The translations under genes were made by a program, and so were the position numbers. A DNA stretch of 64,000 nucleotides, from assembly GCA_963663025.1 (NCBI GenBank), contig OY760073.1:937354-1001353 (forward strand), read 5' to 3'. The DNA is from Dehalococcoidia bacterium. Its GTDB lineage: Bacteria; Chloroflexota; Dehalococcoidia; Lucifugimonadales; JAGWBF01. Of this stretch, positions 1-64,000 are shown piece after piece. The notes beneath the pieces are model-generated. The model worked only from the letters and a program-made list of their open reading frames with translations, was not told the DNA's origin and ran no database searches. How positions within the stretch are numbered: position 1 is the first letter of the stretch; each line of letters starts with the position of its first letter.

Positions 1-1
1 C

Positions 2-1306
2 GGCTCTGTTCTGATCGAAGGCCAGCTCTTTTCCAGGGTTGGCAAGAGAAGCGAGATTGCGGATATACCCGCCGACAGGGTCATCGACGCCAGCGAGATG
101 GTTGCTACGCCGGGCTTCTGCAACGGCCATATGCACATCAGCTATGCCCATGCCACCAGGGGCATCTTTCCCGACAATCTAAACCCCGGGGTGTACCTCG
201 CCAACGTCTTCAACCTGCAGGGGGCAATGACCGAGGAGGAAGAGTATCTGACCTCGCTCCTGGGGATTACGGAGCTTCTCAAGTACGGGACCACCTGCTT
301 CCTGGACCCCGGCAGCACCAAGTACCCCTCGGTCTGCCTTCAGGCATACGAAGAGTCGGGCTGCCGCATAATCACCGGGGTCCAGGTGGTTGACCAGGAT
401 AATCCCCTGAACATCCCCATTGACCCGACCGGCGTAGCCGTTTCTAAGATGAGAGACATCATCGAGACCTTCGACGGGAAGCTGGACGGGCGGGTGCGGG
501 CCTGGGCTATGCCCTTCTCGGCGGACTACGCTTCCCTGGATCTCCTTAAAGAGGCAAAAGGCCTCGCGGACCTGTACAAAACTGGGCTTACACTGCACCA
601 AAACAATGCGGCGCCGTCGGTCCAGAGGAGCCTGGACAGATACGGACGCAGGCCGGTCGAGCACCTGGAAGATATCGGTGTCCTCGGCTCCAACACCCTC
701 CTGGCCCACGTCATAGGTTTGAACGAGTCGGAGGTGGATGTGATGGCACGGACCAGGACCAATGCGGTCATGTGCCCCACGGCCGCCCTGAAGAGTGGCG
801 GAGGCACCACCTCCAGGGGAATGCTCCCAGAGATGCTGGAAAAGGGTGTCACCGTCGGGCTGGGCACCGACGCAGCTAACAACTCAAACTTGATTGAGAC
901 GATGCGCTCCATGTACCTGGCCGCTGTGCTGTACAAGGACGGGCGTCAAAGCACGGAGATGATAAGCGCCGAGTCCGCCCTGGAGATGGCGACCATAGGA
1001 GGAGCCAAGGCCATGGGTCTTGGCGAAGACATAGGATCCATCGAGGTTGGGAAGAAGGCGGACATGGTGCTGTTCGACACCAGGCGGGCCGAGTGGCGCA
1101 CCCTCTTCAACCCCGTCAACAACCTGGTGTACGGGGCCGATGGGCGTAGCGTCCACACCGTCATCGTGGATGGCAAGGTCAGAGTAGAAGATCACCGGCC
1201 CGTTTACGTTGATGAATGGGACTTGATCCAGAAGGTGCAGGTCCTAGGGACCGAGCTGATGGCCAGGACGGGGGTCAGCTTCCCCAGCCGTTGGCCCCTC
1301 GTCTAG
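2..1306 (+). CDS. amidohydrolase family protein (chlorohydrolase / MTA-SAH / guanine deaminase-like); 5' end outside window
   Basis: The frame of track ORF 98..1306 stays open back to nt 2 (GSVLIEGQLFSRVGKRSEIADIPADRVIDASEMVATPGFCNGHMHISYAH). This is the typical N-terminal strand plus PGFxNxHxH metal motif, so the true start lies upstream of the window. Confidence 0.85.
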   Translation, partial: GSVLIEGQLFSRVGKRSEIADIPADRVIDASEMVATPGFCNGHMHISYAHATRGIFPDNLNPGVYLANVFNLQGAMTEEEEYLTSLLGITELLKYGTTCFLDPGSTKYPSVCLQAYEESGCRIITGVQVVDQDNPLNIPIDPTGVAVSKMRDIIETFDGKLDGRVRAWAMPFSADYASLDLLKEAKGLADLYKTGLTLHQNNAAPSVQRSLDRYGRRPVEHLEDIGVLGSNTLLAHVIGLNESEVDVMARTRTNAVMCPTAALKSGGGTTSRGMLPEMLEKGVTVGLGTDAANNSNLIETMRSMYLAAVLYKDGRQSTEMISAESALEMATIGGAKAMGLGEDIGSIEVGKKADMVLFDTRRAEWRTLFNPVNNLVYGADGRSVHTVIVDGKVRVEDHRPVYVDEWDLIQKVQVLGTELMARTGVSFPSRWPLV

Positions 1307-1374
1307 CTGCCTCATAGCTAAACCCAGAAACCCCGTTTCACCGGCGCATGGGTGGAATCGAAAGGAGAACAGGC

Positions 1375-2364
1375 ATGGCAAGCAAGGTGCGGTTCGGACT
1401 TACGCTATCCAATAGGGGTGTGATCCTGGGCCTGACCAAGCCCGAGGAGATCCTGCAGATGGCCGAGGCCGCCGAAGGCTCCGGGGTGTTCGACCATGTG
1501 TGGGTTGGGGACTCTATCATGGCCAAGCCCCGCATGGAGTGCATCTCCCTGATGTCCGCCATCGCTGCCCGCACCTCTCGCGTCGGCATCGGGGTAGCGT
1601 GCATGGCAACCCTGCCCTCGCGGGACCCCATAGTGCTGGCGTATCAGTGGGCCAGCATGGACCTGCTCTCCAACGGGCGCAGCATCCTGGGAGCATGCAT
1701 GGGTGGGAGCATTGGCGAGCAGGACCATCGCGTCGAATACCGCAACATGGGCATCAAGTCCCTGGACCGGGCGCGCCGCATGGAAGAGAACATTGCGATT
1801 CTGCGCCAGCTCTGGACCGAGGAGCGGGTAAACTTCCAGGGCGAGTTCCACACCCTCGAGGAGGCCTTTATCACCCCCAAGCCAGCCCAGTCGCCTCCAC
1901 CGGTTTGGGTAATCAGCAACCCGCGCCTGAGCACAGGCAAGCCCCACATTATCGAGCGCTCCCTGCGCAGGGTGGCCCAGATGGGAGACGGCTGGATGAC
2001 GACGGCCACCGGCCCCGTTTCCGATTTTGTGGAGTTGAGACGCCGCATTTTCGACTACGCATCTGACTATGACCGCTCCTTCGAAGACCGCCCATGCTCG
2101 GTGTACTACAACATCAACATCAACGAAGATGCAGATGCAGCCTTTGATGAGGCCAAGCGCTACCTTGATCAGTACTACTCGATCAACTACCTCCCGCAGG
2201 TGGTGAAGAACTGGGTGGCCCTGGGGAGCCCCCAGCAGTGCATCGACCAGATCGGGGCATACGTGGACGCCGGAGCGACGGATATTCTGCTGAGAATACC
2301 CTCATGGGACCAGGCGGGGCAGTTCCGTCGCTGCGTCGAGGAGGTACTTCCCCACTTTCGGTAG
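1375..2364 (+). CDS. LLM-class (luciferase-like) flavin/F420-dependent oxidoreductase
   Basis: MASKVRFGLTLSNRG...FDHVWVGDSIMAKPR...LSNGRSILGACMG is typical of the LLM family. ATG 1375 is preceded by GAAAGGAG; the track ORF starts 27 nt earlier. Confidence 0.8.
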   Translation: MASKVRFGLTLSNRGVILGLTKPEEILQMAEAAEGSGVFDHVWVGDSIMAKPRMECISLMSAIAARTSRVGIGVACMATLPSRDPIVLAYQWASMDLLSNGRSILGACMGGSIGEQDHRVEYRNMGIKSLDRARRMEENIAILRQLWTEERVNFQGEFHTLEEAFITPKPAQSPPPVWVISNPRLSTGKPHIIERSLRRVAQMGDGWMTTATGPVSDFVELRRRIFDYASDYDRSFEDRPCSVYYNININEDADAAFDEAKRYLDQYYSINYLPQVVKNWVALGSPQQCIDQIGAYVDAGATDILLRIPSWDQAGQFRRCVEEVLPHFR

Positions 2365-2505
2365 ATTGGGGATCGTTTGGAAGGGCGCTGTCCCGGATGC
2401 TAATATGGAACCAGGCTGGACGCATACGTGCAAATGCCGGAGCACGTTAAGTGCGATGGACCTTCGGGGCGCCGGCGCAACCTGAGATGGGGTGGAAAGC
2501 CTTAT

Positions 2506-3291
2506 ATGAGTAAACTTCTGGACAAACTGGACAGGATCGGCCGCGGCAAGACAGCAAGCTTGGGCTTTGGATCGGCCGGCCGTGCCGAAAAGTTGCCCGC
2601 CATGGCGGTTGTTGGTGTGCTTACTGATCAGAAGGCATATCTGAAGCAGGCCGCCATTCTGAGCGAGGTCGGGGCCGATGCAGTCTTGCTGGAAGGAGCC
2701 TCAACAGGAAAGGCCTTGACAGACCTGGCAAAGAAGCTGGACAGCATTCCCTGGGGTCCCAAGGTGCAGGAGCTCGGTGTAGATAAGGCGGCCGGCTTTC
2801 GAGAAGCTGGCTGCGATTTCCTGGCCTTCGGGCCCGAAAAGGCTCTGCTTGGCGCTATTGAAGGTGAGTCCACGGGCTACTTCCTCTGCGTAGACCCGGG
2901 CATGGAAGAGCGCTTCCTGCGCACCATAGAGGACCTTTCGGTTGACGGTGTGCTCCTGCCTTCTTCGAGCGTGGGTTTGCCTCTAACCGTGGAGCACATG
3001 ATGACCCTGGGTGTCGTCCGGGAGGCCTTCAGTAAGTACCTGTTCCTGGAGCTCCCCGGCCCCATGTCGGCTAGGGAGCTGGAAGGGCTGCGGGATATGG
3101 GAATCGATGGTGTGGTCGTTAATCCCGCCATTCTCCCCAAGGAGGACATCCAGGAGATGATATCCAGCCTGAAGTCCCTGCCCAAGAAGCAGCAGAACAA
3201 GTCCCGCAGACCCGATGCTGTACTTCCCAAGCCGGGAATGGGGTTCGTGTCGGCTCCCGACATAGACGACGATGATGACGACGATGACTAA
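2506..3291 (+). CDS. hypothetical protein, (beta/alpha)-barrel-like repeats, C-terminal poly-Asp tail
   Basis: Long ORF in a coding-dense region. ATG 2506 (MSKLLDKLDRIG) follows GGTGGAAAG. The protein ends DIDDDDDDDD. I recognise no family. Confidence 0.55.
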   Translation: MSKLLDKLDRIGRGKTASLGFGSAGRAEKLPAMAVVGVLTDQKAYLKQAAILSEVGADAVLLEGASTGKALTDLAKKLDSIPWGPKVQELGVDKAAGFREAGCDFLAFGPEKALLGAIEGESTGYFLCVDPGMEERFLRTIEDLSVDGVLLPSSSVGLPLTVEHMMTLGVVREAFSKYLFLELPGPMSARELEGLRDMGIDGVVVNPAILPKEDIQEMISSLKSLPKKQQNKSRRPDAVLPKPGMGFVSAPDIDDDDDDDD

Positions 3292-3334
3292 ACGCTGCCA
3301 GGCTGGGATTACATAACTTACTGGCAATCTCCGT

Positions 3335-4372
3335 ATGACAAACAAGCTAACCATAATCGGCACCGGCTTCATTGGGACATCCTTGGGCTTGGCCATGAAA
3401 GCCCGCGGCTCAGGTGGGTTCCAGATCGTGGGTACTGACATTGACCGCAGCAATGCGGCAGGTGCCGACGCGGCAGGTGCCGTAGACACCACCTCCGACA
3501 ACCTCCGTGAAGCTGTTCAAGGAGCGGATGTGGTGGTGCTTGCCACACCCCTCAGGGCCATGAGGGATGTCATGGGGATTATCGGCCGAGGTCTGGAGGA
3601 TGGATGCCTCGTCACGGACACGGCCGGCATTAAGACACCGGTAATGCAATGGGCTAGGGAGTACCTCCCCGACCGTGTAACCTTCGTCGGTGGGCATCCC
3701 ATCGTGTTCAAGCGAGGGACCGGCCCTGACGCAGCCGATCCCAACCTGTTCGCAGGCTGCCCCTATTGCGTCATTCCGGCCCGGGGAGCCCGGCAGGACC
3801 GCGTGAAGGATGCGGTGCAACTGGTCCAGTCCGTAGGGGCGGTGGACCGGTTCATCGATGCGGCGGAACACGACAGCCTGATCGCCGCCGTGGACAATCT
3901 TCCGCTCCTCCTGTCTGCTGCCCTGATGAGCTGCGCATCCAGAAGCCAGTCCTGGGATGACATCGCCATCCTGGCGTCCCGGTATTTCGGTGAGGTGACC
4001 ACCCTGGCAAAAGAGGACACGGCTGCCGATCAGGACAGTTTCTTCTTCAACGAGGCCGCCACCGTAGCATGGATCGACAACTTCATCCGTGAGCTGTACC
4101 GCATCAGGCAGATCCTGGAATCCGACGATGAAAAGAAGGATAGTGCTTTGACGGACCTGCTAAGGGAGGCGAGAGCAGCCCGGCAAAAGTGGCTGGACGG
4201 CGTTGTGACATCGGAGACGTTGGCTGCCATCGAGGGCGCCAAGGTGCCGCCGAAGTCGAGCATGCTCGATATGGTAGTGGGGGACAGGGAGGCTCGCGAG
4301 AGGGCATTCGGCTGGGGAGGAGGCAGGGTGCCGGACCGCAAGTCCGACGAAAAAAGACGAGGAAAGTGGTGA
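3335..4372 (+). CDS. tyrA: prephenate (arogenate) dehydrogenase
   Basis: N-terminal Rossmann motif IIGTGFIGTSLGLA, followed by VLATPL...DTAGIK...FVGGHPI, typical of TyrA. Confidence 0.85.
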   Translation: MTNKLTIIGTGFIGTSLGLAMKARGSGGFQIVGTDIDRSNAAGADAAGAVDTTSDNLREAVQGADVVVLATPLRAMRDVMGIIGRGLEDGCLVTDTAGIKTPVMQWAREYLPDRVTFVGGHPIVFKRGTGPDAADPNLFAGCPYCVIPARGARQDRVKDAVQLVQSVGAVDRFIDAAEHDSLIAAVDNLPLLLSAALMSCASRSQSWDDIAILASRYFGEVTTLAKEDTAADQDSFFFNEAATVAWIDNFIRELYRIRQILESDDEKKDSALTDLLREARAARQKWLDGVVTSETLAAIEGAKVPPKSSMLDMVVGDREARERAFGWGGGRVPDRKSDEKRRGKW

Positions 4373-5664
4373 TCCGAACCCTCCACAGGCCGGCCAGGCT
4401 GAGGGGTTCCGTGGCTCTGCTAGGCGACAAGTCAGTCTCCCACAGGGCCTTGATGCTGAATTCGATAGCCCATGGCACAGCAACTGTCAGGGGACTTTCC
4501 CTGGGTGACGATGTCGCCTCTACTATGGGTTGCCTGCGAGCAATGGGAGTAGTCATCGAAAAGTTGGATGCTCCCGACATCGTCCGGGTAGCAGGCTCCG
4601 GCGGTGAGCTCCGGGAACCAGAGGATGTGCTGGATGCCGGCAACAGCGGCACCACCATGCGCCTCCTGTCGGGTATCCTCGCGGGACAGCCCTTCACGTC
4701 AGTCCTGTCCGGGGACGGGTCCCTTCGGTCCCGTCCCATGGGCCGCATAGTAGATCCCCTGACCCGCATGGGGGCAAGGATAACGGGACGCAAGGGAGGA
4801 GCCTACGCCCCGTTGACCCTTTCCGGCGGAGGACTAAAGGGAATCGAATACACTCTGCCGGTTGCCAGCGCCCAGGTGAAGTCGTCGATAATGCTTGCCG
4901 GGACACACGCCGAAGGCAAGACCCTGATCCACCAGCCTGCCCTCTCCCGGGACCACACCGAGCTGATGATGCGCGCCATGGGCGTGAATGTGGTGGAGGA
5001 CGGCACAACCATCTGCCTGGAGCCGTCGAAGCTTACAGCCCTGGATGTGATAGTGCCGGGCGATATCAGCTCGGCGGCATTCTGGATAGTTGCGGCGGCT
5101 TGCCACCCCGATTCCGAGCTGACCATCACCAATGCTGGGATCAACCCGACTCGCGGCGGAATCCTGGAGGTGATGGAAAGCATGGGCGCCGATGTTGAGC
5201 TTGTGAACCAGCGTATTGAAGGCGGGGAGCCGGTGGCAGACGTCGTTGTCAAGTCGGGGGACTTGGTAGGGACGGAAATCGGCGGCGATGTGATCCCTCG
5301 CGTAATAGATGAGCTTCCGGTGATTGCCGTAGCTGCATGCTTTGCCAGGGGAAAGACGACGATAATGGATGCGGGCGAGCTTCGGGTCAAGGAGTCAGAC
5401 CGCATTAGCACGACTGTTTCTCAGCTTTCCAGGATGGGCGCTAGAATCGAGGAGCTGCCCGACGGTATGGTGATCGATGGGACAGGGCGGCTAGCGGGGG
5501 CTGAATGCACCAGCGATGGCGACCACCGCATTGCCATGGCCATGGGCATAGCGGGGCTCCTTGCAGAGGGAACGACCATCGTGGATGAGGCGGAAGCGGC
5601 CTCGATTTCGTATCCGACTTTCTGGGGTGAAATCGACGCCATCCTGGCGGGAACCGGGGCATAG
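4366..5664 (+). CDS. aroA: 3-phosphoshikimate 1-carboxyvinyltransferase (EPSP synthase)
   Basis: LLGDKSVSHRALMLNSIAHG...LDAGNSGTTMRLLSGILA...ELRVKESDRI are EPSP synthase signatures. GTG 4366/4369 overlaps the tyrA stop (4370-4372). The track ORF's 59-codon N-terminal extension lies inside tyrA and is rejected. Confidence 0.9.
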   Translation: MVIRTLHRPARLRGSVALLGDKSVSHRALMLNSIAHGTATVRGLSLGDDVASTMGCLRAMGVVIEKLDAPDIVRVAGSGGELREPEDVLDAGNSGTTMRLLSGILAGQPFTSVLSGDGSLRSRPMGRIVDPLTRMGARITGRKGGAYAPLTLSGGGLKGIEYTLPVASAQVKSSIMLAGTHAEGKTLIHQPALSRDHTELMMRAMGVNVVEDGTTICLEPSKLTALDVIVPGDISSAAFWIVAAACHPDSELTITNAGINPTRGGILEVMESMGADVELVNQRIEGGEPVADVVVKSGDLVGTEIGGDVIPRVIDELPVIAVAACFARGKTTIMDAGELRVKESDRISTTVSQLSRMGARIEELPDGMVIDGTGRLAGAECTSDGDHRIAMAMGIAGLLAEGTTIVDEAEAASISYPTFWGEIDAILAGTGA

Positions 5665-5669
5665 CAGGT

Positions 5670-6356
5670 ATGGGGCCGGAACAAGCGGGTTTCGATGTTC
5701 AGCTTCCCCTTGACCAAGGGGAAAGCACGTCAGACAGTGCTGCAAGCCCGATCGAAACAGCGGGACCGGCTCCTCTCCTCATCGTGCTCTCCGGCCCCAG
5801 CGGCGTGGGCAAAGATGCTGTCATGGCAGGTCTCCGCGCCTTGGGCAGGCCCTGGCACTTCGCAATTACGATGACGACGCGCCCAATGCGAGAGGGGGAG
5901 AAGGATGGTGTTGACCACCATTTCGCCGCCTCAGACCGGTTCCTGAGCCTGCGGGATGCCGGTGAGTTGCTGGAGTCGGCCGAGGTGTATGGCAACTGGT
6001 ACGGGGTCCCCAAGCAGCAGGTCAGGGATGCCATGGATCAGGGCCGGGATGTGTTGGTGAGGGTCGATATCCAGGGTGCGGAATCAATCAGAACCCTCGC
6101 GCTGGAGGCGGTGAGCATCTTCCTCGCCCCAGCTGATATGGGCGAGCTGCGGAAACGCCTTGTATCCCGGGCCAGCGAGACCGGAGCAGTCTTGGAGGAA
6201 CGGATCCAGGCGGCCTGGCGGGAGATGGAGCACCTCCCCAAGTTCAACTACCATGTCATTAACAAGGACGGCTGCCTGGAAGAAGCAGTCCGCAACATCG
6301 ATGCCATCGTGACGGCAGAAAAATGCCGAGCAGTCCCCCGGAGAGTGGTGATATAG
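5670..6356 (+). CDS. gmk: guanylate kinase (with a roughly 35-aa N-terminal extension)
   Basis: P-loop LSGPSGVGKD, then TTRPMREGEKDGVDHHF...YGNWYGVPK. Confidence 0.9.
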   Translation: MGPEQAGFDVQLPLDQGESTSDSAASPIETAGPAPLLIVLSGPSGVGKDAVMAGLRALGRPWHFAITMTTRPMREGEKDGVDHHFAASDRFLSLRDAGELLESAEVYGNWYGVPKQQVRDAMDQGRDVLVRVDIQGAESIRTLALEAVSIFLAPADMGELRKRLVSRASETGAVLEERIQAAWREMEHLPKFNYHVINKDGCLEEAVRNIDAIVTAEKCRAVPRRVVI

Positions 6357-6416
6357 CGCAGACTAGGCGGTTAGCGCCGTGGGCAGCCTTGGATCTGCCC
6401 GTTAAGAGAACCGAGT

Positions 6417-7316
6417 ATGGACCGTAACGAAACGCCAAACACACCCCAGAGGCTGCCTAGCTGGATGAAGGTCCGGATGCCCGGCGGGCCGAACTACATT
6501 CAGTTGAAGAACCTGCTGAAGGACTCCCAGCTTCACACGGTCTGTGAAGAAGCCCGGTGTCCCAACATCGGGGAGTGCTGGGAAGCCCGCAGCGCGACCT
6601 TCATGATCCTGGGGGACATCTGCACTCGCCGGTGCCACTATTGCGCCGTGACGACGGGCAGGCCCATCGGCATAGACGTCTACGAGCCCGAGAGGCTGGC
6701 CCAAAGCGTGGCGCGGCTGGGACTGAACTACTGCGTTATCACTTCGGTGAACCGGGACGACCTGGCCGATGGCGGTGCCTTGATATTCGCAGCATGTATA
6801 CGGAAGATCAGGGAGCTGCTGCCCGATTGCAAGGTTGAGGTACTTATTCCCGATTTCGGAGGTTCATGGAAGGCCCTTGGAAAGGTGATGGACGCCAAGC
6901 CCGATGTGCTGAACCACAATATCGAATCAGTGAAGCGAGTATTCCCCAGGGTTCGTCCCTCGGGTGACTACGGCATATCCTTGGAGCTCCTGGCACAAGC
7001 AAAGCAGATGAATCCCGATGTGCCCACAAAGTCGGGAATAATCGTCGGGATGGGTGAAGAGCTCGAGGAAGTAACGGAGACTATGAAGGATCTGCGTGAG
7101 GTGGACTGCGACCTTCTGACCGTCGGACAGTATCTTAGGCCTTCGCCGAAGCACCTGCCGGTCTCCCGCTACTACACTCCCGCCGAATTCGAAGCGCTGG
7201 CCGAAACAGGGCGCTCCCTGGGATTCAAGCACGTTGCCTCTGGTCCCCTGGTACGAAGCTCATACCACGCAGACCGGCAGCACGAGGCTGCATCCCGCCA
7301 GCACGCCCTCTCCTAG
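6417..7316 (+). CDS. lipA: lipoyl synthase
   Basis: Two Cys clusters, CEEARCPNIGEC and CTRRCHYCAV (radical-SAM CxxxCxxC). Confidence 0.95.
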   Translation: MDRNETPNTPQRLPSWMKVRMPGGPNYIQLKNLLKDSQLHTVCEEARCPNIGECWEARSATFMILGDICTRRCHYCAVTTGRPIGIDVYEPERLAQSVARLGLNYCVITSVNRDDLADGGALIFAACIRKIRELLPDCKVEVLIPDFGGSWKALGKVMDAKPDVLNHNIESVKRVFPRVRPSGDYGISLELLAQAKQMNPDVPTKSGIIVGMGEELEEVTETMKDLREVDCDLLTVGQYLRPSPKHLPVSRYYTPAEFEALAETGRSLGFKHVASGPLVRSSYHADRQHEAASRQHALS

Positions 7317-7323
7317 GCGGGCG

Positions 7324-8001
7324 TTACACCTCCAGGACCTCCAGCAGGTCCGACATGCTCTCGCATATGTGGGTGGGGTCTTCACGGATGAGGGCATCCC
7401 GGTTCAGGGTACCCCACATGGCAGCCGTCCCCGCCATGCCGCAGTTCCGGGCGCACTGGATGTCAACAGGGCTGTCCCCTACGTACATGGCGCTATCGGG
7501 TTTCGCAGTCAGGGCATCTAACACCTGTCGTAAGCCCGTCGGATTCGGCTTGTAGGGCCGGCGATTGTCCAGGAACCGCACATGGTCGAACAAGCTTCCT
7601 ATGCCCGAGATTTCCAGTTCCATCCTGCCGTACTTCTGGCGCTTGTCCGAGAATAGGGCAAGGCGGTACCCTGCGCTCTTTAGAGCGGTCAGGGTGTCGG
7701 CAACCCCTGGGAAAAGGCCCCCGGCGTCCTGAATATGGGCGATGTAGAGGCTCATGTATTCTTCCATAGCGCCATCGGGGTTGTGGGGGAAGAGGTTGCC
7801 CACATGCCTCACAAAAGGCACTATGAAGGTAGAGGCCACCGTTTCTTCAAAGGGCGGCTCCACACCCATCGAATCGGCGGTCCGCCCGATTGTCTTTACA
7901 TGGTAAGTCCAGCTATTCCAGAGTGTCTGGTCCCAGTCGAAGACGATCAGGCCCGGTTTGCATTGCCCCGCTGGAGATGGACTTGCCTCTGCTGGGTTCA
8001 T
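7324..8001 (-). CDS. HAD-superfamily hydrolase (phosphatase-like)
   Basis: Motif I-like LIVFDWDQTLW and a C-terminal YVGDSPVDIQCA motif. Confidence 0.75.
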   Translation of the reverse strand: MNPAEASPSPAGQCKPGLIVFDWDQTLWNSWTYHVKTIGRTADSMGVEPPFEETVASTFIVPFVRHVGNLFPHNPDGAMEEYMSLYIAHIQDAGGLFPGVADTLTALKSAGYRLALFSDKRQKYGRMELEISGIGSLFDHVRFLDNRRPYKPNPTGLRQVLDALTAKPDSAMYVGDSPVDIQCARNCGMAGTAAMWGTLNRDALIREDPTHICESMSDLLEVLEV

Positions 8002-8108
8002 ACCCGGTGCGGTATCTCCCTTAGACTATGGGTAGTATGATGGATGGCCCCGGTGGGGCAGCGGGCTGTGCGGTTACAGACCGCCAAGGCTCATAGGGGA
8101 CGCTTAGC

Positions 8109-9684
8109 TTGGAACACCCCGGCATCATATATCAGAACGCTAACCTGCTCCAGTGCGTCACGTCAGGGGTGGCGTTGCCGGACTCCGGGCTTGGTTTCGT
8201 GGCCGTAAGGGACGGGCGGATTGTGGCAATCGGTCCCGCTGAAGCAGCATCCTCGGTAAGCGACCAGGAAACCCGCATGATCGACTGCCAGGGGTACACG
8301 CTGCTTCCGGGTTTTGTCGATGCCCACTGTCACTTTCTGGCCCTTGCCAGCCGCCTGAGCGCCATCGATTGCGGGCGTGAGCGGGCGTCGACCATACCCC
8401 AGTTGGTGAACGTAATAGCGCAGGGTTCGGCTGAAGCCCGGAGCAGGAAATGGGATGGGCAGGGTTGGATCCGCGCCTTTGGCTACGACGAGTTCTACCT
8501 GGACGAGGGACGGCATCCTACCCGCTGGGAGTTGGACCAGGTGTCAATGACCCACCCACTACGCCTGGACCACAGGACGGGCCATGCCATGGTGCTGAAC
8601 AGCTTCGCCTTGGACCTGCTTCACATAACAAGGGACACTCCCGACCCTGTCGATGGCGTCATCCAACGGGACGAGGTGTCAGGGGAGCCTACCGGGATAC
8701 TCCTGGAAATGGGCCGATGGGTCAGGAAGAGGCTGGGTCATACCCGGAGTGAAGATGAGATTTGCAGGGATGCCAATGTGGCCAGCGACCTATTTCTTTC
8801 GAAGGGCGTTACGTCGTTACAGGATGCCACCCCGACCAACAGCCAGAAGCAGTGGGAGCTTTTCGCAAGTCTCAGGAGATCAGGCTGCGTGGTTCCCAGG
8901 GTGAACATGATGATGGGGGCCGGCTGCACAAACCCCGGGGACAGAGCAGAAAATGAGGCCCCGCGAAGACGCCGGGCTGCGCCTTGGAGCAGCGAAGATC
9001 ATGGCAACCCTGACCACGGGCGCCCTTCAGCCTTCCGAGGAGGATCTGAGGACGCTGATCCTCAGGGAGCACATGCAGGGCTCCCAGGTCGCCGTACACG
9101 CCGTCGAGGCTGAGGTTGTGGAAGCGGTTGCCGACGCCCTGCTGTATGCCCAAGCTGTCGCTCCCCGGCCCGATGCCAGGCACCGTATCGAGCACTGTTC
9201 CGAGTGTCCTCCTCGTGCGGTGGAAAAGATAGCCGCGACAGGGGCGGTGGTCGTGACCCAGCCGGGGTTTATCTACGATGTCGGTGATCGGTACAGCGGA
9301 CTGGCAGAGAGTCGCAACCTTCCCCACCTCTATCCTATTGCAGGCCTCGCTACCGCCGGCGTTCCCATCGGCGCGGGTTCTGACTCTCCGGTCACTTATC
9401 CTGACCCTATGGCTAGCATCTGCGCCGCCGTTACTCGCAGGACAAGGGCCGGCGCAGTTCTAGGCCGCGGCCAAGGGATATCGGTGGAGGATGCCCTGGC
9501 CATGTACACCCGGGGAGGGGCGTACGCATCCTTCGAGGAGCATCGAAAGGGCACCATGAAGGTAGGATACCTGGCAGATTTCGTGCTTCTGGAGAAGGAT
9601 CCCACCGCCGTCTTTCCGGGCGCTCTAGGGGACATACGCCCCCTGATAACTGTGATAGGCGGAGAGGTGGTCTGGGAGGCCTAG
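8109..9684 (+). pseudogene. YtcJ-like amidohydrolase (amidohydrolase_3) split by an apparent +1-nt indel
   Basis: Track ORFs 8109..9113 (frame 0) and 8953..9684 (frame 1) are the N- and C-terminal halves of one enzyme: PGFVDAHCHF... then ...HAVEAEVVEAV...RIEHCSE...VVTQPGF...GAGSDSPV. The sense of frame 0 is lost after about 8940. Frame 1 is open from 8917. The candidate indel site is G5 at 8916-8920 or CCCCGGGG at 8933-8940. Confidence 0.8.
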
Positions 9685-10672
9685 TAGCTTCGTTCCCGGA
9701 CGAATTCGGTGAGTGTCAGGAGGGAATTGCGGGCGGGGCTGCTGGGAACGATTGACAGGGCATTGGCGGCCTCCGTGCAGTAGTCCCTCGCCACAGAAAA
9801 GCAAGAGGCAATGATCTCCCCGGGTCCTGGAGCATCTTGAGAGCCTCCTGCACCACACCTTCGTCTCTGTTGCCATTGCCCGATACCAGCTCATTGAGGG
9901 GGCGGCAGGTGGGGTCCCTTTCCATGAGGATGATGGCCGGCAGAGTTAATACTCCCTGAAGAAGATCATTGCCAACAGGCTTGCCAATTTCTTGAGAATT
10001 GCCTGTTACGTCCAGGATGTCGTCGATAACCTGGAAGGCCATGCCGATGTTGTAGCCATACCGCTTCAGGGCGGCCACGACTTCTTCCGGCGCATCGGTG
10101 AGGATTGCGCCCGTCTCCGAGGCGGTCTGGAACAAGGACGCCGTCTTCTTGTAGATGCAGCTCTCGTATTCGATTCTGCTCGGCGCGCTATAGCTGCCAC
10201 TGAAGTACTCCTGTAATTCGCCGCTGGACAGGTCCATCAGGGTCTCCGAGAAACGGCGGATCACCCTGACATTGTTTGTCTCGCACACGAAGACGGCTGA
10301 AGTCGCGAATACGTAGTCGCCCAGGAGCACCGCCACGTCTTTCCCCCACATGTCGGTGACTGTGCGTCTTCCACGGCGAAGGGGAGAGTTGTCAACCGTG
10401 TCGTCGTGGATGAGGGTGGCAACATGGAGCAGCTCCACTGCGGCACCCATGATCACCGGCAGGGAATGGTCGTGGGGGTAGATGTTGCCTGCCAGCAGGG
10501 TGATGGCCGGGCGCATCCTCTTGCCTCCCGCCTGCAGAACGTGCTCCAGCAGTTCTGACATGTGGGGCATGTCCGTCTGAGAGAGGGAGGCGAGTTTCTC
10601 TTCTACCTGGATCAGATCATCGGCAATTGGCTCGTAAATGAGGGAGATTCGAGTGTCCAGACCTTCCAGCAA
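9681..10672 (-). pseudogene. long-chain polyprenyl diphosphate synthase (IspB/HepT-like) with an apparent 1-nt deletion near the 3' end
   Basis: Both Asp-rich motifs are canonical (LIHDDTVD, VIDDILD). After ...ALKMLQDPG the called frame gives an implausible tail (RSLPLAFLWRGTTARRPPMPCQ...). The adjacent frame reads EIIASCFSVARDYCTEAANALSIVPSSPARNSLLTLTEFVRERSY* and ends at 9681. The frame switch is at the run CCCCGGG, 9818-9824. Confidence 0.8.
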
Positions 10673-10681
10673 AACGCGCTC

Positions 10682-12367
10682 CTAGACCAGATTAGCTTGC
10701 AGACGCTCAGCTTCGTGCTCTAACACGGCGTCATCTAACTTGATAAATAGAGGCTTAGGTTCATTGATGGCCTGGCCCGGCGGCAGCGATTGTGTATTGC
10801 CTTCCCAGTTCCAGCCTCCCTGGGCCATGCTGCCGGTGAACCCCAGCATGCGGTGCAGCTCCTCGGAGCTGAAGGGAAGGAATGGATACATGAGGGTTTT
10901 GAGGCAGTTAATGACACTGAGGGTCACCCACAGGGTGGTGGCGGCATCCTGAGGATCAGACTTTAGAGACTTCCAGGGGGACCTGGAGTCCAGGTAGCGA
11001 TTGGCATCCTGCGCCAAGCCCATGGCTTGCTGGATGGCAGCCCTGAATCGGCAACCCTCGAGACTCTGCCCGACAGCAAGGTGTGCGGTAGCCGCCTGAG
11101 CCAGCATCTGGGAGCTTTGCTCGTCCAATGCATCCGGGGATGGGACTTTTCCGTCGAAGTTGCGGGATGTGAGGGTGAGCACCCGGTGCACCAGGTTGCC
11201 GTAGGTGGCTACCAGCTCGTCGTTGTTTCTGCGCACGTATTCTGACCAGGAGAAGTCGGAATCGCCGGTCTCGGGCATGTTGGCCGAAAGGTAGTAGCGG
11301 AGGGGGTCCGGGGAGAACCGCGCCAGGTAATCGGGCAGCCAGACCGCCCAGTTACGGCTGGTGGAGAACTGCTGGCCCTCCAAGCTGAGGAACTCATTGG
11401 CAGGTACATCGTATGGGAGGTTCAGACCCCCGAAGCCCATTAGCATTGCCGGCCAGATTATGCTGTGGAAGGGGATGTTGTCCTTGCCGATGAAGTAGTA
11501 GCTCCGGGCGTCCGGATCTTCCCAATAGCTCTTCCAGGCGTCGGGACGTCCCTGCATAGTGGCCCACTCCTTGGCGGCTGACAGGTAGCCGATGACCGCC
11601 TCAAACCACACATATATTCGCTTGTCGTCGTACCCCTCCAGGGGAATGGGGACGCCCCAGGAGACATCCCGGGTGATGGCCCGGTCCTTCAACCCCTCCT
11701 CTAAGTACCTGCGGGTGAAGTTGAGGACGTTGGGGCGCCACTGCTCCTTGGCGGAAACCCACTGCAGCAAGCCTTCCTGGAAGGCGGTCAGCTTCAGAAA
11801 CAGGTGTTCCGAGTCCTGGAACCGGGGAGTAGTCCCTGAAATCTGGCAGCGGGCATCTTGCAGGTCTTCGGGGTTCAGGGTACGGCCGCAGTTGTCACAC
11901 TGGTCCCCCCTGGCCTTGGTGTTGCCGCAGTGGGGGCAAGTGCCCTCCACGTAGCGGTCCGGCAGATAGCGGCTGCAATCGGGACAGAAGGGAAGGTTCA
12001 TCACATCCTTGTAAATGAGCCCCTGATTGTACAGGCTGGTGAAGATATCGTGGACCACTTCCCGGTGGTTGTCCGTCCCCGTCCGCGTGAACAAGTCGAA
12101 GCTGATTCCCATCTGGTCCCAGCACCTGAGGAAGTCTGTGTGATAGCGCTCGGAGATAACCTCCGGACTGGTGCCTTCCCGGTCAGCCCGCAGGGTGATC
12201 GGCGTGCCGTGCTGGTCGCTGCCAGACACCATGAGGACGTTGTCGCCCTTCAGGCGGTGGTAGCGGGCGAAGATGTCCGCGGGGAGGTAGCAGCCGGCCA
12301 GGTGCCCCAGGTGAAGAGGGCCGTTGGCATAGGGCCAGGCAACGGCGACCAGGATGTTCTCGGGCAT
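10682..12367 (-). CDS. metG: methionyl-tRNA synthetase
   Basis: AWPYANGPLHLGHLAG (HIGH-type motif), a Zn knuckle CPHCGNTKARGDQCDNCG, and an FSTSRN (KMSKS-like) motif. ATG 12367 is preceded by GAGAGG. The upstream 19 codons of the track ORF are rejected. Confidence 0.92.
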   Translation of the reverse strand: MPENILVAVAWPYANGPLHLGHLAGCYLPADIFARYHRLKGDNVLMVSGSDQHGTPITLRADREGTSPEVISERYHTDFLRCWDQMGISFDLFTRTGTDNHREVVHDIFTSLYNQGLIYKDVMNLPFCPDCSRYLPDRYVEGTCPHCGNTKARGDQCDNCGRTLNPEDLQDARCQISGTTPRFQDSEHLFLKLTAFQEGLLQWVSAKEQWRPNVLNFTRRYLEEGLKDRAITRDVSWGVPIPLEGYDDKRIYVWFEAVIGYLSAAKEWATMQGRPDAWKSYWEDPDARSYYFIGKDNIPFHSIIWPAMLMGFGGLNLPYDVPANEFLSLEGQQFSTSRNWAVWLPDYLARFSPDPLRYYLSANMPETGDSDFSWSEYVRRNNDELVATYGNLVHRVLTLTSRNFDGKVPSPDALDEQSSQMLAQAATAHLAVGQSLEGCRFRAAIQQAMGLAQDANRYLDSRSPWKSLKSDPQDAATTLWVTLSVINCLKTLMYPFLPFSSEELHRMLGFTGSMAQGGWNWEGNTQSLPPGQAINEPKPLFIKLDDAVLEHEAERLQANLV

Positions 12368-12530
12368 CAGATAGGCCTCTCTTTGGAACAGCCTAGTACG
12401 GCGTGAAGCCTGTGGGTACTGCAAACGAGGGGTTCTGTACGCCTCTTGTAGGTGAGGAGGATTGGATGGTGGGTAGATGTTTCCGGTTGGAGGTGTGGCA
12501 GCCTATCCGGGCAGCAGGCCCGGCGCGAAA

Positions 12531-13184
12531 CTATTCCGGCGGCCACTTTGTTCCGCCAACTGCCGGGCCATCGCCTTGCCGTCGCTGAAGGCCTTTCGCC
12601 ACGACTTGCCGCATGCTGCGGGCGATGGTCCTTCCCCACTCCGGTGCGTGGTTGATCCTGTAGGAGGCCCGCTCCTGGCGTATCAGGTTGCGGGTGGCCT
12701 CGCTCATCTCGTTCACATCCTTGTTGATGTCGGGGACATTGGGATGGGAGCGCTTGATTTCGTCTTCCATGCCGTCCAGGACGGGCACAAGGTCCTGAGA
12801 GGTCTCGATGAAGAGGGCTACATGTTCCATTTCGTCCCCGTTGAAGAAAGCGAACACCGGCACAGTGCCCCGGCGGTTCTCTGGGAGAAAACTATCGGCC
12901 AGGTCAACATGGTCCGCTCGTATGAACACCCGGACTTCCATCTTGCCTGAGGCCCGGGCCAGCTTGTAAAGGACAGGCGTTGTGGAAACGTGGTCTCCGC
13001 ACCAGTCCTCGGTAAAGACGGCGACCCTGAGACGAGCGGGGATCTGGGAGAAGAACTCATTGTCTTCTGTACTAACTTCTACCCTATCCAACACCTGAGA
13101 GAAACGGTCTTTGTTTATCGCCATCCGGTCCATATGTTCCTCAGGTGTCATGCCTCGGAGGAACCCATCAGAAGTTAATGCCAT
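12531..13184 (-). CDS. thioredoxin-fold protein (single-Cys WCGD motif)
   Basis: FTEDWCGDHVSTTPVLYKLA...VPVFAFF matches a thioredoxin-like fold pattern. Confidence 0.65.
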   Translation of the reverse strand: MALTSDGFLRGMTPEEHMDRMAINKDRFSQVLDRVEVSTEDNEFFSQIPARLRVAVFTEDWCGDHVSTTPVLYKLARASGKMEVRVFIRADHVDLADSFLPENRRGTVPVFAFFNGDEMEHVALFIETSQDLVPVLDGMEDEIKRSHPNVPDINKDVNEMSEATRNLIRQERASYRINHAPEWGRTIARSMRQVVAKGLQRRQGDGPAVGGTKWPPE

Positions 13185-13248
13185 GCCAAGCCTTTCATAT
13201 GATCACAGGGCCTGATTCAGGCTAATTTTAGCCTGCTGCACATAGGTG

Positions 13249-14148
13249 TCAAGGCTGCTTCACTTGAGAGATCACATCCAGCCACATCCTGTAGGCCTCC
13301 CGGCGGGACAGGCCCGTGGACTTGGCGATGGTAGCGGCCGCCTCACGCGCACCGATGCCCATCCCTTGCAGGCGGACAATCTCCTCCCGCAAGGCTTCGT
13401 TGTCTGAGACGCCTCCATGTGTGTCTGTAGCGCCCGTGCCGACGCTGGCGGGGGCTCCGGCGATGACCAGGGTGAATTCGCCCCGTGGCTCGGAGAAATG
13501 GTCTATGGCGTCGGATAGCGGGCCTGTGAAGATCTCTTCGTGGCGCTTGGTCATCTCCCTCGACACGGCCACCTCCCGGTCGCCCAGCACAGTGAGAAGG
13601 TCTGCAAGAGAGGCGCGCAGCCGGTGGGGAGCTTCGAAGGCAACAAGGGTGAAAGGAACGTCTGCCACGGAAGTCAGCAGCTTGGCCCGGTCCGCCTTGC
13701 GACGGGGCAGAAATCCCAGGAACAGGTACTGGTCGGAAGGGAAGCCGGAAACGGAGAGCGCGGATGCGGGAGCGCTTGGCCCCGGGATGGAGGTAACCCG
13801 GAATCCGGCGTCCAGGGCCATCTGCACCAGGATTCTTCCGGGGTCGCTGATCCCTGGGGTGCCGGCTTCGGATACAAGGGCAATGTCCGAGGTCTCCAGC
13901 GTTTTCAACAGGCCTGCCGCCTTGCTCCGGCTGGTGTGCTCATGGTATGAGGTGAGGGGAGTGCCGATCCCGTAGCTCCCCAAGAGCTTTCGGGTGGTAC
14001 GGGTGTCCTCAGCCGCGATAAGGGCCACCTGCTCCAGCACCTTCAGTCCCCGGAGGGTGATGTCTTCCAGGTTCCCTATGGGGGTTGCTACGAGATACAA
14101 GGTTCCCACCCCGCCATTATATCCCGTGGGCCAACGCGCCTTCTCCAA
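13249..14148 (-). CDS. rsmI: 16S rRNA (cytidine1402-2'-O)-methyltransferase
   Basis: LYLVATPIGNLEDITLRGLKVLEQVALIAAEDTRTTRKLL is the RsmI signature. Confidence 0.9.
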   Translation of the reverse strand: MEKARWPTGYNGGVGTLYLVATPIGNLEDITLRGLKVLEQVALIAAEDTRTTRKLLGSYGIGTPLTSYHEHTSRSKAAGLLKTLETSDIALVSEAGTPGISDPGRILVQMALDAGFRVTSIPGPSAPASALSVSGFPSDQYLFLGFLPRRKADRAKLLTSVADVPFTLVAFEAPHRLRASLADLLTVLGDREVAVSREMTKRHEEIFTGPLSDAIDHFSEPRGEFTLVIAGAPASVGTGATDTHGGVSDNEALREEIVRLQGMGIGAREAAATIAKSTGLSRREAYRMWLDVISQVKQP

Positions 14149-14262
14149 GGAGCTAGCGAAATCAGGGTCTTTGAAATTAGAAACCTTCTTACTCGTTGTC
14201 CTGTGCTATACTGGGCCGCATAGCTGGGCGGGCCTGTCAATTCTGCGCAGGAGGTTTCGCAA

Positions 14263-15099
14263 GTGGCTACTCAAGTAATACCCCAGGACAAGACAGTCGT
14301 CGTCGATGGTCTGAAGCTGCACTACCTGGACTGGGGCACCGAAGGCAAGACCAGGATGGTGCTGCTCCACGGGCTCCGCGGTCACGCCCACTCCTGGGAC
14401 GACTTCTCAGCGGCGGTCTGCCAGGACCACCATGTGCTTGCGCTGGACCAGCGTGGGCGAGGTGATTCGGACTGGGCCAAGGACGGCCAGTACACCACCG
14501 ACGCGTACGTTTCGGATTTTGCCGGGTTCTGCAGAGAGCTGTCGCTGGAACCCTTCATTCTTGTGGGCCACTCAATGGGCGGGCGAAACGCCATGGCCTT
14601 TGCCTCTCAGTACCCCGACAAGGTGCAGAAGCTGGTGCTGGTGGATGTGGGGCCCACATCCGACATGCGAGGAGTGAAGCGGATAAACGACGAGATCAAG
14701 GCAGCCCCCGAGGAGTTCGACTCCTTTGAGGCGGTTATGGAGCACGCAGGCAGAGGCAACAAGTACGCCTCGGACCGGGTGATGCGCCGCCGGATGCAGT
14801 ATGCGACCCGGGAGCTTCCCGGAGGTCAATACGGCTGGAACTACGACCTTGTGATCAGGGAAGAGCGTCGCAACGGCACAGTCGCTCCCCAGTCGGACCT
14901 CTGGCCCGAGGTGGGCAAGATAACGGCCCCGACCCTGATTGTCCGGGGAGTCGAGTCAGACCTGCTGACGAGAGACACCGCAGACCGCATGGTGAGGGAG
15001 ATTCCCGACGCAACATTGGTCGAAATACCCATGGCCCAGCACATGGTGTTCGAAGACAATCCCGAAGAGTTCCTGAAGGCAGTCCAGAGTTTCCTGTAG
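14263..15099 (+). CDS. alpha/beta-fold hydrolase
   Basis: LLHGLRGHAHSW and the nucleophile elbow VGHSMGG. Starts at a GTG. Confidence 0.8.
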   Translation: MATQVIPQDKTVVVDGLKLHYLDWGTEGKTRMVLLHGLRGHAHSWDDFSAAVCQDHHVLALDQRGRGDSDWAKDGQYTTDAYVSDFAGFCRELSLEPFILVGHSMGGRNAMAFASQYPDKVQKLVLVDVGPTSDMRGVKRINDEIKAAPEEFDSFEAVMEHAGRGNKYASDRVMRRRMQYATRELPGGQYGWNYDLVIREERRNGTVAPQSDLWPEVGKITAPTLIVRGVESDLLTRDTADRMVREIPDATLVEIPMAQHMVFEDNPEEFLKAVQSFL

Positions 15100-15159
15100 G
15101 ATTCTTCCGGGCGACCATGAGACAGATTGATAACAACTAAGAGAAGAGGAGGACTCCTG

Positions 15160-15624
15160 ATGGCTGCACAAGTTGGCGACACTGCCCCTGACTTCACGCT
15201 GACCTCGTCATCCAACGAGTCGGTGAGCTTGGGGCAGTACAAGGGCAACAAGAACGTTATCCTTTCCTTCCACGTTTTCAATTTCACATCTGGTTGAACG
15301 AGCCAGGCCGCCTCTTTCCGGACCAGCAACGCCCGGATCGAGGAGAAGGATGCCCAGGTTCTGGGCATAAGCGTGGACCATCCCGCATCTCATCGCGCGT
15401 GGGCTACCTCCCTGGGTGGGCTTCCCTACCCCGAGCTCTCGGACTTCCACCCCAAGGGCCAGGTGAGCCAGGCCTATGATGTCTGGAGCGAAGAGCGTGG
15501 CACCAGCGTGCGATCGGTGTTCATAATCGACAAGGGCGGCACCATCCGGTACCGCCAGACCTACTCCGCTCCCCACCTTCCCGACGTGGAGGAGATACTG
15601 GGAGAACTGGACAAGCTGGGCTAG
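15160..15624 (+). CDS. AhpE/Bcp-like 1-Cys-type peroxiredoxin with in-frame UGA (probable selenocysteine) at the peroxidatic position
   Basis: ATG 15160 lies 7 nt after AGGAGG (15147-15152). The translation is MAAQVGDTAPDFTL...KNVILSFHVFNFTSG[TGA 15295-15297]TSQAASFR...VLGISVDHPASHRAWAT...FIIDKGGTIRY. It is in the same frame as track ORF 15373..15624. The TGA replaces the Cys of the Prx T-x-x-C motif. Confidence 0.7.
15311..15343 (+). promoter_or_regulatory. candidate bacterial SECIS-like hairpin
   Basis: CCUC-UU-UCCGG-[ACCAGCAACGC]-CCGGA-UC-GAGG, giving 4+5 bp around a 2x2 internal loop. The stem begins 13 nt after the UGA. The apical loop starts 24 nt after the UGA. Confidence 0.4.
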
Positions 15625-15646
15625 CTCCAACGCAAGGAGGTCTGTG

Positions 15647-17080
15647 ATGGCTCAAAGTGAGCTGGCGCTGATCGCCCACCTGCTGCGCCGGGCCGGGTTC
15701 GGGGCTACTCGGGACGAGCTTGAACGCTATACGGAGAAGGAATACGAGGCGGTGGTGGAAGAGCTCCTCCACCCCGAGGATGCACCTCCCCCAATAGAAG
15801 ACGAGGACATGGTGCGCCGGTATCATGTCGATGAGAACAGCTTGATGATCCTGGATAGCTGCCAGACCTACTGGATCTATCGGATGATCAAGACCCGGAG
15901 GCCCCTGGAGGAGAAGATCGCCCTTTTCTGGCACGGGGTGTTTGCCACCGGATACACCAAGCTTAACCAGCCCAAGGTGATTCTGAACCAGGTGGATATG
16001 TTCCGTCGTTACGGACTGGGCAGTTTCCGTACCCTGCTCCTCCAGGTGTCCAGGGACCCGGCTATGTTGTTCTGGCTGGACAACAATCAGAACCACCACG
16101 ACGCGGTCAACGAGAACTACGGACGCGAGCTGCTGGAGCTCTTCTCCATGGGCGTGGGCAACTATACAGAGGTCGATGTTCGGGAGGCGTCAAGGGCCTT
16201 TACCGGCTGGACCCTCTACAACCTTGGCCTGCATACTTCCAGGGTAGTCCAGGACTCGGTCTGGCCCTACGGGCGACTGGACTGGCAGTATGACTTCAAG
16301 AAGGACGACCACGACGACACCCAGAAGACCTTCCTGGGCCAGACCGGGACCTTCAACGGCGAGGAGATCATTGACATAATCTGCCAGGACAGGGCCACAG
16401 CCCGGTTCGTTTCCCGTCACCTGTACAACTTTTTCGTGGCCGACGAACCCCAGGTGCCTGCTTGGAACACGGTCCCGCCCCGGAACCCGGAAGCCATCGA
16501 GGCCATGGCCGATGAGTTCGAGACCAGCAGCTACGATATCCGCTCGGTGCTGCGGTTGATGTTCAACTCCGACTTCTTCAAGAAAGCGGCGTTCGCCAAG
16601 GTCAAGAGCCCTGTGGAGCTTGTGGCAGGGGCTGTGCGTCTGACGGGGGGACAGCATGTGCCTGCTGTGGAGGACATCAGAGTGGGCACGGCGGCGGGGG
16701 TGATGGGCCAGCAGATCCTGGACCCGCCCAGCGTAGAGGGGTGGCACACCGGCGTCGAGTGGATCACCACCGGAAGCCTTGTTGACCGTGTGAACTTCGT
16801 GGTGTCCCAGCTTGCCGATGCCAATAAGCCCGGGGTTAGGGCGTTGGTCGACCATGTGAAAAGCCAGGGACGTTCCCTGTCGCCCTCCCAGCTGGTTGAC
16901 GCTTGCCTGGAAATCATGGGTCCCCTCCAGGTCGGCAAAGACACCCGGGGCCAGCTATTGGGCCATGCCAACCAGGCCGGAGAGCTCGTTACATCTACCG
17001 ACGACAACCCCGGCTCAACCGCCCGCATCGTGGAGATGCTGCAGATGGTTGCGTCGACCCGGGAATACCAGCTCGCCTAA
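15647..17080 (+). CDS. DUF1800 domain-containing protein
   Basis: MAQSELALIAHLLRRAGFGATRDELE... is the typical DUF1800 N-terminus. AAGGAGG lies 7 nt upstream of ATG 15647. Confidence 0.8.
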   Translation: MAQSELALIAHLLRRAGFGATRDELERYTEKEYEAVVEELLHPEDAPPPIEDEDMVRRYHVDENSLMILDSCQTYWIYRMIKTRRPLEEKIALFWHGVFATGYTKLNQPKVILNQVDMFRRYGLGSFRTLLLQVSRDPAMLFWLDNNQNHHDAVNENYGRELLELFSMGVGNYTEVDVREASRAFTGWTLYNLGLHTSRVVQDSVWPYGRLDWQYDFKKDDHDDTQKTFLGQTGTFNGEEIIDIICQDRATARFVSRHLYNFFVADEPQVPAWNTVPPRNPEAIEAMADEFETSSYDIRSVLRLMFNSDFFKKAAFAKVKSPVELVAGAVRLTGGQHVPAVEDIRVGTAAGVMGQQILDPPSVEGWHTGVEWITTGSLVDRVNFVVSQLADANKPGVRALVDHVKSQGRSLSPSQLVDACLEIMGPLQVGKDTRGQLLGHANQAGELVTSTDDNPGSTARIVEMLQMVASTREYQLA

Positions 17081-17111
17081 CCTTTCAACCAGTCCTGAGG
17101 AGAGGGCGATT

Positions 17112-18143
17112 ATGATCGTTCAAGAAGCGCTCAGGTGCGTTCAGACCATCGGCTTCTACGGCCTTTCCGGCCGTGGATTCAACAATCCCGTGGACATGGC
17201 AATAGACGGCAGGGGCGTCCTCTACGTCCTTAACCGGGCTGGCCCGGAAGTCGAGTCCCGCATGAACTACAAGCGCATCACCGTGTGCAACCTGGACGAA
17301 GACTACCTCGGCACCTTCAGCACCGGCGGCACGGCCGACGGTCAGATCATGTGGCCCTGCTCCATCGCCATTGACCGGGAAGAAAACGTGTACATCTCTG
17401 ATGAAGCCCTGCACCGCATCTCCATCTTCGACAGGGAAGGTACCTACCTGGGCAAGTGGGGCGCATTTGGCGATGGGGACGGCCAGTTCAACCGGCCTGC
17501 CGGCATCGCGTTCGACCCCGATGATAACCTCTTGGTGGTTGATGGGGGCAACCACCGCGTCCAGCGTTACGGTAAGGACGGGGGCTACCTGGGTTCCTTC
17601 GGCTCCCACGGCAGTGGTGAGGGCGAGCTCTCCACACCTTGGGGAATCTGCCTGGACGATTCGGCGAATATCTACGTGGCGGACTGGAGAAATGACCGGA
17701 TACAGAAGTTCAGCCCCGAAGGGACCTTTCTGGGGACCTTCGGAAGCTCGGGCGATCAGGATGGACAGTTCAACAGGCCCTCCAGCGTGGCGGTGGACCC
17801 TTCGGGGAACATGTACGTAGCTGATTGGGGAAACGAGAGAGTGCAGGTACTGGGCCCCGACGGCAGTTTCTTCGCCAAAATGAGGGGAGACGGCGGGATG
17901 TCCAAGTGGGGCCAGGACTACCTGGACGCCAACCTGGAAGAGCTGGAAGAGCGGGCTAAGGCCGACATGGAGCCCGATCCCAATGTCTCCCCCAACGACA
18001 CTCTGAGGGACGAGTCCGCTTCCATCGAGAATCTGTTCTGGGGTCCAATCTCGGTGAAGCTGGATGCCCAAGGCAGGCTTTACGTCGTTGAGAGTTGCCG
18101 TCACCGCATCCAGATATACGACACCCGCTCCTGGAACATATGA
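17112..18143 (+). CDS. NHL-repeat (six-bladed beta-propeller) protein
   Basis: Repeated G.G.GQFN.P.G.A.D....VAD..N.R.Q.F units. ATG 17112 follows GAGGAG. The upstream part of track ORF 16896.. overlaps DUF1800 and is rejected. Confidence 0.85.
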   Translation: MIVQEALRCVQTIGFYGLSGRGFNNPVDMAIDGRGVLYVLNRAGPEVESRMNYKRITVCNLDEDYLGTFSTGGTADGQIMWPCSIAIDREENVYISDEALHRISIFDREGTYLGKWGAFGDGDGQFNRPAGIAFDPDDNLLVVDGGNHRVQRYGKDGGYLGSFGSHGSGEGELSTPWGICLDDSANIYVADWRNDRIQKFSPEGTFLGTFGSSGDQDGQFNRPSSVAVDPSGNMYVADWGNERVQVLGPDGSFFAKMRGDGGMSKWGQDYLDANLEELEERAKADMEPDPNVSPNDTLRDESASIENLFWGPISVKLDAQGRLYVVESCRHRIQIYDTRSWNI

Positions 18144-18955
18144 ACGCCTGTGAACGCTGGGGAGAGATGGTCCGGCTGGAGCACGCCCAGTCAGAGGGCA
18201 TGCGCGGGGAACCGGCCCCCCAGGACTACTGGACCAACTACGCCCAGAACTTTGTCGCCGACCCTCGCCGCAACGATGATATCCTACTGGATACCCTCAG
18301 GCAGCAGGTCAAGCCTCACCACGTTGTGATGGACGTCGGAGCCGGGGCTGGCCGCTACGCTCTGCCCCTGGCAATGGTCTGTCGCGAGTTGGTGGCAGTG
18401 GAGCCTTCTGAAGCCATGGTTAATGCCCTGAGGGAACAGGCAGCCTCCGAAGGCCTGAGAAATATCACAGTGGTGCACTCCTCCTGGCAGGATGCCGAGT
18501 CGCCTTCCGTCGATATAGCCATCTGCTGCCATGTGATTTATACCGTTACCGACATAGATGTATTCTTGGATAAGCTGACCAGCCACGCCCGGAAGGTTAT
18601 CCTTGTGCTGTACGACAGCCCTCCTCAATCCCAGCTTCAGCGCGTGTGGCATGAGGTGCACGGGGAAGACAGGCTGCGCCTGCCAAGCCTGCCCGAGCTG
18701 AGGGAGGTGCTGGATGAGATGGGGATCGAAGCCCAAATCGAGCCTATTATGGTCAGGCCCTCCAGGGGATATTTGGACAAGGAGGGGGCCTTGTCACAGA
18801 TAGCTGAGAGGCTGTATATCGGGCCGGACGATGAGAAGATGGGCAGGCTGGAGAAGCTGCTGCCGGACCTGCTGGAGGAGCAGCAAGGTGAGCTGCGGGT
18901 GCGCGGGGCTCCCAACATGGTTCCCCACATGGTCTCGTGGGGGACGGCTGATTAG
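18140..18955 (+). CDS. class I SAM-dependent methyltransferase
   Basis: Motif I VMDVGAGAGRYALPLA. ATG 18140 overlaps the NHL stop (ATGA). Confidence 0.75.
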   Translation: MNACERWGEMVRLEHAQSEGMRGEPAPQDYWTNYAQNFVADPRRNDDILLDTLRQQVKPHHVVMDVGAGAGRYALPLAMVCRELVAVEPSEAMVNALREQAASEGLRNITVVHSSWQDAESPSVDIAICCHVIYTVTDIDVFLDKLTSHARKVILVLYDSPPQSQLQRVWHEVHGEDRLRLPSLPELREVLDEMGIEAQIEPIMVRPSRGYLDKEGALSQIAERLYIGPDDEKMGRLEKLLPDLLEEQQGELRVRGAPNMVPHMVSWGTAD

Positions 18956-19141
18956 CCTCATTTATCCATGAGCTTGGCTCCCATATGAAAAGGCAAGCGT
19001 TCGCCGCTACTCCAACCCAAGGCTGTTATATTTCGGACGATCCAAATGCACAGAACGCGATCTCGTCAGAATTGCTAGTGATACAGAGTATCGTAGGGTC
19101 AAATCTGCCCTCTGTCTCGCTCGTAGGCAGAAGGCAATTCC

Positions 19142-20899
19142 TTGAGAGAGGTCTGGTCTTTGGCATCGCAACCCGTTAATGAGAACGTCCGCTACGAGCC
19201 CAACGAAACTCCTCCCCATCCAATAACCATTGGGGCAGGCTTCCAGTCCGCTATGGTCATCGTGGCGCCGGTTGTCCTAACGGTGGTCATCGTGGCCCGT
19301 ATTGCGGACCAGCCCGATTCATACATTGAATGGGGCGCTTTCGCCGCACTGCTGGTCAGCGGAATCACCACGACGCTTCAGGCAGCTCGGTTGTGGCGCA
19401 TTGGGGCGGGCCACGTCCTGATCATGGGCACATCGGGCGCCTTTATCGCGGTCTGCGTAGCGGCCCTGGTTGAGGGCGGGCCCTCGACGATGGCCAGTCT
19501 GGTCGTCATCTCCTCGTTTTTCCAGTTCATGCTTGCGGCCCGTCTTTCCTTGCTCAGGCGGATATTCACGCCTGTAGTCTCCGGCACCGTGATCATGCTC
19601 ATTGCGGTAACGGTCATGCCCCTAATTTTCGACACTATGCGCGACGTTCCAGAGGATGCGTCGGATATGGCCGGGCCCATGGTGGTCCTGGCCACCCTCG
19701 TCACCGTGGCAATTCTCGTGCTGCGGGCTCCTCCGAGGCTGAGATTGTGGTCACCGGTAATAGGCATAGTCGTTGGCTGCGCGGTGTCAGCGCCTCTTGG
19801 GCTGTATGACCCCCAGAATATCCTTGACGCGTCATGGATTGGCGCTCCTATATCCGCCTGGCCGGGGGTCAACTTGGTGCCCGGCGTCGAGTTCTGGGCC
19901 CTTCTCCCTGCCTTCATCGTCGTTACTCTGGTCGGCGCGATTGAGACCATCGGCGATGGGGTCGCCATCCAGAGGGTGTCCCAGCGCAGACACAGGGCGA
20001 CTGACTTTCGGGTCGTTCAGGGCGCTCTCAATGCCGACGGTGTGGGCAACTTGCTGTCGGGCCTTGCGGGCACCCTCCCCAACACCACCTACTCGACCAG
20101 CATCTCCCTCGCCGAGGTCACCGGCATCGCCGCACGGAGGGTAGGCGTTGTCATCGGCGTTATCTTCCTTGTGGTGGCATTCGTGCCAAAGTTTTCGGCC
20201 TTGCTGATAGCCATTCCCTCTCCCGTAGCCGGGGCCTACCTTGTCCTACTTGTGGGAATACTCTTTGTGCAAGGGATGAAGATCGTCATTCAGGAAGGTG
20301 TCGACCACCGAAAGGCCGTTGTTGTGGGGCTGTCCTTCTGGATCGGCACGGCTTTCCAGAACGGCTGGATATTCCCCGATTTGCTGGGCGACGGGTTCCT
20401 GGGTGTGCTCCTTGGCAACGGGATGACGGCGGGCGCTCTCGTGGCCGTCATCCTGATGACTTTCCTGGAGATTACGGGCCCGAGACGGAGCAAACTGGAG
20501 ATCTCGTTGGATTCTGAGGCCCTGCCCGGATTGACGGAATTTGTGCGGGGATTCGCCTCCAAGTCCGGGTGGAACCGCTCTTCCACGGACCGACTGGTGC
20601 TGGTGGCCGAGGAGACCTTGACGAGCCTTCTTTCGGATGATGATGATGCAGAAGGGGACGGGCGTCGGCGACTGATCGTCACCGTCCGGAGAACAATGGG
20701 AGGAGCGGAGCTGGAGTTCGTGTCCGGAAGCGAGGGGGAAAACCTGGAAGACAGACTATCTTACCTGGGAGAGTCGCCGGACATTCCCGACGAACGGGAC
20801 GTGTCATTCCGACTGCTTCGACACTACGCGTCGTCGGTGCGCCATCAGAAATATCACGGTGTGGATGTCGTGACGGTCAGCGTCACCGGGTCGCGCTAG
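19142..20899 (+). CDS. NCS2 / xanthine-uracil permease-like transporter with an extra C-terminal cytoplasmic domain
   Basis: A multi-TM N-terminal region of about 440 aa resembles nucleobase:cation symporter-2 proteins. A soluble acidic tail of about 130 aa follows. The start (TTG 19142 or 19160) is uncertain. Confidence 0.6.
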   Translation: MREVWSLASQPVNENVRYEPNETPPHPITIGAGFQSAMVIVAPVVLTVVIVARIADQPDSYIEWGAFAALLVSGITTTLQAARLWRIGAGHVLIMGTSGAFIAVCVAALVEGGPSTMASLVVISSFFQFMLAARLSLLRRIFTPVVSGTVIMLIAVTVMPLIFDTMRDVPEDASDMAGPMVVLATLVTVAILVLRAPPRLRLWSPVIGIVVGCAVSAPLGLYDPQNILDASWIGAPISAWPGVNLVPGVEFWALLPAFIVVTLVGAIETIGDGVAIQRVSQRRHRATDFRVVQGALNADGVGNLLSGLAGTLPNTTYSTSISLAEVTGIAARRVGVVIGVIFLVVAFVPKFSALLIAIPSPVAGAYLVLLVGILFVQGMKIVIQEGVDHRKAVVVGLSFWIGTAFQNGWIFPDLLGDGFLGVLLGNGMTAGALVAVILMTFLEITGPRRSKLEISLDSEALPGLTEFVRGFASKSGWNRSSTDRLVLVAEETLTSLLSDDDDAEGDGRRRLIVTVRRTMGGAELEFVSGSEGENLEDRLSYLGESPDIPDERDVSFRLLRHYASSVRHQKYHGVDVVTVSVTGSR

Positions 20900-20953
20900 C
20901 GTCCCGCCGTCGTTCCGCGCGCGATTGTTCCCCCATAGAGGGCAGCCGCTGCC

Positions 20954-21637
20954 CTACTTGTGCGCCCTGAGCATGACCTTCTCCGCCTCCACGGGGAGTC
21001 CTTCATACCTTCGCCGGGAGTGGGAACCTAATACCTCTGCGTTGTGAAAGCCTGACCACTGGAGCATTTCCAGCAAAAACGGCCTGTTGGGAATGAGCCG
21101 GAGCTTTCCCGTGTGGCCGAAGCCCCGCATTAGCTGAGGGATCTCATCGTCTGAATTTGAGGCGGCAACCACGAACTCCATAATGGCCATACTGTTTGTT
21201 AGGGAAGCGACTCGGTCGAGGGCGTAGAAGGGATATTTCAGGTGATGGAAGACGGAGAGGAAGAGCACGATTTCGAAGGGGCCCGGACTCCCGGCTTTGC
21301 TGTCCTGGACATCCCATTCCCGGAAGTCCGCCCCGTGACCCAGTACCGATTTGATAAGGGCGAACTTCGCAGCCACATCTTTCCGTTGCTGGTTGTCCAA
21401 CCCCAGAACCGGAGAGGCGCCTCGTCGCCAAGCCTCGATGGCGTAAAATCCCTCGTTGCAGCCGATGTCCAGCAGGGAGCACCCTGTCAGGTCATCGGGC
21501 AGCTTCATCATGTCCAGTTTCTCTGTCAGGTGCGCGTAGGACCTCTTGCCGGGGGTGAACACGCCGTCACCCAAGGGTATGGAATGGTACCAGCGGTACT
21601 GCCCTATTAGATTCTTCGGGTCGTCTAGGGTGGTCAT
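20954..21637 (-). CDS. SAM-dependent methyltransferase (DUF1698 / CmoB-like)
   Basis: YRWYHSIPLGDGVFTPG followed by LLDIGCNEGFYAIEA. Confidence 0.7.
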   Translation of the reverse strand: MTTLDDPKNLIGQYRWYHSIPLGDGVFTPGKRSYAHLTEKLDMMKLPDDLTGCSLLDIGCNEGFYAIEAWRRGASPVLGLDNQQRKDVAAKFALIKSVLGHGADFREWDVQDSKAGSPGPFEIVLFLSVFHHLKYPFYALDRVASLTNSMAIMEFVVAASNSDDEIPQLMRGFGHTGKLRLIPNRPFLLEMLQWSGFHNAEVLGSHSRRRYEGLPVEAEKVMLRAHK

Positions 21638-21672
21638 TGTCCTGTCAAAGTGTTCAGCCTAAAGGGGCTGCT

Positions 21673-22902
21673 TTACATATCAAGAACGATGGTGGACCAG
21701 CCGAAGTCCCTTGCCCCGTAAGGCTCGCCGTTGTAAGGGTTGTAATACTCCCGGAACCCTCCCATTTCTATCAGCCTATGGCTCTTGGCAACGATGGTGT
21801 CAGCCAGGTCCGCGTATCCATGCCCCCTTAAGGCGTGGCTCAGGAACCAGTTGGTATTCATCCACGTCGGTCCCCGCCAGATGAATCCCCGGGGGTTCTC
21901 CGGGAAGAACCTGGGCTCGGAGGCGGATACCGAGGGCAGGGGATAGGGTAGCCAGAAGTGTTCCTCTGAGGTCACCAGCCCCTGGACAAGGCGTTTGGTT
22001 ATCTCAGCGGGCAGGTCGTCTAGTATCAGGGGCATGAGGGAGCTGATGGTGACGACCCTGACGACCTTCTCCTCCGCTCCGGACAGATCGAAGAAGGCCC
22101 CAGCCTCCTCGTCCCAGCATTTCTCCAGCAGGGCGTCCCTGGTCCTGTCGGCATCGTCCACGAACTCCCGGGAGTCCGCCCCTCCCTGCAGCATCCTCAC
22201 CAGCGCACGGAGGCCGAATACGTATATGGAGTTGAACAGCACATCCTCGAAGTTGAACAGGTCGGCAGCCAGTATCTTCAGATCGTCGTTCCTCATTGGC
22301 TCATAGGCTTCGTACAGTTTCCTCAGCTGGCGGATGAACCCCTGGTTGCTGAGCTCCTCAAGGCCCAGAGCCTCGTCGTACTTCGGAGAACAGTCGATTC
22401 CCGATTCCTCGGGCTGCAGGATGGACAGCAGACCATCCTTGTCAGGGTCCCGGTTGTTTCTGAGCCATCGGTAGTAGGACTTCAGGATGGGTAGGGCATA
22501 CCTCAGGAACTCTTCGTCGCCCGTAGCTTGGTACACCCGCTCTACCGCGTAGGCCAGTATGGGGGGCTGGACGGTGGAGCTGTAGTTGGATGTAGTGCGT
22601 CCCACCATGTTCCGGCTGAGAAACTCTTCCTTCTTCTCCTCTTCCCAGAAGGTGATGTGGGGAACGAATCCCGAAGGGAGAGCGGTTCCCAAGAGGGTGG
22701 TAAGCTCGGCCTTCGCCAGGTCCCGGTCCAAGTGAGTCAGCGCGATGGCGTGAAAGCAGGAGTCCCAGAACCATTGGAAGGGGTAGCCGCGTAGGGAGGG
22801 GCAGATGAAGGTGAACTCCTTGCCGTTCCATTCGGCCCTGCCCTGGCGCAGGTTGCCCATCAGGATACGACGGGCGCCTTCCTCTAATACACTACGGTCC
22901 AT
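21673..22902 (-). CDS. (alpha/alpha)6-barrel glycoside hydrolase (GH63-like / mannosyl- or glucosylglycerate hydrolase-like / amylo-alpha-1,6-glucosidase family)
   Basis: YPFQWFWDSCFHAIAL ... WRGPTWMNTNWFLSHAL ... FREYYNPYNGEPYGARDFGWS. Confidence 0.65.
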   Translation of the reverse strand: MDRSVLEEGARRILMGNLRQGRAEWNGKEFTFICPSLRGYPFQWFWDSCFHAIALTHLDRDLAKAELTTLLGTALPSGFVPHITFWEEEKKEEFLSRNMVGRTTSNYSSTVQPPILAYAVERVYQATGDEEFLRYALPILKSYYRWLRNNRDPDKDGLLSILQPEESGIDCSPKYDEALGLEELSNQGFIRQLRKLYEAYEPMRNDDLKILAADLFNFEDVLFNSIYVFGLRALVRMLQGGADSREFVDDADRTRDALLEKCWDEEAGAFFDLSGAEEKVVRVVTISSLMPLILDDLPAEITKRLVQGLVTSEEHFWLPYPLPSVSASEPRFFPENPRGFIWRGPTWMNTNWFLSHALRGHGYADLADTIVAKSHRLIEMGGFREYYNPYNGEPYGARDFGWSTIVLDM

Positions 22903-22944
22903 AGATTCTCCTACATCGGCGATGGTTTGCCTCGACTGGTTCCC

Positions 22945-24180
22945 CTAGCCGGTGGAACGGTACAACTCCAGGTAGCTTTTCGCAACCACGGGCCAAGAGA
23001 ACCTGCTAAGGGCGTAGGCACGTCCCTTTTCGCCCAGGTTTCTTCGCTTCTCCGGATTGCCGACCAGGTCCACCATGGCCTCCACAGCCGCGTCCAGGTC
23101 ACCCTTGGCGGTCACCACGCAACCCTGGACAAGTAGCTCCCTGTTGGCACCGACGTCGTTGGTGAGGACGGGAACGCCATTAGCCAGCGCCTCGAAATAG
23201 ACCAAGCCAAAGGCCTCGTACTCGGAATAGAGGACAAACACATCGCTCTCGGCGTACCACTGCTCCAGTTCCTCGTCGGAGGCTTCCCCGGCCAACAATA
23301 CCTCGTCCTGAAGACCCCACTCCCTGATTGTCCTGCGGATATCACGTTCCCTGCCCTCGTCCCTGCCTACGAGAACCAGCTCGGCGGGAACAGAAAAACA
23401 TTCCCGGGCCCTGCGGTACACCTCCAGGAGCCACATCTGTCCCTTATGATCGCCCAAACGGCCCACACAAAGAATGCGCACCTTGGACCGTTCGCCGCGG
23501 GTACTGAAGGACTTCCCAGTCTGTGCCGGGGGATGCACTCCCCAACCGATGACATCCAGCTTCTCTTCGGGTACCAGGTAGGCCTTCCCCACCTGCTCCC
23601 GCTCCATGCTAGTCAAGGCGACCACTTGGTCCACAGCACGACAGAGGGTAACGTTGAAGCACCGCAGCCATTGGCGCTTCAACGGCAGCACATGAAAGGA
23701 TGGGGTGAAGATGGTCCTGGCGCGCTTTCGCCCCCACCACCAGCACCACAGGTGGCCCCAGAACCAGCCGTCTCCGACGAAATGCATCACCGTGGGATTG
23801 AACTGTTTGACATATTTTTTAATCTGCAATGGGGAGAACCATACCAGAGGTACGGAGTAGATGGGCAGGGAGCGATGCGGGAAGCCCGACAAGCGCATGA
23901 TCTCGATCCCCTGGTCCGTGGTCTCGGTGTCCAGCCAGTCGGGATGGGGCACTCTTGGAAAGGCGTACTTGGTTGTAAGCACACCTACCTTTTCGACCTC
24001 GGGCACATTGAGATACTCGCCGGCCAGCCCTTCAATGGCCCTCTCTATGCCGCCCAGGTAGGGCCTGAAGTAGGGGGTCAGGAAGAGTACGCGAACTTTG
24101 CTGGGTGCGTCAGACAGGGAGTGCCGTCCTTTCGGGTCGTGGGCTGGGGCCTGGAGGGATGCTAGCCCTGGCCCTCTCAA
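22945..24180 (-). CDS. glycosyltransferase family 4
   Basis: VLFLTPYFRPYLGGIERA at the N-terminus and a C-terminal SEYEAFGLVYFEALANGVPVL (E-x7-E type) motif. The TTG start is uncertain. Confidence 0.8.
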   Translation of the reverse strand: MRGPGLASLQAPAHDPKGRHSLSDAPSKVRVLFLTPYFRPYLGGIERAIEGLAGEYLNVPEVEKVGVLTTKYAFPRVPHPDWLDTETTDQGIEIMRLSGFPHRSLPIYSVPLVWFSPLQIKKYVKQFNPTVMHFVGDGWFWGHLWCWWWGRKRARTIFTPSFHVLPLKRQWLRCFNVTLCRAVDQVVALTSMEREQVGKAYLVPEEKLDVIGWGVHPPAQTGKSFSTRGERSKVRILCVGRLGDHKGQMWLLEVYRRARECFSVPAELVLVGRDEGRERDIRRTIREWGLQDEVLLAGEASDEELEQWYAESDVFVLYSEYEAFGLVYFEALANGVPVLTNDVGANRELLVQGCVVTAKGDLDAAVEAMVDLVGNPEKRRNLGEKGRAYALSRFSWPVVAKSYLELYRSTG

Positions 24181-24263
24181 GGTGTCAAGGCAGCGGTGAT
24201 TCGTAGCCGAAGATAGGTCCTGGTGCTAGAATGCGGGCACTAGAGAGGGTTGGAGGGGCGGGA

Positions 24264-24950
24264 ATGGAAGGCAAGATCATACTGGCGGGGGGCGATGAGT
24301 TTCGCAGGGACTGCGTCTCCATGGACAGGCACATCCTATCCTCCTTCGCTAAGGACCGGCCCCGGGTGCTCATTGTCCCCACGGCCGCCGTTACCGGTCC
24401 TCAGAAGGCCGCGAATGATGGGGTGGTGCATTTCTCCGGCCTGGGAGCGGATGCCTCAAGCCTGATGGTCCTGGAACCGGGGGATGCCAACGATGAACGC
24501 TTGGCTGGCCAGGTACTGGACTGCGATGTTGTATATTTCACCGGAGGGAGCCCCGACCATCTGTTATCGGCTTTGAAGGGGTCCAAGCTCCTTGCCAACC
24601 TTCACGCCGCCTTGGAAAAGGGGGCAGTGGTTGGGGGATCCAGCGCCGGAGCCATGGTCATGGGCTCCAGGATGCGTCGGCCCAGGATGGGAGAATGGGT
24701 CGAGGCGCTGGGCACCGTCCCGGGACTTGCCGTGCTGCCTCACCACGAACGAAGCGATCCGGCTGCTGTATCCAGGGAGCTTGAGGGCAGCGCGCCTGAA
24801 GGGTTGATGTTCCTGGGTATCGACGCCCAGTCGGGCTGCTTTGGGAGGCCAGGTAGTTGGCAGGCGGTAGGTCCGGGTAAGGTGACCCTCTACAAGGATG
24901 GGGCCTGGGAGGTGTTCTCCGAGGGAGAGAAGCTGCCCCCGGGCATCTAG
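24264..24950 (+). CDS. peptidase S51 family (cyanophycinase / peptidase E-like, class I amidotransferase-like fold)
   Basis: MEGKIILAGGDEF...VLIVPTAA...VYFTGGSPDHLL...VVGGSSAGAMVMG. Confidence 0.7.
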   Translation: MEGKIILAGGDEFRRDCVSMDRHILSSFAKDRPRVLIVPTAAVTGPQKAANDGVVHFSGLGADASSLMVLEPGDANDERLAGQVLDCDVVYFTGGSPDHLLSALKGSKLLANLHAALEKGAVVGGSSAGAMVMGSRMRRPRMGEWVEALGTVPGLAVLPHHERSDPAAVSRELEGSAPEGLMFLGIDAQSGCFGRPGSWQAVGPGKVTLYKDGAWEVFSEGEKLPPGI

Positions 24951-25660
24951 GCCGGGTGGGAGTCCCCCGTCAGGTACTCCTCAACTTCCCGCAGGTCTTT
25001 GAAGGAATCGACGCTTCGCCAGAAAGCCCTGGAGCGGTGGGCGCTCAGCCGTGTTTCCAGGGCCAGCTCCGGGAAGGTTGAAGTCTCGTGGTCTCCGAGC
25101 TCAGGCAGGCGGTCTTCGATGCTCCTGGAGAACACGTAAATGCCGCCATTTATCCAGTAGGGGAGCTGCACCTTCTCCCTGAACCCTTCCACATCGTTGC
25201 GCTGGGTTATATCCACCAGGCCGTAGGGGCTGATGAATGGGACCACCATGATGGTCGCCAGGTGGGAGGGGTCAGCCTTGACCTTCTCTTCAAAGGAGCC
25301 GGTGAGGACGCTAATGGGCTCGGCGGTGATGATGTCGCCGTTGGTTATGATGAAGGAGCGCTCGGATTCGGGAATGCACCCAATGCCCTTGCGGATGGCG
25401 CCTCCCCTGCCCAAGGGATTGTCCTCAACCGAGTAGTGGATCCGCACGCCAAAGGAAGAGCCGTCGCCGAAGTAGTCCCTGATGGCTTCCCAGCGATACC
25501 CGGCCAGGAACACCACATCGGAGACTCCCCCCTCCTTAAGCCACTGAATCTGGTGCCAGATGACGGGCTTTCCATCCACAGGGACCATGGGCTTGGGAAC
25601 GGTATCGGTCAGCGGCCTTAGCCTTTCGCCTCTGCCCCCTGAAAGTATCAGTGCATACAT
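24947..25660 (-). CDS. sugar-phosphate nucleotidyltransferase (NTP-transferase)
   Basis: MYALILSGGRGERLRPLTDTVPKPMVPV signature (GxGxRLxPLT...KP). Confidence 0.85.
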   Translation of the reverse strand: MYALILSGGRGERLRPLTDTVPKPMVPVDGKPVIWHQIQWLKEGGVSDVVFLAGYRWEAIRDYFGDGSSFGVRIHYSVEDNPLGRGGAIRKGIGCIPESERSFIITNGDIITAEPISVLTGSFEEKVKADPSHLATIMVVPFISPYGLVDITQRNDVEGFREKVQLPYWINGGIYVFSRSIEDRLPELGDHETSTFPELALETRLSAHRSRAFWRSVDSFKDLREVEEYLTGDSHPA

Positions 25661-25980
25661 TGGTTAGCTGTCGTGAAGGTGCCCTGTAGTGGGTCCGGCT
25701 TTCGACTCTGGAGGTGAAAATACTATAGCTTTCCTCAACAACTTCAGTCAAACCAACTAGTTGACCCCGAATATGGGAGAAGTTATTGGGACATATGCGC
25801 GAAGATGCAGCCTTGGATGCCGTGTAAGAATGTTGAGTTACCAGTATTGTCTGGAAATATGCAGATGCATCCGGCAGAATGATGATTGGTCCCGCCGGTT
25901 CGGAAAGCGGCGGGGGCCGAATTGGAAGAGCTGGAACTCAACTGAGCGAACGTTTACACCCTGTGCTATTGACTACGACA

Positions 25981-27117
25981 ATGAGTCATATTGAGTTGGT
26001 GAGTTCGGAATCACGCCTGGTTGAAGTAATAGGCCACATTTCGAATGAGCCACGAGTTGCAGTTGACTCCGAGTCCAACGGGTTCTTCAGATATCACGAG
26101 CGTGTCTGCCTCGTGCAGCTCTCATCGGGCGATACCGCCTTCCTTGTCGACCCATTTGCGATAGAAGACCTCCGACCTCTTGGAGAGCTTCTTGGTGATC
26201 TATCGGTGGAGAAGGTTTTCCATGCGGGCGACAATGACATTCGTAGTTTTGACCGGGACTGGGGCTTTCGGGTGAACAATGTTTTCGACACCAGTATTGC
26301 CGCATCCCTCGTCGGCTCCCAGCAGCTAAGCTTGCAGGCTGTTGTTGAGGAGTACGTGGGGGTAAAGCTGGAGAAGCGTCGAAACCTCCAAAGGTCAGAC
26401 TGGACAAAGCGGCCCTTAAGTCCTGAATCGATGACGTACGCTGCCAGCGACGTCCTGCATCTCCCGAAGGCTCGAGAAGAGCTATTAGCGCGACTAACAG
26501 AACTATCGAGGCTCTCGTGGGCGAAAGAGGAATTCGAACATCTGGAGAGCGTCCGATACACTCCTCCCGACCGCGAATTGGCTTTCTTTTCTATTAAGGG
26601 CAGCCGCAATCTGGACGGGAGGGGTTTGGCTGTACTACTAGCTCTGTGGCAATTTCGCGAAAAAGAAGCCAAACGCCTCGACCGCCCCGTCTTCAAAGTC
26701 ATGGGAGATTCTGTGCTGGTCGAACTGGCGTCCAACCCCACGGCTGAACTTTCGACGATCAAGGGACTGGGACGATTCGGCCGCCCACCCGACGATAGGG
26801 TCCTGAGACGGGCAATCAATACAGGAGTCAAGTCCGGCCCTGTCACACGTCCGATTAGGACGCTGCATCGGGCGCCATTGAGTGTGGCGGACCGAGAGAG
26901 AGCCAGAGATCGATTGAAGACTCTCAAGAAATGGCGCGGCCAACTAGGCCAGGACCTAGGGTTGGACCCAAGTCTGTTGTGGCCGGCTGCCAGTTTGGAA
27001 CGACTATCTCAGCACCCTGATAGCTTGCAAACAGAACTTGCCAGTACCGATGTTAGGAACTGGCAGAAGGGTGAGTTCGGTTCGGCCCTGAAGAAAGTGC
27101 TTACAACTCTGAAGTAA
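25981..27117 (+). CDS. rnd: ribonuclease D (DEDDy 3'-5' exonuclease plus HRDC)
   Basis: VAVDSESNGFFRYHERVCLVQL...HAGDNDI...YAASDVLHL. ATG 25981; the upstream 34 codons of the track ORF are rejected. Confidence 0.8.
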   Translation: MSHIELVSSESRLVEVIGHISNEPRVAVDSESNGFFRYHERVCLVQLSSGDTAFLVDPFAIEDLRPLGELLGDLSVEKVFHAGDNDIRSFDRDWGFRVNNVFDTSIAASLVGSQQLSLQAVVEEYVGVKLEKRRNLQRSDWTKRPLSPESMTYAASDVLHLPKAREELLARLTELSRLSWAKEEFEHLESVRYTPPDRELAFFSIKGSRNLDGRGLAVLLALWQFREKEAKRLDRPVFKVMGDSVLVELASNPTAELSTIKGLGRFGRPPDDRVLRRAINTGVKSGPVTRPIRTLHRAPLSVADRERARDRLKTLKKWRGQLGQDLGLDPSLLWPAASLERLSQHPDSLQTELASTDVRNWQKGEFGSALKKVLTTLK

Positions 27118-27259
27118 GGTGCTTCACAACAACGCCTTGCGCCTTTAACGGGCACTTAGCCCAATGTGTAGAAGAGTGCCAATTCTCCGCGGAGAGTCTC
27201 TTCTGAGTGGAGCCCGTACGCAACCGCTCACAAGCAAGAACCCTGGCTGGTTTCGCTAA

Positions 27260-27289
27260 TTGACAGAGCAAACGCACATGGCCTAACCT
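27260..27289 (+). promoter_or_regulatory. candidate sigma70-type promoter (TTGACA-18-TAACCT)
   Basis: TTGACA at 27260-27265 and TAACCT at 27284-27289, about 50 nt upstream of ATG 27341. Confidence 0.3.
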
Positions 27290-27340
27290 CCTAGCGAAAC
27301 GCTGGTATGACACCAATACGTTCTTGGGAGGTAGCACGCT

Positions 27341-28288
27341 ATGGGAACAATGGTAGGCTACGGCAATTTCGTCTACGAAACCCTGGAAGAGTGGGAGCAG
27401 CTTCCCGAGGGGTGGAGGCTCAAGGAGTGCCCCGGTGTGGCGGTGGACTCCCAAGACAACATATTCGTGCTTACCAGGGGTGAGCACCCCATCATAGTGT
27501 TCGACCGGGAGGGCAAGTTCCAGCGCTCCTTCGGGGAAGGCATGTTCAGCGAGAACCGCACCCATGGCCTGTACGTCGGCTACGACGATTCGGTCTGGGT
27601 AGCCGACGACGGACTGCACACCGTCCAGAAGTTCAACTCCAGGGGTGAGCGCCAGTTCGAGGTCGGCGAGCGCAACAGCCCGGCCCCCAAGTGGGGCGGG
27701 CAGCCCTTCAACCGCCCGACCTCGGCCGCCGTCCGCCCCAGCAATGGCGACATATACATCTCCGACGGCTACGGAAACGCCAGGATTCATGTGTACTCGG
27801 GAGAGGCCGAGTACAAGTTCTCCTGGGGAAGTTCAGGCATCGACCCGGGGCAGTTCATGCGTCCCCACAACATCGCCATCGACGACAACGACAACGTTTA
27901 CGTGGTGGACCGTGAGGCCCACCGGGTGCAGGTGTTCGATGCCGACGGTGAGTACAAGACCATGTGGAACAACATCCACCGCCCTGACGCCATGGTGCTG
28001 TGGGGCGACCACATATACATCGGCGAGCTCAACGGCATGGGAGGCCTGGACGATGCCCCCGGCCTGGGGCACAGGGTGGGCATCTACGACCTGCAAGGGA
28101 ACATGGTCTGCCGCTTCGGTGACCCCGAAGAAGGAGAAGGCCCGGGGCAGTTCATCGCACCCCACGGCATAGCAGTGGACTCCCATGGCGACATATACGT
28201 AGCCGAGGTTTCCTACACCATCCGCGGTTCCAAGATGGACCCTCCAAGGGAGCTGAAAAGCCTCCGAAAGTTCGTCCGCCAGTGGTAG
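27341..28288 (+). CDS. NHL-repeat beta-propeller protein (peptidyl-alpha-hydroxyglycine alpha-amidating lyase-like)
   Basis: Repeats such as FNRPTSAAV...IYISDGYGNARIHVY and GQFMRPHNIAIDDNDNVYVVDREAHRVQVF. I see no signal peptide. Confidence 0.75.
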   Translation: MGTMVGYGNFVYETLEEWEQLPEGWRLKECPGVAVDSQDNIFVLTRGEHPIIVFDREGKFQRSFGEGMFSENRTHGLYVGYDDSVWVADDGLHTVQKFNSRGERQFEVGERNSPAPKWGGQPFNRPTSAAVRPSNGDIYISDGYGNARIHVYSGEAEYKFSWGSSGIDPGQFMRPHNIAIDDNDNVYVVDREAHRVQVFDADGEYKTMWNNIHRPDAMVLWGDHIYIGELNGMGGLDDAPGLGHRVGIYDLQGNMVCRFGDPEEGEGPGQFIAPHGIAVDSHGDIYVAEVSYTIRGSKMDPPRELKSLRKFVRQW

Positions 28289-28358
28289 TTTAGGGGTTCT
28301 CCCTTCGTTGACGCCTATGGGGGTGGATGATAGGATGAGTCTCACCTGCAGCTAGGAG

Positions 28359-29777
28359 ATGCGCTTGGTCGGAATCAAGGCGTTCGGGGCATATGTGCCC
28401 CGGTACCGCCTGGGTAAAGAAACGTCCGGATGGGGCTCTTCGACGGAGAAGGCGGTCGCCAACTTCGACGAGGACAGCGTCACCATGGCCGTGGCCGCTG
28501 GCAGGAACTGCCTCAGAGGGATAGATCCACACGAGATCGACGGCCTGCTATTCGCCACAACTACGCCTCCCTACGCTGAGAAGCAGTGTTCGTCCATCAT
28601 TGCCACCGCCCTGGACCTGCGTAGAGAGATAAACACAGCTGACATAACTGGAGTGCTCCGGGCTGGGACCAGCAGCCTCAAGCTGGCTATGGATTCTGTA
28701 AGCGCAGGCTCTGCCAAACAGGTACTGGTCATAGCTGCCGATGCCCGCCTGGCCGGACCCAGGGGAGACCTGGAGCGAAATATGGGAGACGGCGCAGCGG
28801 CTGTCCTGATATCTGCCGACGGCAATGCTGCCGACCTGGAAGGCAGCTACTCCATCAGCGAGAACATGCTGGATATGTGGCGCTCCCAGGGCGACTCATT
28901 CGTCCGTACTTGGGAAGACCGGTTCATGACCGAGGAGGGCCTGGAACGCATCCTGCCCGACGCCGTCGCCGGCTTCATGGGCAAGCACAGCGTGAAGGCC
29001 GGGGACTTTGCCAAAGCTGTATTCCACTCCCCCGATGCTCGCCGGCACACCCAGCTGGGTCGGAGAATGGGGTTCTCGGAGGAGCAACTACAGGACCCCC
29101 TGTTCGGCAGCGTTGGAAACACCGGGGCGGCCCATCCCATCCTGGGACTTGTGGGAGCCCTGGAGGATGCACAACAGGGCGACCTTATTATGGTAGCCAG
29201 CTACGGAGACGGCAGTGACGTGATGTCTTTCCGGGCCAACGGCTCCGCCGGGGTCAATGGCGGCGCCACCCGCCTCACCGAGCTGATCGAGCGCAAGGTG
29301 CTTATATCCAGCTACGAGACCTATGCCCGCTGGCGGGACGTTTGGACCTCGGACGCCGCGGCCCGGCGTCCGGCGCCCGCGGTGCCCTCGGTGACGGCCC
29401 TGTGGCGGGAGTCGGACCAGAACATCCGCCTGTACGGGGCCAAGTGCACCAAGTGCCAGGCGATGCAGTACCCTCCCCAGAGGGTATGCACCATCTGCAT
29501 GGCGAAGGACTCCTCGGTGCCGGTCCGCCTGTCGGACAAGTCGGGTGAGGTGTACACCTACTCAATGGACTACATCGCCGGCACCACCGACGTCCCCCTC
29601 GTCGTGACCGTGGTCAACTTCGAGGGCGGCGGACGGATGCTTTGCATGATGACCGACAGGGAGCTGGATGAGGTGCAGGTAGGAATGCCCGTTGAGATGA
29701 CCTTCCGGAAGCTGCGGGTGGTCAATGGAATCCACAACTACTACTGGAAGTCTATGCCCAGGCGCAGCAACAATTAA
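28359..29777 (+). CDS. HMG-CoA synthase-like (thiolase-fold) domain fused to a DUF35 Zn-ribbon/OB-fold domain
   Basis: The N-terminal part (GIKAFGAYVPRYRL...NFDEDSVTMAV...VFHSPDARR) resembles HMGCS. The C-terminal part (CTKCQAMQYPPQRVCTICM...VVTVVNFEGGGRMLCMM...VGMPVEMTFRKL) is DUF35-like. Confidence 0.75.
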   Translation: MRLVGIKAFGAYVPRYRLGKETSGWGSSTEKAVANFDEDSVTMAVAAGRNCLRGIDPHEIDGLLFATTTPPYAEKQCSSIIATALDLRREINTADITGVLRAGTSSLKLAMDSVSAGSAKQVLVIAADARLAGPRGDLERNMGDGAAAVLISADGNAADLEGSYSISENMLDMWRSQGDSFVRTWEDRFMTEEGLERILPDAVAGFMGKHSVKAGDFAKAVFHSPDARRHTQLGRRMGFSEEQLQDPLFGSVGNTGAAHPILGLVGALEDAQQGDLIMVASYGDGSDVMSFRANGSAGVNGGATRLTELIERKVLISSYETYARWRDVWTSDAAARRPAPAVPSVTALWRESDQNIRLYGAKCTKCQAMQYPPQRVCTICMAKDSSVPVRLSDKSGEVYTYSMDYIAGTTDVPLVVTVVNFEGGGRMLCMMTDRELDEVQVGMPVEMTFRKLRVVNGIHNYYWKSMPRRSNN

Positions 29778-29800
29778 CATAAGCTTTGGAGGGGTAGATC

Positions 29801-30973
29801 GTGCAAGGAATAAAGGACAGGGTGGCCATAGTTGGCATGGGATGCACAAAGTTCGGGGAGCGTTGGGATGCCAGCGCCGCGGACTTGATGGTCGAAGCAG
29901 CCTATGAAGCTTATGAAGATGCGGGCATCGACCCCAAGGATATAGGCGCCGCATGGCTGGGGACCGTCCAGACCTTCAGGACGGGCCAGCCCCTGGCCCA
30001 AGCCCTGAAGCTGGACTATGTGCCCATCACCCGTGTGGAGAACGCCTGCGCCACAGCCACCGACGCATTTCGTAATGCCAGCTACGCGGTAGCTGCCGGC
30101 ATCTACGACATCGTGCTGGCTTTGGGAGTCGAAAAGCTCAAGGACTCGGGCTTTTCCGGCCTTGCCATATCCGAGGGTGTGGGCAGCGAGACGGCCCCCC
30201 CGACGCCTCCTCCTTCTCAGTTCGCCATGGCCGCGACCAGGTACTTCCACCACTACGGCATTCCCTACGAAGAAGGGAAGAAAGTCCTCGCCCAGATCGC
30301 GTCCAAGAACCACCACAACGGCACGCTGAACCCCAAGGCCCACTTCCAGCGAGAGGTTTCAGTGGACCAGGTGATGAACGCACCGATGGTAGCGTGGCCC
30401 CTTGGGCTGTTCGACTGCTGCGGCGTCAGCGACGGCGCTGCGGCGGCCATCATCACCACGCCGGAGATTGCCCGCACCCTGCGCCAGGACTATGTGCTGG
30501 TAAAGGCCCTGGGCCTGTCGGTGGGATCCTTCGGGGTTCTGCGGGACGACTGGGACTTCGTCCACTTCCCCGAGAATGTACGGGCCGGCCAGACCGCTTA
30601 CCAGGAGGCAGGCATTTCCAATCCAAGGGCGGAGATCGACCTGGCCTGCGTCCATGACTGCTTCACCATTACGGAGCTGGTCATTGCCGAGGACCTGGGG
30701 TTCAGCCCCAGGGGTCGAGGCCGGGAGGATGTGGAGGCGGGGAATTTCACCCTGGAGGGCGACCTGCCCATCAACACCGACGGCGGCTTGAAGTGCTTCG
30801 GCCATCCCATCGGCGCCAGCGGTATCCGCATGATCTACGAAGTATATAAGCAGCTTCAGGGCAAGGCGGGCGACCGCCAGCTCAAGAAGGCAGACCTGGG
30901 GCTCACCCACAACCTGGGAGGCAGGCCAGGTTCCTTCACCGCCGCCGTCGCGGTCTTCGGCCGGGAGAACTAG
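29801..30973 (+). CDS. thiolase (SCP-x / archaeal acetoacetyl-CoA thiolase type)
   Basis: VAIVGMGCTKFGE, the nucleophile context VENACATATDAF, and a C-terminal GGLKCFGHPIGASG. GTG start lies 6 nt after GGAGGGG. Confidence 0.85.
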   Translation: MQGIKDRVAIVGMGCTKFGERWDASAADLMVEAAYEAYEDAGIDPKDIGAAWLGTVQTFRTGQPLAQALKLDYVPITRVENACATATDAFRNASYAVAAGIYDIVLALGVEKLKDSGFSGLAISEGVGSETAPPTPPPSQFAMAATRYFHHYGIPYEEGKKVLAQIASKNHHNGTLNPKAHFQREVSVDQVMNAPMVAWPLGLFDCCGVSDGAAAAIITTPEIARTLRQDYVLVKALGLSVGSFGVLRDDWDFVHFPENVRAGQTAYQEAGISNPRAEIDLACVHDCFTITELVIAEDLGFSPRGRGREDVEAGNFTLEGDLPINTDGGLKCFGHPIGASGIRMIYEVYKQLQGKAGDRQLKKADLGLTHNLGGRPGSFTAAVAVFGREN

Positions 30974-31017
30974 CCCTAGCCCCTGTAGGGGCGTCTCCAA
31001 GCCTCAAAAGACATTGA

Positions 31018-31050
31018 GGGTGGTACCACATTGGTGGTGCCACCCTTTTT
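31018..31050 (+). terminator. rho-independent terminator after the thiolase
   Basis: GGGTGGTACCAC-ATTG-GTGGTGCCACCC (12 bp including one G:U pair) followed by TTTTT. Confidence 0.8.
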
Positions 31051-31294
31051 GATGGACCAGACACCGGCTAACTGGCTAGGCGTCGTCCCAGGCCACTTTG
31101 CACGAGTCTTTGCCTGACCCACGCGCCAGTCCAGGGCAATAAGTCAGCAGAGAATTGCCCTCCAGGGGCTAAAGTGGTATCACTCTTCATTTCGGCATCA
31201 TCCGGGGCCTCTCCGTCGATTTTGGAGGGGTCGGATTTTATGTCAAATAAAGCCCTGCTGTGAATTACATAACTTATGTTGTGCGAACCACCAA

Positions 31295-31320
31295 GAAAAA
31301 CCGAAAAGTGCACATTTCGG
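31295..31320 (-). terminator. rho-independent terminator after hflX
   Basis: On the minus strand, CCGAAA-TGTGCACT-TTTCGG is followed by TTTTTC, about 65 nt past the hflX stop. Confidence 0.6.
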
Positions 31321-31384
31321 AGGAGGGTGGATGCTTGGGGTCTTTAAGAGGGGCAGGAGTTCGTGGGGCGAGCAGCGCGGTTGA

Positions 31385-32551
31385 TCAGTTGTTCTGGTTG
31401 AGAGAGGCCGCCGTCGGCCTTAGCAATCCTTGCCCTGATAACTCGTCCTGGATCGTGTCCAGGAGAAGATCGAGGTTCCAGCCGCGGGCCGCAGACACCA
31501 GGGCGCTGGGCCGGCCCTCGGGGGTGGGGAACAGAGCGATGTCTTCTTGACCGGGCGCGGAGTCCAATAGGTCGATCTTGTTGATGGCAAGGATGGTGGG
31601 CTTGGAGTCCAGCCCCAGCTCGGCGAGGGTGTTCTCCACGATCTCGGTCTGCTCCGGGGCCCTGGGATGGGTGATGTTCACAACGTGCACCAGCAGGTCG
31701 GCCTCCTGGAGCTCCTCCAGGGTTGCGCGGAAAGCGGCCACCACAGTGGGAGGCAGTTTGTGGATGAAGCCCACGGTGTCGGTGATGAGGATCTGGTGCC
31801 CTCCGCTGAGCCATACCCGCCTGGTCACCGGGTCCAGGGTGGAGAAGAGCTGGTCTTGGGCCACGACCCCGGCGTCGCTCAGGCTGTTCAGCAGGGTGCT
31901 CTTGCCAGCGTTGGTGTAACCCACCAGCGCTACCACCCGCAGCCTGGCCTGCTTGCGGCGGCCCATGTAGGACTCGCGACGTCGCTTGACCTCCTGGAGC
32001 TGGCCCTCCAGTCTCTTGATGCGCTGGCGGATCAGCCTGCGGTCCGTCTCGAGCTGGGTCTCCCCTGGTCCCCTGGTTCCGATTCCTCCCCCCAGGCGTT
32101 CCAGGTGGGACCATTGGCCCACCAGCCGGGGAAGCAGGAACTGATGCTGGGCAAGCTCCACCTGCATCTGACCTTCCCGTGTCTTGGCATGTCGGGAAAA
32201 TATGTCAAGTATGAGAGCCGTCCGGTCTATCACCTTGACCTGGAGGGCGCCCTCCAGGTTCTTCTGCTGGTTGGGGGTTAGCTCATCGTCGAAGATAGCG
32301 ACGCTGCAGTCCTTCTTCTCGAGAAGGGACTTTATCTCCTCCAGCTTGCCTGGCCCGATGTAGTGGGAGGTCGGCTTGTCCAGGTGCTGGCCAACCCGGG
32401 AGATGACCTTGGCGCCGGCGGTCTCGGCCAGCATCGACAGCTCTGCCAGGGAGTCGTCCATAGACCAGAGGTTACTGCGCCCCTTCAGTTCCATGGAAAC
32501 CAGGAGGGCCCTTTCAGCGTGGGGACCGGTTTCAATGCTTCCTTTGGGTAT
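31385..32551 (-). CDS. hflX: GTPase HflX
   Basis: ERALLVSMELKG..., then the G motifs VALVGYTNAGKST, DTVGF and NKID. The only canonical start (ATG 32668) overlaps dapL by 107 nt and has no SD. I place the start at SD-positioned ATA 32551-32549, so the 5' end is uncertain. Confidence 0.85.
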   Translation of the reverse strand: MPKGSIETGPHAERALLVSMELKGRSNLWSMDDSLAELSMLAETAGAKVISRVGQHLDKPTSHYIGPGKLEEIKSLLEKKDCSVAIFDDELTPNQQKNLEGALQVKVIDRTALILDIFSRHAKTREGQMQVELAQHQFLLPRLVGQWSHLERLGGGIGTRGPGETQLETDRRLIRQRIKRLEGQLQEVKRRRESYMGRRKQARLRVVALVGYTNAGKSTLLNSLSDAGVVAQDQLFSTLDPVTRRVWLSGGHQILITDTVGFIHKLPPTVVAAFRATLEELQEADLLVHVVNITHPRAPEQTEIVENTLAELGLDSKPTILAINKIDLLDSAPGQEDIALFPTPEGRPSALVSAARGWNLDLLLDTIQDELSGQGLLRPTAASLNQNN

Positions 32552-32561
32552 GTTATGTCTC

Positions 32562-33740
32562 CTAGCCGCGGGATGGGGCTGGGATCTTCCAGGAAGCCAG
32601 CCTCTCCACGCCCTTGTCAACCTGCTCGTCCGGCGTGGTGAGCGAAAGGCGGATGTAGCCTTCGCCATACTGCCCGTAGCTGGACCCCGGCGTTACCACG
32701 ATGGCTGTTTCTTCCAGAAGCCTCTGGGCGAACTCGGCTGAAGTAAACCCTTCGGGAACCCGGGCCCATACGTACAGCGACGCCTGGGGAGGGATGACTC
32801 TCAAGCCGATTCGTTTCAGGACGTCGATGACTTTATCCCGGCGCCTCTGGTATATGTCGTTGTTTTCCTGGATGGGGTCCTGCGGGCCCAGCAGCGCTTC
32901 CATAGCCATCTCCTGGATGGCTTGGGGAATCCCCGAGTCCAGGTTGGCCTTGATCTGGAACAGGGCCTTGATCATGTCGGCATTGCCCACGGCCATGCCC
33001 ACGCGCCATCCCGTCATGTTGAAGCACTTGGAAAGGGAGTGGAACTCTATTCCAATATCCTTGGCGCCGGGCAGCTCCATGAAGCTCACAGCCCTGTACC
33101 TGTCGAACACCACCTCGCTGTATGCTGCGTCATGGAGAATCGCGATGTCATGCCGGCGGGCAAAGTCGATGACCTTCTCGTAGTAGTCCCGTTCGACCAC
33201 CGCTCCGGTGGGGTTGTTCGGGTAGTTCAGCCACATAACCTTGGCCCGGGCAGCTACTTCGGCGGGGATGGCATCCAGGTCGGGAAGCCAGCCGCTCTCT
33301 TCAGTCAATGGCATCTTGTAGCTCTCTGCGCCAGCGAACATGGTGCCCACGGCGTAAACGGGGTAGGCTGGATCGGGCACCAAGGCCACATCCCCCGGGT
33401 CCAGGTAGCAGAAGGCCGCGTGGCCGATGCCTTCCTTGGCCCCGATGAGGGGAAGCACCTCTTTGTCCGGGTCCAACCCCACACCGAATCGCCTCTCGTA
33501 CCAAGTGGCGATAGCTTGGCGCATAGCCGGAAGTCCATCGCTCTCAGGGTACCTATGGTTTGGCAGGTCGTGGGAGGCGGTGACCATCCGGTCGATTATG
33601 CGGCCCGGTGTGGGGATGTCCGGGTCACCAATGCCGAAGGTGACCACATCCTCTCCCGCCGCCCGCTTTTCGGCGATGATCCGGGATATCTCCACAAAGG
33701 GATAGGGCGCCAGCTTGCTCAGTCGGTCGGAGAACTTCAT
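32562..33740 (-). CDS. dapL: LL-diaminopimelate aminotransferase (class I/II aminotransferase)
   Basis: KLAPYPFVEISRI...GIGDPDIPTP...NYPNNPTG...SLSKCFNMTGWRVG, and it sits next to dapF. Confidence 0.8.
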   Translation of the reverse strand: MKFSDRLSKLAPYPFVEISRIIAEKRAAGEDVVTFGIGDPDIPTPGRIIDRMVTASHDLPNHRYPESDGLPAMRQAIATWYERRFGVGLDPDKEVLPLIGAKEGIGHAAFCYLDPGDVALVPDPAYPVYAVGTMFAGAESYKMPLTEESGWLPDLDAIPAEVAARAKVMWLNYPNNPTGAVVERDYYEKVIDFARRHDIAILHDAAYSEVVFDRYRAVSFMELPGAKDIGIEFHSLSKCFNMTGWRVGMAVGNADMIKALFQIKANLDSGIPQAIQEMAMEALLGPQDPIQENNDIYQRRRDKVIDVLKRIGLRVIPPQASLYVWARVPEGFTSAEFAQRLLEETAIVVTPGSSYGQYGEGYIRLSLTTPDEQVDKGVERLASWKIPAPSRG

Positions 33741-34426
33741 TGCACCTGCTCGTCTCTGGTAGGGATTCGGTTGTTCCTCTTCTGAAGAGGCATGGTTATG
33801 TTAACCCACACGTAGTGGTTAATCAGGGTGGCCAAGGTGAAGGGTTTATCGAAGCCGACATTGTGTGAGATGTGGGCAGCGGGATTGGCGATGCCCCGTT
33901 TCCCGGCATCGGCCAACACCTTCAGCGCCAGCTTCCGCATCTTGACCAGGTAGTCGGCGTAGTCGGGCGTCTTGTCGCTGTAGCCATAGACCTTGCGAAT
34001 TGGCACGTCCCACATCACGCAAAGCTGGGGCTGGATGACACCCAGGAACTTGGATGCCCCGGTGGGTCCGAAGTGCTTCACACGGCTGAGGCCCTCGAAC
34101 ACCTGCTGGACGGCGCCCAAGCAGTCACCTTCGAGAGTGTCACCCTCCAGCCTGACGTCCCGGAGCAAAGCGTTGATCCCTTTATGGCTGCACAGTACGT
34201 CCTCCAGCTCCGGAAGGGTGGTGTACCGGGTGCGGTTGCTCCACGAGTTGACGAACTTGGTGAGCTTTAGGACCGAATCTGCATCAGGGTCGGCGATCAG
34301 CTTATCCCTGAAGCAGGTCTTGTACACCTCTTCGTAGGAGGTGTTGTAACCCCTGGAGTGGTACTTGACCTCGGCCTTTTGCACCTTGGCCAGGGTGACT
34401 CGGGATAGCTGGGCTGGATTCACCAC
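33737..34426 (-). CDS. hypothetical protein embedded between dapF and dapL
   Basis: 229-codon ORF. GTG 34426/34423 overlaps the dapF stop (GTGA). Its own stop overlaps the dapL ATG (ATGA). Core motif: HFGPTGASKFLGVIQPQLCVMWD. Confidence 0.6.
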   Translation of the reverse strand: MVNPAQLSRVTLAKVQKAEVKYHSRGYNTSYEEVYKTCFRDKLIADPDADSVLKLTKFVNSWSNRTRYTTLPELEDVLCSHKGINALLRDVRLEGDTLEGDCLGAVQQVFEGLSRVKHFGPTGASKFLGVIQPQLCVMWDVPIRKVYGYSDKTPDYADYLVKMRKLALKVLADAGKRGIANPAAHISHNVGFDKPFTLATLINHYVWVNITMPLQKRNNRIPTRDEQVQ

Positions 34427-35271
34427 TCGCCGCTGAAGACCTCCTCAGCAGGCCCTTCCATGTACACCTCACCCGCACCGTCCCACTCGATGGTAAGGGT
34501 GCCGCCGGGAAGGGTTATTTCAATCTTGTCGCTGCCCAGGTCCATCAGCCTCGCCACGGCGGCAACGGCGGAGGCGCCGGACCCGCAGGCCATGGTTTCC
34601 CCTGACCCTCGCTCCCACACTCTTACCCTGGCGTGCCCAGGATCGATCAAGTTCACGATTTCAAAGTTGACACGCCGGGGGAACATGGGATGGTGTTCAA
34701 CCTGGGGTCCAATCCGGTGAAGGGGGTAGTCCTCTACGAGCCGCTCAATGAAGGCCACAGCGTGAGGGTTGCCCATGGATACGAAGCCGAGATCCAGGTG
34801 GCAGCCGTCGATGTCCAAGGGGTAGTCCACCACCGCATTTCCCAGGGTGCGCGTGGGTGGGCTATCCAGCAGCACCGGGACCTCAGCGGGATCGAACTTG
34901 GGATCTCCCATAGCGACCCGGGCTGCGACCACTCTTCCGCCCTTCATGCGGGGCACGATGGTCCGGACCCCAGCCAAGGTTTCGACGGTCAGGCCCGTCT
35001 GGCCGGGCTTGGCTATGTCCCGCTCGATGGCATACTTGACGAAGCAGCGTATGCCGTTGCCGCACATCTCCCCTTCGGATCCGTCGGCATTGAACATGCG
35101 CATCCGAAGGTCCGCCGTGTCCGAGTCCAGGACCAGGATTATCCCGTCGCCTCCGATGCCGAAGTGCCGGTCGCTCATGGCCCGGGACAAGGCAGGCCAG
35201 TCCTCGTCCATCTGGCGAGCATCTATGTAGATGTAGTCGTTGCCCGCCCCGTGCATCTTAGTGAACTTCAT
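34420..35271 (-). CDS. dapF: diaminopimelate epimerase
   Basis: MKFTKMHGAGNDYIYID...GNGIRCF...ETMACGSGASA, with both catalytic Cys contexts present. Confidence 0.92.
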   Translation of the reverse strand: MKFTKMHGAGNDYIYIDARQMDEDWPALSRAMSDRHFGIGGDGIILVLDSDTADLRMRMFNADGSEGEMCGNGIRCFVKYAIERDIAKPGQTGLTVETLAGVRTIVPRMKGGRVVAARVAMGDPKFDPAEVPVLLDSPPTRTLGNAVVDYPLDIDGCHLDLGFVSMGNPHAVAFIERLVEDYPLHRIGPQVEHHPMFPRRVNFEIVNLIDPGHARVRVWERGSGETMACGSGASAVAAVARLMDLGSDKIEITLPGGTLTIEWDGAGEVYMEGPAEEVFSGEW

Positions 35272-35295
35272 TGCTCGGCCACTTCCCTTTCAGGC

Positions 35296-36246
35296 CTATT
35301 CTAACACGGAGGTATCTTCCTGTTGCAAAAAGCCTCGCAGGACCTCCGTTGCCCGTGATTCCAGGTCGTCGCCAACGGTGAGCCAGGTGATGCGGGGGTC
35401 GTTTCGTCGGAACCAGGCATACTGGTGGCGGGCAAGACGGTGGGTGTTGTATTTGACCTGGAGGGCCGCCTCCTCAAGGGAGATTTTACCCTCTAGGTGG
35501 CTGATCACCTCCCGATAGCCTATGCCGGACATGCTGGAAAGTTTCGGAGAATACCCTGCCCCCAGCAATGCTTCCACCTCGGCCACCAGCCCCATGGCGA
35601 ACATCTCATCTACCCTGTCATCGATGCGTCGGTACAGGTCTTCCCTCGACGTGTCCAGACCCAGCACTCGGCAGTTGTACCGACCAGGCTGCCTGCTCCT
35701 CAACTCCGTTGCCGTCACGCCCGTAGCGTGGTAGATCTCCAGGGCCCGGACCACCCTGCGGACGTTTCGATAGTCGATCTTCTCCGCGCTTTCGGGGTCC
35801 AACTGCTTCAGCATGTTATGTAAAACCTCGGGGCCCTCGGTGGAGGCGATGCTTTCCAGATTCCGCCGGAGGTCTTCATCGGCTTTGATATGGGGCGCCT
35901 CCCAACCTTCCAGGAATCCCCAAAGGTACTGGCCCGTTCCCCCGGCCAGTATGGGAACCAAACCCCTGCCGTGGATATCAACCACCGCCGTCTCCGCCAT
36001 CTTTCGAAAGATGGCAAGACTGAACTCTTCATCGGGAGAGATGCAATCGACGAGGTGATGGGGCACTCGTGCCCGCTGTTCCGGCGTGGGTTTACAGGTG
36101 CCGATGTCCATAGAACGGTAGACCTGCCGGCTGTCCACGCTGACGACCTCGCCGCCGAATGTGCCCGCCAGGTGCAGGGCAAGGCTGCTCTTGCCGACGG
36201 CAGTCGGCCCGACGATGGCTATGAGAGGGAGATTATCCATTGGCAA
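35296..36246 (-). CDS. miaA: tRNA dimethylallyltransferase
   Basis: IVGPTAVGKSSLALHLA...VSVDSRQVYRSMDIGTCKPT...PHHLVD. Confidence 0.92.
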   Translation of the reverse strand: MPMDNLPLIAIVGPTAVGKSSLALHLAGTFGGEVVSVDSRQVYRSMDIGTCKPTPEQRARVPHHLVDCISPDEEFSLAIFRKMAETAVVDIHGRGLVPILAGGTGQYLWGFLEGWEAPHIKADEDLRRNLESIASTEGPEVLHNMLKQLDPESAEKIDYRNVRRVVRALEIYHATGVTATELRSRQPGRYNCRVLGLDTSREDLYRRIDDRVDEMFAMGLVAEVEALLGAGYSPKLSSMSGIGYREVISHLEGKISLEEAALQVKYNTHRLARHQYAWFRRNDPRITWLTVGDDLESRATEVLRGFLQQEDTSVLE

Positions 36247-36323
36247 GCAGGCTGTTCATACAATCTAATGGCCTACCCGCGTAGCTCTGGCCTTGAGTTT
36301 TTGAGGTGAGGGCCGCCCAGGTG

Positions 36324-37091
36324 CTACCGGCGGGCAACCTGCGCGGTGATGCAGGCAATCTCTACGAACTCGTCGGCTCGCAGGCTGGAGCCGCCACAAA
36401 GGGAGCCATGCACCCCTTCTATTGACGCGAACTGGGCGGCGTTTTCGGCAGTAACGCTGCCTCCGTACAGGAGCGGAACGCCGGAGGCCGCCGGTTTGCC
36501 GTGGGTCATGGCCAAGCTCTCGAATATGGCGCCGGCGATCACTTCACGGGCTATCTCCGGCGTTGCCGCCACCCCGCTCCCTATGGCCCAGACTGGTTCG
36601 TAGGCTACCACCAGCTGGCTGATGTCAGTTATGTCTAGCAGGCCAGCGCTCACCTGGGTGTCGATGACAGCTTCTACTCTGCCTTGCTCCCGCTGTTCCA
36701 GGGTTTCGCCGACACAGAGTATGGGCCGGATCCCCATTGACAGGGCGGCCTTTACCTTGAGGTTGATCTTCTCCTCGGTCTCGCCGAAGTACTGCCGTCG
36801 TTCTGAATGCCCCAGGATCACGTACTGGCATATGCCCGACAACATCTGCGCCGAAACCTCGCCTGTGTAGGCGCCCTTCTCTTCATGGTGCATATTCTGC
36901 GCCCCTATGCTGATGGGGCTGCCCTCCATCACCTTGCTTACGGCATGGAGGGAGACGAAGGGTGGGCAAAGGACGACGTCAACCGGTGGTAAGGGATCCA
37001 AGGCGGCCCTGATCTGCTTTGCCAGGGCCACGCCCTCGGCCACCGAGGTGTTCATCTTCCAGTTTCCTACGACCATGGGACTGGGCATCAC
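36324..37091 (-). CDS. tpiA: triosephosphate isomerase
   Basis: VVGNWKMN...GAQNMH...GAYTGEVS...ILGHSERR...AYEPVWAIGSG. Confidence 0.93.
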   Translation of the reverse strand: MMPSPMVVGNWKMNTSVAEGVALAKQIRAALDPLPPVDVVLCPPFVSLHAVSKVMEGSPISIGAQNMHHEEKGAYTGEVSAQMLSGICQYVILGHSERRQYFGETEEKINLKVKAALSMGIRPILCVGETLEQREQGRVEAVIDTQVSAGLLDITDISQLVVAYEPVWAIGSGVAATPEIAREVIAGAIFESLAMTHGKPAASGVPLLYGGSVTAENAAQFASIEGVHGSLCGGSSLRADEFVEIACITAQVARR

Positions 37092-37122
37092 TTATCTCCC
37101 AGACCGGGTAGTGCTGTGCAGC

Positions 37123-38328
37123 TTAGGCGCCGTACTTGGTCAGCTTGCCTGCGTGGGCCAGGGCCAGCAGCATTATCTGGGTGGCCGGAAACCTTCCCAA
37201 GCTGCCCGTACGGCAGCTCCGTTCCGAGAACGACTCCACCCCTTCTCCCAATGTCCAGCGCGAGTGCAGAAGAAAGGGAACGGGGTGCCAGCTATGGGCA
37301 GCCATTATGGCTGGAGTGGCATGGTCTCCGGCTACGATGAACACATCCGGCTTCAGCTCCAGCAACTTGGGGATGTAGGAGTCCAGCTCCTCCAGGGCTG
37401 CTACCTTGCCGGAGAAGCTGCCGTCTTCTCCTGCTGCATCCGATGGCTTGTAGTGGATGTAAAAGTAGTCATGGCTGGCGTAGTGCTGATGGAGGGTTTC
37501 TACCTCATCAGCGAATGTGCGGCCGGTGGAGAGCACCTCCATCCCCGCGATGGACGCCAGCCCCCGGTACATAGGATAGGAGGCAATCGCTACGGGAGAA
37601 AGGTTGTAGGAGGTTGCCATGGAAGGCAAGTTGGGCGGGCCGGCAAACCCCCGGAGAAGCACCATGTTTGCCACCTCTTCATCCTTCAGCACCTCCCGGG
37701 CCTGGGTCACGAACTGGTTGGCCACTTGGGCTGTCTTGGAGCCTTCGGGCGACGTGGCAAGCACGTCCAGGGGAGCCTCACCGGTACGCTGGGGGTCGGT
37801 CTCGGTTACCTGGTCGCTCAGACCTTCTCCGCTCATGAGCAGTACGAAACGATAGCCTTCCACTGGGTACACCCGGATGGCTGCACCCTCAATCGAGATC
37901 TGGTCAAGCCTCTGGCATAGAGGCGCCGATATCTCGGTAGAGATGCGTCCGGCCCTGCGGTCCGACAGGAGTCCCTCGGAATCGATGGTGCAGAAGTTGC
38001 CCCTGGCGGCTACTTGGCCTTGCTTCAGGTCTAAACCCACGCCGAGGGCTTCGAGGGCGCCCCTCCCGATTTTGTATTTCAGGGGGTCGTAGCCGAAGAG
38101 GGCCAGGTGCCCCGGCCCGCTGCCGGGGGAGATGCCCGGAAGAACGGGCACGGTCACACCGCAGGAACTGGTGCCTGCCAGATTGTCCAGGTGGGGCGTA
38201 TGGGCGGTCTCCAGCTCGGACAAACGGGTATCGCCATTGGGCAGCCCACCCAACCCATCGGCCACCAGCATGATTATCTTCGAGGGGGTACTAACACTGC
38301 ACTCATCCAGCACTTCCGCGCCAATCAT
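37123..38328 (-). CDS. apgM: cofactor-independent phosphoglycerate mutase, archaeal type
   Basis: IIMLVADGLGGLP...TPHLDNLA...PGSGPGHLALFGYDP...VAGDHATP. ATG 38328 follows AAAGGAAAG. The upstream 60 codons of the track ORF overlap pgk and are rejected. Confidence 0.85.
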   Translation of the reverse strand: MIGAEVLDECSVSTPSKIIMLVADGLGGLPNGDTRLSELETAHTPHLDNLAGTSSCGVTVPVLPGISPGSGPGHLALFGYDPLKYKIGRGALEALGVGLDLKQGQVAARGNFCTIDSEGLLSDRRAGRISTEISAPLCQRLDQISIEGAAIRVYPVEGYRFVLLMSGEGLSDQVTETDPQRTGEAPLDVLATSPEGSKTAQVANQFVTQAREVLKDEEVANMVLLRGFAGPPNLPSMATSYNLSPVAIASYPMYRGLASIAGMEVLSTGRTFADEVETLHQHYASHDYFYIHYKPSDAAGEDGSFSGKVAALEELDSYIPKLLELKPDVFIVAGDHATPAIMAAHSWHPVPFLLHSRWTLGEGVESFSERSCRTGSLGRFPATQIMLLALAHAGKLTKYGA

Positions 38329-38342
38329 GACTTTCCTTTCAG

Positions 38343-39536
38343 CTAAGCGTCCGGTATGGCAGCGAGGCCAGGCAGGTCCTTTCCTTCCAGGAACTCCAGG
38401 GATGCCCCGCCCCCAGTGGAAACGTGGGCCATCCGTTCCCCGATGCCCATCTCCTCCACAACCTCGGCCGTGGACCCGCCTCCAACGATCACCACTCCCC
38501 CGGAACATGCCAGGGCGGACGCGATTGTCCGGGTTCCCTGGGAAAAGGGGTCATACTCGAACACACCCATAGGCCCGTTCCATACTACCGTTTTGCACTC
38601 CTGGAGGTTGCGGGAGAAGGCCTCGGTGGTGGTAGGGCCGATGTCCATCACGTGCCACTGCTCGGGCACCTGGTCCACAGGCACCGTCTTCACATTTTGG
38701 GCATCTGCTCCAAATTTGTCTGCTACCACAACGTCGGAAGGGAGATGCACCGAGGTGCCTCGATCTCCAGCCTTTTCCAAAATGCGTCGGGCGAAGCCAA
38801 CATCTTCCTGGTCGGTTTGAGAGGCTCCGGTAGAGAGGCCCTGGGCCTGGAGGAAGGCATTGGCCATCCCGCCGCCGATGAAGAGCCTGTCGATCCTAGT
38901 CAGAAGGTTGTCCAGCACCCTTATCTTGTCCTCGACCTTTGCGCCGCCGAGGAGAGCGCCCAGGGGTCTTTCGGGGTTGCCCAGCACCTTGCCGAGCATC
39001 TCCACTTCCCGATGGACGAGCTTGCCCGCGGCGGTGGGCAGAAGCTGTGGAACTCCCACTGTGGAGGCGTGGGCCCTGTGTGCGACACCGAAGGCATCCA
39101 TCACAAAGAGGTCGGCCAAGCGTGCAAGACTCCCGGAGAAATCGGGGTCGTTGGCCTCCTCTCCAGGATGAAACCGGAGGTTCTCCAACACAAGCACATC
39201 GCCGCCGTTCATGAACCCTATTGCATCTTCCACGGCAGGGCCGATGCAATTATCAACGCAGGCGGCATTCGTCCCCATAAGGATAGAAAGCTGCTCAACC
39301 ACGGGAGCCATACGCAGACCTTCGACCACCTTGCCCTTGGGCCTGCCCAGGTGGGAGCAGATGATCGTTCGTGCCCCCTTGCGTCGCAGATGTTCGATGG
39401 TGGGCAGCGATGCCTTCAGGCGGTGTGTGTAGTGGGCCAGTCCGTCAATGCCCTGCTCGATAGGGACATTGAAGTCCACCCTCACCAGGACTCGGGCGCC
39501 CTCTACATCGATGTCGTCCAGTCCTTGCTTTGCCAC
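38343..39536 (-). CDS. pgk: phosphoglycerate kinase
   Basis: RVDFNVPI...SHLGRPKG...GGGMANAFL...WNGPMGVFE...GGGSTA. Confidence 0.95.
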   Translation of the reverse strand: MAKQGLDDIDVEGARVLVRVDFNVPIEQGIDGLAHYTHRLKASLPTIEHLRRKGARTIICSHLGRPKGKVVEGLRMAPVVEQLSILMGTNAACVDNCIGPAVEDAIGFMNGGDVLVLENLRFHPGEEANDPDFSGSLARLADLFVMDAFGVAHRAHASTVGVPQLLPTAAGKLVHREVEMLGKVLGNPERPLGALLGGAKVEDKIRVLDNLLTRIDRLFIGGGMANAFLQAQGLSTGASQTDQEDVGFARRILEKAGDRGTSVHLPSDVVVADKFGADAQNVKTVPVDQVPEQWHVMDIGPTTTEAFSRNLQECKTVVWNGPMGVFEYDPFSQGTRTIASALACSGGVVIVGGGSTAEVVEEMGIGERMAHVSTGGGASLEFLEGKDLPGLAAIPDA

Positions 39537-39538
39537 CG

Positions 39539-40561
39539 CTAGATGGCCTCCAGAGTTATGTGATGGGCCACATCCCGCACAGATTGAAGGTCTCCACGGG
39601 CGGAGAGACTTGCCAGGCAGCTATCGGCCCGGCTTCGGTGCTCTGCTGCAACCTCCAAGGACTGCTTGCGAGCGTCGACGCTCTCTAGTATCTCCAGGGC
39701 TTTGGTTATGTCGTTGGGTTCCAGCACCCGCTTCCTGTAGATGCCGTCCAGCTCTCGGCTTGCGGTAGCGTTGCCGTTCTCCACGATTTGGACTATGGGA
39801 AAGAGTTTCTTCTTCCCCAGCAAGCTGTCCGAATGCTCACCGTTTCCGTGCTTTGGCCACAGCATCTCAATGTCCTGGGCAATTTGCGCCGCCACACCAA
39901 GGCTGCGACCGAACTCGCGGAAGGCGTCTATAGTCCGGGTGTCCCCGCCGGCCGCTACGGCTCCCAGCGCTGCTGCGCACGATACTATGGAGCCCGTCTT
40001 GGAGGAGGCCATCTTCAGATACTGGTCTGTGCTGACGGTGGCCCGGTCTCGCAACGACAGGTCCAGGTGCTGCCCTTCGCACATTTCAAGGCAGCTCTGG
40101 TCCAGCAGGCGCAATCCTTCTATGGTTGCTTCAACAGTCAGACCGCGGCCAACCAAGTCCATGAGGGCCAGGCGGGCGAGGGCATGCATTCCGTCTCCGG
40201 CATTTATCGCCTGGCCGGGACCCCAGATCCACCACACCGATGTTCTCCCATCCCTTTGGGGGCTGCCCGCCTGTACATCTTCGTGGATCTGGATGAACCC
40301 ATCGACCAGTGCCATGCAGGCGGCCGATGGCAGCGCCTGCGCGAAGGAGTCGGTCAAGCTGGAGCACACCGCCAAGGGCAAATAGGCAAGGTGCTGGTCC
40401 TTTGGAGAAGCAGTTGAAGGTGAGCCGCTCTCGTCAGCCCAACCAAGCTGGTATGCCAGCACCTGGTACAGGATTCCCTCCTTCCCGTCCACACTCCTGC
40501 GCAGCTCGGCTTGAAGGGCTGTACCGTATTCTCGAAGGGCGTTGTTGGATGACGATGACAT
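39539..40561 (-). CDS. polyprenyl synthetase-family protein with degenerate Asp-rich motifs
   Basis: The overall pattern is trans-prenyltransferase-like (..ALVDGFIQIHEDVQAG..RDGRTSVWWIWGPGQAINAGDGMH..KTGSIVSCAA..GVAAQIAQDIEML). Both DDxxD motifs are replaced, by EDVQAG and QDIEM. Confidence 0.65.
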   Translation of the reverse strand: MSSSSNNALREYGTALQAELRRSVDGKEGILYQVLAYQLGWADESGSPSTASPKDQHLAYLPLAVCSSLTDSFAQALPSAACMALVDGFIQIHEDVQAGSPQRDGRTSVWWIWGPGQAINAGDGMHALARLALMDLVGRGLTVEATIEGLRLLDQSCLEMCEGQHLDLSLRDRATVSTDQYLKMASSKTGSIVSCAAALGAVAAGGDTRTIDAFREFGRSLGVAAQIAQDIEMLWPKHGNGEHSDSLLGKKKLFPIVQIVENGNATASRELDGIYRKRVLEPNDITKALEILESVDARKQSLEVAAEHRSRADSCLASLSARGDLQSVRDVAHHITLEAI

Positions 40562-40606
40562 TCGGTCTCTGGATGCGGAATTCTTACCCGGCGATGTCAG
40601 GCCGGA

Positions 40607-41239
40607 CTATCCGGCTGGCGCTAGTGACAGGTTGCAAATGGATTCGATGCTTGTAACATCCACATCGCCGGCCCTCACGAGGGTGGGAAGCTCTGTGGTG
40701 AGATCAAGAATTGTGGATGCGGTTCCCGAGGGTGCAGGCCCATCTTCCACCACATGGTCCACCCGGTCGCCCAACGCCTGCTTCACTTCCTGCCAGGAAG
40801 ATAGATTGTCACCCCCGGTGATGTTGGCGCTGGTGCCTGTAACGGGGCCGCCGAAGCCTTCGATCATGGCCAAGGCAACAGGGTGATTGGGCATCCTGAT
40901 GCCCAGGGTGTTCCGTCCTCCGCTGACCAGGTCGGGTACATCCTTCGAGCGGTTAAGGATGATGGTGAGAGCGCCCGGCCAGAAGCGATCAGCCAGCTCC
41001 CACGCAACGTCGGGCACGTTTATGGCTACTCTGGACAGGTCGCTGGGGGAGGAGATGAGGACCGGCATTGGCATGCCTACGGGCCTTTCCTTGATGGCGA
41101 AGACCCGTTCGACGGCAGGGATGCAAAACACGTCGGCGCCCAGTCCGTACAGGGTATCAGTGGGGAAAGCCGCCACGCCACCGGAGCGTAGGACCTGGAC
41201 GGCCTTTTCCGTTCCCCGGGAACCAGCAGCTTCCATCAC
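40607..41239 (-). CDS. tsaC: L-threonylcarbamoyladenylate synthase (TsaC/YwlC/Sua5 family)
   Basis: GGVAAFPTDTLYGLGADVF...VFAIKERP...FWPGALTIIL. Confidence 0.88.
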   Translation of the reverse strand: MMEAAGSRGTEKAVQVLRSGGVAAFPTDTLYGLGADVFCIPAVERVFAIKERPVGMPMPVLISSPSDLSRVAINVPDVAWELADRFWPGALTIILNRSKDVPDLVSGGRNTLGIRMPNHPVALAMIEGFGGPVTGTSANITGGDNLSSWQEVKQALGDRVDHVVEDGPAPSGTASTILDLTTELPTLVRAGDVDVTSIESICNLSLAPAG

Positions 41240-41279
41240 CAGACTTGCCGTTGACCCCTTTCAGCCGAGGAGATTGGCA

Positions 41280-41549
41280 TCATTCTACAGGTGAAGGTAC
41301 CCACTGTAGAGCTCCACTCGACCATATTAGGCAGCTAAACTTCACCATCCCGCGAAGGTCATTGTGGGATAGATTTACATTTTCGAGATCCATGAGATAA
41401 ATGAGCGCGTCATCGCTCATGTCGTTTAACACGGCTTGACAAGTTGCATAGAATTCAGAGTCGTATTTAGACTCATATTTAGACGCCCCCTGACACGCTA
41501 ACAGGAACAAAGATACCAAGAGCAACAATGCTATCAATGTTCTACGCAT
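41280..41549 (-). CDS. small putative lipoprotein (hypothetical)
   Basis: MRRTLIALLLLVSLFLLAC has a signal peptide plus an L-L-A-C lipobox. The gene is visibly AT-richer than its flanks. GAAGGTG lies upstream of the ATG. Confidence 0.5.
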   Translation of the reverse strand: MRRTLIALLLLVSLFLLACQGASKYESKYDSEFYATCQAVLNDMSDDALIYLMDLENVNLSHNDLRGMVKFSCLIWSSGALQWVPSPVE

Positions 41550-41571
41550 ATCACACCTTCAAGGTTACGGC

Positions 41572-41600
41572 GAAGCCGACCCCCGCCAGGGGTCGGCTTC
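41572..41600. other. perfect 12-bp inverted repeat / stem-loop in a divergent intergenic region
   Basis: GAAGCCGACCCC-CGCCA-GGGGTCGGCTTC, with no flanking T or A tract. Confidence 0.6.
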
Positions 41601-41666
41601 ATCCTGCCCTGTCTAAGGACACTACACCGCTATTCAAACTGATACGCTACCAGGAGATAGGTATTC

Positions 41667-41695
41667 TTGACCGAGTATAGCACAGGTGCTAAGCT
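41667..41695 (+). promoter_or_regulatory. candidate sigma70-type promoter for guaA (TTGACC-17-TAAGCT)
   Basis: TTGACC at 41667-41672 and TAAGCT at 41690-41695, about 35 nt upstream of GTG 41729. Confidence 0.35.
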
Positions 41696-41728
41696 TGGGT
41701 CGAACCTTCAGGCGGAGGTTGGGCGAGC

Positions 41729-43399
41729 GTGACGGAAGGCAGCAACTCTTCTCCCAGTCGGCGCATTTCTACTACCGGCGATGTCGAGGTTTCCACATAC
41801 CTTGGGATCGCCAGCGCACAAAAGGGCGCCGAAGCAACCACTGAACAACTCTCCGGTTCCATCGATGAAGCTGTCCTGATAGTCGACTTCGGCTCTCAGT
41901 ACAGCCGGCTAATTGCAAGGCGGGTCAGGGAGCTAAAAGTGTATTGCGAGATCGTGGCCCCCGATGCGTCTTGGGAGCAGGTCCGCCATACCAACCCCAA
42001 GGGCGTAATTCTTTCCGGCGGGCCTGCCAGCGTCTATGACGATGAAGCGCCCCTGGCCCCTCCGTGGGTGTACGAACGCAACATCCCTGTTCTCGGCATC
42101 TGCTACGGCATGCAGGTGCTGGCCCATCAGCTGGGTGGGCGAGTCATACCGGGGCAGAGGCGGGAGTACGGCCATGCGGTGCTGTACCAGAACATCTCCG
42201 ACTCGGTGATCTTTGCCAACCTGCCCTCCGCGCTACCTGTGTGGATGAGCCACGGTGACCAGATAGAGCAGTTGCCTCCCGGATTCGCCTCGCTGGGCTA
42301 CACCGACAACTCTCCCATAGCGGTGATGGGCAACGACAGCAGGATATTCGGCCTGCAGTTCCATCCCGAGGTGGTGCACACCGAGCAGGGCAAGGCTTTC
42401 CTGGAGAACTTCTTGTACCGGGTGTGCGGCTGCAGGCAGACCTGGACCTCCTCCAACTTCGTCAAGCGGACAGTCGATTCAATTGCCGAGCAGGTTGGCG
42501 ATGGGAAGGTCATCTGCGCTCTGTCCGGCGGGGTGGACTCCACTGTCACTGCCACCCTGGTGCACCAGGCTGTGGGGAACCAGCTAACCTGCATATTCGT
42601 CAATAATGGCCTCCTTCGAAGGGAGGAGCCCGAGAGAGTGCTGGGTGTCTTAGGCAGGAACCTCCAGTTGAACCTGGTCCATGTGAACGCCGAAGACCGC
42701 TTCCTGGGGCGCCTCACCGGGATTATCGATCCTGAAGAGAAACGAAAGCGGGTTGGCGAAGAGTTCATCAGGGTGTTCGAAGAAGCGGCCTCGGAGCTGG
42801 AGGGCACCGAGTTCCTGGCCCAAGGCACCCTCTATCCCGATGTGATTGAAAGCAGGACGTCCGAGAACAAGGCGGCTTCGAGGATCAAGACCCACCACAA
42901 CGTCGGCGGCCTGCCGGCGAACATGAGGCTGAGTTTGGTCGAACCACTCAGGTACCTGTTCAAGGATGAAGTGAGGGATGTGGGCTTGGCCCTGGGACTG
43001 CCGCCCGAGATGGTGAATCGGCAGCCGTTTCCCGGGCCGGGGCTGGCCATAAGGATTATCGGGGATGTTACGAAGGAGAAGCTGGAGATACTCAGAGCGT
43101 GCGACTGGATCGTCATGGATGAGATCAAAGGGGCTAATCTCTACGACCAGCTTTGGCAGAGCTTCGCTGTCCTTACTGATAGTCGTAGCGTGGGGGTCAT
43201 GGGGGACTTTCGCACCTACAGGCATGTCGTCGCCATCCGTGCCGTGAACAGCGAGGATGCTATGACGGCCGACTGGGTGCGCCTGCCCTACGAGGTTCTG
43301 GCCAAGATTTCCAACCGCATCGTCAACGAAGTCCCCGAGGTGAACCGGGTGGTGTATGACATCACCGCCAAGCCACCTGGGACCATTGAGTGGGAGTAG
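41729..43399 (+). CDS. guaA: GMP synthase (glutamine-hydrolysing)
   Basis: LIVDFGSQYSRLIARRVRE...GICYGMQ...SGGVDSTV...C-terminal PPGTIEWE. GTG 41729 lies 10 nt after GGAGG, giving an N-terminal extension of about 50 aa. There is no canonical start closer to the GATase domain. Confidence 0.9.
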   Translation: MTEGSNSSPSRRISTTGDVEVSTYLGIASAQKGAEATTEQLSGSIDEAVLIVDFGSQYSRLIARRVRELKVYCEIVAPDASWEQVRHTNPKGVILSGGPASVYDDEAPLAPPWVYERNIPVLGICYGMQVLAHQLGGRVIPGQRREYGHAVLYQNISDSVIFANLPSALPVWMSHGDQIEQLPPGFASLGYTDNSPIAVMGNDSRIFGLQFHPEVVHTEQGKAFLENFLYRVCGCRQTWTSSNFVKRTVDSIAEQVGDGKVICALSGGVDSTVTATLVHQAVGNQLTCIFVNNGLLRREEPERVLGVLGRNLQLNLVHVNAEDRFLGRLTGIIDPEEKRKRVGEEFIRVFEEAASELEGTEFLAQGTLYPDVIESRTSENKAASRIKTHHNVGGLPANMRLSLVEPLRYLFKDEVRDVGLALGLPPEMVNRQPFPGPGLAIRIIGDVTKEKLEILRACDWIVMDEIKGANLYDQLWQSFAVLTDSRSVGVMGDFRTYRHVVAIRAVNSEDAMTADWVRLPYEVLAKISNRIVNEVPEVNRVVYDITAKPPGTIEWE

Positions 43400-43499
43400 G
43401 ACTGACGATTCCTCCTACAGCCCAATTCGGACCCAGAAACCCCTGGCCAGTTGGCCCAATTCTTGTTGGCGATTCATTTCCATTCCGGAGATCGGCCCG

Positions 43500-44783
43500 A
43501 TGAAGGTAATGGTGGTTGGGTCAGGGGCGCGAGAGCATGCCATGGTGTGGAAGCTGGCCCAGAGCCCCTCGGTCGGCTCCATAATTACGGTGCCCGGCAA
43601 CGGCGGTACTTCCACCCTAAGCACCAACGTTCCGGCTAATCTATCTGAACTACAAGGTCTGGTGGACATCGCCCGGCAGCATGGTGTCGATTTCACCATT
43701 GTTGGGCCGGACAATCCCCTGGCGGACGGGGTTGTCGATCTTTTCCAGGAGCAGGGCTTGTTCGTCTTCGGCCCCAGCCGCGCGGCAGCCCGCATCGAAT
43801 GGAGCAAGTCCTTCGCCGGAAAGCTTATGGAAGAGAACAACATCCCCCGTCCGGAACGGAAGGTCTTTGAACGGTACGCCGATGCCCGGTATTACGTGGA
43901 CAGGCACAGCGGGCCTGTCGTTGTGAAGGCCGATGGGTTGGCCCTGGGTAAAGGAGTCTTTATATGCCGGGACCGGGAGGAAGCCCTCGATGCGCTGGAT
44001 CAGTGCATGGTAGCCAGGAGCTTCGGCCCTGCCGGAGACAGGGTACTTCTGGAAGAGTATCTGGAGGGGCAGGAAGTCAGTGTGTTCGCCTTCTCTGACG
44101 GGAAGAACATCTCCCCCCTGATGGCAGCATGTGACCACAAGCGCATACACGACGGTGACAAGGGGCCGAACACGGGAGGCATGGGCAGCTATGCGGTGCC
44201 CGAGTTCTGGACGCGCGAGCTAGAGGAGGAAGTCAGGGACGACATCGTTGCTCCGACCATCAATGCCCTGGCCGACCTTGGCGCACCATTCAAGGGCATG
44301 CTCTATGCAGGCCTCATGATCACATCTGCTGGCCCGCGGGTCCTGGAGTTCAACTCCAGGTTCGGCGACCCAGAGGCGCAGGTGATCCTTCCCCTGCTGG
44401 AGACGGACTTGCTAGAGGCAGCATGTGCCTCTGCCGAGGGCAACCTCGATGGCGTCGACGTCAGGTGGCGTAGGGGTAGCTGCGTTGGCGTGGTCCTCGC
44501 TTCGCCGGGGTATCCTGGCGACTATCCCACAGGGTATGAGATTCATGGCCTGGCCGATCTGGATGACGATGTTATAGCATTCCATGCGGGAACCAAGGTG
44601 GAAAGCCGAGCCGCCGGCGATGTCCTGGTCACCGGCGGGGGCCGGGTGATGACCATAGTGGCCGAAGGACCTAACCTCGAAGAGGCGAGAATCAAGGTAT
44701 ACGACAATGTCCGTAAGGTCAGCTTCCCAGGTGTCCAGTATCGGAGGGACATCGCCATTCCGGGGGTCTCAGCGGTGCGATGA
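43500..44783 (+). CDS. purD: phosphoribosylamine--glycine ligase
   Basis: MKVMVVGSGAREHAMVWKLAQSP...GPNTGGMGSY...EFNSRFGDPE. The upstream 48 codons of the track ORF overlap guaA and are rejected. Confidence 0.93.
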   Translation: MKVMVVGSGAREHAMVWKLAQSPSVGSIITVPGNGGTSTLSTNVPANLSELQGLVDIARQHGVDFTIVGPDNPLADGVVDLFQEQGLFVFGPSRAAARIEWSKSFAGKLMEENNIPRPERKVFERYADARYYVDRHSGPVVVKADGLALGKGVFICRDREEALDALDQCMVARSFGPAGDRVLLEEYLEGQEVSVFAFSDGKNISPLMAACDHKRIHDGDKGPNTGGMGSYAVPEFWTRELEEEVRDDIVAPTINALADLGAPFKGMLYAGLMITSAGPRVLEFNSRFGDPEAQVILPLLETDLLEAACASAEGNLDGVDVRWRRGSCVGVVLASPGYPGDYPTGYEIHGLADLDDDVIAFHAGTKVESRAAGDVLVTGGGRVMTIVAEGPNLEEARIKVYDNVRKVSFPGVQYRRDIAIPGVSAVR

Positions 44784-45454
44784 CGGACCAGCCCATGTCC
44801 ACTCAAGGCCAGGTAAGCACTGCTCCCTTTCGAAGGCGAGGCCCATCAATAGCGAGAGCGGCGGAGGCTTTCCGCGCCCAAGTTCTGCACATGTCCGCAA
44901 TGGACCGTTGGAACAGGATTGGCCAGTTTCAGGGCTGGCTACAGCAAAGCTCTCTGCAGCACCTGACCCTGGAGCAGGCGCAGGTGTTGTACTCCGCCTC
45001 CGGTGGCCGTAAAGGGAAGGAGTTCAAGTCCAACTCCCCGGAGGAGGTGCGGGACTCCATAGACTTCCTGCTGTACGACCCGCTCAGCCTGGACGGGCGC
45101 TTCTCCGAGTGCGTAGACCCCGAAGGGGCTTACACGCTGAAAGGATGCGGGAAGAGCTTCGTGTCATACTTGCTTTGCGTCCGCTATCCTCAGCTCTTTG
45201 GCCACTGGTCGTCCTACTCCGACAAGTCTCTTTCTATGCTGGGCACGGCGCGCCCGAAGGCCCGCAAGATGGCACAAGGCCAGGGCACAACTTATGTGCA
45301 GTACCTTGACGTGCTCTGGTCGGTGAGGAAGGCTGCAGGTATGGCAGATTTCCCGGAGCTTGACCGGTTCTTGTGGTGGCTGTCAAGGGAGGGGAAAGCG
45401 AGAAGCCCGTCCGAGAATGGACGGGACCCGGAATCCAAGATTCATAGAAATTAG
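44780..45454 (+). CDS. hypothetical protein embedded between purD and purE
   Basis: 224-codon ORF. ATG 44780 overlaps the purD stop (ATGA). Its stop sits inside the purE SD (TAGGAGG). Core motif: LKGCGKSFVSYLLCVRYPQLFGHWS. Confidence 0.6.
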   Translation: MTDQPMSTQGQVSTAPFRRRGPSIARAAEAFRAQVLHMSAMDRWNRIGQFQGWLQQSSLQHLTLEQAQVLYSASGGRKGKEFKSNSPEEVRDSIDFLLYDPLSLDGRFSECVDPEGAYTLKGCGKSFVSYLLCVRYPQLFGHWSSYSDKSLSMLGTARPKARKMAQGQGTTYVQYLDVLWSVRKAAGMADFPELDRFLWWLSREGKARSPSENGRDPESKIHRN

Positions 45455-45466
45455 GAGGAACCTTCG

Positions 45467-45925
45467 GTGGCATTGGTAAGTGTTGTTATGGGAAGCGCAT
45501 CCGACGAGGCGGTGGTCGGGCAGTCGGCCGCCGTGCTGGAACAGATGGGGATCGATTACGAGGTCAAGGTGATGTCAGCCCACCGCACCCCCGAGCAGGT
45601 GCGCCAGTACGCCAAGGAGGCGCGAGACAGGGGCACCGAAGTGTTCATCGCCGCAGCAGGAGGCTCGGCGGGACTTCCGGGAGTTATAGCATCCTGGACG
45701 ACGCTGCCGGTGATAGGAGTGCCGCTGGCGAGTAGCGATTTGAACGGTCTGGATGCCCTCATGGCCATTGCCCAGATGCCCCCGGGTATACCCGTCGCTT
45801 GCGTAGCTGTGGGTAGCTGGGGTGCCCGCAATGCCGCCTTCCTGGCAGCGCAGATTTTGGGCCTCAAGTATGATACGATAAGACAGGCTTATGACCAGTA
45901 CAGGGACAAACTACAGCAAGGCTAG
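45467..45925 (+). CDS. purE: 5-(carboxyamino)imidazole ribonucleotide mutase
   Basis: VSVVMGSASD...MSAHRTP...AAAGGSAGLPGVIAS.TTLPVIGVP. GTG lies 8 nt after AGGAGG. Confidence 0.9.
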   Translation: MALVSVVMGSASDEAVVGQSAAVLEQMGIDYEVKVMSAHRTPEQVRQYAKEARDRGTEVFIAAAGGSAGLPGVIASWTTLPVIGVPLASSDLNGLDALMAIAQMPPGIPVACVAVGSWGARNAAFLAAQILGLKYDTIRQAYDQYRDKLQQG

Positions 45926-46658
45926 CCCCTCATCCGCACGGGCTGCCAGCAAAGGGCGAACGCCCCAATCGACCAAGCCATTAGTTGTCATCACCGACTT
46001 CGATGACACCGTCGCCATCGAAAACGTAGCGGAGCTCATTTTCGAAGAGCTCTGCACCGACCAGGGATGGCGGGTGCTAAGGCAGCAGTCCCGTGACAAG
46101 GTGATCTCCCTCAGGGAATACCAGGAACAGGCCTTCCGCATGACCGGCGCCAGCCTGGAAGAGATGCAGGCTAAGGTGAGGGAGAAGGCAACCCTGCGTC
46201 CCCATTTCAGGGAGCTTTGGGAGTTCACCCAGCAGGCTGGCATCCCCATGGCCATCGTCAGCCTTGGAATGGACTTTTACATTGAAGCAATGCTGGGGAG
46301 GGAAGGGCTGGAGTGTATTCCCCGTCATTCGGCCTCCGCTGATTTTTCTAATGGGACAATCTCATACAGCTATCCCTACCCTTGGGATGGCTCCGGTTCA
46401 TCCAGCTTCGAGGTGTGCAGCCAGTGGGGCACCTGCAAGTGCAGCGTCCTGAACAGCTATATCCAGAAGGGGTACGCCATCAACTACATAGGAGATGGCA
46501 GGTCCGACATGTGCCCAGCGTACATGGCAGACCACATATTTGCCCGCAGCTATTTGGCTGAGCTTTGCGAGGAGAAAAAGCTGCCCTACACCCCCTTCGA
46601 TACCTTCATGGATGTGATAGAAAGGCTCAAGGCCAGAGCAGGAGTGGAAGCTTCGTGA
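45891..46658 (+). CDS. HAD-IB phosphatase (MtnX / phosphoserine-phosphatase-like)
   Basis: VVITDFDDTV (motif I) and YIGDGRSDMCPA (motif IV). The only canonical start, ATG 45891, overlaps purE by 35 nt. The stop overlaps the purB GTG (GTGA). Confidence 0.7.
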   Translation: MTSTGTNYSKASPSSARAASKGRTPQSTKPLVVITDFDDTVAIENVAELIFEELCTDQGWRVLRQQSRDKVISLREYQEQAFRMTGASLEEMQAKVREKATLRPHFRELWEFTQQAGIPMAIVSLGMDFYIEAMLGREGLECIPRHSASADFSNGTISYSYPYPWDGSGSSSFEVCSQWGTCKCSVLNSYIQKGYAINYIGDGRSDMCPAYMADHIFARSYLAELCEEKKLPYTPFDTFMDVIERLKARAGVEAS

Positions 46659-47977
46659 TCGATCGATACTCCCGTCCTGCGATGAAGCTGGTCTGGTCCG
46701 ATGAGAATAAGTACGCCAAGTGGCTTGCCGTAGAGTTGGCGGTGTGCGAAGCATGGACCGAGGAAGGCACCATTCCCGACGAAGATATGCGGAAGCTGAG
46801 AAACGCCCGCTTCGACGCCGCTCGGATGGACGAGGTGTTCCAAAGGACTCGCCACGATGTAACGGCGTTCCTGCGCTCCATCACCGACAACCTGGGGGAG
46901 GAAGGACGCTGGATTCACTTGGGGCTTACCTCCAGTGACGTGATGGATACAGCTTTGAGCTTGCAGATGGTTGAAGCGGCGGACCTGCTTATCCAGGAAG
47001 CAAAGGGGCTCAGAGACACCCTGGAGGGGATGGCCCGGACATATAAGGACACCCCGATGATGGGCCGCACCCACGGCATCCACGGCGAACCGATCACCTT
47101 CGGCCTCAAGCTGGCTCTGTGGTGGGACGAGATCCGTCGCAACGTCGAGCGCCTGGAGCAGGCCAAGCTTAACATCAGCGTCGGCAAGATATCGGGGGCT
47201 GTCGGCACCCATGCGACGGTGCCCCCTGGCATCGAGACCAGGGTCTGCGAGCGGTTGGGTCTGGGGGTGGCCCCCGTTTCCAGCCAGATCATCCAGCGGG
47301 ACCGGCATGCTCACTTCCTGTCGGCCCTCGCCATAACGGCCGCATCCCTGGAGAAGTTCGCTACTGAGATCAGGTCCCTCCAGCGCACAGAAGTGCGGGA
47401 AGTCGAGGAGCCTTTTGGCGAAGGCCAGACAGGCTCCTCCGCTATGCCTCACAAGCGCAACCCAGAGCTGTCCGAGAGGGTGTGCGGCTTGTCCCGCCTG
47501 ATACGGGGACACTTGGTGACGGCATTGGAGAATGTTGCCCTGTGGCATGAGCGGGACATCAGCCACTCCTCGGCTGAGCGTCTGATCCTGCCCGATTCAT
47601 GCCTGGCCTTGGACTACATCCTGGCGCTGTTCAACCAGGTTATGCAGGGCCTGCGTGTGTACCCGGACCGGATGTGGCAGAACATGGAGAGCACCCGCGG
47701 TGTTCTGTTCAGCCAGAGGGTGCTGCTATCCCTAGTAGAGAAGGGGCTGGCTAGGGACAAGGCCTACCACCTTGTCCAGGCCAACGCTATGCGAAGCTGG
47801 GATGAAGGCTACGATTTTCGCGACCTAACTAGAAAGGACGCCGCCATCCAGTCATACATCTCCGGTGACGAGATGGACGATCTGTTCGATTACAGCTACT
47901 ACCTGCGATACGTGGATGAGACCTTCGAGCGGGTGGGGCTTCAGACGCCAGCAGTAATGGATGCAACAACAAGATGA
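46655..47977 (+). CDS. purB: adenylosuccinate lyase
   Basis: IDRYSRPAMKLVWSDENKY...GLTSSDVMDT...GSSAMPHKRNPELSE. Confidence 0.93.
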   Translation: MIDRYSRPAMKLVWSDENKYAKWLAVELAVCEAWTEEGTIPDEDMRKLRNARFDAARMDEVFQRTRHDVTAFLRSITDNLGEEGRWIHLGLTSSDVMDTALSLQMVEAADLLIQEAKGLRDTLEGMARTYKDTPMMGRTHGIHGEPITFGLKLALWWDEIRRNVERLEQAKLNISVGKISGAVGTHATVPPGIETRVCERLGLGVAPVSSQIIQRDRHAHFLSALAITAASLEKFATEIRSLQRTEVREVEEPFGEGQTGSSAMPHKRNPELSERVCGLSRLIRGHLVTALENVALWHERDISHSSAERLILPDSCLALDYILALFNQVMQGLRVYPDRMWQNMESTRGVLFSQRVLLSLVEKGLARDKAYHLVQANAMRSWDEGYDFRDLTRKDAAIQSYISGDEMDDLFDYSYYLRYVDETFERVGLQTPAVMDATTR

Positions 47978-47990
47978 GGTGGGGAAGCGA

Positions 47991-48911
47991 ATGGCGACAG
48001 GTATAACTCGGGACATGCTCTATCAAGGGAAGGTGCGGGACGTCTACAACCTGCCCGGTACCGTGCTCGGTACGGGACAGAAGGATGCGCTGCTCTTTGT
48101 GGCGTCGGACAGAATATCGGCCTTCGATGTGGTGCTGCCAACGCTGATTCCCGACAAGGGAAAGGTGCTGAACCAGATCTCGGCCTTCTGGTTCGACAAG
48201 ACCCAGCACATCCTGCCCAACCACATGCTACAGGTGGTGGAGCCGGGCTGGCTGTCGGATATCGAAGATGAAACCACTTCGTCGGAGCTGGCCTCCTTCA
48301 CCCACCGGGGCATGGTGGTCAAGCGGGCGGAGCGCATCGACATCGAGTGCATCGTCCGGGGCTATCTGGCAGGCTCGGCTTGGAGCGAGTACAAGGCCAG
48401 CGGGACCGTATGGGGCCAGAGTTTCCCTGCGGGGATGAAGGAAGGCCAGCTTCTGGAGAGACCCCTGTTCACGCCAACGACCAAGGCGGAAGAGGGACAC
48501 GACGAAAGCATGACCAACCAACAGGTCGTTGATATGGTCGGTCAGGACCTGGCCCAACGCCTGGAAGAAGTGAGCATTGCCCTCTTCTCTTTCGCCCACG
48601 AGTATGCCAGGGAGCGGGGCATCATCCTGGCGGACACCAAGATGGAATTCGGCCTGCTGGACGGGGAGCTTATCCTGATCGACGAGCTGTTCACCCCCGA
48701 TTCCAGCCGGTTCTGGGATGCATCGGCCTATGAGCCGGGTCAGTCCCAGCCCAACTACGACAAGCAATTTGTCAGGGACTGGCTCATCGACCAGGGCTGG
48801 GACCGGGAGCCTCCTGCGCCCGAGCTGCCCGACGAAGTCGTCAGGCTAACCCAGGAGCGCTACTTTGAGGCCTACCAGCGCTTAACGGGCACGGGCTTGT
48901 ACGATAACTGA
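47991..48911 (+). CDS. purC: phosphoribosylaminoimidazole-succinocarboxamide synthase
   Basis: LYQGKVRDVY...ASDRISAFD...ILADTKMEFG...DELFTPDSSRFW. Confidence 0.92.
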   Translation: MATGITRDMLYQGKVRDVYNLPGTVLGTGQKDALLFVASDRISAFDVVLPTLIPDKGKVLNQISAFWFDKTQHILPNHMLQVVEPGWLSDIEDETTSSELASFTHRGMVVKRAERIDIECIVRGYLAGSAWSEYKASGTVWGQSFPAGMKEGQLLERPLFTPTTKAEEGHDESMTNQQVVDMVGQDLAQRLEEVSIALFSFAHEYARERGIILADTKMEFGLLDGELILIDELFTPDSSRFWDASAYEPGQSQPNYDKQFVRDWLIDQGWDREPPAPELPDEVVRLTQERYFEAYQRLTGTGLYDN

Positions 48912-48931
48912 TGATTACCAGGAGCATTTAA

Positions 48932-49642
48932 TTGCCGCAAAGCAACCAAAGAAGGGGTGGAAGAAGACGCTCGGGGCGGGGTATCCGTGGTGGATCGCCG
49001 GGACGCCGGGGCGGAGGCGGGACTGTCCAAACGTCGGGAGGACGCAATCGCTTTGGTAGGCGCCTCACCCGGTGGGTCGTAGTTGGCGTCGTCGCGGTAG
49101 TTGCCATCCTCATCATCTTTAGCTTTGCAATCACCGCCATAGATCCCGGCGGCACCCTTGGAAATGACTCAGGAGGGACGGGAGAAAGGGTAGGGGAATT
49201 CCACGAGAGCATCGGGAATGAACACATCCCCAGGTTCGAGAGCTATACAAACTACAACACTACCCCGCCCACATCCGGGCCCCATTGGGATGTGATGAGC
49301 AATCCCCGCGTGCCCGTGGACTGCGGGTTCTATGACCAGCAACTGCGTAATGAGCGCACGGTGCACAACCTAGAGCACGGCCACATAGTGATCAGCTACA
49401 ACATCAGTGATGAAGATAAGAGAGAGGCTCTCTTCAATGCTGTCCGTGACCTTCCCGGTTGGTCCAGGTACGTCGTGGTGCAGCCCTACGCTCAGTTGCC
49501 CGAGGGCGAGATAGTCATGACAGGCTGGGAGTACCTGCAGCGCTTTAGCGAGGTGGACCTTGAAGGCATGCAGGAGTTCTACGACGCCCGACGGGGACAT
49601 GGCCTTGAAGGACCTGCCGGGCTGGGCATACCTTGTCTATAG
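48932..49642 (+). CDS. DUF3105 domain-containing membrane-anchored protein
   Basis: Arg/Gly-rich N-terminus, one TM segment, then PPTSGPHW...HNLEHGHIVISYN. Confidence 0.75.
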   Translation: MPQSNQRRGGRRRSGRGIRGGSPGRRGGGGTVQTSGGRNRFGRRLTRWVVVGVVAVVAILIIFSFAITAIDPGGTLGNDSGGTGERVGEFHESIGNEHIPRFESYTNYNTTPPTSGPHWDVMSNPRVPVDCGFYDQQLRNERTVHNLEHGHIVISYNISDEDKREALFNAVRDLPGWSRYVVVQPYAQLPEGEIVMTGWEYLQRFSEVDLEGMQEFYDARRGHGLEGPAGLGIPCL

Positions 49643-49656
49643 CCCGGACAGAATGA

Positions 49657-49908
49657 ATGTACCTGGCCAAGGTGCACGTAACCCTCAAGCCCACGGTCAG
49701 CGACCCCCAAGGTCAGACTGTCCTGGGAGGCCTGAAGATGCTAGGGTTCGACTCGGTGCAGTCCGTGCGAATGGGCAAGTACCTTGAGATGCAGTTGGAT
49801 ACTGACAGCCAGGAGGCAGCCCAGGAGCAGGTCAGCCAGATGTGCAGCCGACTGCTGGCAAACATGGTCATCGAGGAGTTCAGCTTCGAGCTGGAGGAGA
49901 CTGACTAG
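49657..49908 (+). CDS. purS: phosphoribosylformylglycinamidine synthase subunit PurS
   Basis: 83 aa: VHVTLKPTVSDPQGQTVLGGLKMLGF...VRMGKYLEM. Confidence 0.88.
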   Translation: MYLAKVHVTLKPTVSDPQGQTVLGGLKMLGFDSVQSVRMGKYLEMQLDTDSQEAAQEQVSQMCSRLLANMVIEEFSFELEETD

Positions 49909-49916
49909 CTCCGGGT

Positions 49917-50516
49917 CTAGCCGTCGATGGTTCCCTTGGTGCTGGGCACCTGTCCCGGCGCCCTGGGGTCCAGTTCCACAGCGTCCCGCAGCGCCCTCGC
50001 CAGTGCCTTGAACAACCCTTCAGCCTTGTGGTGCCCGTTGAGCCCAGTCAGGATCCTGGCATGCAAGTTCATCTTCGCCTCGATGGCGAAGCTCTCCAGC
50101 AGGTGCCTCACCAGGTCTCCGGGAAGGGTTTCCACCATCTCTCCGGACAGTCCGATATCCAGGCAGGCGTAGCTCCGCCCGCTTAGGTCAACGGCCACCA
50201 TAGCCAGGGTCTCGTCCAGGGGCACCAGGGCATGGCCCATCCTGCGGATGCCTGTGCCGTCGCCCAGCGCCTCGCGCAGGCCCCGGCCCAGGGTGATGCC
50301 GGTGTCCTCAACCAGGTGATGCCAGCCTGTCTCCAGGTCTCCCTCAGCCTGAAGACTGATGTCTATCAGGCTGTGGCGTGACAGCTGGGACACCAGGTGG
50401 TCCAGCATGCCGTTGCCCGTTGTTACGTCATATGCGCCCTGGCCATCCAGGTCTATGGTCAGACGGCAGTGGGTCTCCCTGGTCTGACGGTCGATGATTG
50501 CTGTACGGGATGCCAT
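49917..50516 (-). CDS. hisB: imidazoleglycerol-phosphate dehydratase
   Basis: RQTRETHCRLTIDLDG...GMLDHL...HHLVEDTGI...NGHHKAEGLFKA. Confidence 0.93.
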   Translation of the reverse strand: MASRTAIIDRQTRETHCRLTIDLDGQGAYDVTTGNGMLDHLVSQLSRHSLIDISLQAEGDLETGWHHLVEDTGITLGRGLREALGDGTGIRRMGHALVPLDETLAMVAVDLSGRSYACLDIGLSGEMVETLPGDLVRHLLESFAIEAKMNLHARILTGLNGHHKAEGLFKALARALRDAVELDPRAPGQVPSTKGTIDG

Positions 50517-50558
50517 GGTAGTGCTCCTAGCGGTATCGGAAAGCCGGAAGTACCGGCT

Positions 50559-51647
50559 TTAGACCATATCCTTCGTTATGTCTGTCAGGGCGGCAACCAG
50601 GGCATCGGTCTCGTGGGGCAGACCGACGCTGATCCTGGCGTGGTCCTTCATGCGCTCGTTGGAGAAGTAACGGACGAATATGCCCCGCATAGCCAGCCCG
50701 TTGACCACATCCTGTCCCCTTCCCTGGGGGAAGCGGCACAGGATGAAATTTGCGTCGGATGGCCAGACGGTAAGGCCCGGGACCTGCTCTAACAGCGAGT
50801 ACATCCTATCTCGCTCGTTGATTATGGTCCTCACCCGCTCCAATAAGGGTTCCAGGTTCTCCAGCGACGCCAGCAAGGCGACCTCCGCCGCCAGGTTGAC
50901 GTTGTACGGGGGCTTGACCGCCATCATTATCTTGGCCATGTCTGGGTCCATGACCCCCAGGCCTATTCGCAAACCGGCCAGTCCCGCCCACTTGCTGAAG
51001 GTCCGAAGCACCACCAGGTTGGGATGGTCCTTGACCATCGGCATCACTGTCTTGCCGCAGAACTCGTAATAGGTCTCGTCCACAACGACCATGATGCCTG
51101 TCTTCAGCAGCTCTTCTATCTGCCAGTCCGGTGTGGAGTTGCCGGTGGGATTGTTGGGCGACGCGATAAGGATAGCCTTGGTCTCTGAATCGATGGCTAG
51201 GCGCGTCGATTCCAGGTCTATATCGAAGGACTCATTGCGAGGTACCACTACAACGTTGCCGCCGCATATCCGGGCGCAGATGGCGTACATACCGAAGGTA
51301 GGGTCGGGCTCTATCATCTTCTCGCCGGGTCCAATGACCATGCGAAGGGTCAGGTCTATCAGCTCGTCGCTTCCGTTGCCGGCGATGATGTATTCCGGCT
51401 CAATACCCAGATAGCCCGATAGGGCATCCCTCAGGGCGCGCTGCTCGGGGTCGGGGTAGCGGTTGTAGTCCTTGAAGTTGCCAAGGGCTTGGCTGACCGC
51501 TGGAGAAGGTCCGTAGGGGTTCTCGTTGCCGTTGAGGCGGATGACCTTGTCAGCCGGTATCCCTGCCTTCTGGGCCAGTACCTCGCTGGGGTCCACCCCT
51601 TCGTACATCTTGAGGTTTCGGATGTGGGGCTGCAGCGGATCAAGCAT
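50559..51647 (-). CDS. hisC: histidinol-phosphate aminotransferase
   Basis: IRLNGNENPYGPSP...ASPNNPTG...RTFSKWAGLAGLRIG. Confidence 0.92.
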   Translation of the reverse strand: MLDPLQPHIRNLKMYEGVDPSEVLAQKAGIPADKVIRLNGNENPYGPSPAVSQALGNFKDYNRYPDPEQRALRDALSGYLGIEPEYIIAGNGSDELIDLTLRMVIGPGEKMIEPDPTFGMYAICARICGGNVVVVPRNESFDIDLESTRLAIDSETKAILIASPNNPTGNSTPDWQIEELLKTGIMVVVDETYYEFCGKTVMPMVKDHPNLVVLRTFSKWAGLAGLRIGLGVMDPDMAKIMMAVKPPYNVNLAAEVALLASLENLEPLLERVRTIINERDRMYSLLEQVPGLTVWPSDANFILCRFPQGRGQDVVNGLAMRGIFVRYFSNERMKDHARISVGLPHETDALVAALTDITKDMV

Positions 51648-52986
51648 CGCTAATCCCCGCCAGTCCCTCCAGCCTGACCTCGACGGCCCGGGCGTGACCC
51701 GTCAGCCCTTCGGCTTTGGCGATCTGGGAGGCTGCCTCTGCCAGGGGTGGGTACGCCTCGGGCTTGAGTCCAACCACGGGCATGGTCTTCAAGAAGTGAT
51801 GAATGCTAAGGGCCGAGTTGAACCTGGCGGTTCCGCCCGTCGGCATCACATGGCTGGGGCCTGCTACATAGTCGCCCATGACCTCTGGGGAGTACTCTCC
51901 CAGGAACACCCCGCCGGCATGCCTGACCTTGGCAGCCCATGCCCATGCATCCTTGACCATCAGGCAAAGGTGCTCGGGCGCGATGGCGTTGGCCAGCTCG
52001 ACGGCCTCGTCCAGGTCGTCCATGAGGAACACCTTTCCCTGGGACTGGATGGAAGCCCCAGCGGTGTCGCCCCGGTCGAGGGTGGCGAGCTGCTTGTCCA
52101 GCTCGACCTCGATGTCGGACACCAGGTTGCGGGACGTGGTCACCAGTATGGGGCATGCAAGGGGGTCATGTTCGGCCTGGGCCAGCAGATCCGCCGCGCA
52201 GTAGACGGGGTTGGCGGTCTCGTCGGCGACGACTATCGTCTCGGTGGGCCCGTATATCCCGTCGATATCGACCTCACCGAACACCAGCCTCTTTGCTATG
52301 GTTACGAAGATGTTGCCGGGACCGCATATCTTGTCAACCTTGGGAATCGTCTCGGTGCCGTAGGCCATGGCGCCGATGGCTTGCGCGCCGCCCACGCAGA
52401 ACACCTGATCCACGCCAGCCAGGTGGGCGGCAGCCATGACGGCAGGGGCAGGATACGCCCCACCCCGGGCAGGAGATGTAAGGACGATTTCTTTCACGCC
52501 GGCGACCCTGGCGGGTATGGCCGTCATCAGCACTGTGGAGGGGTAGGCTGCCGTACCGCCGGGCACGTATATACCAATCCTCTCCAGGGGAACGACCAGC
52601 TCACCGAGTCCAGAGGGCAAGTCCAGCCAGCTCTGGCGCATCGTAGGGCGGTGAAACTCCTCTACTCGCTGGGCTGCCAGCTCCAAGGCATCCCTCAAGG
52701 AGTCGGGAAGGTTGTTCCAGGCCGCGGACAACTCTTCTTTGGGCACCTTGATGACATCCAGGTCCACGCCATCCAGGGCCTTGGTGTACCTGCGCAGAGC
52801 ATCGTCGCCCTGGGAGCGCACATCCTGAAGAATGCGGGTTACCGACTCGGAAACCGAGAGCCTCTCCCCAAAAACTTCGAAGGTCTTCTGAGAGACCCCC
52901 TCGGGCAGGGACGATACATCCAGGGGGTCGACCCTCTTGAAGGAGTCTTTAGAAGCTTCCGCCCCCCTAACTATTTGCAGGTTCAC
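51640..52986 (-). CDS. hisD: histidinol dehydrogenase
   Basis: VPGGTAAYPSTVLM...ICGPGNIFV...LAQAEHD...APEHL. GTG start. Confidence 0.93.
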   Translation of the reverse strand: MNLQIVRGAEASKDSFKRVDPLDVSSLPEGVSQKTFEVFGERLSVSESVTRILQDVRSQGDDALRRYTKALDGVDLDVIKVPKEELSAAWNNLPDSLRDALELAAQRVEEFHRPTMRQSWLDLPSGLGELVVPLERIGIYVPGGTAAYPSTVLMTAIPARVAGVKEIVLTSPARGGAYPAPAVMAAAHLAGVDQVFCVGGAQAIGAMAYGTETIPKVDKICGPGNIFVTIAKRLVFGEVDIDGIYGPTETIVVADETANPVYCAADLLAQAEHDPLACPILVTTSRNLVSDIEVELDKQLATLDRGDTAGASIQSQGKVFLMDDLDEAVELANAIAPEHLCLMVKDAWAWAAKVRHAGGVFLGEYSPEVMGDYVAGPSHVMPTGGTARFNSALSIHHFLKTMPVVGLKPEAYPPLAEAASQIAKAEGLTGHARAVEVRLEGLAGISDA

Positions 52987-53740
52987 CCAAGTACTCCTTG
53001 ACCATTCGAACGGATTCGGCTATCGCCTTGTCGCGATAGGTTGCTATCTTGTCTTTGGGCACCAGGCCGTACACTTCTTCCAGGCTATCGGGCATGCTGA
53101 GGAGGAAGTCCTCGGCGATCCTGGAGGCATCGGCGTCGTCCCTGTACATCCGGCGGGTGGCAAACCTGAGGCGCTCCCAGGTGAAGTCCCAGGTCGTGAA
53201 CTTGACGACCCATTCCCGCCACTGGGCTAACTGCTCACCATCCAGGAATCCTATGGCCACATCCTTTTCGGAGCCCTGAAGGTGTTGGCGAATCTCCTCG
53301 CGGTCCCCCATGTCGTCCATGGCAACCCGGTCCATATCCAGCTGCAGGGCCCTGTCCCAGATGTTGGCCTGCATCCTCTCCAGCTCTATCGAACGTCCGC
53401 CAAAGTACTGCTGGTAGATGTCCATTATCCAGGTCTCATCGGCGGCCAGGTGGGACAGATAACCGGCCAGGAAAGCTGCGGTTGCAGGTCCCAGCTTGGA
53501 CTTGTCGGCAAGCTCGGGATGCGATCCGAACAGGCCCTCGGCGCCCGCGCCAATTTTCTTTGTCGCCAGGGGGGCGAAGTGGGTGTCCTCTCGCTTGCCT
53601 TTGGTCATGGCCCTGATGTCGGGGGTCGTGGATCCCAGCAGAAAGCAGCCCAGGTATGAGTCTATGTCCGGGTCTTCCATCTGCTCACGTACTTTGAGGG
53701 CCATGTCCAGGTGTACCGGCAGGTTGGGCACTTCAGTCAT
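52967..53740 (-). CDS. zinc-dependent phospholipase C-like family protein (hypothetical)
   Basis: PVHLDMAL...FLLGSTTPDIRA...THF...GYLSHLAADETW pattern. ATG 53740 overlaps the hisG stop by 8 nt. The 3' end overlaps the hisD start by 20 nt. Confidence 0.55.
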   Translation of the reverse strand: MTEVPNLPVHLDMALKVREQMEDPDIDSYLGCFLLGSTTPDIRAMTKGKREDTHFAPLATKKIGAGAEGLFGSHPELADKSKLGPATAAFLAGYLSHLAADETWIMDIYQQYFGGRSIELERMQANIWDRALQLDMDRVAMDDMGDREEIRQHLQGSEKDVAIGFLDGEQLAQWREWVVKFTTWDFTWERLRFATRRMYRDDADASRIAEDFLLSMPDSLEEVYGLVPKDKIATYRDKAIAESVRMVKEYLGEPANS

Positions 53741-54791
53741 CCTCCAGGGCATCCGCCAGGTTCCGGTAGGACTGGCAGTGGTGTTCGAAAAGGTAGCTGA
53801 CAGGCGACGCGGCCACATCCTTTGCGCCTGCGTTTCGCAGGTGGTCTACCGCGTCAAGTATGCCTTCTTTGCGCACCAGCAAGCTGACCGAGTACCAGTC
53901 TTGACCTTCGACATTATACACCCTGGATATGGTCGGGCCCTGAAGGCCGGCCAAGTCTGGTCTGCTCAGAATCCGAATGCTTACAGACTCGGCTGAGTCG
54001 CCGTGAACGTTGGCCGTAAGGCGATAAAAAGTGCCGCCCTTGAGGTAGCCTTCTATCCGCTCCAGGAGTTCCCGGGCCAGGGTCAGCCCGTCGGGGTGGG
54101 CCTTCAGAGCCTTACGATTCCCGATCAGGCAAGCCTGGGAGGTAAGGACGGAGCCGTCGCCCAGGGTTTTCAGGCCGTTTTCCCTTAAGGTGACCCCGCT
54201 GGCAGTCAGGTCGGCTATCAGGTCCGCATATCCCGCCATGGGAGCCGCTTCGAGGCTGCCGCTGGCCTGAATGAGGGAGAAGTAGTTGATTCCCCCGCGG
54301 TTGAGAAACGATTGGAGAAGCCTGGGGTACTTGGTGGCGATGCGAAGCTGTTTCCCCTGGTTGCGGAAGTCCAGCGCGACATCGCCAAGGTCGCTCAGGG
54401 AAGATACGTCTAGCCAGGATGCGGGCACAGCCAACACCAGGTCGCATCGACCGTAGCCCAGGTCCTGGATGACCGGAATGACCGGGCTGGCTTCGTGGCG
54501 CAGCTCCAGGTACCTGTCCAGGCCTGTAATGCCAAGCTCCGCGCTGCCCTCCTCCACCTTCTGGGTAATGTCCGCCGTCCGCTGGAATAGGACATCGATC
54601 TTGGGCACGCCCGGTATGTAGGCCGAGTAGCTGCGAGAACTGGGACGCTCCACGGATATGCCGCAGGCACGCAGAAAGCCAAGGGTCGGTTCGTACAGCT
54701 CGCCGTCGCTGGGGAGAACAAGCCTCAGATGACCGGCGCGGAAGCCTGCTCCTCCGGTTTGACCGCCGTAGGCTGTGGGTGGAGTAAGCAT
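53733..54791 (-). CDS. hisG: ATP phosphoribosyltransferase, long form (with HisG_C-like regulatory domain)
   Basis: LRLVLPSDGELYEPTLGFL...RTADITQKVEEGSAELGITGLD...LIADLTASGVTLRENGL. An extra C-terminal region of about 100 aa follows: ...LAGLQGPTISRV...WYSVSLLV...LRNAGAKDVAASPV. Confidence 0.88.
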   Translation of the reverse strand: MLTPPTAYGGQTGGAGFRAGHLRLVLPSDGELYEPTLGFLRACGISVERPSSRSYSAYIPGVPKIDVLFQRTADITQKVEEGSAELGITGLDRYLELRHEASPVIPVIQDLGYGRCDLVLAVPASWLDVSSLSDLGDVALDFRNQGKQLRIATKYPRLLQSFLNRGGINYFSLIQASGSLEAAPMAGYADLIADLTASGVTLRENGLKTLGDGSVLTSQACLIGNRKALKAHPDGLTLARELLERIEGYLKGGTFYRLTANVHGDSAESVSIRILSRPDLAGLQGPTISRVYNVEGQDWYSVSLLVRKEGILDAVDHLRNAGAKDVAASPVSYLFEHHCQSYRNLADALEDD

Positions 54792-54796
54792 AGGCC

Positions 54797-56254
54797 CTAG
54801 CCTGCCTGTGCGCCCAGACCGGAGGCCTCCGGCACAGGATGGAGTACAGGAGAACCATCTTCGGCGACCTGAATCACCTCGCCGATGCCGGTCCTCCCGG
54901 CATAGGAGATCGCCGACTCCAGGGACATGCCGCAGACATCCAGTTCGACTGAGCGGCCCTGGCTTCTAAGCTCTTCCGCCAACTTCAGCGCTTCCTGGTA
55001 TGCGCCGTTGGAAGGAAGGATCAAGGCGCCCATGGCCATGGAATTGTCTGCTTCTCGGTGCGACACTCGGGCGCTAAGAATGTCTTCCAGCAACTCTACG
55101 GTGTATGCGAACCCCAAGACGGGTATGTCCACTTCGCTTCCGAGGTCCCTTGCAAGTGTATCGCACCTCCCCCCACCGGCGACGGAGTAAGTCAGGGAAG
55201 CGTGCTTGATTTCGAAGATAAGCCCGGTGTAATAGGCGATGTCTCGCGCCAGCCCGAAATCCAGCACAAGGGACTCGGTCGGGACGATTGCCCCGTCGAT
55301 GAGGTATAGGGTCTCTTCCAGGCGGTCCAGGGCGGATGAGTCGAGGCCGCTGGACCCGATTATCTCCCTAGCGGCCTTGAAGCTGCCTTCGGGGCTGCCC
55401 CGCACCCCGGCCAGGGAAGCGACAAGGTCAAATCCCATTTCAAGCTTCCCGGGGTCGTCGGCGCCTTTGAACTTGGTGAGCAGGCGCTCCACAATGCCAT
55501 GGGGTTCCCTTTGGCCCAGGGAACCCACCTCTCCCCACTGGATCATTCCGTGCAGCAGGCTCCGAGCTTCCTCGTCGGGCATTTCGCGAATTCTGGCAGC
55601 CAATTCGCCTTCTTCATCTTCGATCCCCACAAGGTGCAGGGTCCTGGCCTGCCCTCGAACGTTCTCCATTCCAGTTTGCCCGGATTTGAGCTCCCCGATG
55701 CTGCTCAAAATGAACATCGTGGAGCGTTCGGACAACTCCAGTTGGTGCAGAAGATGGTGCAGCACACCCACATCGCTAAGCTCGATGGTGTTATCGGATA
55801 TGCCGAGGTTGGCTAAAGACGCGTAGCTGAGAGACAGGATTTCGGCGTCGGCCCTTGGCCCGGCGGCCCCCAGGATCTCGACTCCAGCCTGGGTGTATTG
55901 CCTGAAGGAACCCTCATCACCATCATAGCGGAACACCGGCCCGGCATATTGGATTCGGGCGGGAAGGGGTGGTGGGGGGTCCGATTCGACATAGCTTCTA
56001 AGTACCGAACTGGTGTACTCCGGCCTTAGGCTGACGTGATTTCCGCCGGGGTCCACGAAGCTGTACATGCGGGCGGCAATCTCCCCTCCCGATTTCCGCA
56101 GGAATAGCTCGGTTGGTTCCAGGATGGGGGTATCCAGGAGTTTGTAGCGGTGGAGGGAGAAGAAGGTCCTGAGCTTCTCTTGGACTGCCATCAAGGGCTG
56201 CCAGGCAGGCTCAGGGAGGTCGCGCATCCCCTTTAGGTGGTACAGCTTATCCAT
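54797..56254 (-). CDS. hisZ: histidyl-tRNA synthetase-like protein (HisZ regulatory subunit or HisS paralogue)
   Basis: MDKLYHLKGMRDLPEP...LRPEYTSSV...GPVFRYDGDEGSFRQYTQAGVEILG...ARDIAYYTGLIFE...VAGGGRCDTL. An anticodon-binding-domain-like C-terminus follows. It lies 5 nt upstream of hisG. The first 103 codons of the track ORF overlap the SDR gene and are rejected. Confidence 0.7.
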   Translation of the reverse strand: MDKLYHLKGMRDLPEPAWQPLMAVQEKLRTFFSLHRYKLLDTPILEPTELFLRKSGGEIAARMYSFVDPGGNHVSLRPEYTSSVLRSYVESDPPPPLPARIQYAGPVFRYDGDEGSFRQYTQAGVEILGAAGPRADAEILSLSYASLANLGISDNTIELSDVGVLHHLLHQLELSERSTMFILSSIGELKSGQTGMENVRGQARTLHLVGIEDEEGELAARIREMPDEEARSLLHGMIQWGEVGSLGQREPHGIVERLLTKFKGADDPGKLEMGFDLVASLAGVRGSPEGSFKAAREIIGSSGLDSSALDRLEETLYLIDGAIVPTESLVLDFGLARDIAYYTGLIFEIKHASLTYSVAGGGRCDTLARDLGSEVDIPVLGFAYTVELLEDILSARVSHREADNSMAMGALILPSNGAYQEALKLAEELRSQGRSVELDVCGMSLESAISYAGRTGIGEVIQVAEDGSPVLHPVPEASGLGAQAG

Positions 56255-56331
56255 TGAACTAGGTAGAAGTATTGTACACCAGAGGCGAATCTCAGGAAAA
56301 CAGGAATCCTTGGTATGGGCTAGGTCGCGGA

Positions 56332-57093
56332 CTACGGATGAGCCATCAGGCCGCCGTCCACGTAGATGGGCTGACCCGTAGTGTAGTCGCAGGAATCGGA
56401 CGCCAAGTACATCAGAAGGGGGCCTATGTCCCTTGGATGGCCCTTGCGCCTCAGAGGAATATAACGCACCAGCAGTTCTTTTTGAGCTTCTTCGGGGTCT
56501 AGTTCCTCGGTAGTGCTCCATCCCGTACCTATGACGTTTACGCGTATATTGCTTCGCCCCCACTCCAAGGCAAGGGCCCGTGTAAGCTGGAGGACCGCCC
56601 CCTGGCTTGCGCAGTACACCCCCGACTCAGACAGTCCTCTCTCAGCCATGTTGTCGCTTATGTTAATGATCTTACCTCCGCCCTGGGCAAGCATCTTCTT
56701 TCCCGCAAATCGGCAGAACAGGTAAACTGGCTTGAAGTTCCGGTCCATCACCCTCTGATATTCGGCCTCGCCGGTATCGGGTAGGGGCATGCTGTGCAGA
56801 GTGCGAAAAACGTTGACCAGCACATCTATCCGCTTGTGGGTTCCGAATACTTCTTCAACCAGCGCTTCCACTGAGGCCTCGTCCGATGGATTGCACAGAA
56901 AGGAACCTGATACCTGATTCAGGGAACCGAGCATCCGTTCAGTCTCCTGGATGACCCAGGACTGCCGGTCGGCAATGACCACCTTTGCCCCCGCCTCCGC
57001 CAGCGCCATGGCCATGTAGGGGGAGGCAGCATCGCCGTCCCCTGCCAGAAGGGCTACCTTGCCGGGAAGGTTAAATTCTTCTAGAACGGGCAT
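56332..57093 (-). CDS. SDR-family protein with degenerate cofactor and catalytic motifs
   Basis: SDR-like throughout, but TGxxxGxG reads AGDGDAAS, NNAG reads VNVF, and YxxxK reads YCASQ. Confidence 0.7.
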   Translation of the reverse strand: MPVLEEFNLPGKVALLAGDGDAASPYMAMALAEAGAKVVIADRQSWVIQETERMLGSLNQVSGSFLCNPSDEASVEALVEEVFGTHKRIDVLVNVFRTLHSMPLPDTGEAEYQRVMDRNFKPVYLFCRFAGKKMLAQGGGKIINISDNMAERGLSESGVYCASQGAVLQLTRALALEWGRSNIRVNVIGTGWSTTEELDPEEAQKELLVRYIPLRRKGHPRDIGPLLMYLASDSCDYTTGQPIYVDGGLMAHP

Positions 57094-57156
57094 ATTCTTG
57101 TGCTCTGTATAACGTCTCCGGGGTTGCAGCGTTAGCACGCCAAGTTGTGGTGGGGG

Positions 57157-57960
57157 TCATTCGACTTTACCCCGGATAGTGTGGCCCGTCGGTGCGATTC
57201 CAGCAGCCAGTCCGCCCCCGTCCAGGGTGATGATCTCGCCGTTCATGTAGTCCGAGGCTGTCGAGGCTAGGAACACGGCAATGGGGCCAATGTCCTCGGG
57301 CAGCCCTAACCGTCCCGTGGGTATGGTAGCCCCCGAAGAGGGCAGGACGCCTTCCATGGCTTCCACGCCTTCCGTCGGGATGAATCCAGGAACGATGGTG
57401 TTGGCAGTTACGCCGTGCCTTGCCAGGCTAATGGCCAGCGTGCGCGTTAGCTGGATCATCCCGCCCTTGCTGCAGGCGTAGGCGTAAATGTCCCGGCCTC
57501 CCCGCATTCCGAATCCGGAAGCAACGTTGATGATCTTGCCTTGCCCCCGCTCTACCATGTGGCGTGAGACAGCCCGGGCACAGAAGAAGGCCCCGGTCAG
57601 GTTTACTTCCAGGCCGCTCCTCCATTCGTCGTCGGAGATGTCCCAGATGGGCAGTTGAGCGTTTTCGGAGGTACGCCCGGCGTTGTTCACCAGGACGTCT
57701 ATATTGCCGAACTCATTCAGGACTTTCGCCACCATGTCATTGACTTGGGAGGAGTCGCTGACATCTGTGGATATGGCCATGGCCCTTCTGCCGTGATCGC
57801 GCACCTCCTGGGCCGCCCTCTCCAGGGGCGCTTGCCTCCGGGAAGTTATTGCGATGTCCGACCCGGCTCGGGCCAGCGCTCGCACCATGGCCAGCCCCAA
57901 GCCAGTCCCGCCGCCGGTAACGATGGTTGTCTTCCCGTCAAGGCTCAAGCGTTCCAGCAT
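57157..57960 (-). CDS. SDR-family oxidoreductase (FabG-like, canonical motifs)
   Basis: VTGGGTGLGLA, VNNAG, YACSKGG and PGFIPT. The ATG shares one nt with the birA stop (TGATG). Confidence 0.85.
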   Translation of the reverse strand: MLERLSLDGKTTIVTGGGTGLGLAMVRALARAGSDIAITSRRQAPLERAAQEVRDHGRRAMAISTDVSDSSQVNDMVAKVLNEFGNIDVLVNNAGRTSENAQLPIWDISDDEWRSGLEVNLTGAFFCARAVSRHMVERGQGKIINVASGFGMRGGRDIYAYACSKGGMIQLTRTLAISLARHGVTANTIVPGFIPTEGVEAMEGVLPSSGATIPTGRLGLPEDIGPIAVFLASTASDYMNGEIITLDGGGLAAGIAPTGHTIRGKVE

Positions 57961-58790
57961 CAGGCAACCTCAAAGGCCGTTGGCCTCGCCATAGTTACTT
58001 CTCCTGCCTGCAGGACCCTGGTCTGGCCGTCTGCCAGCTTCAGCACCAGGTTCCCAATCTCGTTTACGTCCTCGGCAATGCCTCGACAGACATCATCCTG
58101 CCAAGCTACTTCCACGTGTTGGCCCAGCGTGTTCAGGCAGGAGCGGTACTCATCGAGAATCCTGGGAGATTCCGGCTCGGAATCGTCAGCCGGTGGGGCC
58201 GTTTTCTCCAGCTCAAGGTACAGGGCATCCATCTCCTGAAGCAGGTTGCGTAACAGGGGCCCTCGTTCCACTTGCATGCCGGTTTCGAGGGCAAGACTGG
58301 TGGCAGTGTGGGAGATATCAGGCATTACCGATGGGTCGAGGGCAACGTTGATGCCGATTCCCACGATAGCGTATTGCATCTGGCCTGCCAGGTACGATGG
58401 CTCGACAAGTATGCCGCAGAGCTTCTTTCCACCCACAAGCACATCGTTGGGCCACTTCAGGCGCGCTTCCAGCGGTGTGGTCTTGCTAACAGCCCGTACC
58501 ACCGCCACTCCCGCTAGCATGCTGATATATCCGGCTGAGGCCTCGCTAGGTCTCAGTATGATCGACAGGGACAGGTTTCCCCCGGGGGACACCCATTGTC
58601 TGGAAAAGCGACCCCGAGCCGCCCACTGCTCTTCGGCCACCACCACCGTACCGTCCTCAGCGCCACTATCAGCCAGGGCGGACGCTTCATCCATGGTAGA
58701 TGACACGCGCTCGTAGTGGAGGATGCGGCGGCCGATGGTCTGGGTGTAGATGCCTTCCTTCATCATGGAAGACAGCCAAGAGCTGGACAC
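57960..58790 (-). CDS. birA: biotin--[acetyl-CoA-carboxylase] ligase
   Basis: GRFSRQWVSPGGNLSLSIIL...KWPNDVLVGGKKLCGILVE. GTG 58790 lies 6 nt after GGAG. Confidence 0.88.
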   Translation of the reverse strand: MSSSWLSSMMKEGIYTQTIGRRILHYERVSSTMDEASALADSGAEDGTVVVAEEQWAARGRFSRQWVSPGGNLSLSIILRPSEASAGYISMLAGVAVVRAVSKTTPLEARLKWPNDVLVGGKKLCGILVEPSYLAGQMQYAIVGIGINVALDPSVMPDISHTATSLALETGMQVERGPLLRNLLQEMDALYLELEKTAPPADDSEPESPRILDEYRSCLNTLGQHVEVAWQDDVCRGIAEDVNEIGNLVLKLADGQTRVLQAGEVTMARPTAFEVA

Positions 58791-58822
58791 GAAATCTCCA
58801 AATCTTCGAGGCTGGACGTTAA

Positions 58823-59258
58823 TCGTGGACCGAACAGGACTATAAGCCGGGTTCTGTGCGCGGACGTTACCGCCTGCGTGGCGACCATCTATCTAGGTCC
58901 CCCGTTGCCGAGGGACTCAAGCAGCCAACCCGGGAACGGGCCGGGCGCCCGTGGTTCCCCTATTCGGCCTTGCTCCAGGTGGGGTTTGGCCGCTGAACTG
59001 TCGCCAGCCCAGCCGGACGCTCTTACCGTCCGATTTCACCCTTACCGGTACCTTCCAGATGCTTCAAGAAAGGCTTGCTTTCCTATTGGCAAATCGAGGG
59101 GATTACCCGGCGGTGTGTTTCTGTGCCACTTTCCGTCATCCCTTTAGCTGCTAGAGCTTCCGGAATGCCTGGGCGTTACCCAGCACCCTGCCCGGAGGAG
59201 CCCGGACTTTCCTCTCCCCCAGAAAACTGGGGCAGCGGTCACCCGTCCTGCTCAGTCC
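58823..59258 (-). ncRNA. rnpB: RNase P RNA, bacterial type A
   Basis: On the minus strand I read GGAGAGGAAAGUCCGGGCUCC (plus 59197-59212 region) and ACAGAACCCGGCUUA (plus 58843-58857), the universally conserved P4 strands. Also present are GGUAACGCC, GGUAAGGGUGAAA and AGCAAGGCC. P1 pairs GGACUGAGCAGGAC (5', plus 59245-59258) with GUCCUGUUCGGUCC (3', plus 58827-58840). The ends are good to a few nt. Confidence 0.9.
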
Positions 59259-59264
59259 AGGGCA

Positions 59265-59293
59265 AATCTAGCATAAGGGCAGATAGGGGTCAA
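59265..59293 (-). promoter_or_regulatory. sigma70-type promoter of rnpB (TTGACC-17-TAGATT)
   Basis: On the minus strand, TTGACC (59293-59288), a 17-nt spacer, TAGATT (59270-59265), then 6 nt to the first G of P1 (59258). Confidence 0.6.
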
Positions 59294-59312
59294 GGAAGGG
59301 AGAATGCCGTCG

Positions 59313-60014
59313 TCAGCTAACGAAAAGGATGCGTCCGCAGCTACTGCAGAGGACGGTCTCGCGCCCGCTTCGCGCTCGCTGAAGCTGATGAGTTGGAAGG
59401 GCCATTAGGCAACCCCGGCACAAGCCCCGTTCCACCTTGGCGATGGCTTGGCCTCCCTTGGCGGAACGCAATTGCTCGTAGCGGTGAAGGTCAGTTTTCT
59501 GGATAGTCAATGCCATACTCGCCCGCTGGGATTCAAGGACCTTAACCCTGTCCCCGAGCTGCGACATCTCTTCGGTTAGCTCTACCTGGTCAACCTGTCG
59601 CTGCTTCTGAGCTTCGCCCAGCTCCTCTTCCAGGGAGAGTATCTTGGACTGGAGAGACTCGATGGACTCCATGTCTTCCAGCAGCCGTTCGTCCACAGCC
59701 TGACTTTGCTCCTTCAGCGCCTCTGCTTCCTTGCCGATGGCCTCCAGCTCCCGCAAGTTCTTGATGGCCCCGCTGTAGAGTTTAGTTTCCTCTTCCTGGA
59801 GCTTCTCCTGGATTCTCTGGTTGTGAGCATCCTGTTCGGCATAGCTGGTCCTTAGCTCATCAAGAGATTCGGTCAGAGTGGCGATCTCGAATTCAAGATT
59901 GTCCAGTTGGGACCTGTCATTCAACTGGAATTCTATAGTAGCGATCCTGGCCCGACCCTCGCTAAGCGTCAGGTCCAGTTCTTGCAGGTCGTAAAGTTGC
60001 TTTGGGCTAGTCAT
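59313..60014 (-). CDS. coiled-coil protein with C-terminal C4 zinc ribbon (COG1579/DUF164-like)
   Basis: Long heptad-like Glu/Leu/Gln-rich region ending CRGCLMALP...CSSCGRILF. Confidence 0.75.
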   Translation of the reverse strand: MTSPKQLYDLQELDLTLSEGRARIATIEFQLNDRSQLDNLEFEIATLTESLDELRTSYAEQDAHNQRIQEKLQEEETKLYSGAIKNLRELEAIGKEAEALKEQSQAVDERLLEDMESIESLQSKILSLEEELGEAQKQRQVDQVELTEEMSQLGDRVKVLESQRASMALTIQKTDLHRYEQLRSAKGGQAIAKVERGLCRGCLMALPTHQLQRARSGRETVLCSSCGRILFVS

Positions 60015-60277
60015 GGTCTGGTGAGGAGCCTGGGATTGCAGGTTGTGCCCGAGTTCCTTCGTAGGATTTTAGGTACCGGTTACTGCCGTGTCAACGAAAG
60101 TCGCAGCCTTAAACGCAGGCGGCCCGTTCGTAATCACTCCGATCCTACAGAAGCGTCGACGGAGGCTACCTGTCCCTTTGCGGGGTCCCGAATTCCTTTA
60201 TGTTGGGAAAAACCACAGCTATGGAAACGCGAAAACCCTGTGTTAGGCTTTGCCGTGGTTAGACCCATTTACCATAT

Positions 60278-61282
60278 GTGATTGGAACTATCGTGAACGA
60301 AGCTATTAATTCATTTTTGAACTATCTGGTAGTGGAGAAGGGATTCTCCAGAAACACCCAGGATGCTTACAAGAACGACCTCAACCAGTTCGTCGACTAC
60401 GCCCAAGGAGGCGCCAACGGTTCAAACGGATCCAACGGTACCAACGGCTCGTGCTACAGCTGGAGGCAGGTCGATCTCAACCTTCTGACGGATTACGTTT
60501 CAAGCCTGAGAAAAAAGAAGGGCTACAGCGAGACTACAACGGCTCGGAAGGTGGCAACCCTCAAGTCATTCTTCAACTTCCTAATACAGGAAGAGGCCAT
60601 CGATCAGGACCCATCGGAATTCCTGAGTATCCCCAAGGTTGGCCGGAATCTCCCCAAGTTTCTCACCGAGGAAGAGGTGCAACGGCTGCTCCAGCTTGCA
60701 GATGCCGGTACATCTCCGGAGGACTCCAGGGACAAGGCTATCCTCGAGCTCCTATATGCCACAGGGCTTCGTGTTTCGGAGCTGATATCTCTGGACATCC
60801 ATGACGTAAACATCAAGGACGGCTATGTTCGATGCTTCGGCAAGGGAGGCAAAGAACGTATCGTTTACATCTACCCAAGGGCGGCCGAGACACTGGGCGC
60901 GTACCTGGAAAATGCCCGGCCTTCGCTCCTGTCCCACGGACACAATGGGAACCACCGGGGCAACGGTGGCCGCCCTTCGTCCAACGGTGTGGACAAGCGC
61001 GAGGAGAAGGCTCTATTCCTGAACCGCCGTGGAGACAGGCTGACCCGGCAGTGGATATGGGTGATTCTGAAGAATTACGCCGAGAAGGCGGGGTTGAAGA
61101 AGACCCTGACCCCCCATACCCTTCGCCACAGCTTTGCCACTCACATGTTGAGGGGAGGAGCATCTCTGCGTCACGTCCAGGAGCTTCTTGGACATTCCAG
61201 CATCACCACCACGCAGATATACACCCACCTGACGAACGAGCATGTGCGCCGGGAGTTTGACCGTAGCCATCCCAGGTCGTAA
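60278..61282 (+). CDS. xerD: site-specific tyrosine recombinase XerD/XerC-like, with two Asn/Gly-rich insertions
   Basis: FLNYLVVEKGFSRNTQDAYKNDL...ATGLRVSEL...HTLRHSFATHML...LLGHSSITTTQIYTH (R..HxxR..H..Y). The GTG start is uncertain (60278 or 60293). Confidence 0.8.
   Translation: MIGTIVNEAINSFLNYLVVEKGFSRNTQDAYKNDLNQFVDYAQGGANGSNGSNGTNGSCYSWRQVDLNLLTDYVSSLRKKKGYSETTTARKVATLKSFFNFLIQEEAIDQDPSEFLSIPKVGRNLPKFLTEEEVQRLLQLADAGTSPEDSRDKAILELLYATGLRVSELISLDIHDVNIKDGYVRCFGKGGKERIVYIYPRAAETLGAYLENARPSLLSHGHNGNHRGNGGRPSSNGVDKREEKALFLNRRGDRLTRQWIWVILKNYAEKAGLKKTLTPHTLRHSFATHMLRGGASLRHVQELLGHSSITTTQIYTHLTNEHVRREFDRSHPRS
60416..60451 (+). repeat. 4 x 9-bp in-frame tandem repeat (AACGGNNCN) encoding NGS-NGS-NGT-NGS
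   Basis: aacggttca aacggatcc aacggtacc aacggctcg, inside the xerD N-terminal domain. Confidence 0.85.
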
Positions 61283-61358
61283 TATCCAATAGAGCGCAGC
61301 AGCGCAACCTATTTGATGCCGTGCCTTCAACAGCGGCAGTTGGCAAGGAAGACGCAAG

Positions 61359-61814
61359 ATCAGGATCGCTGTCGGTAGCGACGAACGGACAACTCTGACC
61401 GACTTTCTCCTCGATGAGCTAAGGATGAGGAAGGCGGATGTGGTCGCCCATGGCGCCCTCCTGGAAGGGGAGGACCCCAACTGGCCAGTCGTCGCCAACC
61501 GCGTTGCCGAAGAGGTGGCCGAAGGTCGTTGTCAACAGGGCGTTCTCCTTTGCTGGACCGGTACGGGTGTCAGCATTGCCGCCAACAAGGTCCCGGGAAT
61601 CAGGGCCGCATTGTGTTCAGACGCCGAGACCGCCAGGGGTGCACGTCTGTGGAACGATGCTAATGTGCTTTGCATGAGCTTGCGTTTGACCTCTCCGCAG
61701 GTTGCAAGCGAGATTCTGGACGCGTGGTTCAGCATCACTGAGGCCGAATCCGAGGAGCTGCGCAACATCGAAATGGTGCATCGGCTGGACGCTCAACTGG
61801 CTCATCGCATCTAA
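61359..61814 (+). CDS. rpiB: ribose-5-phosphate isomerase B (RpiB/LacAB family); start codon non-canonical or mutated
   Basis: The frame is open from 61317 and reads ..RRKIRIAVGSDERTTLTDFLLDELRMRKADVV...LLCWTGTGVSIAANKVPGIRAAL...NDANVLCMS. The conserved N-terminal RIAVGSDE lies upstream of the first ATG (61425). ATC 61359 sits 7 nt after GGAAG. Confidence 0.75.
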   Translation: MRIAVGSDERTTLTDFLLDELRMRKADVVAHGALLEGEDPNWPVVANRVAEEVAEGRCQQGVLLCWTGTGVSIAANKVPGIRAALCSDAETARGARLWNDANVLCMSLRLTSPQVASEILDAWFSITEAESEELRNIEMVHRLDAQLAHRI

Positions 61815-61849
61815 TATTGCATTGGCCGATGAAGAGGGGAGGAAGTATC

Positions 61850-62176
61850 ATGCCCCAAAGAGGAAAGAGTAGGCGGACGGCCGCACGCCAGACCCAGCTA
61901 GGCCAGCGTAAGCGGAGGCAGACCAGAGGACCTTCTGGCACTCCTGCAACGCCGGAACCGAAACCGGCGTCTGAAGCGGTATCCGTTGCTGCCGAGGGCG
62001 TAAGCGTTGATGCGCTTTCCATGCCCCAGCCTTCCCCCCAAAGGCAAAGCTCGCCTCGTACATCTGAGGCGCGCCCCGCCGTCTATGCCTACGTGGCCCC
62101 GGAACTAAGGCGCATCCTGGCGTTTTCAGGCGCCACCCTGGCCATACTGATCGCCCTAACCTTCGTCCTGAGGTAG
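61850..62176 (+). CDS. small hypothetical tail-anchored membrane protein (Arg-rich N-terminus)
   Basis: MPQRGKSRRTAARQ... with a C-terminal TM segment ILAFSGATLAILIALTFVL. ATG 61850 follows GGGGAGGAAG. Confidence 0.45.
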   Translation: MPQRGKSRRTAARQTQLGQRKRRQTRGPSGTPATPEPKPASEAVSVAAEGVSVDALSMPQPSPQRQSSPRTSEARPAVYAYVAPELRRILAFSGATLAILIALTFVLR

Positions 62177-62181
62177 CCACA

Positions 62182-64000
62182 TTGGACCGCCGGGAGTTTG
62201 CCCATCGCCTGAGGATCACCCCAGGTAAGCCGGGCGTCTATCTGCTGAAGGATGCAGCCCAGCAGGTCCTCTATGTAGGCAAGGCCAGTAACCTCAGGTC
62301 CCGCGTAAGCTCCTACTTCGGCTCTCCCCATGGCCTCAACCCCAAGATACAACGCTTGGTGGAGCGGGTTGCAGACTACGAGTTCATCGTCACCGATACC
62401 GACGCCGAAGCTATCATCCTCGAATGCACCCTGATAAAGAAGCATCGTCCTACCTATAACGCAAGGCTGAAGGACGATAAGAGCTACCCCTACCTGAAGA
62501 TCGACCTTGCCGAAGATTTCCCCCAGGTGTACATCACGCGCAGGGTGCGTGAGGACGGCGCACGCTACTTCGGGCCCTTCGCCACTGCGGGAAGCGTTCG
62601 CAAGACCTTGGACCTTCTGAAGAAGCTCTTTCCCTATCGTTCCTGCACCAAGCCCATCACCGGGTCAGACCCCAAGCCATGCCTCGAATACCACATCGAC
62701 CGTTGTGTCGGCCCCTGCATAGGGGCTGTGGACAAGGAGGGGTACCGCCGTGTCATAGAGCAGGTGATCCTGTTCATGGAGGGCAAGATCGAGGGGGTTG
62801 TGGATGAGCTCCACCTGAGGATGGTCAGCGCAGCCGAGATGCTGGAGTTCGAGCGGGCGGCGGTCCTAAGGGACCAGATTCGGAATATCCAGAAGACGGC
62901 GGAAGAGCAACGGATTAAGGTGGCGTCCAATGCTGTCCAGGATATGGATGCCATAGCAATGGCACAGGGGCAGGACGAAAGCTGGATCGAGGTGTTCTTC
63001 GTACGGCAGGGTAAGCTTACCGGACGGGACCACTTCATCATGGAAGGGACCCAGGATGATTCCCCCGGGCATGTGTTGGCCGAGTTCATCAAACAGTTCT
63101 ACCAGTCGGCCTCCTTCCTCCCAAGGCGAATAATCGTGCAGCACACCCTGGAAGATGAATCTCAGATCCAGTCTTGGCTTAGGGAAAAGAAAGGCCGCGC
63201 CGTCACCCTTGCCAGGCCGCAGCGAGGCGACCAACACCGGCTCATCCGGATGGTTGCAGAAAACGCATCTCAGGGGCTGTCGCAGAGGCGGGCCAAGTGG
63301 TTGGCCGACACCGACGCCGTACAGCAGGCGATGCTGGAGCTTCAGGAAGAACTCAACCTGCCCAATGTGCCCCGTCGTATAGAGTGCTACGACATCTCCA
63401 ATATCCAGGGCACTAACTCGGTGGCGAGCATGGTCACATTCCAGGACGGCTTCCCTAAGTCCGCCCACTATCGCACCTTCAGAATTAAGGGTGTTGAGGG
63501 AATAGACGACTACTCCAGCATGCAGGAAGTGCTGCGTCGGCGCTTCCAGAAGCTGGCGGCTGTCCAGGGAAAGGGCCAATCCCGGGAAGATGCTCAGGCA
63601 CTGGCGTCGGCGGATTCCGCGCCCAAAAAGGCGCAGGAGGCCTCTTGGAACATCGTACCCGACTTGGTGTTGATCGACGGGGGCAAAGGGCACCTCTCCG
63701 CCTCTCTGGAGGTGTTTCTGGAGCTTGGTATAGACTTCATCCCCCTCGCGTCCCTTGCCAAGGAGAACGAATGGGTCTTCGTACCGCAGACTCCCGAACC
63801 CATCGTGCTGGCGCCCAACTCCCAGGGCTTGTATCTGGTGCAGAGAGTGAGGGACGAGGCCCATCGATTTGCTATCACTTATCACCGAAAGCTCCGCAGC
63901 AAAGGCAGCGTAGCTTCGGCCGTGGACTACGTTTCGGGCATAGGACCAAAGCGAAAGCGGATGCTCCTGCGCCGGTTCGGTTCCCTCAAGGCGATCAAGG
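62182..64000 (+). CDS. uvrC: excinuclease ABC subunit C (3' end outside window)
   Basis: This gene is not in the ORF track because it has no stop in the window. I translated it by hand from TTG 62182 (GAGG 8 nt upstream) and the frame stays open to nt 64000. It has a GIY-YIG domain (PGVYLLKD...VLYVGKASNLRSRVSSYF...IVTDTDAEAIILECTLIKKHRPTYN), a UVR domain (FERAAVLRDQIRNI), then ...RVRDEAHRFAI... and a C-terminal HhH beginning GIGPKRKRMLLRRFGS. Confidence 0.92.
   Translation, partial: MDRREFAHRLRITPGKPGVYLLKDAAQQVLYVGKASNLRSRVSSYFGSPHGLNPKIQRLVERVADYEFIVTDTDAEAIILECTLIKKHRPTYNARLKDDKSYPYLKIDLAEDFPQVYITRRVREDGARYFGPFATAGSVRKTLDLLKKLFPYRSCTKPITGSDPKPCLEYHIDRCVGPCIGAVDKEGYRRVIEQVILFMEGKIEGVVDELHLRMVSAAEMLEFERAAVLRDQIRNIQKTAEEQRIKVASNAVQDMDAIAMAQGQDESWIEVFFVRQGKLTGRDHFIMEGTQDDSPGHVLAEFIKQFYQSASFLPRRIIVQHTLEDESQIQSWLREKKGRAVTLARPQRGDQHRLIRMVAENASQGLSQRRAKWLADTDAVQQAMLELQEELNLPNVPRRIECYDISNIQGTNSVASMVTFQDGFPKSAHYRTFRIKGVEGIDDYSSMQEVLRRRFQKLAAVQGKGQSREDAQALASADSAPKKAQEASWNIVPDLVLIDGGKGHLSASLEVFLELGIDFIPLASLAKENEWVFVPQTPEPIVLAPNSQGLYLVQRVRDEAHRFAITYHRKLRSKGSVASAVDYVSGIGPKRKRMLLRRFGSLKAIK

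Follow-up and report, generated by a model that had tools for sequence, protein, structure and literature searches.

The gene lies on the forward strand of a 64-kb stretch of DNA from a Dehalococcoidia bacterium, the whole of which was analysed and is termed the window throughout. The features of the locus are collected in Table 1. Starting from the ATG at 15160 the reading frame encodes the N-terminal peptide MAAQVGDTAPDFTLTSSSNESVSLGQYKGNKNVILSFHVFNFTSG, and after 45 sense codons (ending ...FNFTSG) it meets a TGA as codon 46. It then continues in the same frame for 108 further codons (TSQAASFR...KLG) up to a TAG at 15622-15624. With the TGA codon included the product has 154 residues, and there are no cysteine codons anywhere in the gene. 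The start with its Shine–Dalgarno sequence and spacer, the TGA and the final stop had been described in an earlier note on this DNA, and all are exact in the sequence. An SD-like motif is also present ahead of the equivalent ATG in 61 of the 81 orthologues.

Table 1. Features of the locus, with positions numbered from the start of the window
Feature	Position	Strand	Description and basis
Shine–Dalgarno sequence AGGAGG	15147-15152	+	7-nt spacer to the ATG at 15160; read directly
Proposed selenoprotein ORF	15160-15624	+	154 codons, ATG ... TGA46 ... TAG; translation, Pfam and PDB matches, pN/pS
TxxU active-site motif T43-S44-G45-U46	15286-15297	+	Proposed Sec codon is TGA 15295-15297
SECIS-like hairpin	15311-15343	+	Outer stem 15311-15314/15340-15343, inner stem 15317-15321/15333-15337, 11-nt apical loop 15322-15332; RNAfold
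C-terminal 83-aa fragment reported by automatic calling	15373-15624	+	ORF list; identical product in OZ220675.1
Arg118 codon, equivalent to the conserved catalytic Arg116 of AhpE	15511-15513	+	Alignment with AhpE; (nearly) invariant in family alignments

The gene is not recognized as a unit by automatic methods. The list of open reading frames generated mechanically for the window has two pieces at this position, 15127-15297 and 15373-15624. The annotation of the near-identical public genome OZ220675.1, where the 154-aa product is 98% identical, splits the gene into adjoining ORFs of 45 and 83 aa, and the 83-aa C-terminal product is identical to that of the window. The splitting of the gene by gene callers, anticipated in the earlier note, is thus seen in both sources.

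With the TGA read as cysteine, the product matches the Pfam AhpC-TSA profile (PF00578) with E = 7e-34 and a score of 116.8 bits (gathering cut-off 26). The match is full length, aligning residues 5-131 with positions 1-123 of the 124 in the profile. In a sequence search of the PDB the top seven matches are all Mycobacterium tuberculosis AhpE (1e-27 to 1e-29), while the next class of peroxiredoxin appears at 5e-18. Alignment with AhpE places U46 on the peroxidatic cysteine C45, with T43 and R118 corresponding to T42 and R116 respectively. The column occupied by the TGA also holds the peroxidatic cysteine in distant homologues, so that the TGA falls exactly on the peroxidatic position of the T-x-x-C motif, as had been proposed.

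The fold was examined using a model of P0002, a natural Cys-form orthologue that is 67% identical to the window protein (pLDDT 92, pTM 0.88). A helix comprising residues 44-62 starts two residues before position 46, so residue 46 lies within the first turn of helix α2. The best 12 matches found by Foldseek with this model were all AhpE chains, superposing with TM scores of 0.85-0.95 and rmsd values of 1.3-2.2 Å. By sequence, and by the fold of its orthologue P0002, the protein is a peroxiredoxin of the AhpE subfamily (1-Cys type), in agreement with the original assignment as AhpE-like.

AhpE of M. tuberculosis (Rv2238c; PDB 1XXU, 1XVW and 4X0X) is the closest solved structure in both sequence and fold. 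The two proteins are of similar length (~153 aa for AhpE), their peroxidatic, threonine and arginine residues are in register, and both lack a resolving cysteine, the window protein thus having the character of a 1-Cys enzyme. They differ at the active site. AhpE has Cys45 and the canonical Pro38, whereas the window protein has the UGA (Sec46) and His38-Val39. AhpE is reduced by mycoredoxin-1 and mycothiol, a system that would not be expected in Chloroflexota.

The proline of the PxxxTxxC motif is therefore absent, with Val39 (preceded by His38) at the position of AhpE Pro38. The sequence LSFH[VI][FL]xFTxG[U/C] is kept throughout the clade, while the distant homologues retain the proline. From the sequence it is assumed that the protein would be active as a peroxidase with valine in place of the motif proline. 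Most orthologues outside the clade of the window carry a cysteine at position 72, within the sequence GISCD, that the window protein lacks.

The relationship to other peroxiredoxins is more distant. Escherichia coli Bcp/PrxQ belongs to the same superfamily and is of similar size, and COG1225 covers both proteins, but its E value in the PDB search is ~1e-15 compared with 1e-29 for AhpE. Moreover, the resolving cysteine of Bcp lies five residues after the peroxidatic cysteine, and this position is Ala51 in the window protein; the earlier note had read it as alanine. PrxU of Eubacterium acidaminophilum is a biochemically characterized Sec-peroxiredoxin, and proteins of its type, which belong to the Prx1/AhpC class, have ~200 aa or more. 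It has Sec at the peroxidatic position, inserted at a UGA, yet it belongs to another subfamily, described by a model of 233 positions. The window protein scores 65.3 bits against this NCBIfam model (NF040737 peroxi_PrxU), whose cut-off is 270, and none of the NCBIfam peroxiredoxin models reaches its cut-off for the window protein. We therefore assign the enzyme to the AhpE type and not to the PrxU type. The earlier note had named AhpE as a relative and PrxU as an example of an established Sec-peroxiredoxin; AhpE stands as the best match in the PDB, and PrxU is not a close relative.

A scan of one genome per species yielded 578 confirmed relatives, of which the best 80 were examined. These loci are mostly in metagenome-assembled genomes (MAGs) of Dehalococcoidia/Chloroflexota, with Entotheonella and one 'Proteobacteria' MAG in addition, and the encoded proteins are 57-98% identical. 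All 80 loci, from independent assemblies, have TGA at this codon, which is far beyond chance. Within the clade of the window (the window and loci L001, L002 and L003) all copies of the gene are intact, at 91-98% identity, and keep the TGA, the hairpin stems and both halves of the protein. Four further relatives (L081, L082, L084 and L085) are Cys forms, with TGT or TGC at the codon. The expectation that orthologues would have either a cysteine codon or TGA here is thus borne out. A simple nonsense mutation would have been indicated by close relatives carrying TGC between otherwise identical flanks and lacking structure downstream, and this is not the pattern found.

The protein databases reflect the same situation. 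About 14 full-length homologues are followed by a long tail of proteins of 88-104 aa spanning only the C-terminal 56-67% of the query, and ~100 of the 120 database homologues listed are C-terminal fragments. Such a distribution would be expected if a stop at this point were common to most relatives. Several of the 'full-length' relatives have tryptophan at the catalytic position (FTSGWT). One of these, P0006, corresponds to locus L083, where the DNA has TGA and the record fails to translate to itself under genetic code 11; the tryptophan arose because the gene was called with genetic code 4.

Both halves of the gene are under purifying selection, with pN/pS values of 0.32 over the 40 codons upstream of the TGA and 0.25 over codons 21-100 downstream of it. 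Comparison of the orthologous loci reveals no conserved Shine–Dalgarno sequence or start codon from which translation might restart after the TGA. The first in-frame ATG after it lies 39 codons downstream, and is missing in 15 of the loci. Elsewhere in the window TGA is an ordinary stop codon. It ends ~19 of the 61 window ORFs (~31%), including those for polyprenyl synthase, GARS, ADSL (adenylosuccinate lyase) and SAICAR synthase, where a Pfam profile is matched to the end of the protein. The final stop of the peroxiredoxin ORF itself is TGA in 14 of the 80 loci, compared with a background of 33%, a weak trend toward non-opal stops.

The TGA is followed, at a distance of 14-48 nt, by a hairpin, and this is the sole part of the gene with an excess of RNA structure. 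A secondary structure derived by eye from the same sequences that were used to score it is paired in 86% of the cells of an ungapped alignment of 81 sequences. In slid controls, in which the 3′ partners were moved by 1-3 columns, the corresponding values are 18-55%. Compensatory changes are observed at three of the pairs; at columns 27-39, for example, 11 sequences have CG in place of GC. Both arms of the hairpin also encode conserved residues (FR on one side and R-x-EE on the other). Since the structure was drawn from the sequences being scored and its arms are coding, a control that respects the coding was used, in which 45-nt segments along the gene were folded and compared with versions resampled with synonymous codons. 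The segment beginning at +12 after the TGA is the single outlier, with a mean Z = -2.32 and 98% of sequences below -1. It also has the lowest mean energy, and the next most negative segment has a mean Z = -1.39. When the window sequence is taken individually, Z for its hairpin region is -1.8 to -2.2 relative to the synonymous nulls. Synonymous variation is reduced here, with pS = 0.50 in the hairpin region and 0.68-0.69 elsewhere in the gene. On the evidence of the pairing and of the outlying Z score there is a conserved, structured RNA element just after the TGA, where the earlier note had suggested looking for a SECIS.

The hairpin was compared with a published model of the bacterial SECIS (bSECIS) element. 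This has a loop of 3-9 nt, an upper stem of at least 4 bp, a guanine in the first two positions of the loop, a distance of 16-37 nt from the UGA to the loop, and an MFE of -7.5 kcal/mol or lower (PMC13188914). The window hairpin is in range in its spacing (24 nt), MFE (-16.5) and stem (5 bp), and out of range in its loop, which has 11 nt and no guanine in the first two positions. This is the most atypical loop of the family, and is shared by the clade of the window (the window and L001-L003). Among the 81 orthologues the spacing is 22-30 nt and the MFE -11 to -26 kcal/mol, almost universally within the bSECIS limits, and 25 of the 81 agree with the model in every feature scored when the stem is held fixed. 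Consensus folding by RNAalifold did not recover the hairpin unaided. No Rfam SECIS family matched at gathering thresholds over the window, and a permissive Rfam scan of 15230-15420 gave only chance-level matches to miRNA and other families. In BSepDB, 12.6% of selenoprotein entries are without a canonical SECIS (PMC13326102).

The Cys forms behave in two ways. The excess structure is lost in L081 (Z = +0.2) and L084 (Z = +0.5), but kept in L082 (Z = -3.1) and L085 (Z = -1.8). As two of the four Cys-form genes are still structured, the hairpin is not cleanly specific to Sec. L082 nests among the TGA forms, so that a relic hairpin is plausible in this case. Overall the loss or retention of the hairpin in the Cys forms, which comprise three independent lineages, is weak evidence either way.

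Genes of the Sec machinery are not expected to be linked to the gene of a target selenoprotein. ARAGORN found no tRNA in the 64-kb window, and no tRNA-Sec in 60 of the loci. Searches by tblastn with E. coli SelA, SelB and SelD (queries identical to PDB 8UZW, 5LZB and 3U0O respectively) gave no match in the window or in 80 loci with 10 kb on either side. The lineages concerned are nevertheless known to use selenocysteine. BSepDB, which holds only species with a Sec pathway, has two Dehalococcoidia MAGs in its top ten, with 49 and 46 selenoproteins (PMC13326102). SelA and SelB co-occur in most bins of sponge symbionts across phyla (PMC5649159). The chromosomes of Entotheonella are reported to carry a full set of Sec genes, the SECIS elements lying 12 nt downstream of the UGA (PMC11703216). 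We infer that the source genome encodes a Sec machinery, and the literature supports this at the level of the lineage.

ORF-pair, codon-usage, BLAST and motif screens of the window and the flanks turned up no convincing second selenoprotein. The BLAST screen looked for Sec/Cys pairs in 1.65 Mb of sequence and was filtered for composition, and the motif screen looked for N-terminal CxxU/UxxC in the gaps between genes. Most of the flanking sequence is not homologous from one locus to another, so the power of these screens is low. The best candidate, at 57969-56332 on the minus strand, is accounted for by a tandem pair of SDR genes lying in the same frame.

Several other readings of the locus can be weighed against these data. 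Automatic annotation treats it as two small proteins, of 45 aa and ~83-108 aa; however, neither half alone makes a peroxiredoxin fold. The selection on both sides of the TGA and the lack of a conserved signal for re-initiation are at odds both with two proteins and with a pseudogene arising by nonsense mutation. Neither a pseudogene nor a sequencing error is compatible with the presence of TGA in every one of the best 80 of the 578 relatives. A reassignment of TGA to sense throughout the genome (code 4 or 25) would be in keeping with the several database proteins reading FTSGWT. Yet the tryptophan of P0006 is contradicted by its own DNA, the use of TGA as a stop in the window is normal, in some cases at the very end of a matched Pfam profile, and the enzyme would be inactive with either tryptophan or glycine as its peroxidatic residue. 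Given the conserved TGA, the selection on both halves and the normal TGA stops, a pseudogene, a sequencing error, two peptides and a reassigned code are therefore excluded for practical purposes.

More has to be said about the residue inserted at the UGA, and about whether the gene is still in use. A near-cognate or suppressor tRNA might decode the UGA as cysteine, tryptophan or glycine, with the hairpin acting as a stimulator of read-through and not as a SECIS. The failure to find Sec machinery in the window or the 10-kb flanks of the loci would fit with this, as would a window hairpin that departs from the bSECIS model in the size of its loop and the loop guanine, and that has no Rfam SECIS match. 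But the peroxidatic position works only with cysteine or Sec, and if cysteine were required TGT or TGC would suffice, as the natural Cys forms show. Many ordinary genes of the window end in TGA, so there is no general suppression. Furthermore the lineages with the gene are documented users of Sec (PMC13326102, PMC5649159, PMC11703216) and TxxU peroxiredoxins are established selenoproteins (PMC1088965), and we regard decoding as anything other than Sec as very improbable. It is very improbable that the family is a genuine selenoprotein family of which the gene in the window is a relic, whether through loss of the Sec machinery or because its divergent hairpin is dead. The atypical loop of the window clade would be consistent with this, and a frameshifted amidohydrolase in the window indicates that there has been some decay of genes, or some misassembly, in the vicinity. 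On the other hand, the gene and its hairpin stems are intact and closely similar in all four members of the clade, and the hairpin region of the window is more structured than its synonymous nulls.

We conclude that 15160-15624 is, with high probability, a functional gene for a selenocysteine-containing peroxiredoxin of the AhpE type, with Sec at UGA46. That Sec and not another residue is inserted at this codon is inferred from the points above, and binding of SelB to the hairpin at 15311-15343 is likewise probable. In the mechanism that we propose, translation would start at the SD-preceded ATG. The hairpin, with its apical loop starting 24 nt downstream of the UGA, would recruit SelB with Sec-tRNA(Sec) at UGA46, so that Sec would be inserted there instead of termination occurring. 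In the folded enzyme Sec46 is predicted to lie in the first turn of helix α2 beside Thr43 and Arg118. Its selenolate would attack the hydroperoxide, generating a selenenic acid. Because cysteine is absent from the window protein, recycling of the enzyme would call for an external thiol partner, and Sec46 might be regenerated by a thioredoxin- or glutaredoxin-like protein, or by a small thiol. No conserved operon partner was found, and synteny extends to the nearest relatives only. Two genes upstream there is a Thioredoxin_9 gene (12531-13184), which is syntenic in just six loci, all of them nearest relatives.

The gene is a further member of the long-known TxxU peroxiredoxin selenoprotein family. 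This family (pfam00578/COG1225) is abundant in bacteria and has been catalogued since 2005 (PMC1088965, PMC2398784, PMC1794560), with 43 TxxU peroxiredoxin sequences in the Sargasso Sea data (PMC1088965), 253 in GOS (PMC2398784) and 91 selenoproteins in 78 sequenced organisms (PMC5029168). The window protein shares with the members described in the surveys of Zhang and Gladyshev and in BSepDB the AhpC/TSA domain, the T-x-x-U motif, the existence of Cys-form homologues and a stem-loop directly after the UGA. It shares also their abundance in marine bacteria and their systematic mis-annotation. It differs in having HVFxFTxGU in place of PxxxTxxU, and in a hairpin that falls short of the full bSECIS consensus.

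The novelty is therefore modest, as the TxxU peroxiredoxins are long catalogued and Dehalococcoidia MAGs are already listed as being among the bacteria richest in selenoproteins. The view of the earlier note that this member and its host lineage would be worth documenting holds only in part, since the family has been known since 2005 and the lineage is on record as Sec-rich (PMC1088965, PMC2398784, PMC13326102); what stands is a set of minor twists. As judged from the sequences these are the AhpE subfamily, the valine in place of proline, the cysteine-free protein, the atypical loop and the near-fixation of Sec in Dehalococcoidia and Entotheonella, and they may interest specialists. A search of published papers found none specifically on a Sec-containing AhpE. 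It is conceivable, though we consider it rather unlikely, that these features together define a distinct clade of AhpE-type selenoperoxiredoxins. Such a clade would have near-fixed Sec in marine and sponge-associated Dehalococcoidia and in Entotheonella, a His-Val active site, a cysteine-free sub-clade that includes the window, and an off-consensus SECIS. If this were true it would imply a different catalytic environment for Sec, a new reductant, and a SelB with altered recognition of the loop.

Sec-peroxiredoxins and SECIS-directed recoding in bacteria are textbook, and no new mechanism is opened by this gene. As a natural, cysteine-free 1-Sec peroxiredoxin without the motif proline, the protein is a clean system in which to study what Sec buys a peroxiredoxin, and lets one ask what reduces a selenenic acid in the absence of a resolving thiol. 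The practical value lies in the correction of a pervasive error of annotation. Essentially all public genomes that contain the gene have it annotated wrongly, either as pieces of 45 aa and 83-104 aa or with a spurious catalytic tryptophan. The antioxidant capacity and the selenium dependence of the abundant marine Dehalococcoidia and SAR202-like bacteria, and of sponge symbionts, are therefore under-counted.

The active site of the peroxiredoxin includes the sequence LSFH[VI][FL]xFTxG[U/C] (window 15271-15297, forward strand), which is common to the whole clade and is the same in the selenocysteine and cysteine forms alike (loci L001-L085). The proline of the PxxxTxxC motif is near-universal among peroxiredoxins; throughout these loci its place is occupied by His-Val. 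The top match of the window protein by sequence within the PDB is 5C04, the engineered F37H mutant of AhpE, which carries the same histidine as the clade.

Most of the orthologues (loci L004-L080) have a cysteine at position 72, within the sequence GISCD. In the window and its three closest relatives (L001-L003) this reads GISVD, with valine at codon 72 (window 15373-15375), so that the window protein contains no cysteine anywhere. The Thioredoxin_9 protein encoded nearby could be the reductant of the peroxiredoxin. It is matched by no NCBIfam model, and synteny of the two genes is found in only six of the 80 best relatives' loci (L001-L080).

Full-length versions of the peroxiredoxin with tryptophan at the catalytic position are present in public metagenome protein sets (P0001, P0004, P0006-P0008, P0010, P0013 and P0014). 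This tryptophan is a TGA codon read under genetic code 4, and for P0006 the TGA was verified on the DNA (codon 46 of locus L083). Opal is mildly avoided as the true terminator of these genes, with TGA as the terminal stop in 14 of the 80 peroxiredoxin ORFs of L001-L080, compared with 33% of the long ORFs in the same loci.

Other features of the window are collected in the table. The Amidohydro_3 gene is an intact ORF of 524 aa in the three closest relatives (L001-L003). In the window a 1-nt indel divides it, so that the gene has decayed to a pseudogene or the source was misassembled at this point. Read-through across the dehydrogenase pair was rejected; the second gene starts at its own ATG (MPVLEEF...). 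The conserved N-terminus of RpiB (KIRIAVGSD) is encoded upstream of the first conventional initiation codon, so translation likely begins at a rarer start codon. The ORFs across the ~2 kb that follow RpiB (61848-63885) have no Pfam match.

Features of the window and their coordinates
Feature	Position	Strand	Remarks
Amidohydro_3 gene	8109-9684 (8109-9113 and 8953-9684)	+	Two overlapping ORFs in different frames; 1-nt indel near 8940-8950
Thioredoxin_9 (PF14595) protein	12531-13184	-	Two genes upstream of the peroxiredoxin
Tandem short-chain dehydrogenase genes (two)	56332-57960	-	One frame; TGA and ~20 codons between
RNase P RNA, bacterial class A	58827-59254	-	275 bits, full length
XerC/D-type tyrosine recombinase	60278-61282
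RpiB gene	After the recombinase		First ATG/GTG/TTG at 61425

Significant excess RNA structure at the position of the selenocysteine-form hairpin persists in two orthologues with TGC or TGT at codon 46 (L082, 10001-10462; L085, 3001-3417). The C-terminus of the L085 protein is divergent, and probably frameshifted. The structure in these two genes may be a relic SECIS element, following a recent change from selenocysteine to cysteine.
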